A stretch of DNA of 64,000 nt from NCBI GenBank assembly GCA_028023455.1, contig JAQFVV010000006.1, positions 9,052,001-9,116,000 of the forward strand, given 5' to 3'. The DNA is from Epiperipatus broadwayi (taxonomy: Eukaryota > Animalia > Onychophora). Below are positions 1 through 64,000 of the stretch, in pieces. A program made the translations under genes and the position numbers. The notes beneath the pieces are model-generated. The model saw only the letters and a list, made by a program, of their open reading frames with translations. It ran no database searches and had not been told where the DNA came from. Within the stretch, counting starts at the first letter, position 1, and each line of letters opens with the position of its first letter.

Positions 1-720
1 CCAAGAGAGAATGGTGAGAATGTTAGATGAACTGACTTAAATTGCATGTAAATTTGATAGATAAATCTTAGGTTAGTCTATTAAAGATAGATGTAATCAT
101 GAGTCATGTACTTCATTGTGTTGTCTCCAGCATCCTACATGAAGATTCTAGGTCCGACCATGGTCAGATGCGACTTTCTTTTGTCACATCATTGACCATA
201 TTGTTACAGTACTTTGTAACACGTAAAATAAATACACATGTTGTCATAACAAAATTCCAGTTTTTTTGGGTACTCCTCCATGCATGGTTTTGCATTATAT
301 TAATATAGATTTAATTTCAGCAGTAGTGTAACCAGGCAACAAACAATTAAAACTGAAAAGCAAGTAATATCACGTGATCTAATAATACTACTAATAAAAA
401 TCTTTAAATTAATATACGTATTCTAAATATGTCACATATAATTTAGCACAGCGATAAAATGATAAAATATAGAACAGATTTCAAGATTAATTTTCAGCTG
501 AGAAAAGTACAAATCTAATTGGTCAACTCAACCCACCATTTCGGTGCTGGAATATCATGTGCTCTTTTAAAAGCTATCTGTACAAATATTTATTTTTTCA
601 TGAACTTTATTCTTCAACATTTAATTATGAAAAAACATACACGTACAGATCAAATAGCTTGACCTTCATTGCATTTCGCATTTAAGATAAACTGTGGCTT
701 TATTTTTGTTTCTAATATAG

Positions 721-789
721 ATATACAGTGACTGGAGATATCCAAGGCAATATACGCTTTTATGAAGATGGTTTGAGATTGGCTCAGTG
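721..789 (+). CDS. CFAP251: Internal coding exon, WD40 protein similar to cilia/flagella-associated protein 251 (WDR66)
   Basis: Acceptor tttttgtttctaatatag ends at 720; donor TG|gtgaga at 790. Phase 2 to phase 2, reads YTVTGDIQGNIRFYEDGLRLAQ(W). This resembles human CFAP251 [23 protein letters not shown] as recalled from memory, not from a search. Confidence 0.65.
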
Positions 790-1162
790 GTGAGATATCA
801 AATATTAATCTGCTGTTAATAAATTGACTAATTTAACTCTATGTGTGTGCATACATATGTACATTTAAGTCTATTTCACAGAACAAAAGACTACTTTAAT
901 AAGATTCTTTAAATCTTAAAGAGTCACTTAAAAAATAAACCTGTAAATACATCTTTCTTTTCTTACATCAATGCCAACATACAAAATAGGTAGATACATT
1001 TACAGGTTTGATTAAAAAATGACACTTTAAGGGTATGGCTTGCAAAGTATATCTGCAACATATGTGTTCTATGAAATAGACTTATATTTCTAATGTTACA
1101 TATTTGATCAGTGAAAAATCATTTACAAACTCTTATATTGAAATGAAGATTTTCATGGGTTG

Positions 1163-1356
1163 TATATATAAAATACATATTTTGCGGGTTCATCCGTGTT
1201 AAAAATTTTTAATATTAATATTCCGACATTTTGACTTGGTCACACAAGTCATCCACTGGGTGATAAAAGTGGATGACTTGTGTGACCAAGTCGAAATGTC
1301 GGAATATTAAAATTTTTTAACACGGATGAACCCACAAAATGTGTATTTTATATATA
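1163..1356. repeat. ~190-bp fold-back (arms ~90 bp, 10-nt loop) with a degenerate hammerhead-like motif
   Basis: 1163-1257 is the near-perfect reverse complement of 1268-1356. Each arm has GACTTG-tgtgac-CAAGTC-(G/A)AAA-TGTC-GG. Confidence 0.9.
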
Positions 1357-1520
1357 TGCCATCATTGTGAAATATATATATATACATCTGTTTATCTGTG
1401 TATGAAAAATTTAGTCTGAGTGCTTTTGTATAATATAAATATCATGAGTATTATATTTGATATTATGAATTAAAACATATGTTCACCCATGATGTCTTCA
1501 GTTTAGTATATATCGTAACA

Positions 1521-1896
1521 ATCATGTGGTGTTTTATGTCATTTGTAGTTGTTGTGGGTTATTTGCTTTTTTATTTATTTTTATTATTTTATATTTATTT
1601 AAAACATTTTTATTATCTTTTTATATCATTTTTTCTTTCTTTTAGGATATTATATAACAACTATACATTTATATACTTTGTTGTAACCTTTATTGACCTT
1701 AATAGCAATGAACACATGATGTTTTATATCATTTGTGGTGGTTGTGGGTTATTTGATTTATTATTAATTATTATTATTTCATATTTATTTAAAACATCTT
1801 TTATCATCTTTTTATATTATCTTTTCTTTCTTTAAGGCTATTATATAACAACTATACATTTATATACTTTGTTCTAACCTTTATTGACCTTAATAG
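1521..1896. repeat. Tandem duplication, 2 x ~190 bp
   Basis: Both units carry gttgtgggttatttg near the start and end in ttatataacaactatacatttatatactttgtt...ctttattgaccttaatag. The ORF at 1479-1835 is an artefact of this T-rich repeat. Confidence 0.9.
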
Positions 1897-3799
1897 TTTC
1901 CATTAATTGTCACATTGCATTGCTTGCATTAATTTACTTTAATAAATATTGGTAAATTTAAGATGGCTTTGACACCCTATGATCATACCCTCAAGTGGAG
2001 GGGTAGAATATTATTGATAGATTACTTACAACCAGATTGAGACTGCATGAACGTACAAATCCCGATCATTTTTCCTGATCACAGCACCCTTCCATAACTG
2101 TTGGGACTATGCCAATCCTCCAAAGACAATTTTTGTTAGATAAATCTCAGGCACCATCTGGCCATATGAACTTTATATAACTGGAATGCCCAGATGAAAA
2201 GCATAGTGAAAAACAGTGCTTGGAAACTTACCCAGACTAGCTTCCACACTATGAGACAGGGGAACCAGTGCATGAATCAAGGGAACATATCAAGTTTGCC
2301 CAATTCTCTAATTATGGAGATGCAGGGAATATTTAGCAAACCCTTTTTATTCCTATACACACACACACCAATATGTTACTATTTCAATTACACATATATT
2401 TAACACAGCAAAAATATATATAACAATAATTACCAAATAAAATATAGTTTCATTGCATACTTCCATTATATAATTCTGACCTTTGTAATATTAATAGTCC
2501 TTCCTTTATAGCAGTTTATTTGTACTTATTTACAAATAAACATTCAATATATTTATCTAGGTTTTAACTTATGTGTTACATCATCTATTTGTGACAATTT
2601 TATAAAGTCCTTCCATTATGATCCATGGGATTTTAAATTCATGATGCTCCTTATATTCTTCGTGGCTGGCCATTTGTTTGTCAATTATGGTTTCTTTTTC
2701 TTTTCCAGATTTTTGAATGGCAATACGAGAGAAAATCAGTGGCAGAGTCCTGCATTATGGGTGAGGCATGCTGGTGATGGAAGCCAGGGAATGAAGCCTT
2801 GATGAGTACTCCTGTGTTTTTTAGCAGTGCATGGTGTTGTTTAACTGATTATTAGTTAATTATTCATGAACTTAACTCTGCCTTAACTTCAATGCAAATT
2901 TTTTAACTAACTGCCTGAAACACTCAAGCTGGGCAATACTCTTCCTCTCCTATTGTTCATTTTTATTCATTTTGCTTTTAATTTTTAATTAAATGATTAA
3001 TCTTATCTTTTCTTAGATTAATCTACTATCTTATCATTTAGGGATTTTCCAAAATTTAATTGCATTTCTGCGAATGAGATAGTTTACATAGATTACTTTT
3101 CCTTAATTAATTTCTACTTTGAATTACATTTTTATTTTAATTTACATTATATTTTGATATTATATCATTTCTTTTACAACATTAATTCTTTCTTAAAGAT
3201 AAAAAGAAGAGAGCATGGATTCTAAATCTTAACTTAAATCAGATTTTCCTTTCCCCACTCTTGTAATTCAATTAATAAAACTACTTATGGATCTAATTGC
3301 TATTTTAGTTTATTTCTTAAAATTCTTCTCTTTCATTTATTTACTTTTTAATTTTTTTTCATTTCAAACTATAAACACACACATGTAATGCATATATATA
3401 TATATTCTAACCTAATAAAGGAAAGACGATTCCTAATTATATTAGGAAATCCATCCGGAAAAGTATACCCTTCCGTCTACGCTTCTGGTATAGTCCGGTT
3501 AATATAGTCCGGGTAATAAACTTTACCCAATATTAATAATAATAGCTCGCGTTAGGTTAGTTCTACAATAATTCAGCTACAGCGATATGCAGTTCAGACA
3601 GAGATAGAATAAAAAAAAATATCATTAATAAAATAAATTTAACAAGAAAATTTAGAATAAACTAACATTCTTTCTCTATCCAAAACACATTCTCTGGGCT
3701 GTAAGTATGTGCACTGTTCGACAATGATGATGATGATTTTTCATGTCATTGTTAATATTACTGACCAAAATAAAATATTCATTAATTTGCCAATATGAT

Positions 3800-5760
3800 C
3801 TCAATATTTTTGGTTATTATACAATTAGATGTTTCAATCTCTTAAGCCATGCCACGCTTGTAATATTGATCTGAATTTGATCAATTATTAATTTAAGAGC
3901 ACTTATAATAATGACACTAATCTCAGGGTTCTCTGTTATATTTAATAAAATTGCTCGGCAGTATTGTGTTGTCGCATATGACTGACATTCTGGTCGGCTA
4001 TAGGAAACATTTACCTTATTTAAATTCCAGGTGTCTTCATCCACATATCAACTATTATAATATTTAACGAGATGATAACCATATTCAAGAACAACGCATA
4101 ATTTAGAATAATACAGCTTTTAAATCCAGAATCTCAGTCGGAATGATGAAAAGACAAGGGTGCTTTTGTGTCCTTCCATTATCCATGACAACACAATAAT
4201 TTAAATAAGATTTATTACTTAGATACTTCCTTACATGGATATTCAACAATGTGCAACCAAAAATAGTAGTTTGGGAATAAAGTGATTTTACACACATATA
4301 AAATAAAATAAAATGTCTTGGTCTGAAGTTTTCAATTCCATAAATAATTCTTCTTAAAATATAATATAATGGAATATTTTGATCTGCTTACAATTGTCTA
4401 TCTGGTGTTTTGGATTAAGATTTCATAAATGACTTTGGACTCAAGAAAGTATTGCAAGTATTATGCCAATACACTTTTATTTAGCACATAAGAAAAATGA
4501 CTCAAAACAACTTGTAATAAGACGATAATTTATTATTAACTTATAACAAAATTCTAATTTTTTATTATGGTTTAACAAAAATATCTTTTATGATTAAAAT
4601 AATAAACAAACATATACAATTTATTTGATCCCATATGGATAAAACAAAATATAACTAATATTAATTCGTCTATACTTTTAGACTTGGATTCGAACTACCT
4701 CTTCATCTTCTATTTACATTTATGTAAAATTGAATATAACCAACTACATAGTATTATCGATACATTAACTCATTCGTTTAGTGTATCCTATATGAACGGT
4801 TACTTAAATTTACTGACTAACGATCTGTTTTAAAACAAAATTAATCTGATTCTAGGCAATGCGTACAAACGATTTTTGTTATTATATCTTTAATCAAATG
4901 ATAGTTTTTATTTAGATAATTTATTATAATTTATGGGTTACATATCAGAATTTACACTTATTATTTTAGTGTTTACCTTAATAACAACTGAAGTTGTTAT
5001 ACACACTGTTTTTCTCAGTATAAGTTATATTGTGAGTGCTACTTAATCATTAACCTGAATTAAACTTAGTATTTGAACCCTCTATTGGCAAATGAAAATT
5101 TTTAATCACGCAATTTTAAAACTTACTCTCTCCATTGACTTATGTGTGGATTACCAGTACTATTCCGCCGCACAATTCAGACATTGATCATATATACTAG
5201 CACGCTATTTATACTAAATGGAGCTTGAGGAATTAACCTCCAATATACCCGTTAATCTTGCCATAACTTTCTAAACAAACCCAATATTCAACACCTTCCT
5301 TGGCCGAATTATCTCTATCTTCTCATGAGGAATAAGGAGTAACACCGAAGGGCAGTAGAGTTAACTACTATATTAAAATAGTTTGGTGGGTCCTTGCCTC
5401 TTAATTGGGCATAATAGGAGCACACACCAAATATAATCCTCTCCTGGGATATTAACGAATGAAATACCCTAAATACTATATAAAGTACTGATCGTCCTAC
5501 TCTGAGAAGCGATCAATTGGGTTATGAACATACCCGAATACTAGATTTATCTATTCCCCTCATGGAAAATAAAGCTTTTGGGGAGATTATTTTCTATCCC
5601 ACAAAATAGATACATTACAATTATTAGTTAGGCGCATATTAAGGGGCAAGACAAGCAAATACACTAATTACACTAAATTTATGTTCCGGGGTATACTTAG
5701 ATCAGCGTCTGATATCAATGGATATCACAGAATACAATAATAATTTTCACTTTTGCCAAA
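3800..5760 (-). mobile_element. Heavily decayed non-LTR retrotransposon remnant (possibly with RNase H)
   Basis: Fragmentary minus-strand frames with weak resemblance to LINE RT C-terminus and RNase H (VAWLK...H). Many stops and frameshifts; boundaries approximate. Confidence 0.3.
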
Positions 5761-8700
5761 GAAATATTCAACAAATAATAGGAAGTATAGTATTTTGAAC
5801 TAAACCAAGTGAATGCATTAATAAAAAAAATAATTGGGAATAAGTTCCTTAATTAACATAGTATAAATTTGTTTCATACTTTAAATAAGTAATATTTTGT
5901 ATAGCACTTCTCTTTAATTACTTCTGATAATTTTAACTAGATATTTGCCTATTGAGTATCTAACATCTAAATTTATACTCATAATTGCATGTCATAAGTA
6001 AACACATTTAAAAAAAAATTTTTTTTTTTTATGTCAAATATAAATTTAACCTAGAATAATTACAGGAAAACATACCTTTATGATTACAAGGTCATTTGAA
6101 TATTAATTGGATACAGCCTTTAACCTGCTGATATAAAAAAAAATACACATAATTTTACAAATTAGTAAAAAAAAATCATTACTTAACAAGTGCGTATAAT
6201 ATCACTAAAAAAAAATGTTTTCCGTTGGGCACTTTATCCAGATGAAGAACTTGATCTATTCGTAGTTCACGAAGCAAATTTAAACAAGAAACACATTTTA
6301 TTATTTCATTTATAAAAAAGTTGCCTTCATTCGGGTGCACGTAATAGTAGGCAAAGAAAACATAGCAGCGTGGATTTTAATTCTTTCTTGAATTAACTGC
6401 TATAATTATGGGATCCAAGAAAACAATACAGATTTTAACATTACAAATATTGGACGATAAACGATCACATATACAATTCCTTTCTTTTACGATTGGCGAT
6501 ACGTATCATTTTTAGCTAGCTGGTTTATGAATAAAAGAATGCGCGAATTTTCCAAAATATTATTATTATTGACTGCAGCTGACTTACGTGGATATAAAGT
6601 TTTAATGACTCCAATTCATGTATAATATAACATATTATCTTATGGTTATAATTATGTCACTAATGTTTATAATTTTTATTCCTACTCTAGGAATTATAAT
6701 TTTTCTTTACTATGGAATTCTCCGTAAATGCACACATACAAATTTTCCGCTATTTGCCTTGAGAAAATTTATATTTCTTTTTAAAAAATATACAGGTGCA
6801 TAAGTAAATATCATTTATTATTTATATTATTTCTCAATAATTTTTTAGTGAATAAAATAGATTTTAACGTGGGGAACTTGCATTATTTTCTAAAGCAGAC
6901 AATTGCTGTTAGAAAGAGCGCGAAACTTTTGGTTAACTTTCCTTGGCTTTTATAATATGTCTTTTAATTCTAGTTTTTCTTTTATACCATGAAAAGATTA
7001 TTAAATAAGGTAAAGTCAACAAATAATTGATTATTTCCTGGAAATTACTTATATTGCTTAGTTTAACTATAATGATATTTTCCGTGATCGCTGTAGTCAA
7101 TACGGTGATCTCGAACTTTAGCATAAGATAGCACATTTTGAGTATAAAAAGCTTTAAAATAGGTAGAGCAATAGAAGCTTATGGATGTCCTATCAAAATA
7201 TTTTAGCTAGACATGATATTGTTAAAATGTTACTTGAATTATATTTATTTCTGCAATAAAAATATAAAAATTTGTTACCGAATTTCAGCACTGCTTCCAC
7301 TTGTAAAACTTATGTCAGACTAGATTTTCTACAAAGTTTCGCGGTCTTCTTTTAGCGACCTCTGACAGAAAAATCGTTATTTAATTATACATAAACAAAA
7401 GAAAAGGGAAAAAAGAAAAACTTATTACAGTTATATATTTCTGTATGATTTAAATGGATTACAAGATAATTTGACAAATAATGAAAAATAATAAATATCT
7501 TTAACTAATAATGCTTATTAGTGATGTATCATTCTGTATACATTATTATCTAAATAATTTTAAAAAAAAATTATCAGAAGTTATTGTGCTTTATGATAAG
7601 ACACTCATCTACTCTCCCCTCTACCCATCCAAAATCAATTACTGTTTATGAGATGTGCTTTTATACTATATTAAAGTGCTCTTATTGTTAATAATTTCAA
7701 CTAAATTATTTATGCTCTTCTTCAAAATGACATTGGATTACCAAATTTTTTAGTTATTTGCTTAATAATACGTTACAGTGAGTAAATAGCCTATTTTATT
7801 AATCACTTAATATTATTATTATTTTACTTTTTATTTCCTAGAAAAGGATTGCATTGTTTTCCTGTGGAAATAATGCTAAATAAACCAAGTGTCAATAACA
7901 CTAGGTTACAATATATATAAGTGAGTGTTACAGGAATATATATATTATAACGATCGGGAAGATGATTGAAGCTAGCAGTCTTACCATATCTGCACTACAA
8001 GGGTGCCATCTAGGCATTTGAACCTTGACAATTTATATAGTAGGCAGATACATACTGTTAAGATCTTATTTTACATATATTTTTATTCCGACTGTTAACT
8101 CATTGGCACTAGCACAGTGAGACGCAGAGATTTATAAATCAGAAAATATTTTAAATATAAAATATTATATAAAATAAGCCACTGCCAGTAATTAACACAC
8201 AAACATTTATTTATGCACATATATATAAAATTTAGCATTATTATTTTAGTATGTTTACTTTAGCATTTAACTACATTTTTTAACTTTTATTTTGAAGTTC
8301 ACACAGATGAATTTAATAATTTATTTAAGTGTCGAGTATGAATAAACTACATAGATTGCATTTGAAAAGAAAAATATTTTATCCCTGATTTAACCTTAGG
8401 CCAAAAGTTCACAGTCAAAACCAATGCCAATCTATCTGATATATTGATGTATTCAATGTAGCATGAATACGACAGCACAAAATGACATACTGTCAGGAAT
8501 GTACATCTGAACAGCATGGTTAATAGATGACATAGACTCTCGACCAAATAGGAATGGTACATCTATTGGAAGAAGAACAATAAAAAAACTCCATAGGAAG
8601 GGACTGCGTTTTCTGTCTTACTATCCCTTCTATAGGCAAAAAGAGTGGGTGCGGCATATAAAATGATCCTGCCCGTAGCGAATCTCATACTACATCTACT

Positions 8701-9983
8701 AATTACACCAATATATCCAATCCATTGACCCAATTTAACTACAAAATAAATAACCTAAGATTTACTCTCCCTTAAACTAACATAACATCACAAATCTATG
8801 CAGCCATTCACACCTGACTTAAATTTATCATTTATTACAAGTTGTTTAACAAAAAAAAAAATCATAATTAAACTTAAAAAAAAAAATTAAATGGAAATGA
8901 TTAAAAACAAAAAATACATCAAATAACATTATTAATATTAATTTACATTGGTCAGATAGGATTCTATTTGTATTAAATTCTGAAAGGTTTAGAATTTAGA
9001 GTTATTGTTTTGAAAAATGTTCTTAAAGTTCTTACGGTTTTAAAAGGTTCAACTTTATCCATTGCTTGCCATTTGAACGTGAAATCCCATGCCATCCTAA
9101 AGAGATTGGTATTCTGTTGGCCATTTTATTTATTAATCTTAATCCGGAGGTTTTTTACTTTAGCTGGTCCTCAATGTAAAAAATGATTTGTCATTTCTCT
9201 CCCCCCCTTTTTTTAGCAAAACTGAAGGGATTGAAGAGTGCATCTTTTCAATCCCTTTTCCTTCAACTCCGCACTAACACATATCACCACTGCTATCACA
9301 CATCTCTGTCTTCTCTTAATTTTTCTTCACTCACTTTTTATGGTAGACTTTCGGAACCAGAGAACATTACGTCACGATGATGGTGATGGTCCTTTTGCTG
9401 AAGTCCGATTCCCTGATGGATTTCTTTCATTGGCCATTCTGTTCCTATTGTTTTTCCTCTTCTATATGACCTTTGCTTATGCATTTTGAAATGCCCAAGG
9501 GCTAGCTTACTTTTACTAATTAAAAATAATAATTTCCATTTTATACAATAGAATTAATTAAATTATTTTGCAAACTTAAAAGATATATTTTTATCTCTAA
9601 ATCTTTTTAAGTTTTTGCTTTTAAAATACTTTTTCTCTTTTTAATAAAGTTTTATTTTAATAATTTTTTTCATCTGTGTGATTTTATATATATACGAGTT
9701 TAAGATAGAATTAATTTTCAATTTTTATGTTTTTTTTAAAAAAAGAAGTTTTTAAATGCGAACTTTTCAATGTCTCAATTTTTAAAAAAAATAATGTAAC
9801 AGCGTATATGCCCGTTACAATATATATATATAAGAGCATTACAATATATATAAAAATCCATGACATCTTCACTTTAATGTATACACCCGGGTCTCATTTG
9901 ATGCGGATTTATTTAATGTGATTTTGAAGTTATGCGATTCATGTTTCTTCTTAATATTTTTGTATGCTGTTTTCTTTTATGTG

Positions 9984-10113
9984 ATAAAAGTTATTAGATC
10001 AGAAGTCGAGCTCTGATAATGCAGTATTACTTTAAATATTATAAATTTCGCACACTTGCACATCATATTTAAAGTAACAGTACATTATCAGAGTTCAACT
10101 TCCATCTAATAAT
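9984..10113. repeat. Small fold-back inside the Tigger element
   Basis: ttattagatcagaagtcgagctctgataatgcagtattactttaaatat is inverted as atatttaaagtaacagtacattatcagagttcaacttccatctaataa. Confidence 0.8.
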
Positions 10114-10389
10114 TTCAATATTTTCAGCACTTTATAATTGTACTGTAATTAGATTTTATGAAATAAAGAAGTTCATAATTCACTTAAAATCAGGATTTCC
10201 CCATTTTATACACACACATTAAATTTTAGAAGATTATAATGTAAATCTGTTCAAACATTATAGATGCCTATACTATGCATGTTGTTGTTTTTGCATTTTA
10301 AATCACATTCTATTTTTGCTTTTTAAAAAAAGAGTACATAATCAATTAATCATTTAGTGTCCACAAGTTTATTTTTAAAAGGTGAGTAA

Positions 10390-10604
10390 CAGTGGTGGGC
10401 ACAATTAAATTTGACAATTAAAAATTAAAATCTGATTTTTAATTGTAATTAACAATTTAAAAATTACATAATGTGATCTGAAATTAATTTGATGTGAAAC
10501 AATGAAATTTGATTTTTAAATGGAATTGAAAATTAAAAAATTAAAGACAAAAATAAGAATTTAATTTTTAATTGTTAGTTTTAATTAAATTTTGCCCAAC
10601 AGTG
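10390..10604. mobile_element. hAT-type MITE nested in the Tigger element
   Basis: Termini cagtggtgggca...tgcccaacagtg with AT-rich sub-terminal inverted repeats. 8-bp TSD gtgagtaa (10382-10389) / gtgagtag (10605-10612). Confidence 0.8.
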
Positions 10605-12702
10605 GTGAGTAGGTGTCTTTTTATTATCATAAGTCTAAGTTCTTATTTTTATTTTAAACTTTTAGTTTACCCTAATGGAGAGGAAAAAACACCCAAGAAA
10701 ATGAATTTCTTTGGAAACAAAAATTTCAATTTTAGATCGCTTAGCAAAATGGGAAGGATCAACAGCAATTGGAAAACATTTTATTTTGGGCGAGTTCACT
10801 ATAAGAGCAATTAAAAAAATGAAGTTGGCACTAGTTGTATTTCCTCTTGTGATGAATCTGATGTCTTACTAATTCACAAACGAATCTGCATATCATCAAA
10901 TAGCGATAATGATTAAAATACTGTACATGTATGAAAAAATGTAAAATACTGTAAATTACGCATAAAAATATATTGTTTTGAATAAAATTAAATACTGTAG
11001 TTAATAAAAAAGTAAAAAAGCTTGTCTTGTGTCATTTCTGTTCAAATTTGAAATTTTTTATTAGTCATATTTTATTTCCTTATTTTTTTTTATGTGAATT
11101 TTAAAGTAATTTTACATTATTGCTTTGCTTTTATGCGATTTTTGAAAATTACAGCACCTATCCCCCATTTTTCAAGGTAAGTTGTCTATTTTTGTGCGAT
11201 TTCTTTTGTGCACATTTTCTGAGGAACCTATCTACCGCATAAAATGAGACCCAGGTGTATATATATATATACCCAATATATTATTGCAGAAAATAAAATA
11301 TATAATTATATCGACATCACAAATCAGAACATATATGATCACCCTAGTGTTTTCAGTTTAGTATATACATAAAGATAGCTTATTGCAGATAATTTTATGA
11401 GAAAAAGTGATATTTATTTATATTTTTTGTGCAATATATTCCAGTGTAATCATATAACAATTCTTAAGAGGTTTATGAAATGTTTTCCAATACAAACTAC
11501 AGTCCAATAATACATTAAAATATACAAAATGTGTCATTGTGAACTTAACTACTGCTATGAGGATATGGACCTAATACATTGTTAAAATATATTACGCTAT
11601 TAATATAAATACAATGATGTTTTTTTTCTCTCAGTGATGAAAGTTTATTCATCAAAAAAGGTACAAACACAGTTAAATAAAGAATGGTAAAAATGAAATT
11701 CAGGAGCAACATGGTGAAAGGGGAAGGATACATATGAAAAGGGAAAGTGATGTGGAAAGGGTGTGTATTAACCATTAAAGACAAATGAATGTTACAATTA
11801 GGAAATATTTGTAAAGTCTAGACTTTAAATATGAGTAGCATTTTAGGAGCACAATATTGAAAAATCCAATTTGCGATGGATAAGTTGATAATAGGAAAAC
11901 ATTTGGAGATAACAACATCGGAAATAAAAATTTAAATAGGGTGAATCACTTGCAATTAAAATCATTAGGCCAAACTGCGGTTTACTTTGCAATAATACTC
12001 GGATAAAATCGTTTATAACAATAATGCTAAAACCGCTATGAATAGCATTTTTTTTCTTTTTGTGAATGAGGAAATCAACATTGGCAACAGTCCCCACAGC
12101 ACCCTCATCCTAGCCTCCCTCAAAAGAATCACGATTTAGGTCTCTGGGGCACGTCCCAACAACCAGACTCTCAGCAGCAAAGTTGATTGTAATGAAAATT
12201 TTAAATACAACGATGTTTGCTTTTAAAAATGTACTTTTATACATGATTAAGAGAAAATTTTGGAAAGAGAAATTGGATTACACATATATTAAGGACAAAT
12301 AATAGTTTAAAGAAGGATGTTTTGGAGGCAATGATAAATAGAAATACGAAGAAAAGGTGGAGAAGACTGACCAAACTGAATAATATGAGGTGGAAAGAGA
12401 TATGTGGATTTAAAGATGTCGACAGTGAACAGAATAGAATGAAGAAATAGATGAATTGCTATGTCACTGGACCTGAAACATCATTAATTGATTCAAGTAT
12501 TATTTATATTAAGATCATAGGAAATCATTTACCCATTAAACCACAAGGCTATAGCGGATCTGCTAACATATCTGGGCATTAATAGGATCCATACAACTAG
12601 AATATGAGGAGATTGACACTTAACAATTTGTTGGTGGGAAAAAATCTTTAAAAAATAAAAAGATATATATACTAAAATGACATATTTTTTTCTTTTTTTT
12701 AG

Positions 12703-12771
12703 GTTCAAAAATATCGTTCATGATCCAATACAGACTATAGATTTTACGCAGCCGCCGAAGAAACGCATAGA
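12703..12771 (+). CDS. CFAP251: Next coding exon of the CFAP251-like gene
   Basis: Long polypyrimidine tract plus ag at 12701-12702; donor GA|gtaagt at 12772. Its first G completes the split TG|G (Trp) of exon 721-789, then FKNIVHDPIQTIDFTQPPKKRI, consistent with the W-x7-(A/P)I-x2-(L/I)-x-F pattern that follows in CFAP251. Confidence 0.6.
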
Positions 12772-13360
12772 GTAAGTATATATTTATATAAATTTATTTG
12801 ATAGTGCGTATTTTGTTTTACTAGCCTTTGTTTTTCAAATGTAAAAGTATGTCTTTAATTGGAAAACTATATACACGCATAGGCTTAGACACACACATAT
12901 ATATATATGTAGATAAAGGTAAACTAGTTTAAAGAAGCCTAAACAATTGTAGAGATGGGTGTAAAGCTTACTGTTTAATTTCAAAGTTGGCAAATGGGAT
13001 CAAAAACATTTTATTGGGTAATTAAATTTATTTTTGTGATCAAGACTCTACATCCATTAATTGAGATCTAGGGTTTTAATTAGAATATTTAAAGAGATTT
13101 TTAATATTTAGTTCAATCCACGAGTTAAATCTTAGATATTTAAAATACAATATACTCACATGCCATATTTAATGAAAATGATTTAATTGTTTTAAGAAAT
13201 AACAACATGAAAAATTCATAATAATAATAAGCACACTAACTCTTATAAGATCTTGTTAAGGTAACAAATATGTGCATATACCGGTGACCCCAATACATGC
13301 ATTTAAGGCATCATGCAAAGTTTTTGAGTAGCTTAAATAATATATTACGTTTTGATATAA

Positions 13361-13461
13361 AAGTATGAGAAGAGAAGCTAAAGATCGGAGAAGATGGATT
13401 GAACTTGGAGAGACCTTCATCCTGCAGTGGATTGATAATGGTTGTTGTTGATGATGATGAT
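13361..13461 (+). mobile_element. 3' tail of RTE-clade LINE
   Basis: gctaaagatcggagaagatgg...ggagagaccttcatcctgcagtggattgataatgg plus (GAT)n tail, nearly identical to the 3' end of the RTE copy at 50108-50190 (reverse). Confidence 0.8.
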
Positions 13462-14187
13462 AAAAAAAGTATGTAAATAGAAGGATTCGAATTCAGGATT
13501 TTTCAGTCTATTTATTCTTCTTGAGTTCAGATCATTCTATTTACATATATAAAAACATTCAGTATAAACAAATTATACTCTTCCTTAGAATTATATTAAA
13601 GTAAGTTTTTTTTGGGTATTTATATTTCAGAGTATCATTTCTAAAAGGTATATATCATTGAAAAGATTTTACTTCTAATAGTATTTAAACGAAAATTACT
13701 CTCTAATAAACAACTATAATTTATAAAGATTGGTTTGCTGTTGCCACTGTGCGAATTGGGGCTTTGCTAAAATGGTGGAGTCTGGTTTAAAACCATGACC
13801 TATGACTCAGCCTAGTCATCCTTAGCGTTCAAACGTTATATAAAATCCCAAACCATAAATCAAGTGATCATTAGTAATGAATTGCTACTAAAGAATAAAA
13901 AAAAAACCAAGTTTGATTGTTACTATGACAACACCAATTCAAAGATAAAGGGATGGTTCAAATATTCTGATTCTTACATTGCATTGATTACAATTTGATT
14001 TTGCGATTAAATAGCATCCGTGTAGAATATGAAACCAAAGTTCAGCATTTTAAATTTAAAAAAAGGTTTTTTATATTGATATAATTAGTATCACTGTATA
14101 TATATATATATTGAGAAGCCAGAATCTTCCAGAAATAATAGTATGAAATCATTTATTCATGAGAATATTATAATATATATATCCTTG

Positions 14188-14575
14188 CATATGTATTAAA
14201 TGGCTGTACATGTGGGGTTCAGATTGACCTTAGGTCAACATGGGTGTGACAAGAATCTCGGCCTCAGGGTGGCCTTCAAGCGTTCCATCTTCAGATTTTC
14301 AATTGGATGGACGGTTGAAGAGTTGGAGTGTGTACTAATTTGGAGCCTGTCCATTTAAGCATAAGGATTGTCTATCTTAATATATATCTGAGCACTTATA
14401 GTATATATGTGTGGGAGATGATAATCTGGACCAACTGATGATTGCTGGTTTAGCATGAAATACGTATATTGGTGATTATTTATCTTTTCAGCATATATGT
14501 ACTTGAGTGTATCAGTGTTATTAGATAGAGTGGAGAGTGATGGGTCATCTGAAAGTCTGTGCTCATATACTCTAT
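14188..14575 (+). mobile_element. Family A hammerhead-bearing short element (retrozyme/PLE pLTR-like)
   Basis: Colinear with copies at 25765-26617, 39699-40046, 45418-45830 and 58446-58845; non-coding. Strand given is the ribozyme-sense strand. Confidence 0.8.
14430..14473 (+). ncRNA. Minimal type I hammerhead ribozyme (family A)
   Basis: ACCAA-CTGATGA-T-TGCT ggttt AGCA-T-GAAA-TACGTA-TA-TTGGT: 5-bp helix I, intact core, helix II, palindromic helix III (ATACGTAT), UA cleavage site. Confidence 0.8.
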
Positions 14576-14655
14576 ATTAAATATATATATATATATATAT
14601 AAAAAGAAAGTTACTGTTAACACTAACTGAAATAATTATAGAAAATACACAAACC

Positions 14656-15155
14656 NNNNNNNNNNNNNNNNNNNNNNNNNNNNNNNNNNNNNNNNNNNNN
14701 NNNNNNNNNNNNNNNNNNNNNNNNNNNNNNNNNNNNNNNNNNNNNNNNNNNNNNNNNNNNNNNNNNNNNNNNNNNNNNNNNNNNNNNNNNNNNNNNNNNN
14801 NNNNNNNNNNNNNNNNNNNNNNNNNNNNNNNNNNNNNNNNNNNNNNNNNNNNNNNNNNNNNNNNNNNNNNNNNNNNNNNNNNNNNNNNNNNNNNNNNNNN
14901 NNNNNNNNNNNNNNNNNNNNNNNNNNNNNNNNNNNNNNNNNNNNNNNNNNNNNNNNNNNNNNNNNNNNNNNNNNNNNNNNNNNNNNNNNNNNNNNNNNNN
15001 NNNNNNNNNNNNNNNNNNNNNNNNNNNNNNNNNNNNNNNNNNNNNNNNNNNNNNNNNNNNNNNNNNNNNNNNNNNNNNNNNNNNNNNNNNNNNNNNNNNN
15101 NNNNNNNNNNNNNNNNNNNNNNNNNNNNNNNNNNNNNNNNNNNNNNNNNNNNNNN
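14656..15155. other. Assembly gap (500 N)
   Basis: Run of N. The ORF 14636-15268 spanning it is an artefact. Confidence 1.
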
Positions 15156-16166
15156 AAAATTATTATCATATACAAACAGAGGAAAATATGGGGCAATCTA
15201 CCAGAGAGTCCAGTGAAATGATCGTGGGGTAAACAACCAGCCAGTGCACTGCCCTTTCTCTGTCCCAAGCTGCCAAGATGTGCCCATGCCAGTTCCAGCC
15301 CTCCACGATGAAAACAAACACCGCCTTGCCTACACTGAAATCGATGAAATCCTCACCACACAGCCAGTTGACTTGAAGCCCACTCAGAGCCCACAGGAGA
15401 AGAATGAAGATGCAGACATAAGTTTATTTTAAGATGGTTATAATTAACTTGATATTTCCGATTAAATATATTATTTTATTATTATTATTATTAATCTTTT
15501 AAAAAGAGAGAGTTATCTCTCGCATATGTATATTGAATTACGGTTATTACGGGCATAAATGTTAAAGCTTTTACTTAAATCTTTTGAGTCAATTTTTCTA
15601 TGTCAAATTCTAGTATTTTCAACAAAGGTTGCAATGAGATTTTTTTGTTGTTGCTATTCGGTTTCCTCTTTGTTACTCCTGAAATTCATCATATACAAAT
15701 ATACATGTGTATATATGCATACATACACTTATAATATTCGGTAAATACGATATCTCATGTTGAATATCTAAAAAATGTATTTAACCGGTATATCTTTTTT
15801 TTAAGTTATTTTTTTTGTCACTGCGCCACTTCATGATGGGTGTAAGAAGGGATCTATTATAGATTCCCTGTAAGCAAGTCCTTTAATAACTTTATATTTA
15901 AATAGTAAGTGTTTAATTATGCTGCACGTATATACATGTATAGGAGTTTATCTATAGCAAAAGGGAAATAGATACAGTATCTTATGGTGAGTACGATATA
16001 TTATCTGAGCCAATGTAACCTTGTTGACTGGTTGAAAATATGAAATTAGTGAAATATCTCATATTGCAAATATTCGTATGCATAGTTTTTTTATTATTAT
16101 TATCTTGCTATCAATAAAAAGGTTTTAAAGTAATCAGTAAAAGCGTATGCCTGTATGACTGAAAAT

Positions 16167-16300
16167 CTCATATCTGTATATCAAATCACACAAAGTATAA
16201 CTTATTTCTACAGGGTAAAAATCTCAGACCACTCTCATATCTGTATATCAAATCACACAAAGTATAACTTATTTCTACAGGGTAAAAATCTCAGACCACT
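16167..16300. repeat. Tandem duplication 2 x 67 bp
   Basis: ctcatatctgtatatcaaatcacacaaagtataacttatttctacagggtaaaaatctcagaccact at 16167 and 16234. Confidence 0.95.
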
Positions 16301-16389
16301 TCCATTACTTATAAACATTGCAAATAGCTTTAAGGATTTATTATTTTTCTTATGTAGAATTGTATTTACCTATTTCAATGCCGCGCATA

Positions 16390-16860
16390 TAGTGGCATTT
16401 ATCATAAATATAAAAAAAAGCTTGTTTAGAGCTATTAGCACGCTCTTAATTTTACATATTTGTGTCATGTGACATCTGACTTGTTATTATTACTATTATT
16501 TTGCTGTTGTGGTTTTAGCTAAATTAAAGAGCTAAGCCTACTAATATATGGAGTATCTGAATTAAGTTCAGGCCCATATGATTTTTTCAGTTGGAGAGCT
16601 GACTTTAAAGACATGTAGATGTCTAAAAGTTTCAGATCTTTTTCTAACAATTATCTTTTAGATAAATGCTTTGCTTGAGTTGGTTTTTTAGATCTAATGT
16701 CCCAACTCCTCACTGAAGAGACCCATAGGTCGAAATCGGTCTGGGAATGGAGACAATCCAAGATAAAAATGATATGAATGCCTTCTCTTGTAGTGGCATT
16801 TATCATAAATATATAAAAAAGCTTGTTTAGAGCTATTAGCACGCTCTTAATTTTACATAT
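16390..16860 (+). mobile_element. Family B hammerhead-bearing element, ~401-bp monomer bounded by 70-bp direct repeats
   Basis: tagtggcatttatcat...gcttgtttagagctattagcacgctcttaattttacatat at 16390-16459 and 16791-16860. Homologous to the arms and spacer of the inverted repeat at 52694-53191. Confidence 0.75.
16708..16746 (+). ncRNA. Minimal type I hammerhead ribozyme (family B), canonical core
   Basis: CCTCA-CTGAAGA-GACC cata GGTC-GAAA-TCGG-TC-TGGGA: intact core, perfect 4-bp helix II, near-palindromic helix III (ATCGGT), GUC cleavage triplet. Confidence 0.85.
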
Positions 16861-17589
16861 ATATATATATGGGTTTTTGATAATTAATTATTTAGTATTT
16901 TTGTTATTATATCATCATTAGTATGAAACGGTGGTGGGTATTTGGGATTAAATAAATATTTACTCATACTATTAAACTTATTTCGTTTTTGTATTGTTAT
17001 TTATATTGATAAAAATATATTCTTTCCTTATCAACCACATACTGGTAATAATCATTTAACTTATCCATTCGAAGACCCTAGATGTAGAGTGACGGAGCCA
17101 GCCACAAAGGGATATCGCTCTACCGAGGTGTTAAATCTTATTCTTATGCTCTGCTGAACATATGGTATTGCACATCCTTCTAGGAGGGAAGGAAGAAAAA
17201 AAGAATTATTTTTTTTGTTGCTGTTTTGTTTTCTAGAAGTGGCGTGCAAAGGTCTATTTTGTAAATAGATTTTTCAAAGGTGTGTACTTACCATTGTTCT
17301 AAATGATCGGGCTTTCGAATAAGATATCAACTAAAAGGTGTTTTTGACTGGAAGAGTCCGGTCAATGCACTCTTCCTATCAGTTTAGGTGGAAGTACCAA
17401 TATATATATATATATATATACACACACAGACAATCGGCTAGATTGATATCCATTCTTTTTCCTGTTAAATCTTGTTCACTTCATGCTCAGTGCAAGATTA
17501 GGATTAGGAAATCCAGCGGGGGAATTTGGCCTGGTACAATACATATATGAAAATGTTTTCAGCAATAATAAATAGTGAAATTTTATTAT

Positions 17590-19540
17590 TACATCATAGC
17601 TGTATTTTTGCTAGAAGAATACAGTAGGTTTTTTTTACCTTTTTGGAAGTTTTAGTATAAAAAGTTTGAAGAGTGACTTTTTGGGCCTGGTGTTGCAGCT
17701 GTTTCCCAGATGTGTCTTCCTTTTTGGAAGTTTTAGTATAAAAAGTTTGAAGAGTGACTTTTTGGGCCTGGTTTTGCAGCTGTTTCCCAGATGTGTCTTC
17801 CTTCCTGGATTTCGTTGTGGCTGTGTTTGTCATTTTTCTTTTTTCCATTTGGTTGAAGTAAGTGACATCTGTCATGTTGAATATGTCAGATGAATGTTCT
17901 CTTCTCTCTCCATCTGCATCTATGTTTTTTATTGATACATAATAATAGAACCTCCTTTAGGGACTATTGTAGTATTGATGTAAATAAGATGTGAGGGTAT
18001 CATCTAAGTGAAATTGAATTCGTTATCACAATAATTATACTAATTTAACAGAAGTCTTTGAAGAAGTCACCTATATTTTAGATTAATTTGATGTCAGAAA
18101 GAATTTAGACTTTTGTAACTGAAAGACAGAATGCTTTCAGTTATCTATCTCAGCTATATCTATGCTAAAAGAAATAATAATTGTTTTAGTTTTTTGGAGG
18201 TTTTAGTACAAGAAAGTTGAAGAGTGACTTTTTGGGCATGACGTTGGAGTTGTTTCTCATGTATGTCTTCGATTTTGGCTCTCATTGTCATTTTTATCAT
18301 TATCCTTTTTTTCCATTTAGTTGAGGAGAGTGACATTTGCCAAGCTGGATATGTCAGATGGATGCTCTCTTCTTTCTCAATCTGCATTTTTTTCCATATG
18401 TCATAGCATCGGCAGGGAAGTGAACCTGCAGCAACTGCTTGCTTGCAAGGCTGCTGCACTGACCTCTCAGCTAACAATGCTTGACCCCTCAATCTGCATT
18501 TATGTTTACTATTAATACTGTAATAATAAAACCTTTTTAGAGACTATTCTATTATTGAAGTAATCAATATTTGAGGGTATCATCTAATGAAAATTACATT
18601 CCTTATCACAATATTAATACTAATTTAACAGAATTCCCACATCAATTTGACATCAGAAAGAATTTAGACTTTTGTAACAGAAGGACAGAGTTCTTTCAGT
18701 TATCTCTCTCAGCTGTATTTTTACTAAAAGAAAATAGTAATTTTTTTAGATTTTTGGAAGTTTTAGTACAAGGAAGTTTGAGGAATGACTTTTTGGAAAA
18801 TTACTTTGGAGCTGTTTTCCAGATGTGTCTTCGATCCTGGCTCTTGTTGTGTTCATTTTTGTCATTTTTTTCCTAATCGGTTGAGGAAAGTGACATTTCC
18901 CACCATGGATATGTCAACTAGATGCTTTCCTTTTCATCTGCATCCATCTTCACCATTGATACTGTAATAGAAGAACCTTCTTTAGAGACTATTGTACTAT
19001 TGAAATAGGCAGGATTTGAAATAATCATCTAGTGAAAATTACATTCATTATCGCAATATTAATTCCAATTTAAGAGAATTCCTTTAGAAAGTCATCAATA
19101 TTTCACATCAAGTTGATTTCAGAAAGAATATAGGCTTTTGTAACTGAAAGGTAGAGTTCTTTCAGTTATCTATCTCAGATGTATCTTTGCTAAAAGAAAA
19201 ACAGTAATTTTTTAACTTTTTGGAAGTTTTATTACAGGAAGTTTGAAAAATGACTTTTTGGACGTGACTTTGGAGCTGTTTCCCAGACATGTCTTTGTTC
19301 CTGGCTCTTGTTGAGGTCGGTTTTGTCATTTTTCTTTTTTCCATTTAGTTGAGGAAAGTGACATCCGTGTGGTCGGTATTGTCATTTTTCTTTTTTCCAT
19401 TTAGTTGAGGGAAATGACATCTGCCACGGTGGCTATGTCAGATGGACGGACGCACTCTCTTCTCTCCATCTGCATCCGTGTTTACCATTGATAGCTTAAT
19501 AATAGAACCTCCTCTTGAGAGCATTGTAGTATTGAAGACA
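17590..19540. repeat. Diverged tandem array of ~460-bp units (about 4 units), with internal ~80-bp and ~60-bp sub-duplications
   Basis: Anchor gaatttagacttttgtaac at 18101, 18660 and (variant) 19126. Spacings are 559 (includes an inserted SINE) and 466. Confidence 0.85.
18390..18487 (-). mobile_element. tRNA-like SINE
   Basis: GGGTCAAGCATTGTTAGCTGAGAGG...GGTTCACTTCC...GATGCTATGACATATGG plus A tail. 14-bp TSD ctcaatctgcattt at 18376-18389 and 18488-18501. Confidence 0.85.
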
Positions 19541-19577
19541 CTTTTCACGATATCGACTTTAAGCAACTGATAGTTTG

Positions 19578-21122
19578 GAAAGTTTATTTCAATTTTAAAG
19601 CCGATTTTTATGTAATATAATTATTTTAAAACTTGGAATCAATATTGAAAAATATTTTATTGATATTTGGTTTATTTAAAAAAAAATGTTAATATTTATT
19701 ACGTGTTGCATGTATTTATGATTATAAATAATTTTAATCTCTCTCCCTATATATACATATATAAGCATATATATATAATAAAGAAAAATAAGAAAAAGTA
19801 ACTCATACATCACGTGATTTAATTAGTTTGCATTTACAAATGTAATATAAAGAGCTTGCTAATAGCTCTAAACAAGCTTTCCCGATAAATGCCGCAAGAG
19901 AAAGCATTTAAATTCTCTATTTAGAATGTCCTAGCGTCTCTCCGACGGTTTGGGGCTGGGATAATTGTAGAGATGTTAAATCCTTTCTCTTGCAGCGTGT
20001 ATCGACAAAGTTTATTTAGGATGAAAAGATCTACCCTTACAATAAAGTGTCTTGTTGTTTAAAAAAAGTTAAAAAAAAAAAGAAAGTAATAGAGGAAAGT
20101 TGCAAAGATTTTTTTTTGCGTTTACGTCCTTCGGTTTGATTTTGATACTGGGATTTGATTAGGCTTTTTTTTTTCGTTGCAGTTATTATTTATTTGTTTC
20201 AATTTCCTTGTTTTGTGTGGTTTATGCGTTTATGTATGGTTTTTGGTATTTGACAGTGGTAATGGTGATACAACAACAAACATATATATGCGTATATATG
20301 AATTTTTATAAAACTCTTAGTTCGTGTTTAATTAAAGTGTTTGTGTTTGGTAATGTCAATATTTAGAATATTGCCATATTAAATTATTGAATATGTTTAC
20401 CATGTACATTTGTTTTGAATTTATCTGTGGTATAATTTTATTTCTTGATATATATATTTATGTTAAGCGTCTACAGGGTATGATGTTTATATGTTTTTTC
20501 TCCTTTTTTATAACACCTTAATATTTGAAGATCGACAATTGTATTAAAAATAGAATTGACGGAATAGCGCGTGAAGGGCAAGCCGAATTCCATAGTAACA
20601 GAAAGAAAAGTAAAGTTTATTAACAATCGTCATTAAAAAGAAAAACAGCAATCTTTTCTGATATCAATCCATTCATTTCTTTTATAGAAAATCAGTTGAT
20701 CTCACAGAATTCATGGAATCATGTATGATATTTTACTTAATGAGCTTCGTGTGTGATATTTTACTTATGACCTTCGTTTTTATAATCGTAATACGTGAAT
20801 TAGATGCTAGACCATTATCAAACTAATTGTTAATAGAGACAGATATACATATTCTTTATTTATTTCTTAAATAAGCAAAGCATCCATTTTATAGAGATAA
20901 TTCATGAGTCTTGGATTTAAAGAGGTAGCTTTCCCTTCTTTCTTCAATTCAGCCTCATGCTAAATTAATCTGAACCATTTCTTCAGAATGTATGTTGTAA
21001 TTTGAAGTATGTAATCATTTAAGTAAGCTAAACCCTCCTACTATCACTGTTAGATACCTACATATGCATGTTTTATATTTAGCTAGCCGGATGGGTACCA
21101 TTACAATATATATCTACATGTA

Positions 21123-21169
<47 letters not shown>

Positions 21170-22165
21170 AACGTTTTTAGAAACTTATTCTTAAAGGTAT
21201 CTGTATAAAGTCATCCATATGTAGTTTTACTTGGTATTTTCATTCAAACTCACATTCTTGATACTTATAAGTAGAGATATCTGACAAAAGTAAATTACTG
21301 CAGGATTAATATTGCTGAACCAGTACTCTTCCAAGTATACTAAGATATTATTTTCACTTTTCAATGCTTAGGAATATTAACTTATTACAATTAAAGTTCA
21401 ATTGTCAAAATTTTACCTTGAATAAGTTTTACTGTACATATATATAACAATGATTTTGCATCTTAACTTTCCTAACGTATATAAATTTGAACCTAGATTT
21501 AGAGAAAAAAAATGTGGTATGAAGTAGCCACAAATTTGAACACACACACACATCCTCGTGTATTATTTGATAAAATTTTGATCTTGTAATTGTTCTCCAA
21601 CACAGTTTTTATTGTTTGTTTAGAAAAAAACATATTACCTTTCATCTGAATTTAAAATTTATATCTAGTTTAGATATAACAATCTCTACTCCAATAAAAG
21701 TATCTTTTATTTAAAATCTTTTCTCTCTTGGCTGATTCGTCAATGTATATTTGTCCATATGGCTGTCATTTGTCATATTCACAAACAATTGAAAGAACTA
21801 TTACATTTATGTGAAGAAAGTAATTATACCATTAAGTTCAGAAAAAAATCAATGCATATGGTTTAAACAACAGAGATATAGTATTTAAATTGTGAAAAGA
21901 ATGTGATTATTGTACATAAATTCATATTTCAAATGTAATGTTTAGTGAGAGGGGGATGTAGTAGTGGGTCAAATAGTTGTTACAGTATCGTATTTACTTT
22001 TAGTTAGGTTGACATTTGTGCAAAAGAAATAATTCTGCCATTAATAAAAATATTCAGAAAAAAAATCAGTACATGTGCTTTTAACTACAAAGATACTATA
22101 TTTAAATTGCACCAACAAAATGTGTTTACAGTACATAAATTTATGTTTGAAATGTGAAAACTTTG
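19578..22165. repeat. Local segmental duplication, copy 1 (~2.6 kb)
   Basis: Colinear throughout with 24650-27837. Includes a ~150-bp fold-back at 19868-20019. Confidence 0.9.
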
Positions 22166-22172
22166 ACAATAG

Positions 22173-22740
22173 TTACTAAAGGCGAAGGAATATTTAATGT
22201 TTTAAAAGACTATTTTAGGGAAAAATCAAACCCTTAATAAACACAATAATGATGCCAGCAGATAGATCCCAGCTATGTTTAGCTCCTATTGCGTTTTTAT
22301 AAGCTGTTTAAAAGAAAAATTACCTGTATATTTTCACTTCACTATGTCATCCTGACAACATTTAGTAGCTAAAAATCTAAGTGCCAGATTGCATCAATCT
22401 CTCCAATTCATCATAACAGCAGTAAACAAAACTCATAGCAAAGCTTAAATTCTATGTTGTTTGAGCAGATGTTTGAAGAAAATGATAAGAACTTTTATCC
22501 ATTACTTCTTCACACTGAAGTATGTTGGCTCTCAAAAGACTTATGTTTGAAAAGATATTTTTCACTTTTTGAACTCAGTTCAGAGTCTTTCGATGATAAA
22601 TATCCCATTTTGAAAGAAAGTTTAAGAAAATGGAAACCATATATTGCTTATTTTACATATTTATTTTCTAAATTGGTACTTGTGTACTATTCCTGCAATG
22701 CACAAAAATAAGAGGCTTTTTCACAGAACCGATAGATAAA
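22173..22740 (+). pseudogene. hAT (Buster/Charlie-like) transposase fragment, part 1
   Basis: TKGEGIFNVLKDYF ... LLLHTEVCWLSKDLCLKRYFSLFE ... IAYFTYLFSK matches the hAT LLHTEVRWLS block. Frameshifted. Confidence 0.85.
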
Positions 22741-23084
22741 GTAATAATCTTGCGAATGTAAACCTTGCTAAACGTGTTTTGCAATGTGTCCCGAACAAAA
22801 TCTATTCCATTGCTGCCTTTTGGAGATTTTGTTTGCGTATTGTACTGAATTCTGCAGGTGTATAAAAATGTTTTTGTCTTAATAAAAAGATTGTTGTTAA
22901 ATTTTGAAATGAATTGTTCTTGTTAATTAATTGTGGGTTTTTTAATGTGAATTTTTGGTTAATTTCTCATCTTTAATTTCAAGTTAGTTTTTTTTGTAAG
23001 TGTAAACCCCAGTTTATGGATCGACCAAATTAGAAGTGTCGCAGCTATCCGATCTTTAACTGCCACAATAAAACATTTGTCGGT

Positions 23085-23420
23085 CTCTCTGCATACACCA
23101 CAAAAACGAAAAAACAAAACCAAACAAATAATTCAGAACAATAAAGAAATATAAATGAGAGAACTTTTATGACTAATTTTACACATGCAGGCCGAAGAAA
23201 GTGTATGAAAATTTTAATAACCCTATCCTTTTTTTTGGAAAAACACAAAACCAAACAAGTAGTTTAGAACAATAAAGAAATATAAAGTAGAAAACTTTTA
23301 TGACTCGTTTGACCCATGCAGGTGAAAAAAAATGGATTCACAATTATATTATACCTATGTTCTTTGGGGGGGGGGGGAATTCACAAAACAAAAATAATAA
23401 TTCAGAACAATAACATGAAA
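23085..23420. repeat. ~140-bp tandem repeat (about 2.5 copies)
   Basis: Recurring acaaaaccaaacaa...tcagaacaataaagaaatataaa...acttttatgact...catgcagg. Confidence 0.7.
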
Positions 23421-24299
23421 CATATACCAATTCTAAGAGTTTTCATTCAGGAAGAAGGATACCAAAAATGGTTTTCTATCGTTGAGTAGAGAGAAAAATG
23501 GGTCTAAACTATTTTGGACCAAATCAAAACATTATTTTCTTTCTAATCTAAATTTAAATAGAGAAATTTTTTTTTTATCTTTGTTTATTAGTAAGAAAAT
23601 TTTTTTTTGTTCAACAAGGAAAGAAATATATTTATTTCCACTAAGGAAATGAAATTCAGATCAAGCCCAATCACATCGTCTTTGGACTGTTTTGGTGTGA
23701 ACCCCACTTTGTGGATTAACGAAATGATGTGTCAGTCTCTCTGCATAAACCACCAAACATCCACTGTTTGTAGTTTATTTTTCCTCTGTGAAAAAAAACT
23801 GTCATCAATTGTCAATTAAAAACAACGCAACTAGAAATAAGATAAAATAACAGCCATCCAAGCAGATTAAAAAAAAGACAATGTGTTTGCAACTGACTAA
23901 TATAAATAAATAAGGCCAAAAGAACAACAATCAAACGCACGTTTTTCAACATACATAGAAGGGTTGATTTTCTTTCACTTTGATATTATCGCAAGATTAC
24001 ACCTTGACCGCTTTGTCATCCAGTCTAAAAAAATCTTATCAAAGTTCTGAAATTTACACTTACTTGTTTTATGATTTGCTTATTGCATTACTACATTGAC
24101 TTGTGTCTTACTTTGTTTTATTTTTTGGCGTTACAGTTGTTGTTATTGTTCTTTTCCTTTAATTAAAAAACCCCCTTGCCATTTGTTGATTTGAAAACTT
24201 ACATTGACTGGAGAAACTCCGTTTACACCATGTACTACACAATCACTTGCTCCGCAAGCGTTTCCGATGGGGGAAAAAATCTACATGTTGTTTCTGCAA

Positions 24300-24645
24300 G
24301 AAAACAATTTGCTAAATTTAATGAAGTTAACTTGTAGTTACAAGGAGACAACCTGAATTTAATGAAAACAAAGCCCATAATTTCAACTTTTCTTTCCAGA
24401 ATTAACCTATTCAACTAAATGTCGGAAGGCATGAATTTTCACAGTTCCAAAAGTTATCATTGACAAACGTTTAGGATGATAACGTTTTGGCGTATGTTGA
24501 ACATTCAAATGCCCTCCACTTAGACTTTAAAATCAGATTTGTTGATGTTTTATCTATGAAAATACCACACTGGATTATCTATCCGTATGGTCCAATTGAA
24601 GAATCAGATATTGCACTACAAGGAGAATTCATCGAAAGAAGAATA
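24300..24645 (+). pseudogene. hAT (Buster/Charlie-like) transposase fragment, part 2
   Basis: AKFNEVNL*LQGDNLNLMKTK ... DNVLAYVEHSNALHLDFKIRFVDVLSMKIPHWII continues directly from part 1, implying ~1.6 kb of foreign DNA splits the transposase. Confidence 0.8.
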
Positions 24646-26347
24646 GCGTGAAAGGTTTAGTTCAATGTTAAAAGCCGATTTGTTTATGTAATATAAATAT
24701 TTTAAAACTTGGAATCAATATTGAAAATATTTTATTGATATTTTATTTATCTAATAAATAATGTTAACGTTTATTGCATGTTGTGTGTATTGATGATTAT
24801 TAATAATTTTGTCTCTCTCGAAATATATATACATATATGTGTAATCAGAAAAAATAAGGAAAAGAAAGTCATACGTCACGTGATTTCATTAGCTTTTATT
24901 TACAAATGTAATATAAAGAGCTTGTTAATAGCTCTAAACAAGCTTTTTCGATACGTCCCGCAAGAGAAAGCATTTAAGATCTGTATTTAGAATGTCTTAG
25001 CGCCTCACCGACGGTTTGGGGCTAGGGATAACTCTAGAGATGTTAAATGCTTTCTCTTGCGGCATTTCTCGACAAAGCTTATTTAAGATGGAAAGATCTA
25101 CCCTTAAAATAAAGTGTCTTTTTGTCAAAAAAAAAAATGTTTAAAAAATGAAAGTAATAGAGGAAAGTTACTAAGATTTTTTTTCCGTTTGCGATCTTCG
25201 GTTTGATTTTGATAGGGGGATTTGTTTATGCATTCTTTTTCGTTGTAGTTATTATTTATTTATTTCAATTTCCTTTTTTGTGGTATATGCGTTTATTTAT
25301 AGTTCTGGAATTTGTCAGTGGTAATAATGATTTGAATTAAAATGTTTGTGTTTGTAACATCAATATTTGGAATATTGGCATATGAAATTTTTAAATATGT
25401 TTATGTTGTACATTTGTTTTAAAATTATTTGTGGTATAATTTTATTTGTTTATATATATATTTATGTTAAGCATATATAGGGTATGATGTTTGTATAATT
25501 TTCCCCCTTTTTTATCACACTTAATATTTGAAAATCCCCAATTGTATTAACAACAGGATTGACAGCATAACGCGTGAAGGACTAAGCCGAATATCATAGT
25601 AATAGAAAAAAAAAGTTTATTAACAATCGCCAGTAAAAAGAAAAACAACAATTTTTGCTGACATCAATCCGCTCATTTTTTTATATAAAATCAGTTAAGA
25701 TCACAGAAGTCATGGAATAGTATATGTTATTTATTTATGAGTTTAGTTTTTATAATCGAAATACATTCGGGATTCGAACTCAGACTTTCACATGACCCAC
25801 TACTTTCAGTGCTATCTCATATTGCTGACCCACCTGATCACACACATGTTGAAAAGATAAATAATCACCAATATAAGTATTTCATGCAAAACCAGAAATC
25901 ATCTGTTGGTCTAGATTACTACCCTCACACATATATCTAATCAGTGCTCAGCTTTATATTAAAATAGCCAATCTTCATACTTTAATGGACAGGCTTCAAA
26001 CTATTCCAACTCACAACTCTTTAGCCTTCCATTTCATTGAAAATCTGATGATGGAACGTTCAAAGCCCTTATTAGTGCCAAGGTTGTCATCCTACCCATG
26101 TTGACATATTAGTCATTCTGACCCCTCATGTACAGGAGAATAATCCATTTATACATACATATGCGAGAGATGGGTAGACCTATTACACACTATTTAAAAA
26201 TTAATACATTGTACAGGTTTAAACCTGCATTTATATATGTAATATATGCGGGATTCGAACTCAGACATTCACATGATCCACTACTTTCAGTGCCATCTCA
26301 TATTACTGACCCACCTGATCACACACATGTTGAAAAGATAAATAATC

Positions 26348-26391
26348 ACCAATATACATATTTCATGCTAAACCAGCAATCACCAGTTGGT
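26348..26391 (-). ncRNA. Hammerhead motif (family A), core variant CTGGTGA
   Basis: Reverse complement: ACCAA CTGGTGA ttgctggtttagcat GAAA tatgta TA TTGGT. A6 is mutated, so probably impaired. Confidence 0.55.
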
Positions 26392-26435
26392 CTAGATTAC
26401 TATTCTCACACACATATATATAAACAGTGCTCTAG

Positions 26436-26479
26436 ACCAACTGATGATTGCTGGTTTAGCATGAAATACATATATTGGA
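26436..26479 (+). ncRNA. Hammerhead ribozyme (family A)
   Basis: ACCAA CTGATGA ttgctggtttagcat GAAA tacata TA TTGG; core intact. Confidence 0.7.
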
Positions 26480-28534
26480 GATTATTTATCTTTTCAGCAT
26501 GTGTGATCAGGTGGGTCAGCAATATGAGATGGCACTGAAAGTAGTGGGTCGTGTGAAAGTCTGAGTTCAAATCCCGCATATATTACATATATAAATGCAG
26601 GTTTAAGCCTTGCAATGTATAATCGTAATACACAAACTAAAAGTTAGAACATTGTCAAATTAATTGTTAATAGATCCAGGTATACATAATAGACAATGAT
26701 ATATATTCTTTATTCATTTCTTAGATAAGTAAGGCATCCATTTTGTAATAATAATTCATGGGTCTAGGATTTAAAGAAGTACCTTCCTGCTCTCTCTTTT
26801 AATTCAGTCTCATGTTAAATTAATCTGAATCATTTCTTCAGAATTTATGTTATAATTTAATGGACTTAATTATTTAAGCAAGCTAAAGCCTCCTATCATC
26901 ACTGTTAGATACCTACGTATACATGTTTTATATTTAACTAGTCGGATAGGTACCGTTACAATATATATGTACATGTATGCATATATGTATAAAAACGTTT
27001 TTAATAATGTCTTCTTAAAGATATCTGTATGAACTCATCTACATATTATTACAAATTCATCTTCAATTGTCAGTACAATCTTAAATAAGTTTTACTGTGG
27101 GTGTATATAACAATGATTTTTACTAATCCTTTATTTATCTCGAGATTATCTTAACATTTTTAACATATATGAATTTAAAACTTGATGAAAAGATTTAGAA
27201 AACGAACTTGGGCTATGAAGTAGCCTCAAATTTGTACACACACCCGTGCTCAACTATTATTTGGTAAAACTTGATGCAGTTAATCTCCAACTCTATCCTA
27301 ATTTTTTTTAATGAAAAAGCATATTACCTTTTATCTGAATTTAAAATTTATATATGGTCTAGATATAACATAATCTCTACCCCAATAAAAGTATCTTATG
27401 TATGAAATTTTTTTTTTCTGTTGTCTGATTGGTGAATGTATGTTTGTCCATATGGCTGTCATTTGTCACATTCACAAACAATTAAAAAACTTATTATGCT
27501 TATGTGAAGGAAGTAATTCTACCATTAAGCTCAGAAAAAAATCAATACCTTTGCTTTTAACTAAAGAGATATAGTATTTAAATTGTGGAGAAAATATTAT
27601 TATCATACATAAATTCATATTTCAAATGTAATATTTATTGAGGACAGTGGATATAGAGGGGGAAATTTACATTTAGTTTGGTTGGCATTTATGGGAAGGA
27701 AATATTTCTGCCATTAACAAAAAAACTTGGGGAAAAAATCAGTACATGTGCTTTTAACTACAAAAATACAATATTTAAATTGCACCAAGAAAATGATTTT
27801 ACAGTAAATAAATTTATGTTTGAAATGTGATACTTTGTGAGCAGGGAAAATAGATGCTATAGCAATCATTTACATTTAGTTTTGGTTAGGTGTTATTGAA
27901 GTTGAACAGGATAGCCTTTTGGTGGTTTTACAATTCTTACATTTATTTATATAATATTAAAATCGTTTGTTTAATTTGCATCAGATCTTTAAAAAATTTG
28001 TAAATGCAACCAATTAAAAAGAAACATGGCCTATTTAAACTGGGTAGATCTGGTAACAATAATTATAATCACTAATGTATTTATTCAAATGAAATGTTTT
28101 AAAGCTGTGAATACAGGTAATGGGACAATTGGACATTAAATTATACTAATATATGAAGTAAAGGCTTTACTTGGTTATAAGCTAGATAAGTGCAGATTAA
28201 ATTGAATTGAGTATTAGTAAACCAATATAAAATTAAAGCATCATTAAATGAATGCATGAATTTTTTTTCACTCAGTCAAAGAGATTAATAAATAAAGAAA
28301 AAGTCAAAGCAATACAAATATTTTGGATTCTCTAGCGGATTGTGTTGATGAAATCAAAAGATTAATGAAATATTAAATCAATTATTGTAAGTTGCAGTAA
28401 CAGTCTAAATTAAAATATAAACCCTGTTTAGTGTAAACAGCTGGGAATAACCATTATGAACATTCACAGCTTTAGTTTGTAGAACTTGGATTGGTCAATA
28501 CAAATTGTATATCTTTAAAATACAGTATAAAAGG

Positions 28535-28795
28535 TATAGAAATTTTTTAAGTTTATTTAACCTTTTCAAATACAATCATTTGTTACTAAGAACACACAAA
28601 TAGACAGCACAGATTAGCACTTACACAATAAAGCTAATATTGTCACTGGTCAGGCGCGCAACATGAGAACAAGAGTGGATAATAATAATACTCGAAACTT
28701 TGTGTAATTACTTACCTGTGTTGTCTATTTGTGTGTGATTACTAACATGTTGTTTGTATTTGAAACGTTTAAATAAAGTTTAAAATTTTCGATAC
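28535..28795. repeat. Fold-back element, ~90-bp diverged arms
   Basis: ttcaaatacaa...cacacaaatagacagcacag...ttacacaa is inverted as ttgtgtaa...ctgtgttgtctatttgtgtg...ttgtatttgaa. Confidence 0.75.
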
Positions 28796-30149
28796 ATTCA
28801 ACATTTAATGATAAACAACAATATAAAAATGTTGGAATGATTATGCTAGTACTAATTTATAGCAAGTTTTGAACATTTTTATTGAAAATAAATTAGTTGT
28901 AAACATTGGGTAATATTTAAAAGATCACATTCGGAAAATAGGTAATTGTTGCTATAAATGTTTATTAATCTTTCATGGTAGACCTTTTGTTTTAAGCAAT
29001 GTATTTGTCCTGAAATGAATGATAGCAGAAGTCAAAGCCTTTTCTCTTGATGAAATATTTGTTGATTTATTCTACTATCATTATTAAAATAATATACTTT
29101 CCTTATACATATTCAGTAATATATATTACATTTCTGAAATTTTAAAATCAAACTTTAAATATATCTAAACATTTCATGATAATTAATGATTACCTTCTCT
29201 TCTAGTTATTTTATCTAAATCGTCTGCTTTTCTTTTTATTAACCAGTCACATAAACAATCTCTTAATCCTGATTGGTGATCATTTATTTTTTTTAAAATT
29301 TCAAAATTGGCTGACAAATTTTTTTATTGGCCAGATTAAGTAAAAATTCGAGTGATTTTAATCATCAAGTATGATTTTAGCCTGTTTCTGTTCACAAATA
29401 TAATAATGTACAATAATCAGAAATTTTTTAATTTAGCTTCTAAAAATTGAATCATTTTACATTCATATTGTTTAAATGTAATGATAAATTTTAAATAACA
29501 TTAATAACAGAAGAAAAATATAAGAAAAGCATAAGAAAAATAGCTTGCAGTAAAACAAGAGAATTGTACTTCAACCAATTATAATGTGCGATCGCCATTG
29601 ATTTCTTGTGTTTTAGAATTATGAAAGCTGCTTATTTACTCCTGTCTTGCATTTTCTTCATCTTAAATTAAATATTTTAAATAAAAATCTAAATCTATCT
29701 GCATTATTAATCAATATAGTATTAAAAATAATCAAAATATATAAGTATTTATGAAAAATAGTTGCATTTTGCTAGTTGCCACTGAATGTCATTGATATGG
29801 AAATAGCAGTCAAATGTTATTCAGTATTCACTTGTCTTGATTATTTTCCTTGTAAAATTTTCAAATAAAAGTTTATATTTAGGTAAATTAATGTAAACAT
29901 TTAATTATGAATGTAAAAAATTATGGGAAATATATTTATTTACATTCAAAATCTATTACTAAAACATAAAACATTTGAGTTTGATTTCTGACTTTCACAT
30001 AAATGTTTGGTGAACAATGGCCAAAGTTGACAGCCATTGCTTTGCGGCATCTTATAAAGTAAAAGAAGCTGGACAACAGATGTCAACGAAAAATCGATTT
30101 CTTTTGTAAAAGCACTTATAAATGTGGATTTTTTTGGAATTAAAATTTT

Positions 30150-31480
30150 TAAATATAGATTAAGCTACAAATTTACTATGTCACTTTTTTTTGTTAATTT
30201 CTTCTGCTACACATTCTTCTTTTTCCTCATTAATTTGGGTCAATTTGAGTTCTTGTTTAGGTTCCTCAGATTAAACTTCTGGATTCCAGTCAATTTTGTT
30301 AAATAAAGATGGTATTAAACATTCACTCTTGTTCTGTCACAATTGATGTGTTTTTGTAATAGTTTGCCACTTGTAGGTCAGTGACAGCTGCTTTACAAGC
30401 AGTTGTTTTGGGTTAGCAGGTTCGCTTCCCAGCTGATGCTATGACCCATGAGAAAAAAACCATTACAACTTGTTCCAACAGATGTCACTTTATTATTGCT
30501 TTCAACCAAAATTTATTTAAGGTATTTTTTTCTGACATTCATTCAACAGGTGTGAACTTATACATTGTTGACTCCTGTTTAATGTAATCCTCATTAGGTA
30601 TTGTGCTAGATAATTTGGTAAATTTGAGGCCTATATATAGTTCCATGCATGGTTTTTCTGCTTTCAAAAGCGTGGTATAAACTGCTTCTTATATTTTCAT
30701 TTTTCTTAATTTATTTATTGATACTTTCAAATTTTGGACAGCTTATCCTACCAAACCACTAGATTGAGGGTGATAGTGATGTGTGAGTATGTATTTTATC
30801 ACCCATTACATATTTGTCTGATATAAAACCGGTTCCATTAGTCAGACCATGACATGAAAAAAATTTCATGTACTTTTATTGTCTCATCAGAACTAATACT
30901 CTTAATTAATTTGTATTCTGCTAACACTAAGTATGCATTGACCACCACAAAAAATAAACATCCCTTAAATGGGACTATGTGTTCAACCTGGATGACCTGG
31001 ATGAATTTCCAGGATCTTAATGCTTTTGACCATGCATCAAAATTTTTAGATAGCATTCTAGCACATGATTGATAATTATTGAAATTTTTTTATTTAATTC
31101 TCCAATATCACAGTTAATGTTTAGCCACCATGCATTGTTATGGGCTATAAGTTTTTGCTTTGACTATGCCTGGGAAACCTTTATATCATAATTACAGAAC
31201 TAAATATCTACCTTTAACTTGTACTATTACATGATCAGCCACTAAAATGCAGCCTTTATAAACTGATAAATTATCATTGGTTTTCCCTAATTCTTTATAA
31301 ACATTTTAGATATTTATAATCCAACTTTCTCGGATTTATTCTGGGATTTATTTTATAAATCCCAAATAAATCCACTGGTATCCAGGATCTTTCTTTATCC
31401 AACCAACTACTATTTACTATTAACATGTGACCTTAACATATCTATATAATTAATTTCCTTTTCTTTCTGAGAAAGCTGCA
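30150..31480 (-). mobile_element. Decayed Gypsy integrase region
   Basis: Minus-strand fragments HPGIVKAK...WWLN, VPFKGCLFFVVVNAY, HYHPQSSGLVG*AVQ and KHIN correspond to Gypsy integrase motifs (HPG, GPF..VVVDAYS, YHPQSNGLVER). Confidence 0.75.
30375..30459 (+). mobile_element. tRNA-like SINE (5'-truncated)
   Basis: aggtcagtgacagctgctttacaagcag...ggttcgcttcccagctgatgctatgacccatgagaaaaaaa; same family as 18390 and 59168. Confidence 0.8.
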
Positions 31481-31500
31481 TTTTTGTTTGCACTTTATTG

Positions 31501-31617
31501 GTACTGTCTCTGATGATAACTCTAGTGACACAGAGGTGTTTTTTATTTGTACTGTCTCTGAGAATAACTCTAGTGACACAGAGGTGTTTTTTATTTGTAC
31601 TGTCTCTGAGGATAACT
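31501..31617. repeat. 48-bp minisatellite, 2.5 copies
   Basis: gtactgtctctga(t/g)gataactctagtgacacagaggtgttttttattt at 31501, 31549 and 31597. Confidence 0.95.
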
Positions 31618-31713
31618 TTATTTTTTATTTATTTCCACCCCCTATTAAATAATTTAGGAAATTTCCCCATCATTTCTTTGTTAATTTCGTTCTTCTTAAT
31701 TAGCATAAATTCT

Positions 31714-34700
31714 TGTGATATACTAGTGATAATATTAGCTGATCACAATCACCGATGCATGAGATTACATAGAACAAAGGATGTGTGCAGATCAGAACAG
31801 GTGTGTCATTAGAACATACATCATTAGATGAAGTAGTCGGTAATGTTATTCCCATTTTACAATAGTTAATCACTAGAGATTTGCTGTGATTTAATTCCTA
31901 CTTATAATAACAATAGATATTTGAGTATTCATTTGTAACTGGTAATTAAATTCACTCTTATGGTAAGTCCTACTCATGTGTTAATAAACTAGGTTCAAGG
32001 GAATACTAATTGGGAATAATCCCACAAAGAACTATTGACTAGTGCTATTAATTACTTGTAAAAGGTATTATGAAATTTACCCAGTATTGAACCAGTCAGA
32101 TGTGGTGATCCTAACAATAAATTGATAATTTAATTAACCTCTGCAGTTAAATAAAACAATTTGGCACAATCAAGTACAGAACCTGCAGAAAACAAATAAA
32201 CACATAATACTTAATGTCAGTGATGGCGACCATGTTGCAAATGCCAATAGGAGAATTTGATGTTGAGAAACCTACCAACTGGTCTCTACATGTCAAGGAT
32301 GCAGAGAAATTTTTTCTTGTTAATAATATTAAGAAAAACCAGATGAAGGTGGCCATATTGCTAGGGTTTTCAGGTTTGAAAGTGTTAGACATTGCAAACC
32401 ATCTATGTGAACTGGCAGAGCCTGAACAGTTTCTATACAATGAAATAGTCCAAAAATTAACACAGATTTCCCCCTCCCTTTGAAACACATCACAAGATTG
32501 CATTTTAGACATTGATGGCAAATGAAGGCTGAAAGCTTCAAAGAATTCAATACAGCTCAGAGAATTGGCAAAAAATTGTGACTATGGACAATTTCTAGAA
32601 GAGACCCTGCTGGAACAGTTAGTATGGGGCATACACAAGACTAAATTTTGAAAACAATTACTAGCCTATGCAAAGTTAAATTATAACCATGCCATCAAAA
32701 GAGTAATTGCACATGAATTAATGATGAATCAATCTAAAGAATATCTTAATACCACACCAATGGTAAACTATTACTACATAATTCAGAAAACAATGGAAAT
32801 GAAATAAATGATAATAAAGCCAGCAAGACACATCACTTGTAACTGTGGGCAAAATCAAGAATGTTGTACAAATTGTGGATCGAAAGGCCAACTAGTAAAA
32901 GTCTGTCACAAACCAAAACTGTAAAGTTACAAAAGTAACTTTAATACAAGTATTAAAAATCTAAAATGTAGTGAAGCAGAATTTAAACTGCCAATATTCA
33001 TCAAAGAGGAATATGTTAAAATGGAGTTTGACAATTGATCTGGAATTACATTAATGTCCCTTAGCAAGTGAGAAATTGTTGCTTCACAAAGAAACAATGC
33101 ACATAAAATGAAAAAAAACAATGTAAGTGCTAAAGATATAAATGGTAACACAGTGGAAAGAGTTGGAATGGTAAGGGTACAAGTAAAATTAAATTCAAAA
33201 ATCAAAAAACTACCCCTATACATAGTCTACAAACAAATAAATCCACTAATAGGACAAAATTGGTTCAAACCACTCATGATTACCATAAACGTAATAAAAA
33301 ATATCAATATTGAGAATGAAATGCAAAATAAAATCCCAAACCTATTTAAGCCAAAACTGGGGTAGATATAAATAACACCAGTGCAATTAGAACTCAAGTA
33401 GTACTATTTCTGCAAAGAAGAAAAGTAGCAGAAGCACGAGATGAACTCATGCAAAATGGAATAATAAGTTCAACAGAAGACTCGGAGTAGGCCACACCAA
33501 TTGTTATAATTAATAAACCAGATGGGGAAATACTAACAATTATAACTCAGGATTATTCAGATATAACCATCTTCCATTTGGAATCAGCATGGCACTGAAC
33601 ATTTTTCAAGCAAAAATCAAACGGTTACTCAATGGACTAGTGAGGGTAATTCCATATTTTGATGATATTCTGATTACAAGCTAACACTTAAGAAACACTC
33701 AGAGAATTACACAAGTGTGCAATAGGCTTGAGGGTTTTGAAGTGACACTAAATATTGAAAAAATGCATATGGAATACCAGAAAACTTTAGTTTTCAGGAC
33801 ACATCATATCACAAGATGGAAAAGCGCCAGCATCAGACAAAATTAGAGAAGTAAAGAATGAACCTAGACCAAAAAAATGCAAGACAACTTCAGGCATTTC
33901 TGGATTGATTAATTACTTCAAGCCCTTTTTAAAGGGAAAGCCCATGTGGATAACCTCCATATAAACTCTTGAAGAAAAATCAAAACTGGGAATGGTCAAC
34001 AGACCAAGAAGATGCTTTTGTGAAAACAAAGTGTTTATTAACATCAGAAAACTTGCTAATTCACTATGACAGTCAATTGTCCAACAATGAAAGCATCAGA
34101 GTATGAAATCAGAGTATCCCACATACAATGGAAAAAGACCAATAGCATATGCATCACAAACTTTAACCAATGCAGAAAGAAACTACAGTCAACTTGACAA
34201 GGAAGCCCTGGCAATAGTTATTGGAAATTAAAAAATTCCATCAATATGTGTATGGTGGACCACTTACAGTCATAACTGACCACAAACCATTATTGGGAAT
34301 ACTGGCAAAGGTAAAACAAATTTCAAATTATCTCAGCACGCACATGCTGCACTGGATAACACTGCTTTCAGCTTATGACTATGACCGAAATTATAAGGGG
34401 GCAGTTTGATACAACATGCAGATGCTCTCTCACAGATGCCAGACACAACTGAAATAAAAAAGTCAATGTGGAGATCAACTACATAGACAATTGGAATTCA
34501 CAGATAAATAGTAAAAAAGTAGCAAAGTGGACAGATAATGATCCAGAATATCAATTACTTATAAACAGGATTAGCAAAGGTTGGCCCAGTAAAATACCAA
34601 AAAACTTGCCACTGGCTTTCTGGAACATTCATTCAAGCTTACCAGTCTGCAAAAGGTGCATAATAAATGGAGATAGATAGAGTTATTAAACCCTCACAGG

Positions 34701-36019
34701 GATGAAAATAGGTGCTTAAAAATGCTTCACAATAAATACACAAAGGTACTTGCCAGAAGCTATGTCTGGTGGCCTAAGATAAACAAGGCCATTGAGTTTT
34801 TCACAAAATTTGCACAGCATGCCAATCAAATGCTTAATTGGCAATAAAGGAATATAACTCATAGCCATGAAAAATACTGGGACAGAGGAGATCATTCATC
34901 ATCTAAATGAAATATTTGCAACACAAAGATATCCAGAAGCTCACATCACAGATAATGGCTCCAGATTTACTTCAGGAAAGTTCAAAGAATATTTGGAGAT
35001 CAGAGGCATTAAAAACGTGTACTCACCGTCATATCATTCCAAGAGTAATGGACTGGCTAAAAATGCATGGTTTCGGATTTACTTCAGGAGTTCAAAGAAT
35101 ATTTGGAGATCAGAGGCATTAAAAACATGTACTCACCATCATATCATCCCAAGCTAAAAATGCAGTAAACTAACTTAAACTTGCACTGAAAAATGCAAAA
35201 AACATTACACTGCATATTATTACACCAACACTCAACACCAAAAGTAGTAGGTGGAAAGTGCTCGGCTGAACTATTATTCAATTGGAAGTTAAGAACAGAA
35301 CTGATCCTCCTACTGCCAAAAACATGTATATACAGGTTGAAACAACATAAAACGTTCAGAGTGGGAGAAAAAAGTGTAGATCAGAGATAGTCTATATAAA
35401 ACATGGATAAAGGGGGGAAATTGTCAACTTAACATACCAAATGTATAGCAACGGTGAGAATAAAGGACAATGTAGTGTGCAAGCAACACATCAACCACAT
35501 ATATCACCACAGTTCACCAAGCTGGGAGAACAATAACACATACTATCAAACTGACAGAGACAAAATCAAAGATAGATAAACTGCAAATGGGACAACCAGA
35601 TACACAAAATGCACAAGTAGCAGACGATGACAATCATACACCACAAAGGGAAGAGACAAGGAAGATATTAAAGAAAGATCACCAATACCTCAAAGAAAGA
35701 AACAGTAATCCAAATTCTTAAAAGACTATGTTGTTAAATGAAAAAAAAGAAAATTTTGTATGCTATTCTGGACTACATGTATAAATGTATTCGTTTTCAT
35801 GGTTGCTCCTAATTCTCTGTAGTAGAATAGAAGTGCGGTATACTAGTGATACTATTGGCTAATCACTATCACTGATGCACTAAGCTATATAAAACAAAGG
35901 TGATGCACAGATCGAAGCAGGTGTGTTGGAGCATACAACGGTAGATGAAACGTTATTCCCATTTTACAATAGTTAATCACTAGAGATTCATTGTGATTTA
36001 ATTCCTACTTATAATAACA
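31714..36019 (+). mobile_element. Near full-length decayed Gypsy (Mag-like) LTR retrotransposon
   Basis: LTR homology 31714-31912 vs ~35834-36019, both ending ...cctacttataataaCA. Gag IGEFDVEKPTNW (32214), RT YFDDILIT (~33657), RNase H NAERNYSQLDKEALAIV and TDHKPLLGIL, integrase ITDNGSRFTS and PSYHSKSNGLA. Many stops; internal ~110-bp duplication near 34960-35160. Confidence 0.9.
31923..32160. mobile_element. ~240-bp short non-coding element inserted just after the Gypsy 5' LTR
   Basis: Colinear with 38963-39200 (gagtattcatttgt(a/g)actggtaattaaa ... cctctgcagttaaa). Confidence 0.75.
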
Positions 36020-36399
36020 ATAGTGAAACAGTATGATTTCATCGTCATACGTTTCACCTATTCTAGAAATTAGTAGCCTTCATTTCCCTAGTTCAAACCC
36101 TAAAGGTACACATATATATAACAATATACTTGGGATTTTAACATGTCTAAAAACATATATTTACACGTATATGTGTGTAATTGTATATGCACACACGTCT
36201 GCTATAATTGTATATATTTTGTAATAATTCTATTTGCTAAAAATGATATATTCACATCTGAATGATATTATCATTATATAACGTACACACCTTATAATTT
36301 TATAAATATTCATCTTATGATTTTAAATGATTGAATTGGTTTCAAGCTGGGAAAATTGTATTAGATAAGAACAGAATTCTCTAAAGTATTTCAAACTGG

Positions 36400-38700
36400 C
36401 TTTGAAGTTATCCAATTATTTAATCATGTAGAGCAACTAAAAACAAATGTAGATGTCTCACGTCTAGGATAAAACGCTAGCAGCTTAAATCTCTTTCAAT
36501 AAAAGAAAAGAAGAAGCAATCCAATGTTTAAAGAAAGAAAAAAAAACTTTACCAATCTCATGAGACACCCCCGGTACAAATCCAGATTTTAGGATTCTTG
36601 ATAAAATAAAAGTTCGACAATTAAACCTGCACTGAAATCCAGATTGGAACTGGAATCTGAGAAAAATAAAAGGAACAATGAATAAACCTGAAATCAATCA
36701 ACCGATTCGTCTGAAGCTGATGCAATTAAGACTTCTTAGGTTTTAAAGTCTAAAAATAAAGATTGTGAATGAAGTGTAAGAGGGGGGGGGGTTAAAAAAA
36801 TATAAAAAAGCAGTTGAAAGGAAATCGTCATCCATTTTTGCTTTATTCGCGTTTCAACTTATATCCAGGCAGTGAGCCCAGAGTCTACCATGCAAATAAG
36901 TGGCTAGAAAAGCTAAGGCCATCTTCCCGATGGTCAAGAACGTTTATGAGCCCGGAGACCCAAGCCACAGCCCTACTTAAAGAATAGCCCATCGATGAAC
37001 CAGCTTAGATAAATCAGTCCATGCGTGTATTTTATACTTTCAAGCTGCAAGCCTCCAGATAAATAACCGGTAACCACTTCTCAATCAAACTAAATCTAAA
37101 AGCTATAGCCATCTATAAATCTTTCCTAAAGCTAGCTATATAATAAGTAATGTGCACAAACTCTTCCATTCAAATCTTATAAATTAATCACACTATGTTT
37201 AAAAGGTGTATTCTCTTAAAGTAATTAACTGTATTAGATAAACGTATCTCAACCTGTATAATTTTAAAATACTTTAAAAGTTAAATGTAAATCTTGCCTG
37301 ATCTCAAATTCTTAAATCTCTTTTAAATTCAACTTATAAAAGCTTATTTGCCTTATTATTTTTTCTATTTGCGTCTATACTTTTGCATCTATATATATAT
37401 TTTGTTGAAATGCATTTATTGATTTATGCTTTGCCTTCGGAGCAGAGACTATTAATTATTATAACTTAAAGAGACGTTTTGTTCTCAAGTAAAGTAATTA
37501 TGCTGTTTGGCATATCTATAGATTGTCTCTGGTCCGAAACCTACTTTGATATATTATTTGAACGGCTATGCGTAGCTTAATATCATAGATGTTGCTTATT
37601 AAAAGGTTTGTTTGGTTAAATAAAAGAGAGTAATAATTTAAGGCATATTCAAGAGTTAGCCAAGTTTAAGCCCCAGATATGCTTTAGACCCCATTAATGT
37701 AATTGCATATAATATGTAGTTAATTAATAAACTAGATCAATTTTAATAAAGTCCTCTTTAGCACAATTTCAGGGTTTATTTAACTAACTGGCGTAGGGTA
37801 GTTTGCAGAAGAAACTATAGATTTTGCGCTTTACTAATTGTTATAATTAAGATTCCAAAGGCGTTGTGAATGAGTTTTTACGAAGCACTGAGGTGCATTC
37901 CGCCTTGCTATCATATAATTATTAAGATAAGATTAGGTTTTAAGGACTATCTTATCATCCTTAGTTCGGACAGCCCTCTCTTGAATGGGATAGTGATTTT
38001 AAGGGTCATTCCCATTACCTCCTCCAGAACTGGAACACCGGCATCCAGCATCTTATATCATGGCTGTTCGAGCATCCGAACTAAAAGTTCATGTATAGCA
38101 GGCGAGCGGTATCTGAGAACCGAGCAAACGTTGCTGAATCTCATGAGTAAAAGTGCATTCAAGACGCATCTGATGTAATTTGCATAGCGCCATAGCCTCA
38201 GAAGTTATGCTACAAAACGCCAGTTCATCTGCTGTATATTAATTGTTCAGCATTGATCTGATCCTAAGATCTAGTTTATCTAAGAATATCTATATAAAGA
38301 GCACATTGACTGCTCATCGCATAATGATAAATTTAAGTACACATTGTATAAAGTTCCCACTCTCTTAGAGTTTAACCCTTAACATACTGAGTAGAAATGG
38401 CAGACATAATTTAGACATCGGTATAGACGTAAAGTAATTATTAACGTATAAACGATATAATAAAATAATGATCGTTAAGTACAATTGATTACAGAACGTG
38501 TAGTGCGTATTTTCCACCATCCCACCTGCGAGTGGAATATACAGTATATTAAATTGTGATTGTTTGTGTTTTGTCAATATTAAATAATTTTAAAATCTAT
38601 TAACGTCTGCAGTATTATTCACTTTATTTATATTAAATCACCATCCATAATGATTTTATATGCATGAGATAATCAGCCATAGGTTGTGTGAGTGTGTTTG
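36400..38700 (-). mobile_element. Decayed non-LTR retrotransposon (RT C-terminal part)
   Basis: Minus-strand fragments Y/ADELA (~38230, YADD-like) and YLGLKLG*LLN (~37680, KYLG motif). Boundaries approximate. Confidence 0.4.
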
Positions 38701-38962
38701 GTTAAGCTATAAAACATTTAGTTAAATATCCCCGAGTCTCTCGTTTTACCCTTTGCTATTGCCGGCGCGGAAATTGGGAGATTACGAGTGTAACCTCATA
38801 TATGTCATTCATAAGGTAGTAAGTCAGGGAGTGTTGGTGAAGGAGCTGAGGTGCGGTCAGATTTGGTCTCAAACCCTCATCTAGATCAGCCTTGGTATAA
38901 TTTACCAAAACTCTGGATTTTGTTGCGTGGATGTTCAAATATGACTGTTACAATAAGTATGA

Positions 38963-39200
38963 GAGTATTCATTTGTGACTGGTAATTAAATAGATTCTTA
39001 TGGAAATTCCTACTCATGTGTTAGTAAACTAGTCTTACGGTAATACTTACAGGGAACAATCCTGCCAAGAACGATCGGCTAGTGTTATTCATTGCTTGTA
39101 AGAGGTATTACAAACATTATTCAGTATTGAGCCAATCATATGTGGTTAGCCTAACAATAAATTGATAATTTGATTGACCTCTGCAGTTAAACAAAACAAT
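38963..39200. mobile_element. Second copy of the ~240-bp short element
   Basis: Homologous to 31923-32160; flanked by acaataa on both sides. Confidence 0.75.
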
Positions 39201-39698
39201 AATGTCCAATTTTTTGAACCAATAACAACCAATTATTGGGTTTATTATTGAAGCATAAACTACATACAGAGGTAAATAAAAAGTTTCACAGTTCATTTTA
39301 CTGAAAGGAGTTTTAATTAGACTTTGATTTTAATTGCATTACCATTAACATCTAAAGCTTTTAAGTCGGTTTCTCAATTATTGATTGCTTTTTACTATTA
39401 GTAATTACAGAACTCCATTACGTCACTTCTGCTATTGACTTCCATAGATGTGAACTTGATGCATACCTTTAACTGAATAATAATGTTATCAGAATCAGAT
39501 GTTAATATTTTTTTTTTATATTTTCTGACTGATTTTCAGATGTTAATATTTTTTTTTTATATTTTCTGACTGATTTTCATTTTTACTTTAAATACCTTTT
39601 ATGGTTATTGCTGTATTTACCTGGTTTATCTATTTCTTTTTTACACATTATTTCCAAGTGCCGTTTTTTGTTACAGATTTTGCAATGTTCGTTTTTAA

Positions 39699-40046
39699 TA
39701 CAGGCTTAAACCTGCATTTATATAGGTAATATATGCGAGATTCGAACTCAGACTTTCACACGACCCATTACTCTCAGTGCCATCTCATATTGCTGACCCA
39801 CCTGATCACACACATGTTGAAAAGATAAATAATCACCAATATCCGTATTTCATGCTAAACCAGCAAACATCAGTTGGTCTAGATTACTGTCCTCACACAC
39901 ATATATATACAATCAGATAGCCAATTTTCATACTTTAATGGACAGGCTTCAAACAATTCTAACTCACAACTCTTCAGCCTTCCATTTTCATTGAAAATCT
40001 GATTATGGAACGGTCAAACCCCTTGTTAGTGCCAAGGTTGTCATTA
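39699..40046 (-). mobile_element. Family A hammerhead-bearing element
   Basis: Begins tacaggcttaaacctgcatttatataggtaatatatgcgagattcgaactcagac. HHR motif at 39835-39878 with core CTGATGT. Confidence 0.85.
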
Positions 40047-40205
40047 CTGGATTCATGGCCAGCTTTTTTGCAACAAAAACAGATAAAGAGAGATTTGTTA
40101 CTGCTATCATTATTTTATAAATTTTTAAATTCCTTTTAACGTCAATTTGTGCTTTATCTTGTATTTTTACAGCTGTGAATTCTCTTGATTGCTAAGAACT
40201 AACTC

Positions 40206-40690
40206 ATGGGCTACGCCACGTTTTGCAGCTTCACTAAATTTAATCTATCAGCTAGCAGCGGCTGTATTAAAGTGTCACTGCTTATTCTCCACAGAAATTG
40301 TTCAAAGAATGACTCATCAAGAAATGAGCCGTATAAGCAATTTTTTGCAAAATCTCTAAGAGCTAAGAGCTATATCATAATCTTTAATTTTGTCATTCCT
40401 GCACTATTGGTGATTTCTGAAATGAAGTCTGGTGATATACTTAGAAGGATGTGGACTAAAATAATTTGCAATATGATCTTTTATTTGATTGAAAGAATAA
40501 TCCTCAGGCGTATCGGGTTCACAGAGCCTATTAGCAATATCTATTACTCCTTTTCCTGCAAAACAGAGCAGTGTTGAGACTTTAATTTTTTCATCCTCAA
40601 CTTTATTAATGAAAAGATATTTCCCTATGTGTTGAATGGAACGATACCAATTACTGGCTTCACTAACGTCAATTTCACAAATTGGCATCG
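40206..40690 (-). mobile_element. Gypsy gag fragment related to the element at 32214
   Basis: MPICEIDVSEASNW...KVSTLLCFAG...DIANRLCEPDTPEDYSFNQI aligns with MPIGEFDVEKPTNW...KVAILLGFSG...DIANHLCELAEPEQFLYNEI. Confidence 0.85.
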
Positions 40691-41670
40691 CATTTTAGCA
40701 GATTTTGTGATATTTATTTCTCTTACGATTTAATAATAATACTGCAGCAACTTGGGATTATGATTTAATAGATTAATTATGCAATCATTATAAACATTTT
40801 AATTACAGTTATATATATATTAACCATTTATATACAGCATATATATTTATATACGGGAAGGTGTTCTCAAATAATAAAAATCAGTGTGACCTGTTTAGTC
40901 CCTAGACTAGCTTTGCCCTGGTCAGGGGCAAGCCTCTCGCAATCCTAGCTAACAAGGACAACACTTGATGATATCCAGTATCATTGTTGTTGCAAGTGCA
41001 TCTGCACGCTTGTAGCTTCCACAGCAAGTATTCTTTGGTTCTTTCTAGACCAATTCTTCCCTTTTAGAACTCTGTTCTAATTGGTTGAGCCACTTGGATC
41101 CTGCTGACATTGTCTAATGTTATTTATCCCTAGATGCATCTGGTTACTAGTAATTTCTTCTTTTTAATTGTCACTAATTAATTAGATTATTTTCTGATTG
41201 AATTCTGTGATCTTTTTTGCTCTTAGAAATTTAATTAAGATTGTTTCCTGGATTTATAATGAATCTTTTAGTAATATTAAGTCTTTTATCATATTGCTTC
41301 AATCAGTTTTAATTTTACATGTTACTTTACTTTATTATTCTCCTTTTTATAACTTTAAATGTGTATGTATTTCACCTACATACCTATAAATAACACACAA
41401 ATGTTTATAACCGTTTTTTAGTTATATATATGTATTTACTTTAAAATACACATATAAACATAGCAGTTTATTAAATCACTAATTGTAAAAACATAAAAAG
41501 TAAAATAATCGCTCGTGAAAAATCTTTGTGTCCAAAATTCTATGGGCTGACAAAAATACACAAACCAGATAGCTCCCTTTGTCCAATAGTATGTACAATA
41601 GGATCTCCCATTAATACATTAGCTAGATGTTTATCTGATTTAATAAAACCGACTATTCCATCTATTATTA

Positions 41671-41780
41671 TTTTTTCCCATATGTCATAGCATCGGCCGG
41701 GATGCGAACCCACAACCGTCTGCAACCAACGACTTGCTTGCAAGGCGGTTGCGATGACCTCCCGACTAACAACGCTTGAC
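41671..41780 (-). mobile_element. tRNA-like SINE (best-preserved A/B boxes)
   Basis: GTCAAGCGTTGTTAGTCGGGAGG (A-box-like TAGTCGGGAGG) ... GGTTCGCATCC (B-box-like) ... GATGCTATGACATATGGGAAAAAA. Confidence 0.85.
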
Positions 41781-42230
41781 AGATTGTTTCTTTATTTACA
41801 AATATTCCAATTGATGAAGGTCTAAATATCACTTCTCAACGTTATAATTTGCCTGAATACATTATTGCCTTAGCTAAACATTGTGTCATTTGGCTCAGAC
41901 ATATAGATGACACATTTATCATCTGGTAACATTGTAAAAGTGAAAAAATCATATAAATCAATTCTCATGTTAAATTTACAATGGAAACAGAGACTGGTGG
42001 CATACTTCCGCTTCTTCTTGGTGTACTCGTCACCAAGAAACAGAATAATAATCTTTTATCGTTTTCAGTTTTCAAAAAAAACTACACACAGAGAGATATA
42101 CCTGCAATTTTCATAATATCATCATCCAACTCAGATTTATACTGTATCCAAAATTCTTTTTACTACATAAATTAAGAAGTCTATTTTTGGCAAGAAAATC
42201 AATGGTTGTATTATAAAGGGTTTTTTTTCT
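41781..42230 (+). mobile_element. Deleted Penelope-like RT fragment
   Basis: IVSLFTNIPIDEGL, RHIDDTFIIW, HVKFTMETETGGILPLL and VFKKTTHREIYL are PLE RT motifs. Confidence 0.75.
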
Positions 42231-42234
42231 AAGA

Positions 42235-42458
42235 GGAGTTGGGCTGGACATATTTCTAGAAGAGTTGATAATAGTGGACAATTGAAATATTAAACTGGAC
42301 TCCCAAGAGATTGTAAAAGATCCAGAAAAAGACCACATATGAGATGGATGGATGAAATAAGAAAGTGTGTGATGTGGACAAGCTAAAAATCGGAGAAAAT
42401 GGATTGAGCTTGGAGAGAATTTCATCCTGCAGTGGATTGATAATGATTGATGATGATG
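42235..42458 (+). mobile_element. RTE LINE 3' end
   Basis: WAGHISRR..., gatggatggatgaaataagaaagtgtg, tcatcctgcagtggattgataatg plus (GAT)n. Confidence 0.8.
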
Positions 42459-42629
42459 TTTTAATTTTGAATATAGGCTAATTTTAATTATTTTACTGAC
42501 TACTTAACTTCTTATTGTAAATACCTGTAATAAATATATTAAGATTTATTTATTAGTTTGTGTATTATTATTGAATGACAGGAATTCTGGCAATAATACA
42601 GACTAAAACACAGCAAGAATACAATTACC

Positions 42630-42780
42630 ATCGTCGGCAACAATGATTAAAAATCCACTGCAGAATAAGAGTCATTCCAAACTAGTCCAGCTTTCCGATC
42701 CATAAAGTTGTTCTTATTTCTATCACTCCTGCAAACATTATCTCACCGTCCACCTTAAAACATTGGCTCTTTATAAATAT
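42630..42780 (-). mobile_element. RTE-like 3' end, diverged subfamily
   Basis: Reverse complement contains gatcggaaagctggactagtttggaatgactcttattctgcagtggatt. Confidence 0.55.
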
Positions 42781-43688
42781 TTTACTAACTTTTCGGGTCC
42801 AGATTAAAATTTCAGTGATGCACTTATTGTCTTTGTTTTCTAGCTACAAATTACCATATACTTTTGCGTGTGTTTATGCATACGTGTGCGTGCATATGTT
42901 TACTTGATAATGTTTTACTCATGTAGGAGAACCGATATTTTTTTATATTATAGTTACTTTTTTTTAAATCGTAAGTTTTAAACGTCTTTTGAAAAATATA
43001 AATATAAGTTAAAAAAACTTTTAAACAAATCAAACCGAAAAGAAGGAAAAATGTATTTTTGTTTTAATACTTTATATACAAATATAAAGAAGAACGTGGA
43101 AAAAAACAACATATTTCACTATTGTTATACACTTACAGTTTCGATTACTTAAGATTAAGAAAGCCGTTGAAAATTATTGCAATTATGCCATATTTAAATC
43201 TTCCAAAAAGATTGACAGAAATTTGTTCTCAAAAAGAATTGGAAAATCTTAATTGGATCAAAACTAGAGAATCTTTGCAAAACTACATAAATAATTTTGT
43301 ACATATCGTCAATAGCACTCATATAAGTCAAACACTTGGTTTTCGTAAGTATGTGATGTGTGTATATATAAGTATTTATATAAAAGCTCTTAAATATAAC
43401 CAAAATGCACTCAACTGCTATGTTGATTTGGGTTTGAATTCAGTGCAAGTAAGCTAATTTTTTTTTAAAAGGTTTAGGATTTTTTCGTCAGATAATCCAT
43501 TTTTCTCATCCAATAATGGTCTGAAATGAATGTCTGGCTATGTTTAGGTAAAGAGTAAAGTAAAGATTAAAATAAACATGACTGGTGAGTAAACCTTTTT
43601 TTTCACTGTTTCTTTATAAGGGCTGTTAAAGAGGTCTCTTCCCTGTAATAGGCTATTTAAAAGACTGTTTTACTTATATAAATATACG

Positions 43689-43851
43689 AAACTGAAACGG
43701 AAGTAACTCCAATTCCCATTGATCATTAGTCAAACATCAATAAATTATAAAAAAAATGGAATGATAACTTCATTCTTTCCAAAATCTATTAATATTTGAT
43801 TATTGATTATGCGTGTCGCCATGGAAGTTACAGTTATTCCGTTTCAATTTT
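43689..43851. mobile_element. MITE, ~20-bp TIR (aaa(c/t)tgaaacggaagtaact)
   Basis: Inverted termini aaactgaaacggaagtaact / agttattccgtttcaatttt. The same TIR family recurs at 56131-56304. Confidence 0.65.
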
Positions 43852-45301
43852 ATATCGTTAAAATATGATTAGTGATTTTCTTTTTCAAAACCTGCTTTGA
43901 TTGGAGTTCATTGTCTTGATATATATTTGTCAGTTGAAAAACTTTTTTTTTTGTTTTCCAAAATCTACCTGGATTTCTTCTAGTTTGGCTTGTGTACTAA
44001 ACATGCAACGAAGATAGGAGGTCATTTTACATGTGTAATATTGCGATTGAAAGAAAATAAACCCTGCGCTGGATATTGAAAAATGTGATTTTCTTTTTTA
44101 ACGCCTGCTTTGATTGGAGTTATTTGGCTTGATTTATATTTGTCAGTTGCATAAACTTTTTTTCCAAAATCGCAATATTACACATGTGTTTTGACTTCCT
44201 ATCTTCTCTTGGTTGCATGTTTAGTACGCATGTACCGTTATATATATATATATGAAATAATATTCGGTTCATTCCTGTGTAGTAAAAACCTATGTGGATA
44301 TTTTGACTGGATAAAACTGGTCATCAACTAGGTTATTATAAAAATGATTTTAGAGCCTATAAATATTGATGTATATTAAGATTCAAAGTTCTATCAATAG
44401 GATGAAGGTAGAAATAATAAAAATCAGGAACTGTGTATATATGATAGGTTTAATGTACTTCACTGATGAATTGTGATATAACCTTTAGAACTAGTTTTGG
44501 AAAATGTATATTTTAATTAGAAAAAATGTCTAGAAAATGTTATTCGATAACAACAAAGTTTTAACTTATTATCCCTAAGTCGAATCACATGACCTTAGCT
44601 TATCAAAACATTGTCGTTGCCTAGTAACATCTTCTGGATACTTTCTCTAATTAAAAACACAGCTTTTCTAAAGTTATTTCCAATGTATAATATTAAAAAA
44701 TATATAGCATGAAATATAATTAGAGTGAATATTTCTCTAACTGCGGCACAAAGTTAAAATATTATAGAAACTCTTATGTCTAACTGTCAATAAAAAAGCC
44801 TCACTTATCCTAAAATTCTGAGAATTTATGTAGATTGCCTTGAGAATATTAAATTGGACCAATTTTAATAACAGTTTGTTTGCATTTACATTTCTTTGAT
44901 TTGTATATCTCCTAGTACTTACAGATACCTATGTTCCACATGGGATGCACATCAATGTTATCTTTGTCACAATAATCATAAGGCATGTTCTTTTTATAAT
45001 CCTAATCTCAAACACAACCCCTTATACAATAATAACGGTAGTTTTCTCTTAGCGTGTGGCAACCACTTGAGGGCATAATTTCTATGTAAACAAACAGAAT
45101 TATAACTTTACTGGGCCATTGTTCCTTTTTTTTTTCAACTTTAAAGTGCTTTTTTGATTTACAATAAAATCCTAAATAATGAAATTTATCTAACAGAAAT
45201 AAAATAAATTGTATAAACCTTTTCTGTTTAATTTTTATTTTTGTAAAATAAAATTTGTAATTTTAACAAGAATAAAAACCAATAAAAGCAACATCATGGC
45301 G

Positions 45302-45830
45302 ACATATACGAGGGATGGGCAGACCTTACAGCACTATATCTTAATATATTATTTTTTTCTACAGTACAAGATTTTTTATACCTGCACTCCACTATGTAAT
45401 ATATAGCGGATTTGAACTAGTGCTGTAAGGTCTGCCCATCCCTCATATATGTACGTAAATAGATTATGTCCTGTATTTGAGAGGTCATAGTGACTTATGG
45501 TCAACATGGATAGGATGAAAAGGTTGGTAATAATGTGGGCTTTGAGCATTCCATCATCAAATTTTCAATGAAATGGATGGCTGCAGAGTTGTGGGGTGGA
45601 GTGGATTGAAGCCTGTCTATTAAAGTATGAAGATTGGCTATTTTAATATAAGCTGAGCATTGATTGGATATATGTGTGGAGATGATAATCTGGACCAACT
45701 GACGAGTGCTGCTTTAGCATCAAATATTTATACTGGTGATTATTTATCTTTTCGACATGTATGTGATCAAGTGTGACAGCAATGTGAGATAGCGTGGATA
45801 GTTGAGGGTCGTGTGAAAGTCCGAGTTTAA
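45302..45830 (+). mobile_element. Family A element with an inverted 5' fragment
   Basis: Sense unit 45418-45830 with degenerate HHR at 45694-45737 (CTGACGA-GTGCT...AGCAT-CAAA). 45302-45336 is the reverse complement of 45418-45452. Confidence 0.8.
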
Positions 45831-47539
45831 AATTATTTAAATAAAATCTTTACTTTTTACAATGTCTTAGTAATTTTTAAATTATTGATATGAAGTATAT
45901 AAGCATATACATAGTTTCAACATGTATTGTAATGCCCGAGATAAGAGAAGCGTAGATAAATCAAGAATCTACGATTGAATGATTATGATATAAAAATGCA
46001 GTTCTTATAATATTCCAAACAAATTTTTTCCAGATTCAAATATAAAGACAGCTGGATGGTGCAATTGGAGTCATATGAGATTCCGATTAACTCATCATCA
46101 TTACCCTCATCTGTTCATAAATGGAATTTAACAGCCAATGATGTACATAAATATGTGCAAACACAAACTATAAACCACATAGTTTATGACCTTCCAATAT
46201 ATGATTGCAGCAACAGAATTGAAGAGCTTAATAAGGCCATTGAAGATTCTATCTCTAAAGATTAAAACCTCCATATATTTTTATGACATTTTAATAATAG
46301 TTTAGATATCAAAAATCTGCATGCTAAATAAATAAATAGTCCATAAATTAAAGCAATCATCCACAGCACCTGCTTTACATCCACTAATCAAATGTAACTA
46401 AAGTGGATTGCATGAGACTAAAAATATAATAAAAAATATTTGTACCTGGGTTGATAATGTACAATAACAAGTGTCTCTATATCCTGAACCCACTTTGGTA
46501 TAACTTATGTAACTACAAGCGGGAAAATTACATGAAAATCATCTTATGAAAAATCCACTTATGAAATTCATCTGCTAATGATCATGTCATATTATAGGCA
46601 GACCAATATAATAGATGAAGTGATAAGACTGTAATAAAAATAGCTGCATATGTAGAAGGTGATAAAAATAGATGCATAATTATAAGTGATGTTCTACAAA
46701 ACTTAACTGAGTGTAAATATTTCTCATTATTTTAAATTATTATATAACTATAAAATCACAATTATGATCTTCCATGTCCCATTTTATTTGTAAGTGAATT
46801 GCAGTTCATATCTTTAATCTAATGGTAAGGGATATGTTTTGATATATATCATCTATCTGTAAACCAACTTTTTCTTGATTGGCTAAAAAGTTATCTGATA
46901 AAATCAGCTTTTTATACATAAATAGAGCAAAATCTATCTACTACTGAGGACATTTCCTTTATTGAAAGGCCATTATTACAAACCTATGTTTGAACCCTTC
47001 TATATATAAAAAATAGGGTCGCACTTTCTACTTGTTATTGTTTTTAATTGCGAAGTGGGGAGCGTAATTATTTGCACTAAGTACTTCATTTCTGCTCTTC
47101 GATGTTTTCAGATACTTGCAATTTTATTTTTGATTTCATAATCATTTTCTCTAATTATTTCGGCATTTGTTTCATTTTTTTGTATATATATACTTTCATA
47201 CCGTGCAGTCAGTCCATTTTTCCATTTTGAATGATCATTACATTATCCAAAGATGCTTTGATGTTTATGTTCTTGGAAATACGTTTAAAGCATAAAATAT
47301 ATCTAGATAAATCACGCTAAGGAATTTATGAGCCATGTTTGTATAGCCAAATGTAAAGAAGAAGGGGTGCAAGAATAAAGATGAAATATATGGAAAAGTT
47401 GTATCAATAATTATTTAGTGATTTTGTTTTTTAGAGTATATTTCTCAAATTATTAAATTTTCAAAATTGCCAGTATTTAAAATGAAGTAAGACATATAAT
47501 TAAATCTATGTGAATTACTGAACTTTTAAAAGAAACAGG

Positions 47540-49085
47540 TGAAGAAAATGAAAAATTATTGATAATTCTATTTAGCAAATAACTAAATTAATATTAATGT
47601 TTTGCTTTCCTCCCACATAATTACGAATAACTAAATAATTAAACAATACCTGATGATTGAAATAATGGCAAGTAATATTGATATTTAAGAACTGTGATAA
47701 AGAAAATACTAGAAATTATAGACCTATTAGTCTTCGATCAGTTTTAAACAAAATCTTTATCCAGAATAATAAAAACTCATCTCCAATATTTTTTAAAACA
47801 ATCAAACAAACAAGCTAGATGTAAAAATGGTTTTAATTTAATGGATTACGTTAACGTATTAATAAGATATTTATTTATATAACGCTATGTTAACAAATTG
47901 TAATTGTAAATTAGCGATCAGGCTAATGCACATGCGCTTTACAAATTTTAAACTATACGTAAATGAGGCTAATGCACATGCGCTTTACAGATATTCATTT
48001 ACGTATAGTTTAAAATCTGTAAAGCGCATGTGTATTAGCCTGATCGTTAACATATCAAGAAACAACATGTAAAAGATCAACGAATATGAGTTGCCATGAG
48101 CATTTTCACCGAGATTAAAGTTGAGACCAACAAATTATAGACTGGGATATTTTCATTTTCTGAAGAACATCTATCAAAATGTAACAACAATGATTAAATT
48201 ACCTAGTGATATTAAGAAGATTAACATTGGCAAGGATGTATCTTCAAAAAATTTTACAGCAGTTTTATAAAAAGTATTTTATGGATTAAAATGGGACACT
48301 AAAAGAGTAAAAGTAAATAAAAATTATATTTTAAATCATCTATATTTTATAGTTAGTGCGGATGTTTTTGGAACTAATATTTCAGAAGTTCAAGAAATAT
48401 AACGAGTTATAAGATGAGAGTAACTTAGAAAACTAAAATATTTAGTGGATTTTTTTTTTTAAAAAAAGGCAGTACAGAATGATAATTATGAAATAAGAAA
48501 TTAACAATTACAAATACCTTAATCAGATTATTAATAGAAATATTATGAATGAGATCAGTCATAAAATTAGGTGATGCTTTTTTGAGAGAAAGACTTTTTT
48601 AAAAAAATATGTCTATTGGTTTGACAATAAAAGTTTTTAATAAACATGATTTATTAATTCCTACTTATAAATCTGAGATTTGAACACCTGGAATTTGAAC
48701 ACTTAAGAAAACAGAAATATATGGACTTCAGACCACTCACCCAAATAGAGAGAGCTGTATGTTAAGAATATCAAGTAGGGATTGAAATCAAAATACGTGG
48801 GTAAAAGAAGATTGCTGTCAGTGGAGCAATGACTGAAACGAAGCTGGGCTGGAAATATTGTTAGAATAGATAATAATAGAGAGTTAATGATTTAAATTGG
48901 TTTCCAAAAAGTTGTAAAAAAGCACCTAAAACGAGACCATATGTGAGATGTTTGAAGGAAATAAGGAAATTTTCTGATGTTATGTGGAAAAGAGAGGCTA
49001 TGGGCCAGAGAAACTGGATCAAATTTGGAGAGACTTTCATTTTGCAGTAAATCAATAACGGTCAAAAATGATGATGATGATAATG
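47540..49085 (+). mobile_element. Decayed RTE LINE (RT plus 3' tail)
   Basis: NYRPISL at ~47715, then RT remnants and an RTE-type 3' end (tttggagagactttcattttgcagt...(GAT)n). Interrupted by the palindrome at 47911-48050. Confidence 0.75.
47911..48050. repeat. Palindrome whose spacer duplicates part of the left arm
   Basis: Arms 47911-47966 / 47995-48050. Spacer ggctaatgcacatgcgctttacag repeats 47921-47943. Confidence 0.9.
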
Positions 49086-50107
49086 TTTATACATATGTGT
49101 GTAATAAATTAGGGAAGAATTTCAACTCCCTCTAGTATGGATTTTTACATAACGTTATTCATCTCTAACATAGAATGAACAAACAGATTTTAATACTACT
49201 TTTTGGCTGCAGTTTAGTAAAAGCAAGTCTTTCAATAATCTAAATAGATATCAACCATATCCGAATAGCAGTCATAGACTTTGGGTAATAGATTCATATG
49301 ATTTATTGGACTTTTACAATGTAATTATATATTATTGCAAAGCACTTTTTTTTCTTGTGTTCAAACATCGTTTAATATTAAATACTCACTATAAAAGTCA
49401 GACACCATTATAATCTCACGTCAAAACAAATAAAGTTTAGCATAAGCTAATTACAAAATCGCACGAATAATAATTATCATTACATACAAACACACACATA
49501 AGTGATGGTAGAGGGACTTGTGAATTTAAAACGCCCATTTATGAGTCTGATTTTAAAGCAGATTATGTTTATCAAATTAATGGGGGTTATATAAAACCCT
49601 AGGGGATATAAGAATGTCATTATGCTACAATCCAAATGTCAGCTGTCTTGCCTACATGACCATCTTAGACTAGAGTAAAAAATGAGGATCCATTTTTCAC
49701 TTATGAAAGTAGCAGACAACAGATTAAAGATTGATGTATTAGATAAACTTAAGGCTCTTGATATATATTTATATGACTATTAAACATTAATGGTAATTAC
49801 TAACAATAATAATTATAAAATTCAAAACAAAAGAGTTCATTGAAACTGATTATGATAGTAAAAAAAATAATAAAACTATATAAGTGTAAAAAGTCTAAGA
49901 TGAATTTTAAAAAACAAAAAATATTAAATTATGACAAATGGGTATTGGTTATTTTTTTCCAAACATTCAAACCAAACTTATCAAAAATAAGTATGGAAAA
50001 CAATTTTCATTTTGTGTTCTGCCTAATTTTGTACATTATGGAATAATTTAAAAAATATGATATTTGGACAATAAAAAAATAATATTGTATATCAAATTGT
50101 GTCAATG

Positions 50108-51960
50108 TCATCATCATCAACCATTACCAATCCACTGCAGGATGAAGGTCTCTCCAAGTTCAAACCATCTTCTCCGATCTTTAGCTTGGGGGTCTTCTCC
50201 ACATCACCCCTGCACACTTTCTTATTTCATCCATCCATCTCACATGTCTCTTTCTGGGTCTTTGGCAATCTCTTGAAATCCAGTTTAAGATTTCAATTGT
50301 CCATATGTTATCATCTCTTCTAGCAATATGTACAGCCCAACTCCACTTCAGTCTTTTAATTTTTTCAGTGAGGTCAATAACACCTGTTTGTTCTCTTACC
50401 CATATATTGCATTTTCGATCTCTTCTTGTTACTCCTAACATGCAGCTTTCCATACTTCTTTGAGTGGTCTGAAGTCTTTGTATTCTTTTTCTATTAAGTG
50501 TCCAAGTCTCAAATCCATAAGTAAGAATGGGTAAAACACATTTATTAAAAACCTTTTTTTTTTCAAACACGTAGGCATATTTCCTTTTAGTATCAAGTTA
50601 TTTCTATCAAAAGAACTCTAAACAAATTTAATTCTATGATTAATTTCAATCATTATGTTTCCATCTGTATCAATAATCTGACTAAGATATTTGTAGCTGT
50701 TAACTTCTTCTAACTCATCATAATCAATCTTTATTTTCCTACTTTCATCTGGTAACTCCTGCAATATTTCCTGCAGCTCTAACGTATTATTTACAAAAAC
50801 AACTACATCATCTGCAAAATTTAATTGACTTAAATAATCTCCATTTACTTTCACTTCTTTAGCTTTCCATTTTAATCCATAAAATACTTCTTACAGCACT
50901 GCTGAAAATGTTTTGGAGATATGGAGTCACTCTGTCTAACACCCTTCTCAATGTTGACTTTTCTAATATCATTATATAATCTAATTATTGTTGTTGCATT
51001 TTTATAAATATACTTTAAAATATGACAATATCCTGGATTTACACCTTGATGATCCAATGCTTTAATCACTGAAGAAATGTTTATAGAATCAAATGCCTTT
51101 TCATAATCTACAAATCCAAAGCATAATGGCAACTCATATTCACTTGTCCTTCCAATACCGGGATATGATAATCCAGCTTGTTCTCTTGGTTGGTGGAAAT
51201 CCAATATTCCCTGTAGACGAGTTGTAATTATCTTGGTAAAAAAATGGTATAAAACTGATAAAAAGGCTGATAGGTCTGTAATTTCTAATATCTTCTTTAT
51301 CACCTTTTTAAATATTAATATTAATACTGCATTCTTCCAATCATCTGGTACATCTTTATCATTTAGACATTTGATATATAACTTTGCTAAAAAATTCTAT
51401 TTTTTACCTGCTTCTTTTAATATATCAATTATAATTCCATCATTATAATTCCTTTGCCTGTTCTTTATTATTATATAATTCTTGATAGAAGTCTTCTACC
51501 CATTTCATGATGTCATCTCTCTTTTTAGTAATAGTTCCATCTTTTTTCCTTATTGCAGATATAAATTTCCTACCAATACCAAAATACTGTTTTACAATCT
51601 TGAGACTTTTATTCTCTTCTACAGTTTTACTCTCTAGTCCACAGTTATACTTTCTTATATCATTTTCAACTATTTTCTGCACTATTTTACAAAATTCGAG
51701 GTATTCAATCCTTTTTAATGCACCATTTTTGTATAGCTTCATATTCCTTCTTTTCTTCATAAATTCTCTAGTCTCAGTAGAAATTTTATTGCTCAATTGC
51801 TGCTTTTTTCTACCAGCTATCTTTGCTACAGTTTTTAAAAGTGTATCAGTTATTTTCTTATTAATTTCATTCAAATCTGAATCATATTCAAAATCTACTA
51901 ATCCTTGAAAACGATTTGTAAGTTCTAATTTAAATTCATTAGAGTGTTTCTGAAGATGAG
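50108..51960 (-). mobile_element. RTE-clade LINE, 5'-truncated and frameshifted
   Basis: ITTRLQGILDFHQPREQAG, FVDYEKAFDSI, KGVRQSDSISPK, LNFADDVV, CVLPILTYGFETW, LKWSWAVHIARR and (GAT)n tail. Confidence 0.95.
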
Positions 51961-52573
51961 TAATATCATCTGTAAATATTGTTTTTCTTAATGTGTGTCA
52001 ATGTAAAGTTCTTTATATTGGAGAACCAATATACAGTTTTGATCATAAAACATTATGTATGTTCGTTGTTAAATCTAATCTGAATAACTATAGTAACTGT
52101 CATGAAAAAAAATATAATAAAGGAAATATCAAGTGGATTGTTTGAAGAGATAGCACTATTAAAAAACATGAATCATGGAATATTTTATGATGATGCTTAT
52201 TTTTAACAAATTAAAAAATTATTAAAAACTGAAAATGGTTATGAAAATAACTAAGTACTTTTGAATATTATTATAGTTATTAATATCTGCCACAATTTCA
52301 TAATTGTATTTATTTTTACTATTGATAATCTATAATGGGTTTTTTATTTGGTTAATGTGCATTTTTATTTAAGTTTTTTTCCTTCAGAGGTCTTCCTAAA
52401 ACAAACTCAAGATTGATCAATAATTAGGTATCCAGTCATTCTTAACTAGATAATGAAACCAAAAATGCTTTTCCATCCAAATTTCTTTTTTTAGGAACAG
52501 TAGAAATTGTTGAAACAATACTTGTTCTACAGTGGGTCATTTAATGTCTGTTTCAACTTTATTCTATATACCA

Positions 52574-52576
<3 letters not shown>

Positions 52577-52645
<69 letters not shown>
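52577..52645. repeat. (TA)n microsatellite
   Basis: Uninterrupted TA run. Similar runs near 14580 and 21125. Confidence 0.98.
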
Positions 52646-52655
<10 letters not shown>

Positions 52656-52693
52656 GTTATAAATTTTGTAACTTGCTTTTAAGCTTGCATTTT

Positions 52694-53191
52694 ATGATCA
52701 ATAGATGGAGCTTTACCAATAGCTCTAAACAAGCTTTGTTTGCATAAGTGCTGAGAGAGAGAGAATTCAATCTCTATTGATTCTCCCTACCTCCAGACCA
52801 GCTGGTTTCGAGCTTAATGTCTCACATCAGTGAAGGGCTGGGAGACTAGAACCTAAAGTACCAACTCAAAAGTTAGCACTTATCAAACACGTTTCTATCA
52901 ATTTGAAAGCATGAATTTTTCGGACACATAAATGTCTTCAAATCCAGCTTAACAAACTAGATTCATGCTTTCAAATTGATAGAAATGTGTTTGATAAGTG
53001 CTAACTTTTGAGTTGGTATTTTAGGTCTAGTTTCTAGTGTCCCAGCCCTTCACTGATGTGAGCCATTAAGCTCAAAGCCAGCTGGTCTGGAGGTAGGAAG
53101 AATCGATAGAGATTTTGAATTCTATCTCTCTCGGCACTTATGTAAACAAAGCTCATTTAGAGCTATTAGTAAAGCTCCATCTATTGATCAT
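52694..53191. mobile_element. Family B inverted dimer (arms ~225 bp, 44-bp spacer)
   Basis: 52694-52916 is the reverse complement of 52961-53191. Shares taatagctctaaacaagc and the HHR region with 16390-16860. Confidence 0.9.
52791..52835 (-). ncRNA. Hammerhead motif (family B variant, A9U, long palindromic helix III)
   Basis: CTTCA-CTGATGT-GAGA cattaa GCTC-GAAA-CCAGCTGG-TC-TGGAG. The mirror copy at 53048-53092 (+) has GAAA mutated to AAAG. Confidence 0.6.
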
Positions 53192-53199
53192 ATATATAT

Positions 53200-54700
53200 A
53201 TATTCATGGATAAATGATGATTTCATATTATTATTAATTTCGGGATATTCTATGTAGTAAAATAGCTAAATAGCTGATGTTTTCGTACAATAACAAGTAC
53301 CTTCCTCAGAGCGTTCTCTTTCTCAACTCATAGGAATGCATGTACTTAAATTCTATTGGTTGAGAAGTTTTAAAATTTATTTTGTCTTCCAATAGCTTCT
53401 TCCAAATGTTGTTCACACCTTTCATTTATGCTCTTGGGCCTTTTAAAAATCTCTATAGCTTCTCTTAGCAATCTCTGGTCATATTGTTCAATTTTTGCTA
53501 GAATATTTGTTTTATCAAAATTGATATCATGATTAGTTAATTTTATATGAGAATAAATAGCTGATGAATTGGATTTTTCTCTGACTGCCAAAATGTGTTC
53601 TTCCTTTCGAATATTTATTCTACGATTAGTCTGTCCAATATATATATGTGAACAGACCCTACATGGAATTTCATATACACCATGATACTCCAAAGAAATT
53701 TTATCTTTAGGAAGTGGAAATATTTCATTAATTTTTTTAAAAGTAGTGTAAACTGTGTGAACATTATTATTCTTTAAAATGTTACCAATTTTATCAGTTA
53801 CTTCTTTTATATATGGCAAACGTGTCTTAATTTCTGATGTATCAAAATCTTTTTTTTCTTTTTATATGTATAAGCCCTATTAATAATGCTGTAATTAAAA
53901 CCATTATCAAGAAGCATTTTTTAGTAGCAGAAATATCCTGGAGAAAATGGCTATCATCAGAAAGTCTCTTAGTTCTATCCAACAATGTCGTGCAGGATGG
54001 TGATAAGAATAAAAATGTAGATACGTCCCAGTGTGTGCTGGTTTTTTATGTATACCATGAGATAAAGAACCATCTTCCCTTCTTTCAATTAAAACATCTA
54101 AAAAAGGTAATTGGTTATTATTTTCTATTTACATAGTAAATCAGATATTGTTGTGTAAAGTTTAAAAAATTATAAAAAGGCAACAAGAGCATGCTTTCCA
54201 TGAGGCCAAATAACAAAGGTATCATCAACATATCTCAGCCATATAGATGGTTTTTTTAACTGCTGAAGTCAAAAGTTTATTTTCCAAATCCTCCATAAAA
54301 ATATAAGCTAATGCTGTAGAAATTGGTGAACCCATGGCTAGACCTGATGTTTGTTTATACATCTGCCCATCAAAAACAAAAAATGTATTCGATAAGCAGT
54401 GTTCAATCAAAACCACAGCAAAATTAGGTAATTGAATATTTTTTAAAACTTAAATAGCTTCATTTACAGGTACACTAATAAAAAATGAAACAATATCAAA
54501 ACTGACCAAAATATCATTCTTAGTCAATTTAATATCCCGGATAAGTTCAAGAAAATGATTGGCATCTTCAACATATGATGACATTTCTGTTAAATGTGGC
54601 AGTAAAAAAGAAGTCTAAAACGAGCTAGTGTCTGAACCAATTGCACTTACAATCGGTCTCAATGGAATATCTGGTTTGTGAATTCAATATTAATCTAATT
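53200..54700 (-). mobile_element. Decayed Penelope-like retroelement (RT plus GIY-YIG)
   Basis: [79 protein letters not shown]. May extend further upstream. Confidence 0.95.
53273..53312 (-). ncRNA. Minimal hammerhead in the PLE 3' terminal repeat
   Basis: GCT-CTGAGGA-AG-GTAC ttgttatt GTAC-GAAA-ACA-TC-AGC, ~60 nt downstream of the GIY-YIG stop at 53370. Confidence 0.7.
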
Positions 54701-55856
54701 GTGCATGCGTGAAGCCCTCCACAAGATTAAATACATATATATATATAATACTTTGAGATTAATTATCTCGCAATTGTTACAACAGATAATTGAAATGCCT
54801 TTTAGCCATAGCATAAAAAAAACAATTTTTTATAAGACAAGAACTACCTGTCTTCTCTCCTGCTCTCATTTTCTTAAATAGAAGAATATCTGAAAAACTT
54901 AGGCTATAAAAAATGAATATTTAATTCAATCACAAAATTTATTTTAAATTTACTGATATCACTAATTGACATATTAGTTTTCAGGTTATATTATCTATTG
55001 TTTTTCGATGAATGGTTAGAAGTAGAAGCAGTATTTTTTCTATTTACTCTACTTCCAGAAATACCTATTATAAGGTTGTAAAATCAAATGATGTTTCATG
55101 ATCAGTTTTTCTCTGGAATACAGAGGAAATTGAATGAATTGCTGCTACTAAAGCAGAGGTTGAAAGTAAAGAAACTCAGGTGATGTTTACAATATGTGGC
55201 TCTGTAGTAGGATAGCTAAAATAAATTACTGCTACTAATGCAGATGGTGAAAGTAAACAGAAAGTTATGTGAGATTTACAGTAGGTGATTCTGCAGCAAA
55301 GTATGTACGGTAAATTACTGTTCTTAATGGGATGGTTAAAGTAAGCAGAGGAAATCACGATGCTTTGTAGCTGTTATGTGAATATGTTATTCAGAAATAA
55401 TTTTCAATAAAATAAAGCCATCTTTAAGGGTATTTTTATCCATATGTAGTTAAAATGGCATTTAATTGATTTTTTTTGTTTAAATGGTTTATTCATATTT
55501 TTAGCTTTTCAATTATATACCAATGTTCTAAGTACACTAATGCACAAAGGAAATGTGAACAAGTATAATTTTGAAGTTTTGTTATATACATCCAGAAAAG
55601 AGCTCCATTTGCAAATGATTAACGATTGGGAATGTACAGATATAGAATCAGCTGTTAATTTGATTATACAAAAATGTCACGTAAGTTTATTACATTGTGT
55701 AGATATGACGTTGTTTTTATAATTATAATTTAAAAGTATAAATAAAATCTGTAATGATAATAAACCTTTCAATGTACTGTATTTATAAATTTTACTTTTT
55801 ATTATTAATGTTGTAAACTATTAGGAATTTTAAACTTCTCTCTCGATATTATAATA

Positions 55857-56100
55857 TATATATAATTAAAAACGTGTGAAGCGCTTGAAGGAGAAACTAT
55901 AGAGATTCAAAAAATATTAAACGCTAAGCGCTTTCAATGCCGTTTGCCTCATATTCATAGCGATAATGCGAAATGCAGCCTCATATTCATTATCGCTATG
56001 AATATGAGGCAAACGGCCTCGAAAGCGCTTAGCATTTAATTTTTTTTGCACTCTCTATAGCTTCTTTTTCAAGCGCTTCCCACGCTTTTAAATTTATATA
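55857..56100. repeat. Fold-back (arms ~110 bp) carrying A3-U8 hammerhead motifs
   Basis: 55857-55968 is the reverse complement of 55988-56100. The spacer partly repeats gcctcatattcat. Confidence 0.9.
55995..56033 (+). ncRNA. Minimal hammerhead with A3-U8 core
   Basis: GCT-ATGAATA-T-GAGGC aaacg GCCTC-GAAA-GCGC-TT-AGC; palindromic helix III AGCGCT. The mirror copy at 55922-55962 (-) has helix II damaged. Confidence 0.65.
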
Positions 56101-56130
56101 TTATTAATGTTATGTAAATAAACATACCTT

Positions 56131-56304
56131 AACGTTTATAAAATTGAAACTAAAATAACTGTAACACCCGGTGAGTTGTGTATAAACTAACAATCGTCCA
56201 TCAATAAACGAATTTTATTTGTTCGTTACATTGTCCGGTGATTATTAGTTTATAAATAGCTCACCATGTGTTCCAGTTACTTCCGTTTCAATTTTATTAA
56301 CGTT
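56131..56304. mobile_element. MITE, same TIR family as 43689-43851
   Basis: aacgtttataaaattgaaac...aataactg / cagttacttccgtttcaattttattaacgtt. Confidence 0.65.
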
Positions 56305-56765
56305 ATACATATAAGTTATCATTTTAAACCTTTAATATATGACTCTGGGGCAGATAAACATAATTGTTTCTAAAATTTTACTTAAATTGTGAAGTTTTTT
56401 GATGCATATCACTCTCCCCAAAATACAAAATGGAGTCACTAAAATATAAGTTACTGGCATACTATAAAATCTTTTATAAATATGGCTTAGCTTAAAAGCT
56501 GTAGGATGTTTTAAATGTTAGATGTTATCTTGATAGTAAAAAAGAAATAAAAAATTGCTGCTAATTATAAAATATCTTCAAATTCCTTATTTACAAAGCC
56601 TATATTTGTCTGGAGATGAGAACATGAAATAGCATTTTCATCCTGTATTCTAGCTTAAAATAGCATTTTCTTCCAGTATTCTAGCTTAAAATAGCTGGTT
56701 TTAGAATAGAATAAGGAGCATTGCTTCTAAAGCTTATATTTAATGTAAGGATATAAAGTCATATG

Positions 56766-57575
56766 ATAAGATTCCATCTTTATTGTTAAAAGGGTGTTGC
56801 CTTGACAACAATTTGAAATTTGTTAATTGATATTGATACTGGAATTGTTTAAGTGATGACTGGTTTTTAATGATTACTTATAAAACCATTTAGCCTTGAG
56901 CATTATTACATTTATTATTTAAGTAATACTTTGGATGCATTTGAAAATTATAATTGCATGTTGTAATGTTATAAATGACTATTTATTAATCTGCATTCAG
57001 AACAGATTATATTTACACGGTTATGAAGATTTATTTAAACTTTTTCCAATCAATAATTTCAATCTGATGTTGTCAAGTTGCAATCTTTAGTGTCTATATA
57101 AATATATTGGACTATAAGTAAAGGTGAGATTATACCTTTATTGTTAAAAGGAGGTTGCTTTGAGATCAGTTTGAGATTATTGATTGTTATTGATATTTGG
57201 ATTATCTAAGAGTTGACTGTTTTTTAATGATTGCTAATAAAACTTAGCCCAAGCATTATTACACTTATTATTTAAGTAGTACTTTGAGTGCAATTTGAAA
57301 ATTATAATTGCAGTTTGTAATTTTATATGTAACTATTTATTAGTCTGCATTCAGAACAAGTTATTCTTAGCTACTTAAGAAGGTTTATTAAAACTTCTTT
57401 GTATCAACAAATCTCTGTGATCAAGTTGCAGTTTTAGAGTCTATATAAATATATTGGACCATAAATATAGGTGGGGTTCCACCTTGATTGTTAAAATGAG
57501 GTTGCTTTGATAATAGTTTGAAATTGTTGATTGTTATTGATATAGGGATTGTCTAAGTATTGACTGCTTTTTAAT
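56766..57575. repeat. ~350-bp tandem repeat, 2.3 copies
   Basis: Anchor t(t/g)attgttaaaa at 56780, 57138 and 57485. Confidence 0.9.
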
Positions 57576-58445
57576 TTAAAATTTACAGTTAAGACTGAGC
57601 ATCAGATTTATATAGCTATGCAGGCAATTAAGTTTGGGTTCAAACTTTAAGGTGATTTGAGTTTTAAGCTATTTTGATATGCCTTGTGCAATTTTATTGC
57701 AATTGGTAGTGTCCAACTTGAGATTAGGAAATTTCAGGATTGCTCCTGAGCGTTTTTTTTTCTATTTTGATATTATAAAAAGATAAAAAGTGGCTGCTTG
57801 ATATGAATGCATTGCTTTCACAAATCTTCATCGATAAGATCCAATGCTTAAAATCTAATATGTGGATGTGCATATAATGGCACAACTATCTACGGCTGTT
57901 AAATATAATGCAACGAACTACTCTTAAAAAAGTAAGCTGAGAAAGTCATGTGATAATTTTTCATCATTATGTACATTTGCATAAGTACATTTGCATAAAA
58001 GAAGAAGTTTGTTGACATCTGGAAAATAATAAGATTACAAAATATAAACAGCCAAATATGATAATCTAATTAACTATTTAAGATATATTCATAATATTTA
58101 GGCTAAAGAGTTTGAATCACTTCAATATGATTCATATATATTTTTAAATCACTTGGACGTTCAAGAATTTTTTAATTTTTGAGTAATTTGGCCATATATT
58201 TGGTATGATATTATAATTACAATAGCAAAGTCTCAAACTCTTTATACAATAGTGTGCCCCAATGCAAGATGTAGTAATCAATGGATGTAAGAATGTTTGT
58301 ATATAAAATTCCTACCTAGTGCCTACTCATTCAATATTTCCATACTAGTTTCTAGCTTGTAGCTTTCATCAGAGTGGAGACTTGAGAGCACTCTTAGGAT
58401 CTACTGAAAATCTCCAGCAGCCTCGTTTTACTTATTTAGTTAAAT

Positions 58446-58845
58446 ATAGGGTATTTGAACTCAGACTTTCAAGCGCCCACCAACAATCCACACTATTTCA
58501 TACAACTGACATACATGACCACACACATGTATAAAAGATAAATAATCATCAATATCCGTATTTCATGCTAAACCAGGATTCATCAGTTGGTCCAGATTAT
58601 CATCTCTCTCTCTCACACACACACACACGCGCGCGCACACACACATATATATATAAACTGAGCACTGATTATATATATATATGGGAGATGATAATCTGGA
58701 CCAACTTATAAATGCTGTTTTAGCATGAAATATGTATATTGGTGATTATTTATCTTTTCTACATGTGTGTGGTCATGTATGTCAGTTGTATGAGATAGTG
58801 TGGATAGTTGTTGGGTGCTTGAAAATCTGAGTTCAAATCCCCTAT
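58446..58845. mobile_element. Family A inverted pair separated by a compound microsatellite
   Basis: The left arm (minus-sense, HHR 58548-58591 with intact CTGATGA/GAAA) and right arm (plus-sense, degenerate core CTTATAA at 58700-58743) flank (TC)n(AC)n(GC)n(AC)n(AT)n. Confidence 0.9.
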
Positions 58846-59167
58846 ACTTACAATTAATTCCAGGTTTGTGAAGAGTGCCTGGTTTTCAAATAGTTATTTA
58901 GATAACTATAAAACTATGATCCCAAGATGAAAACACAATGTTTTCAATCCAAGCTCATTCACATGTATAGTCATATAGATCTGAACTCAGTTCAGCATCT
59001 ATAGATTTTGATGTTTTTGGTTTTTTAAAAACCATAGTCATCCTCTAGGCAGTTTTGGTAAAAGCATGCAAATGATGATTATATGATGATATAAAATTAA
59101 TACACCTTTGTTTTATTCTAGATATTTGGGTTTTTTAACTATAAAGTAAAATAAAAATGAAAAACTA

Positions 59168-59271
59168 GTCAAGCATTGGTGGTCGAGAAGTCAGTGACAG
59201 CTGCTTTACAAGCAGTTGTCCCAGGTTAGCGGGTTTGCTTCCCTGCTGATGCTATGACACACGAGAAAAAA
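59168..59271 (+). mobile_element. tRNA-like SINE
   Basis: gtcaagcattggtggtcgagaag...gctgatgctatgacacacgagaaaaaa. 11-bp TSD atgaaaaacta at 59157-59167 and 59272-59282. Confidence 0.85.
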
Positions 59272-59586
59272 ATGAAAAACTACAGAAAAACAATACATGA
59301 CAGTTGTAATACCTTTTTATTTACTGGTTATTTTTGGGAAAAGTATAGAGATACCTTTCAATGCAACAGCTATGTAAAAGCTAATTATAAATGTCATATT
59401 TCAAAGATACTTTTTAAACAATTAGAATATTAACATAAGTGAAAAAGCAAATTCCAACAATCACTTTATAAACATGAAATTGTTAAATATATATTTGCAT
59501 ATAAATTTAAATTGTTTTTGAAGATTAAATATCTACTTTTTACTTCTATTAAGTGTTTAGTACATAGATAAACTTTGAATTCTTTT

Positions 59587-59695
59587 TTTTTCATATGTCA
59601 TAGCATCGGCGAGAGGCGAACCCGCAACAACCATCTGCAACCAACTGCTTGCTTGCAAAATGGCTGCACTGACTTCTCAGCTAACAACACTTGAC
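59587..59695 (-). mobile_element. tRNA-like SINE
   Basis: Same family. 17-bp TSD aaactttgaattctttt at 59570-59586 and 59696-59712. Confidence 0.9.
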
Positions 59696-59769
59696 AAACT
59701 TTGAATTCTTTTAAATAACACAGATGACATAGTTCAAATAACATACCATTGATGAGTTATTTATTCGTG

Positions 59770-59893
59770 TTTATTTGTAATAGTTATTAGGGATTCACCT
59801 CTCCCCACACATGTGCTGTATGAGTTTATAACACGTTATAAATTCATAGAGCACATGTGTGGCAGGTGATTTCCTAATAATGTTACAAATAAA
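59770..59893. repeat. Near-loopless palindrome (~60-bp arms)
   Basis: Centre tttataac-ac-gttataaa; arms cacacatgtgct / agcacatgtgtg and ttattagg / cctaataa. Confidence 0.9.
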
Positions 59894-61519
59894 TATGGTG
59901 CTAAATAAATAAATAAATAATTATATATATTTAATATTATATCTAATACTAATATGCAATAAATTTACAAATGTTATTTATTAATATGCAATGAATGGAA
60001 TTAAAAGTGATTGGTTGAATACTTTTATGCTCTCATTTCTAGATGCTTAAGATTTTCTTATATATTGAAACAGACATGTTGTTTCACATATATAATTTGA
60101 AGTTTTTCACCCCCACCCCCCAATTAAAAAACTGTTGAGATTAAAATAAAAACTGATATAGTTTTCGATGTATAAAAGTTAAAGAAAAGAAATATAAGGA
60201 TGACAGCGATTTAAAATCGATAATTTAAGATATTAAAATTGCCATTAAAATGTAATATTTTGTGAAAATTTAATGTTTCAGATTTTTAAAAAAAGAAGGC
60301 TGTAATTAATAACTAATTAAAAAAATGTGAGCATAAAGGATCAAAAGATGTTTTTCAAAAACATCAGATAAATGTTATTAGAATTTGTTCCCACTAAAGT
60401 GGATGGCCAATAACAATGGAAATAAACACATGGGCCTCAGAGGAAGACCATAATCACTTATGTAATTGGTGTTAGATCAATCTGAAGGAGAATTGATAAG
60501 AAAAGCATGAGAAGATAAATAGGGGAGTAGATATTAATTGCTTCAGGAGATTTTTTAGCAGAAGCATTGTTAGAAAGCATCAAGACTGTTATTAGTGGAC
60601 TAGTGAAATCCAGATTATATGAATACCAGCCCAACAAAGGATGGAGCACCATGAGTAATAAAAACAACCTGTAACTACTACAAAAATGAAAAAACAAATT
60701 ATTAAAATGGAATATCTTCAAATGTCTGGCTAAATAGGAAACAGCTTTTCTCTCTCCTCTGTCACCTGGTTCAGCTATGAAGTAAAATAAAAACAAGGGC
60801 TGTGAACTGACCATCGACCCATTAGGCTCTTGGATCACCCTTTATTAATTGGAAAAGTTATGGAGAACTGCCAACAGATGAAGATTCAGGTAAGGAAATT
60901 TGTACACCTTTTATAATACTTGAAAATATTTTGTAAAAGTATTCCTTAAGCTAAATTATAAAATAATGAAATGTTACTTTTTAAACTGATTGATTGTAAA
61001 ATAATACAAAAGGAAATATATTTAAAAATGGAACACATTGGAGTAATAGGTGAATTGAAAATATTTTGTAAGATGTGTTTACTAAAATAATTTATGATTT
61101 ACTGAAATGTCATTTTCTGGGTCGATTGATTATAAAATAATGCAAAATCAAAACATGTTTATTTTAAATGACTAATTTTTATGTGGAGCATTCTGGAGTA
61201 ATAAGATGATCTATGCGTTATTAAAAGATGAACTGAAGATGCAAAAAAGATTTTGCTAATCTGAAAATAATTCTATACTGAAATTCATACTAATTTGTAT
61301 CTGCATAAATGAAATTATTGATTATGGAAGTGACGTTTATTATTTTACAAAATGCATTGATAGAATGAATTAAATCTGAATCCACACACACATAAATTAA
61401 GGAAATGTTTATGTAAGTGAATAAAAAATTATAGGTTACAAATTGATATATTGTATACAGGAATAATGATGAATATGTACCCACATACCTGAATAAATAA
61501 TAATAAAATACTTCCAATT

Positions 61520-61920
61520 AATGACTCCAAATCACACCTATATGATGAGTAAGTGGTTCAAACCCACACCGGTGTAATATGTTATAAAATAATGACTCCA
61601 AACCGTACCTATATGATCAATAAGTGGTTCAAACCCATACCAAAATAATATGTTATATAACAATAAAATACTATCAAATAATGACTCCAAATCGCACCTA
61701 TATGATGAGTAAGTGGTTCAAACCCACATTTGGATAATATGTTAAATGAAAATAAAGTACTTCAAAATAATTACTCCAAACCATATATGTGTAAATGGTT
61801 CAAACCCACACCAGTATAATGTTATATAAAAAATACTATCAAATAATGACTCCAAATTGCACCTATATGATGAGTAAGTGGTTCAAATCCACATTTGTAT
61901 AATATGTTCAATGAAAATAA
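61520..61920 (+). repeat. Minisatellite of 70-90-bp units, each with GGTTCAAA(C/T)CC
   Basis: Motif at 61555, 61626, 61715, 61797 and 61880; aatgactccaaa starts each unit. Confidence 0.9.
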
Positions 61921-61921
61921 A

Positions 61922-62445
61922 GGTACTTCTAGATATCTGGATAAAACAATTGCTTCTATCTGCCTGGATAAAACAAATGTTTCTGTATACCTGGATAGAA
62001 TTAATTGCTTCTATATGCCTGGATAAAACAAATGTTTCTGTATATCTGGATAAAGCAAGTGCTTCTAGATAACTGGATAAAAACAAATACTTCCATATAT
62101 CTTGATAAAGTCAAATATTTCTATATACCTGGATAAAGCAAATACTTCTAGATATCTGGATAAAAACAAATACTTTTACGTACCTAGATAAATCAGATTC
62201 TTCTGTATACCTGGATAAAAACAAATACTTTTATATACCTGGATAAATCAGATTCTTCTGTATACCTAGATAGAATCAAGTGTATTTCTTCTAGATACCC
62301 AGATAAAAACATATACTTCTTTGTACCTGGATGAAATTAAGTGCTTCTAGATACCTGAATAACCTGGATAAAAACAAATACTTTTAGATACCAGGATAAA
62401 ACAAATACTTCTAGATACCGGGATAAAACAAATACTTCTATACAT
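61922..62445. repeat. ~26-bp minisatellite (tacctggataaaacaaatacttctaga-like), about 20 copies
   Basis: ctggataaaa and variants recur every ~25-28 bp. Confidence 0.95.
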
Positions 62446-62664
62446 GTGGATATGTATCTATGCAGATGAGGGAACTTCAAACCAAGAAGGACATTTCCCA
62501 CTCAGGAATAATGTGCACATGGATATGAAGACAGCCAGAAAAGAGACTGTCAACAAACTTTTTCTTCTTCTTCTTTAAGAACTTTATACTGAATATTATA
62601 AAAACAAAAAATACTTAATTGTATATTAATTAGAGAAAATATAACTTACTATTAAAAATTTTTC

Positions 62665-62705
62665 GGCTGAACATTTTCGAGGAACCATGCCTCATACTCA
62701 TAGCC
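62665..62705 (-). ncRNA. Minimal hammerhead with A3-U8 core in the 3' end of the intact PLE
   Basis: GGCT-ATGAGTA-T-GAGG catggtt CCTC-GAAA-ATGT-TC-AGCC: 4-bp helix I, 4-bp helix II, near-palindromic helix III AATGTT, UUC site; ~55 nt after the ORF stop. Confidence 0.75.
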
Positions 62706-62759
62706 TTCATGAAAAGTGTAATAAATATATGCAAATGTAAATATTCAAATAAGCTACTG

Positions 62760-64000
62760 TTACGTAGCCCATTTTTTCGAGATCTCGAAGCATGTGTCCT
62801 TTCTGTTAATGGCATGGATGTCTCTATTAATATAGAATGCCTCCTTTATTTTTCTCCTGTAATCATTTGGCTCTGAACATAAAATAATGGGGTTGGCAGG
62901 TATGAAGTTGTGCCCAGATTGTTTACTATGTTCGAAAAATACGGAGGATGTGTTGCTGTTCGTTTGAGCTCTGTTGAATGTGTAACGATGTTGAGCCAAT
63001 CTGGTATTAATTGTGGCTTTCGTTTCCCCATAATATGTAGCGTGGCATCCGGCTTGAGGGCAGGAAATAGAGTACACCACGTGTGGGGTGAGCGATCGAT
63101 CAATGTGGTCTTTAGAGTTATTGATCAACCTATTGGAATTGGGTGGAGTTCTGAATATTATGTTGAATTTATTGTTTAAAGTTTTCGTTAGTTTGCTGGA
63201 TATTTTAGGGATGTAGGGGATTGTTATTCTAGGTAGATTAGTGCGAGGTAATTTATTGTTTATTGTACTATTAAATTTCATGATTTTCTTTTTAATGGTT
63301 TTATATTTGAATCCTGCTGCCAATAGATCTTTAGTATAATTGTTTATATTTTCCTTCCTATGTGCTTCGTATTTACACAGATGAAAGTTTCTAAACAAAA
63401 ATGCATTAAGACCTGCAAATTTGTGCGATGCGGGTGAGTTAGAGTTAGGGTGGATACAGCTGCGAATTTCAAATGGTTTAACAATCATTTTGTAATCTAT
63501 TGAGTGGCGATTTCTCGATAAAGAGAGGTCGAGATATTTGAGTTCTTTATTATTTTCATATGTGATAGTGAATGATAGTTTGGTTGAGTTTTGTAATTCA
63601 CGTTGTATATTTAAAATATTATTTTTAGAGGTTATGATGAAAATATCGTCTACATATCGTATATATATGAAGTCTAGGTTAGTGTTGAAGTATTTTGGAA
63701 TGATGGATTGCTCGTATTTATTTAAATATATACTAGATAAAACACCACTAATAGGAAGGCCCATGGGCCAACCATCTTGCATTGTGTACCATTTGTTTTC
63801 GAAGAGTGTAAATATATGGGAATCAAGCCATGTCAAGAAGGCCATAATAAATTTAATTCTTTCATTAGGACAAGATACTCGTAACAGCTCTTTGTGTATA
63901 ATTTGGATGGATGCTTTTCTATTAATTGATCCGTATAATTCCTTCACATCCATCGTAGCCATAACAGAACTATGAGAGATTTGAGTATTTTTAATTCTGG
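62760..64000 (-). CDS. Penelope-like element RT plus GIY-YIG endonuclease ORF (5' end outside the window)
   Basis: Uninterrupted for more than 400 aa, with TMDVKELYGSI, GWPMGLPISGVLSSIYL, RYVDDIF, KYLDL, VYSISCPQAGCHATYYGETKATINTRLAQHR and RRKIKEAFYI. The frame stays open from 63962 to the window end. Confidence 0.95.
   Translation of the reverse strand, partial: RIKNTQISHSSVMATMDVKELYGSINRKASIQIIHKELLRVSCPNERIKFIMAFLTWLDSHIFTLFENKWYTMQDGWPMGLPISGVLSSIYLNKYEQSIIPKYFNTNLDFIYIRYVDDIFIITSKNNILNIQRELQNSTKLSFTITYENNKELKYLDLSLSRNRHSIDYKMIVKPFEIRSCIHPNSNSPASHKFAGLNAFLFRNFHLCKYEAHRKENINNYTKDLLAAGFKYKTIKKKIMKFNSTINNKLPRTNLPRITIPYIPKISSKLTKTLNNKFNIIFRTPPNSNRLINNSKDHIDRSLTPHVVYSISCPQAGCHATYYGETKATINTRLAQHRYTFNRAQTNSNTSSVFFEHSKQSGHNFIPANPIILCSEPNDYRRKIKEAFYINRDIHAINRKDTCFEISKKWAT

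Follow-up and report, generated by a model that had tools for sequence, protein, structure and literature searches.

A minimal hammerhead motif with an A3-U8 core in the 3' region of a Penelope-like element of Epiperipatus broadwayi

A 64,000-nucleotide stretch of Epiperipatus broadwayi DNA (referred to here as the window) carries, at 62665-62705 on the minus strand, a minimal hammerhead motif with A and U at core positions 3 and 8. The position of the motif behind a Penelope-like reading frame, its structural hallmarks, its recurrence in a second element and the pattern of constraint between the two make it very probable, as far as sequence can tell, that this is a member of the minimal hammerhead lineage of Penelope elements with an A3-U8 core. 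The best explanation, which we consider probable, is that it represents the terminal-repeat or 3' UTR minimal hammerhead of a very high-copy, recently active Penelope family in which C3-G8 has changed to A3-U8.

A sequence-only reading of the window had pointed to a minus-strand hammerhead string with U4, G5, A6 and A9, GAAA and a UH cleavage site. The 41-nt string quoted there has a single exact occurrence in the window, at 62665-62705, and A and U indeed occupy positions 3 and 8. By direct reading of the sequence, the motif is composed as follows:

62665-62705, minus strand: minimal hammerhead motif with A3-U8 core
62702-62705 with 62665-62668, minus strand: helix I, GGCU/AGCC, 4 bp
62695-62701, minus strand: core positions 3-9, AUGAGUA (A3 U4 G5 A6 G7 U8 A9)
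62701 and 62696, minus strand: A3 and U8, respectively
62694, minus strand: unpaired U between A9 and helix II
62690-62693 with 62679-62682, minus strand: helix II, GAGG/CCUC, 4 bp
62683-62689, minus strand: loop 2, CAUGGUU, 7 nt
62676-62678, minus strand: G12 A13 A14, read as GAA
62670-62675, minus strand: self-complementary hexamer from 15.1 to 16.1, AAUGUU
62669, minus strand: C17, the predicted cleavage-site base
between 62669 and 62668, minus strand: predicted cut

All of the hammerhead core invariants (U4 G5 A6, A9, G12-A14, A15.1-U16.1 and H17, here C17) are present in this motif. The consensus C3 and G8 (as in CUGANGA) are replaced by A and U, which can still form a Watson-Crick pair, and the G10.1-C11.1 pair is in place (G62693 with C62679). 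The statement that all three helices exist is right for helices I and II, which form with 4 bp each, and needs correcting for helix III: in cis there are just two A-U pairs enclosing a 2-nt 'loop', and the helix can be built only between two RNAs. When the hexamer AAUGUU is paired with a second AAUGUU, a 6-bp duplex results, with two G.U pairs in the window copy; the 15.2-16.2/loop 3 segment is thus self-complementary and a dimeric helix III is possible, as in Penelope minimal hammerheads. The unpaired base, the G10.1-C11.1 pair and the self-complementary hexamer uphold the earlier assignment to the minimal, dimer-type hammerheads of Penelope elements, and the unpaired U after A9 is no oddity but a published hallmark of that class (PMC4209133).

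Folding energies are of little help here. The fold of the motif is no more stable than that of shuffled sequence (z = 0.55), and nearest-neighbour folding disfavours the hammerhead dimer (-13.2 kcal/mol, versus -23.0 kcal/mol for the minimum free energy dimer). The hammerhead dimer of a canonical motif in the same window, used as a control (described below), is likewise not its minimum-energy dimer; since variant and control both miss the minimum, energy models do not discriminate between them.

The motif lies downstream of a Penelope-like element (PLE-A), of which the following parts are visible:

62760-64000, minus strand: PLE-A open reading frame (ORF), C-terminal ~412 codons, with reverse transcriptase (RT) motifs (YVDD among them), then a linker and a putative CCHH-bearing GIY-YIG endonuclease
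62706-62759, minus strand: 3' UTR spacer of 54 nt from stop codon to hammerhead, with high copy depth
62594-62664, minus strand: A/T-rich 3' tail of ~70 nt, delimited by the depth table and loose contig ends

The stop codon of PLE-A is at 62760-62762 (minus strand) and the reading frame is open up to the window edge at 64000. The N-terminal part of the ORF and the 5' half of the element lie past that edge, so the earlier label of an intact element reaches further than the window shows. The ORF matches Pfam RVT_1 (E 8e-11), the whole of its visible part aligns to residues 164-571 of P0001, a 612-aa RT and GIY-YIG protein, and its C-terminal part can be aligned with the GIY-YIG ORF of another element in the window (PLE-B, below); on these results it is probably the C-terminal half to two-thirds of a Penelope-like element with a C-terminal endonuclease. 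In the C-terminus, a C..C..H..H and a Y-x-G-E-T pattern are recognisable by eye, and Pfam GIY-YIG gives no direct match. The hammerhead is on the coding strand, 54 nt past the stop codon: it occupies the same-strand 3' region of an RT and GIY-YIG element, where Penelope minimal hammerheads are found, and the original placement at the 3' end of a Penelope-like element is confirmed. Copy depth in the DNA run (see below) drops from ~3e4-4.6e4 to ~1e3 below ~62594, which indicates that PLE-A extends ~70 nt past the motif.

A protein search for further copies of PLE-A yielded just two distant relatives (24-27% identity), and the C-terminal domain alone, used as the query, found none. The contigs of the two relatives have no recognisable hammerhead in their short flanks. 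Two other features were observed in the vicinity of the Penelope copies: a tandem array of 27/55/110-nt units (72-92% matches) at 61924-62452, ~140 nt beyond the estimated 3' end of PLE-A, and a retroelement remnant consisting of two 143-aa ORFs at 50872-51874 (minus strand) that resemble fragments of a non-LTR (LINE-type) reverse transcriptase.

A second A3-U8 element is located at 55.9 kb:

55995-56033, plus strand: second A3-U8 hammerhead motif (T2b), GCU-AUGAAUA-U-GAGG..CCUC-GAA-AGCGCU-U-AGC
55923-55961, minus strand: inverted partner of T2b (T2a), also with an A3-U8 core, in which helix II has decayed on its 3' side, with CAUU in place of CCUC
55851-56104, both orientations: head-to-head pair of 5'-truncated Penelope 3' ends, with arms at 55851-55975 and 55980-56104

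The two arms are ~125 nt each and 85% identical, and each consists of a hammerhead and a ~70-nt tail, as does the 3' end at 62.6 kb. Truncated copies in inverted pairs are a published hallmark of Penelope elements (PMC4209133; PMC8557442). The pair is flanked by the 13-mer TATTATTAATGTT, at 55800-55812 and 56101-56113, which may be its target-site duplication; ~40 nt of extra sequence lie between the left 13-mer and the left arm. In T2b, the helix III hexamer AGCGCU is a perfect palindrome.

Comparison of 62665-62705 with T2b shows differences at 12 of 41 positions, and all 12 fall within the 15 positions that are unconstrained in the hammerhead model (N7, loop 2, the inner four bases of the hexamer/loop 3, N17 and the outer pair of helix I). 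The constrained positions are identical (26/26; hypergeometric P = 5.8e-8). Outside the motif, the ~70-nt tails of the two copies are unalignable, with 41 identities against a shuffled mean of 41.1. This division between free and constrained positions is the one expected if the hammerhead fold is conserved. The sequences also indicate that A3/U8 is not a private decay of the 62.6-kb copy, as another element, whose flanks are unrelated, has it too.

To survey further copies, contigs of four public runs were placed on 62540-63340 at 80% likeness. The DNA run contributed 1090 contigs on these 801 bases, and 291 of the contigs are at least 99% alike. Its summed depth reaches 2e5-4e5, with 2e5 in the core versus ~1e3 beyond the end of the element. 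These figures denote a very high-copy, recently active family; the core variant, which had been described as rare, is not rare in this genome. Among the best-supported 40 of 183 variant places, there is no alternative letter at 62701 (position 3) or 62696 (position 8), and no variant anywhere in 62675-62831. The possibility, raised when the motif was first described, that other copies lack A3-U8 is not borne out by the second element, which has A3 and U8, or by these best-supported places. The near-identity of many copies owes partly to recent amplification and not to selection.

The sole variant within the motif among the best-supported 40 of 183 places is at 62673. The commoner letter there is C (read on the minus strand), with 39,081 of 69,242 depth in the DNA run and nearly all of the depth in two other runs. 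With C at this position the hexamer becomes AACGUU, a perfect palindrome; the window copy has U where other copies have a CpG. This U in the helix III hexamer, where the majority of copies have C, gives the window copy a weaker dimer helix than is usual in the family.

Two of the runs are labelled 'RNA?' by guess only. One assembled contig from an 'RNA?' run is continuous across the predicted cut site. The ends of contigs at 62679 were considered as cleavage products and rejected: they are found in the DNA run too and hence originate from assembly. Runs X6 and X8, labelled as a different organism (B), include contigs identical to PLE-A over 180-426 nt; either two taxa, as labelled, share the PLE-A family nearly unchanged, or the two labels stand for very close forms.

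The frequency with which such motifs arise by chance depends strongly on the descriptor. A loose hammerhead descriptor gives ~6 matches per shuffled window, ~0.7 of them with A..U, and with this many chance matches it is useless alone. We also used a strict descriptor for Penelope minimal hammerheads, comprising one unpaired base after A9, G10.1-C11.1, at least 4 Watson-Crick pairs in helix II, GAAA, a self-complementary hexamer, H17 and at least 3 pairs in helix I, with any base allowed at 3 and 8. This descriptor had 0 matches in 400 simulated windows (expectation <0.0025 per window) and two independent matches in the real window, both A..U. The 16 specified core bases GCUAUGA-N-UAUGAGGCA have three exact occurrences in the window. 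Beyond the window, a pattern scan of metagenomes for core plus helix II produced 22 matches, a count within the estimated chance range, of which 0/22 had helix I; the same scan of viral contigs produced 0 matches.

Other hammerhead-like motifs of the window, canonical or otherwise, are these:

16709-16745, plus strand: canonical C3-G8 minimal hammerhead, CUGAAGA, recognised by Rfam Hammerhead_1 and used as the internal control
53370-54542, minus strand: PLE-B, a decayed Penelope-like ORF with RT and GIY-YIG fragments, 25% identical to PLE-A
53273-53312, minus strand: candidate canonical CUGAGGA (C3-G8) hammerhead remnant, 57 nt past the PLE-B stop codon
25789-25846 (minus strand), 26270-26327 (minus strand) and 26498-26555 (plus strand): loose-descriptor matches with a GUGAUCA (G3..C8) core in a three-copy repeat

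The canonical hammerhead sits within a unit at 16390-16860 (plus strand) that has a 70-nt direct repeat at either end, the two copies being 99% identical at a spacing of 401 nt; to judge by its sequence, this unit looks like slightly over one copy of a retrozyme-like tandem monomer. The GUGAUCA matches were rejected as chance, given that helix I consists of wobble pairs throughout, 10.1-11.1 is a G.U pair and a palindromic helix III is missing. The repeat that contains them ends in a tRNA-like GGGATTCGAAC block and has an inverted copy pair at 26250-26600.

The candidate behind PLE-B shares helix I (GCU/AGC) and N7 with the 62.6-kb motif and differs in helix II (GUAC/GUAC); it has two unpaired nucleotides after A9 and a non-palindromic loop 3. 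An Rfam scan of 53273-53312 recognised no hammerhead, and for this reason the motif is kept as a candidate only. If it is real, positions 3 and 8 would be the only ones in the core at which the PLE-A and PLE-B families differ. Since the CUGAGGA candidate lies at an equivalent distance (57 nt) and has a different helix II, positions 3/8 and helix II would then covary between the families. Both helix II and the 3-8 pair of the A3-U8 motif differ in a compensatory manner from those of the PLE-B candidate and the 16.7-kb motif, a comparison of 3-5 sequences, one of them a decayed candidate. A MAFFT alignment of the five motifs mis-registers helix II in two rows.

Standard covariance models do not find the A3-U8 motifs. 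Rfam at gathering thresholds has zero matches over the entire window. In permissive scans there is no hammerhead at E<=10 in either 62300-63000, where only chance snoRNA-like matches appear, or the 55.9-kb inverted pair; Hammerhead_1 does find the canonical motif at 16709-16745 in such a scan (29.9 bits, E 9.5e-6). Because Rfam is silent on the A3-U8 motifs yet detects the canonical internal control, the prediction that standard searches would miss this variant holds.

By analogy with published Penelope hammerheads, a single motif would be inert, its helix III being provided by the self-complementary hexamer only. Two motifs (tandem copies on one transcript, or two transcripts) would pair via the hexamer and exchange helix I, and the paired motifs would form two composite active sites, each expected to cut after C17, on the 5' side of 62668, and to leave a 2',3'-cyclic phosphate and a 5'-OH. 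With A3-U8 as the pair, the ribose of residue 8, which acts as the general acid, may still be held in its active-site position. Compared with C3-G8, purine and pyrimidine are swapped and there is one hydrogen bond fewer; slow cleavage is predicted for both reasons, probably aided by the element's own protein. We infer from this scheme a putative role in the processing of multimeric element transcripts.

For the A3-U8 motif itself, we put the chances of catalytic competence at about even. Competence is suggested by two transversions that would restore the pair, by catalytic positions strictly kept across unalignable flanks and by maintenance of the palindrome; it is opposed by published mutagenesis (PMC9901934), by the feeble activity of this ribozyme class and by the ability of Penelope elements to manage without cleavage. 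Penelope minimal hammerheads likely act as dimers, and even canonical ones cleave poorly in vitro (PMC4209133). More tentatively, and as something a little short of an even bet, we propose that A3-U8 is a competent natural core that is standard in a whole currently active Penelope lineage, and that all four Watson-Crick pairs are allowed at 3-8 in vivo, perhaps only with the element's protein.

The motif may instead be a catalytically dead passenger: a descendant of a Penelope hammerhead, copied along with an element that does not need cleavage. We regard this as unlikely, though it draws on several published results. Comprehensive double mutagenesis of a type III hammerhead found strong rescue only by the G3-C8 swap, other doubles in the CUGA-turn region being low and the A-U and U-A doubles not being among those rescued (Roberts et al. 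2023, PMC9901934); against this, neutral fixation of two transversions that restore a Watson-Crick pair is itself unlikely. For the lizard Penelope element PAc, C3G/G8C partly restores hammerhead cleavage, which requires the element's protein and is dispensable for insertion in vitro: hammerhead mutants have no effect on insertion, and no RNA-seq ends are seen at the site (PMC11167929). Naiad elements proliferate well without hammerheads (Craig et al. 2021, PMC8557442, whose searches used cuganga cores). Many copies of the present family are at least 99% alike, and their identity is in part a matter of youth; a dead passenger would nonetheless leave unexplained why every T2b difference is at a free position while the constrained ones are identical despite unalignable tails (P ~6e-8), and why the commoner letter at 62673 preserves a perfect helix III palindrome.

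A further alternative, which we consider improbable, is that the motif has a non-ribozyme role: its stem-loop and the bases beside it would be where the element's reverse transcriptase recognises the RNA or initiates, or would belong to a terminal-repeat promoter, the hammerhead appearance being inherited and unused. Reverse transcription of Penelope elements initiates at internal sites in the 3' region, where the protein binds the RNA (PMC11167929), and the lack of variants among the best-supported 40 of 183 places covers 62675-62831 entire, beyond the motif. However, the variation fits the hammerhead model in detail, with N7, the loops and N17 free and U4 G5 A6 A9 G12-A14 fixed, and self-complementarity of the hexamer is kept with different sequences (AACGUU/AAUGUU versus AGCGCU), for which a protein-binding site gives no reason. 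Finally, a chance look-alike in A/T-rich DNA, as the yield of the loose descriptor and the shuffle-like fold stability might suggest, is refuted by the strict-descriptor null, the three exact copies of the core string, the fixed place behind a Penelope ORF and a family of a thousand contigs.

The textbook hammerhead consensus includes the C3-G8 pair, as do nearly all search descriptors. A natural U3-A8 pair is already published, and A3-U8 would extend this natural covariation at 3-8; what would be new is an A-U pair, with purine 3 and pyrimidine 8, that prevails in a high-copy retrotransposon family of recent activity. If our interpretation is true, the natural sequence space of the hammerhead ribozyme is widened, nature has provided a test of base identity at residue 8, whose ribose is the general acid, and censuses of ribozyme-bearing retroelements are shown to be biased. 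Were A3-U8 competent, descriptors based on CUGANGA would undercount hammerheads systematically, possibly including those of elements now described as hammerhead-less. Its place behind an open RT/endonuclease reading frame makes the 62665-62705 copy a convenient specimen.

The primary paper on Penelope hammerhead dimers is reportedly that of Lunse, Weinberg and Breaker from 2017, and that on 3-8 exchanges is said to be by Przybilski and Hammann, from 2007. Minimal Penelope hammerheads are characterized by a conserved unpaired nucleotide between 9 and 10.1, a G10.1-C11.1 pair and a palindromic 15.2-16.2/loop 3 (Cervera and de la Pena 2014, PMC4209133). The motif described here shares with them the type I topology and short 4-bp helix I, the unpaired nucleotide between A9 and G10.1, the G10.1-C11.1 pair, the self-complementary 15.1-16.1 segment that replaces helix III in cis, the location in a terminal repeat or 3' UTR on the ORF strand, and frequent solo and inverted truncated copies. 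It differs from them in its core, which is AUGANUA rather than CUGANGA, and its helix II has 4 bp, versus 6-8 bp in the Schistosoma and Drosophila families. An additional nucleotide at this place, after A9 and before G10.1, is also known from viroid hammerheads (De la Pena and Flores 2001, cited in PMC4209133); its counterpart here is the single unpaired U at 62694, at the 5' end of helix II, which is ordinary for the class.

With respect to the 3-8 pair, the closest natural parallels are U3-A8 covariants, which occur in the Cercyon Penelope elements of Schistosoma mansoni (~1,300 matches; PMC4209133) and as natural covariation in several hammerheads (Perreault et al. 2011, PMC3088659, where earlier in vitro activity of 3-8 covariants is cited). 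We found no report of a natural A3-U8 hammerhead in open-access literature text. Like the U3-A8 covariants, the present motif has changed in nature at both 3 and 8 with the Watson-Crick pairing preserved, is high-copy in one genome and is missed by CUGANGA descriptors. U3-A8 retains the pyrimidine 3 and purine 8 of C3-G8, whereas A3-U8 inverts both. In this it resembles G3-C8, the engineered swap (Martick and Scott 2006, cited by PMC11167929; PMC9901934), which also has purine 3, pyrimidine 8 and a restored pair, and with which cleavage is partially rescued, in the Penelope element PAc among others; the G-C pair is laboratory-made, unlike A3-U8, which is in addition the weaker of the two.
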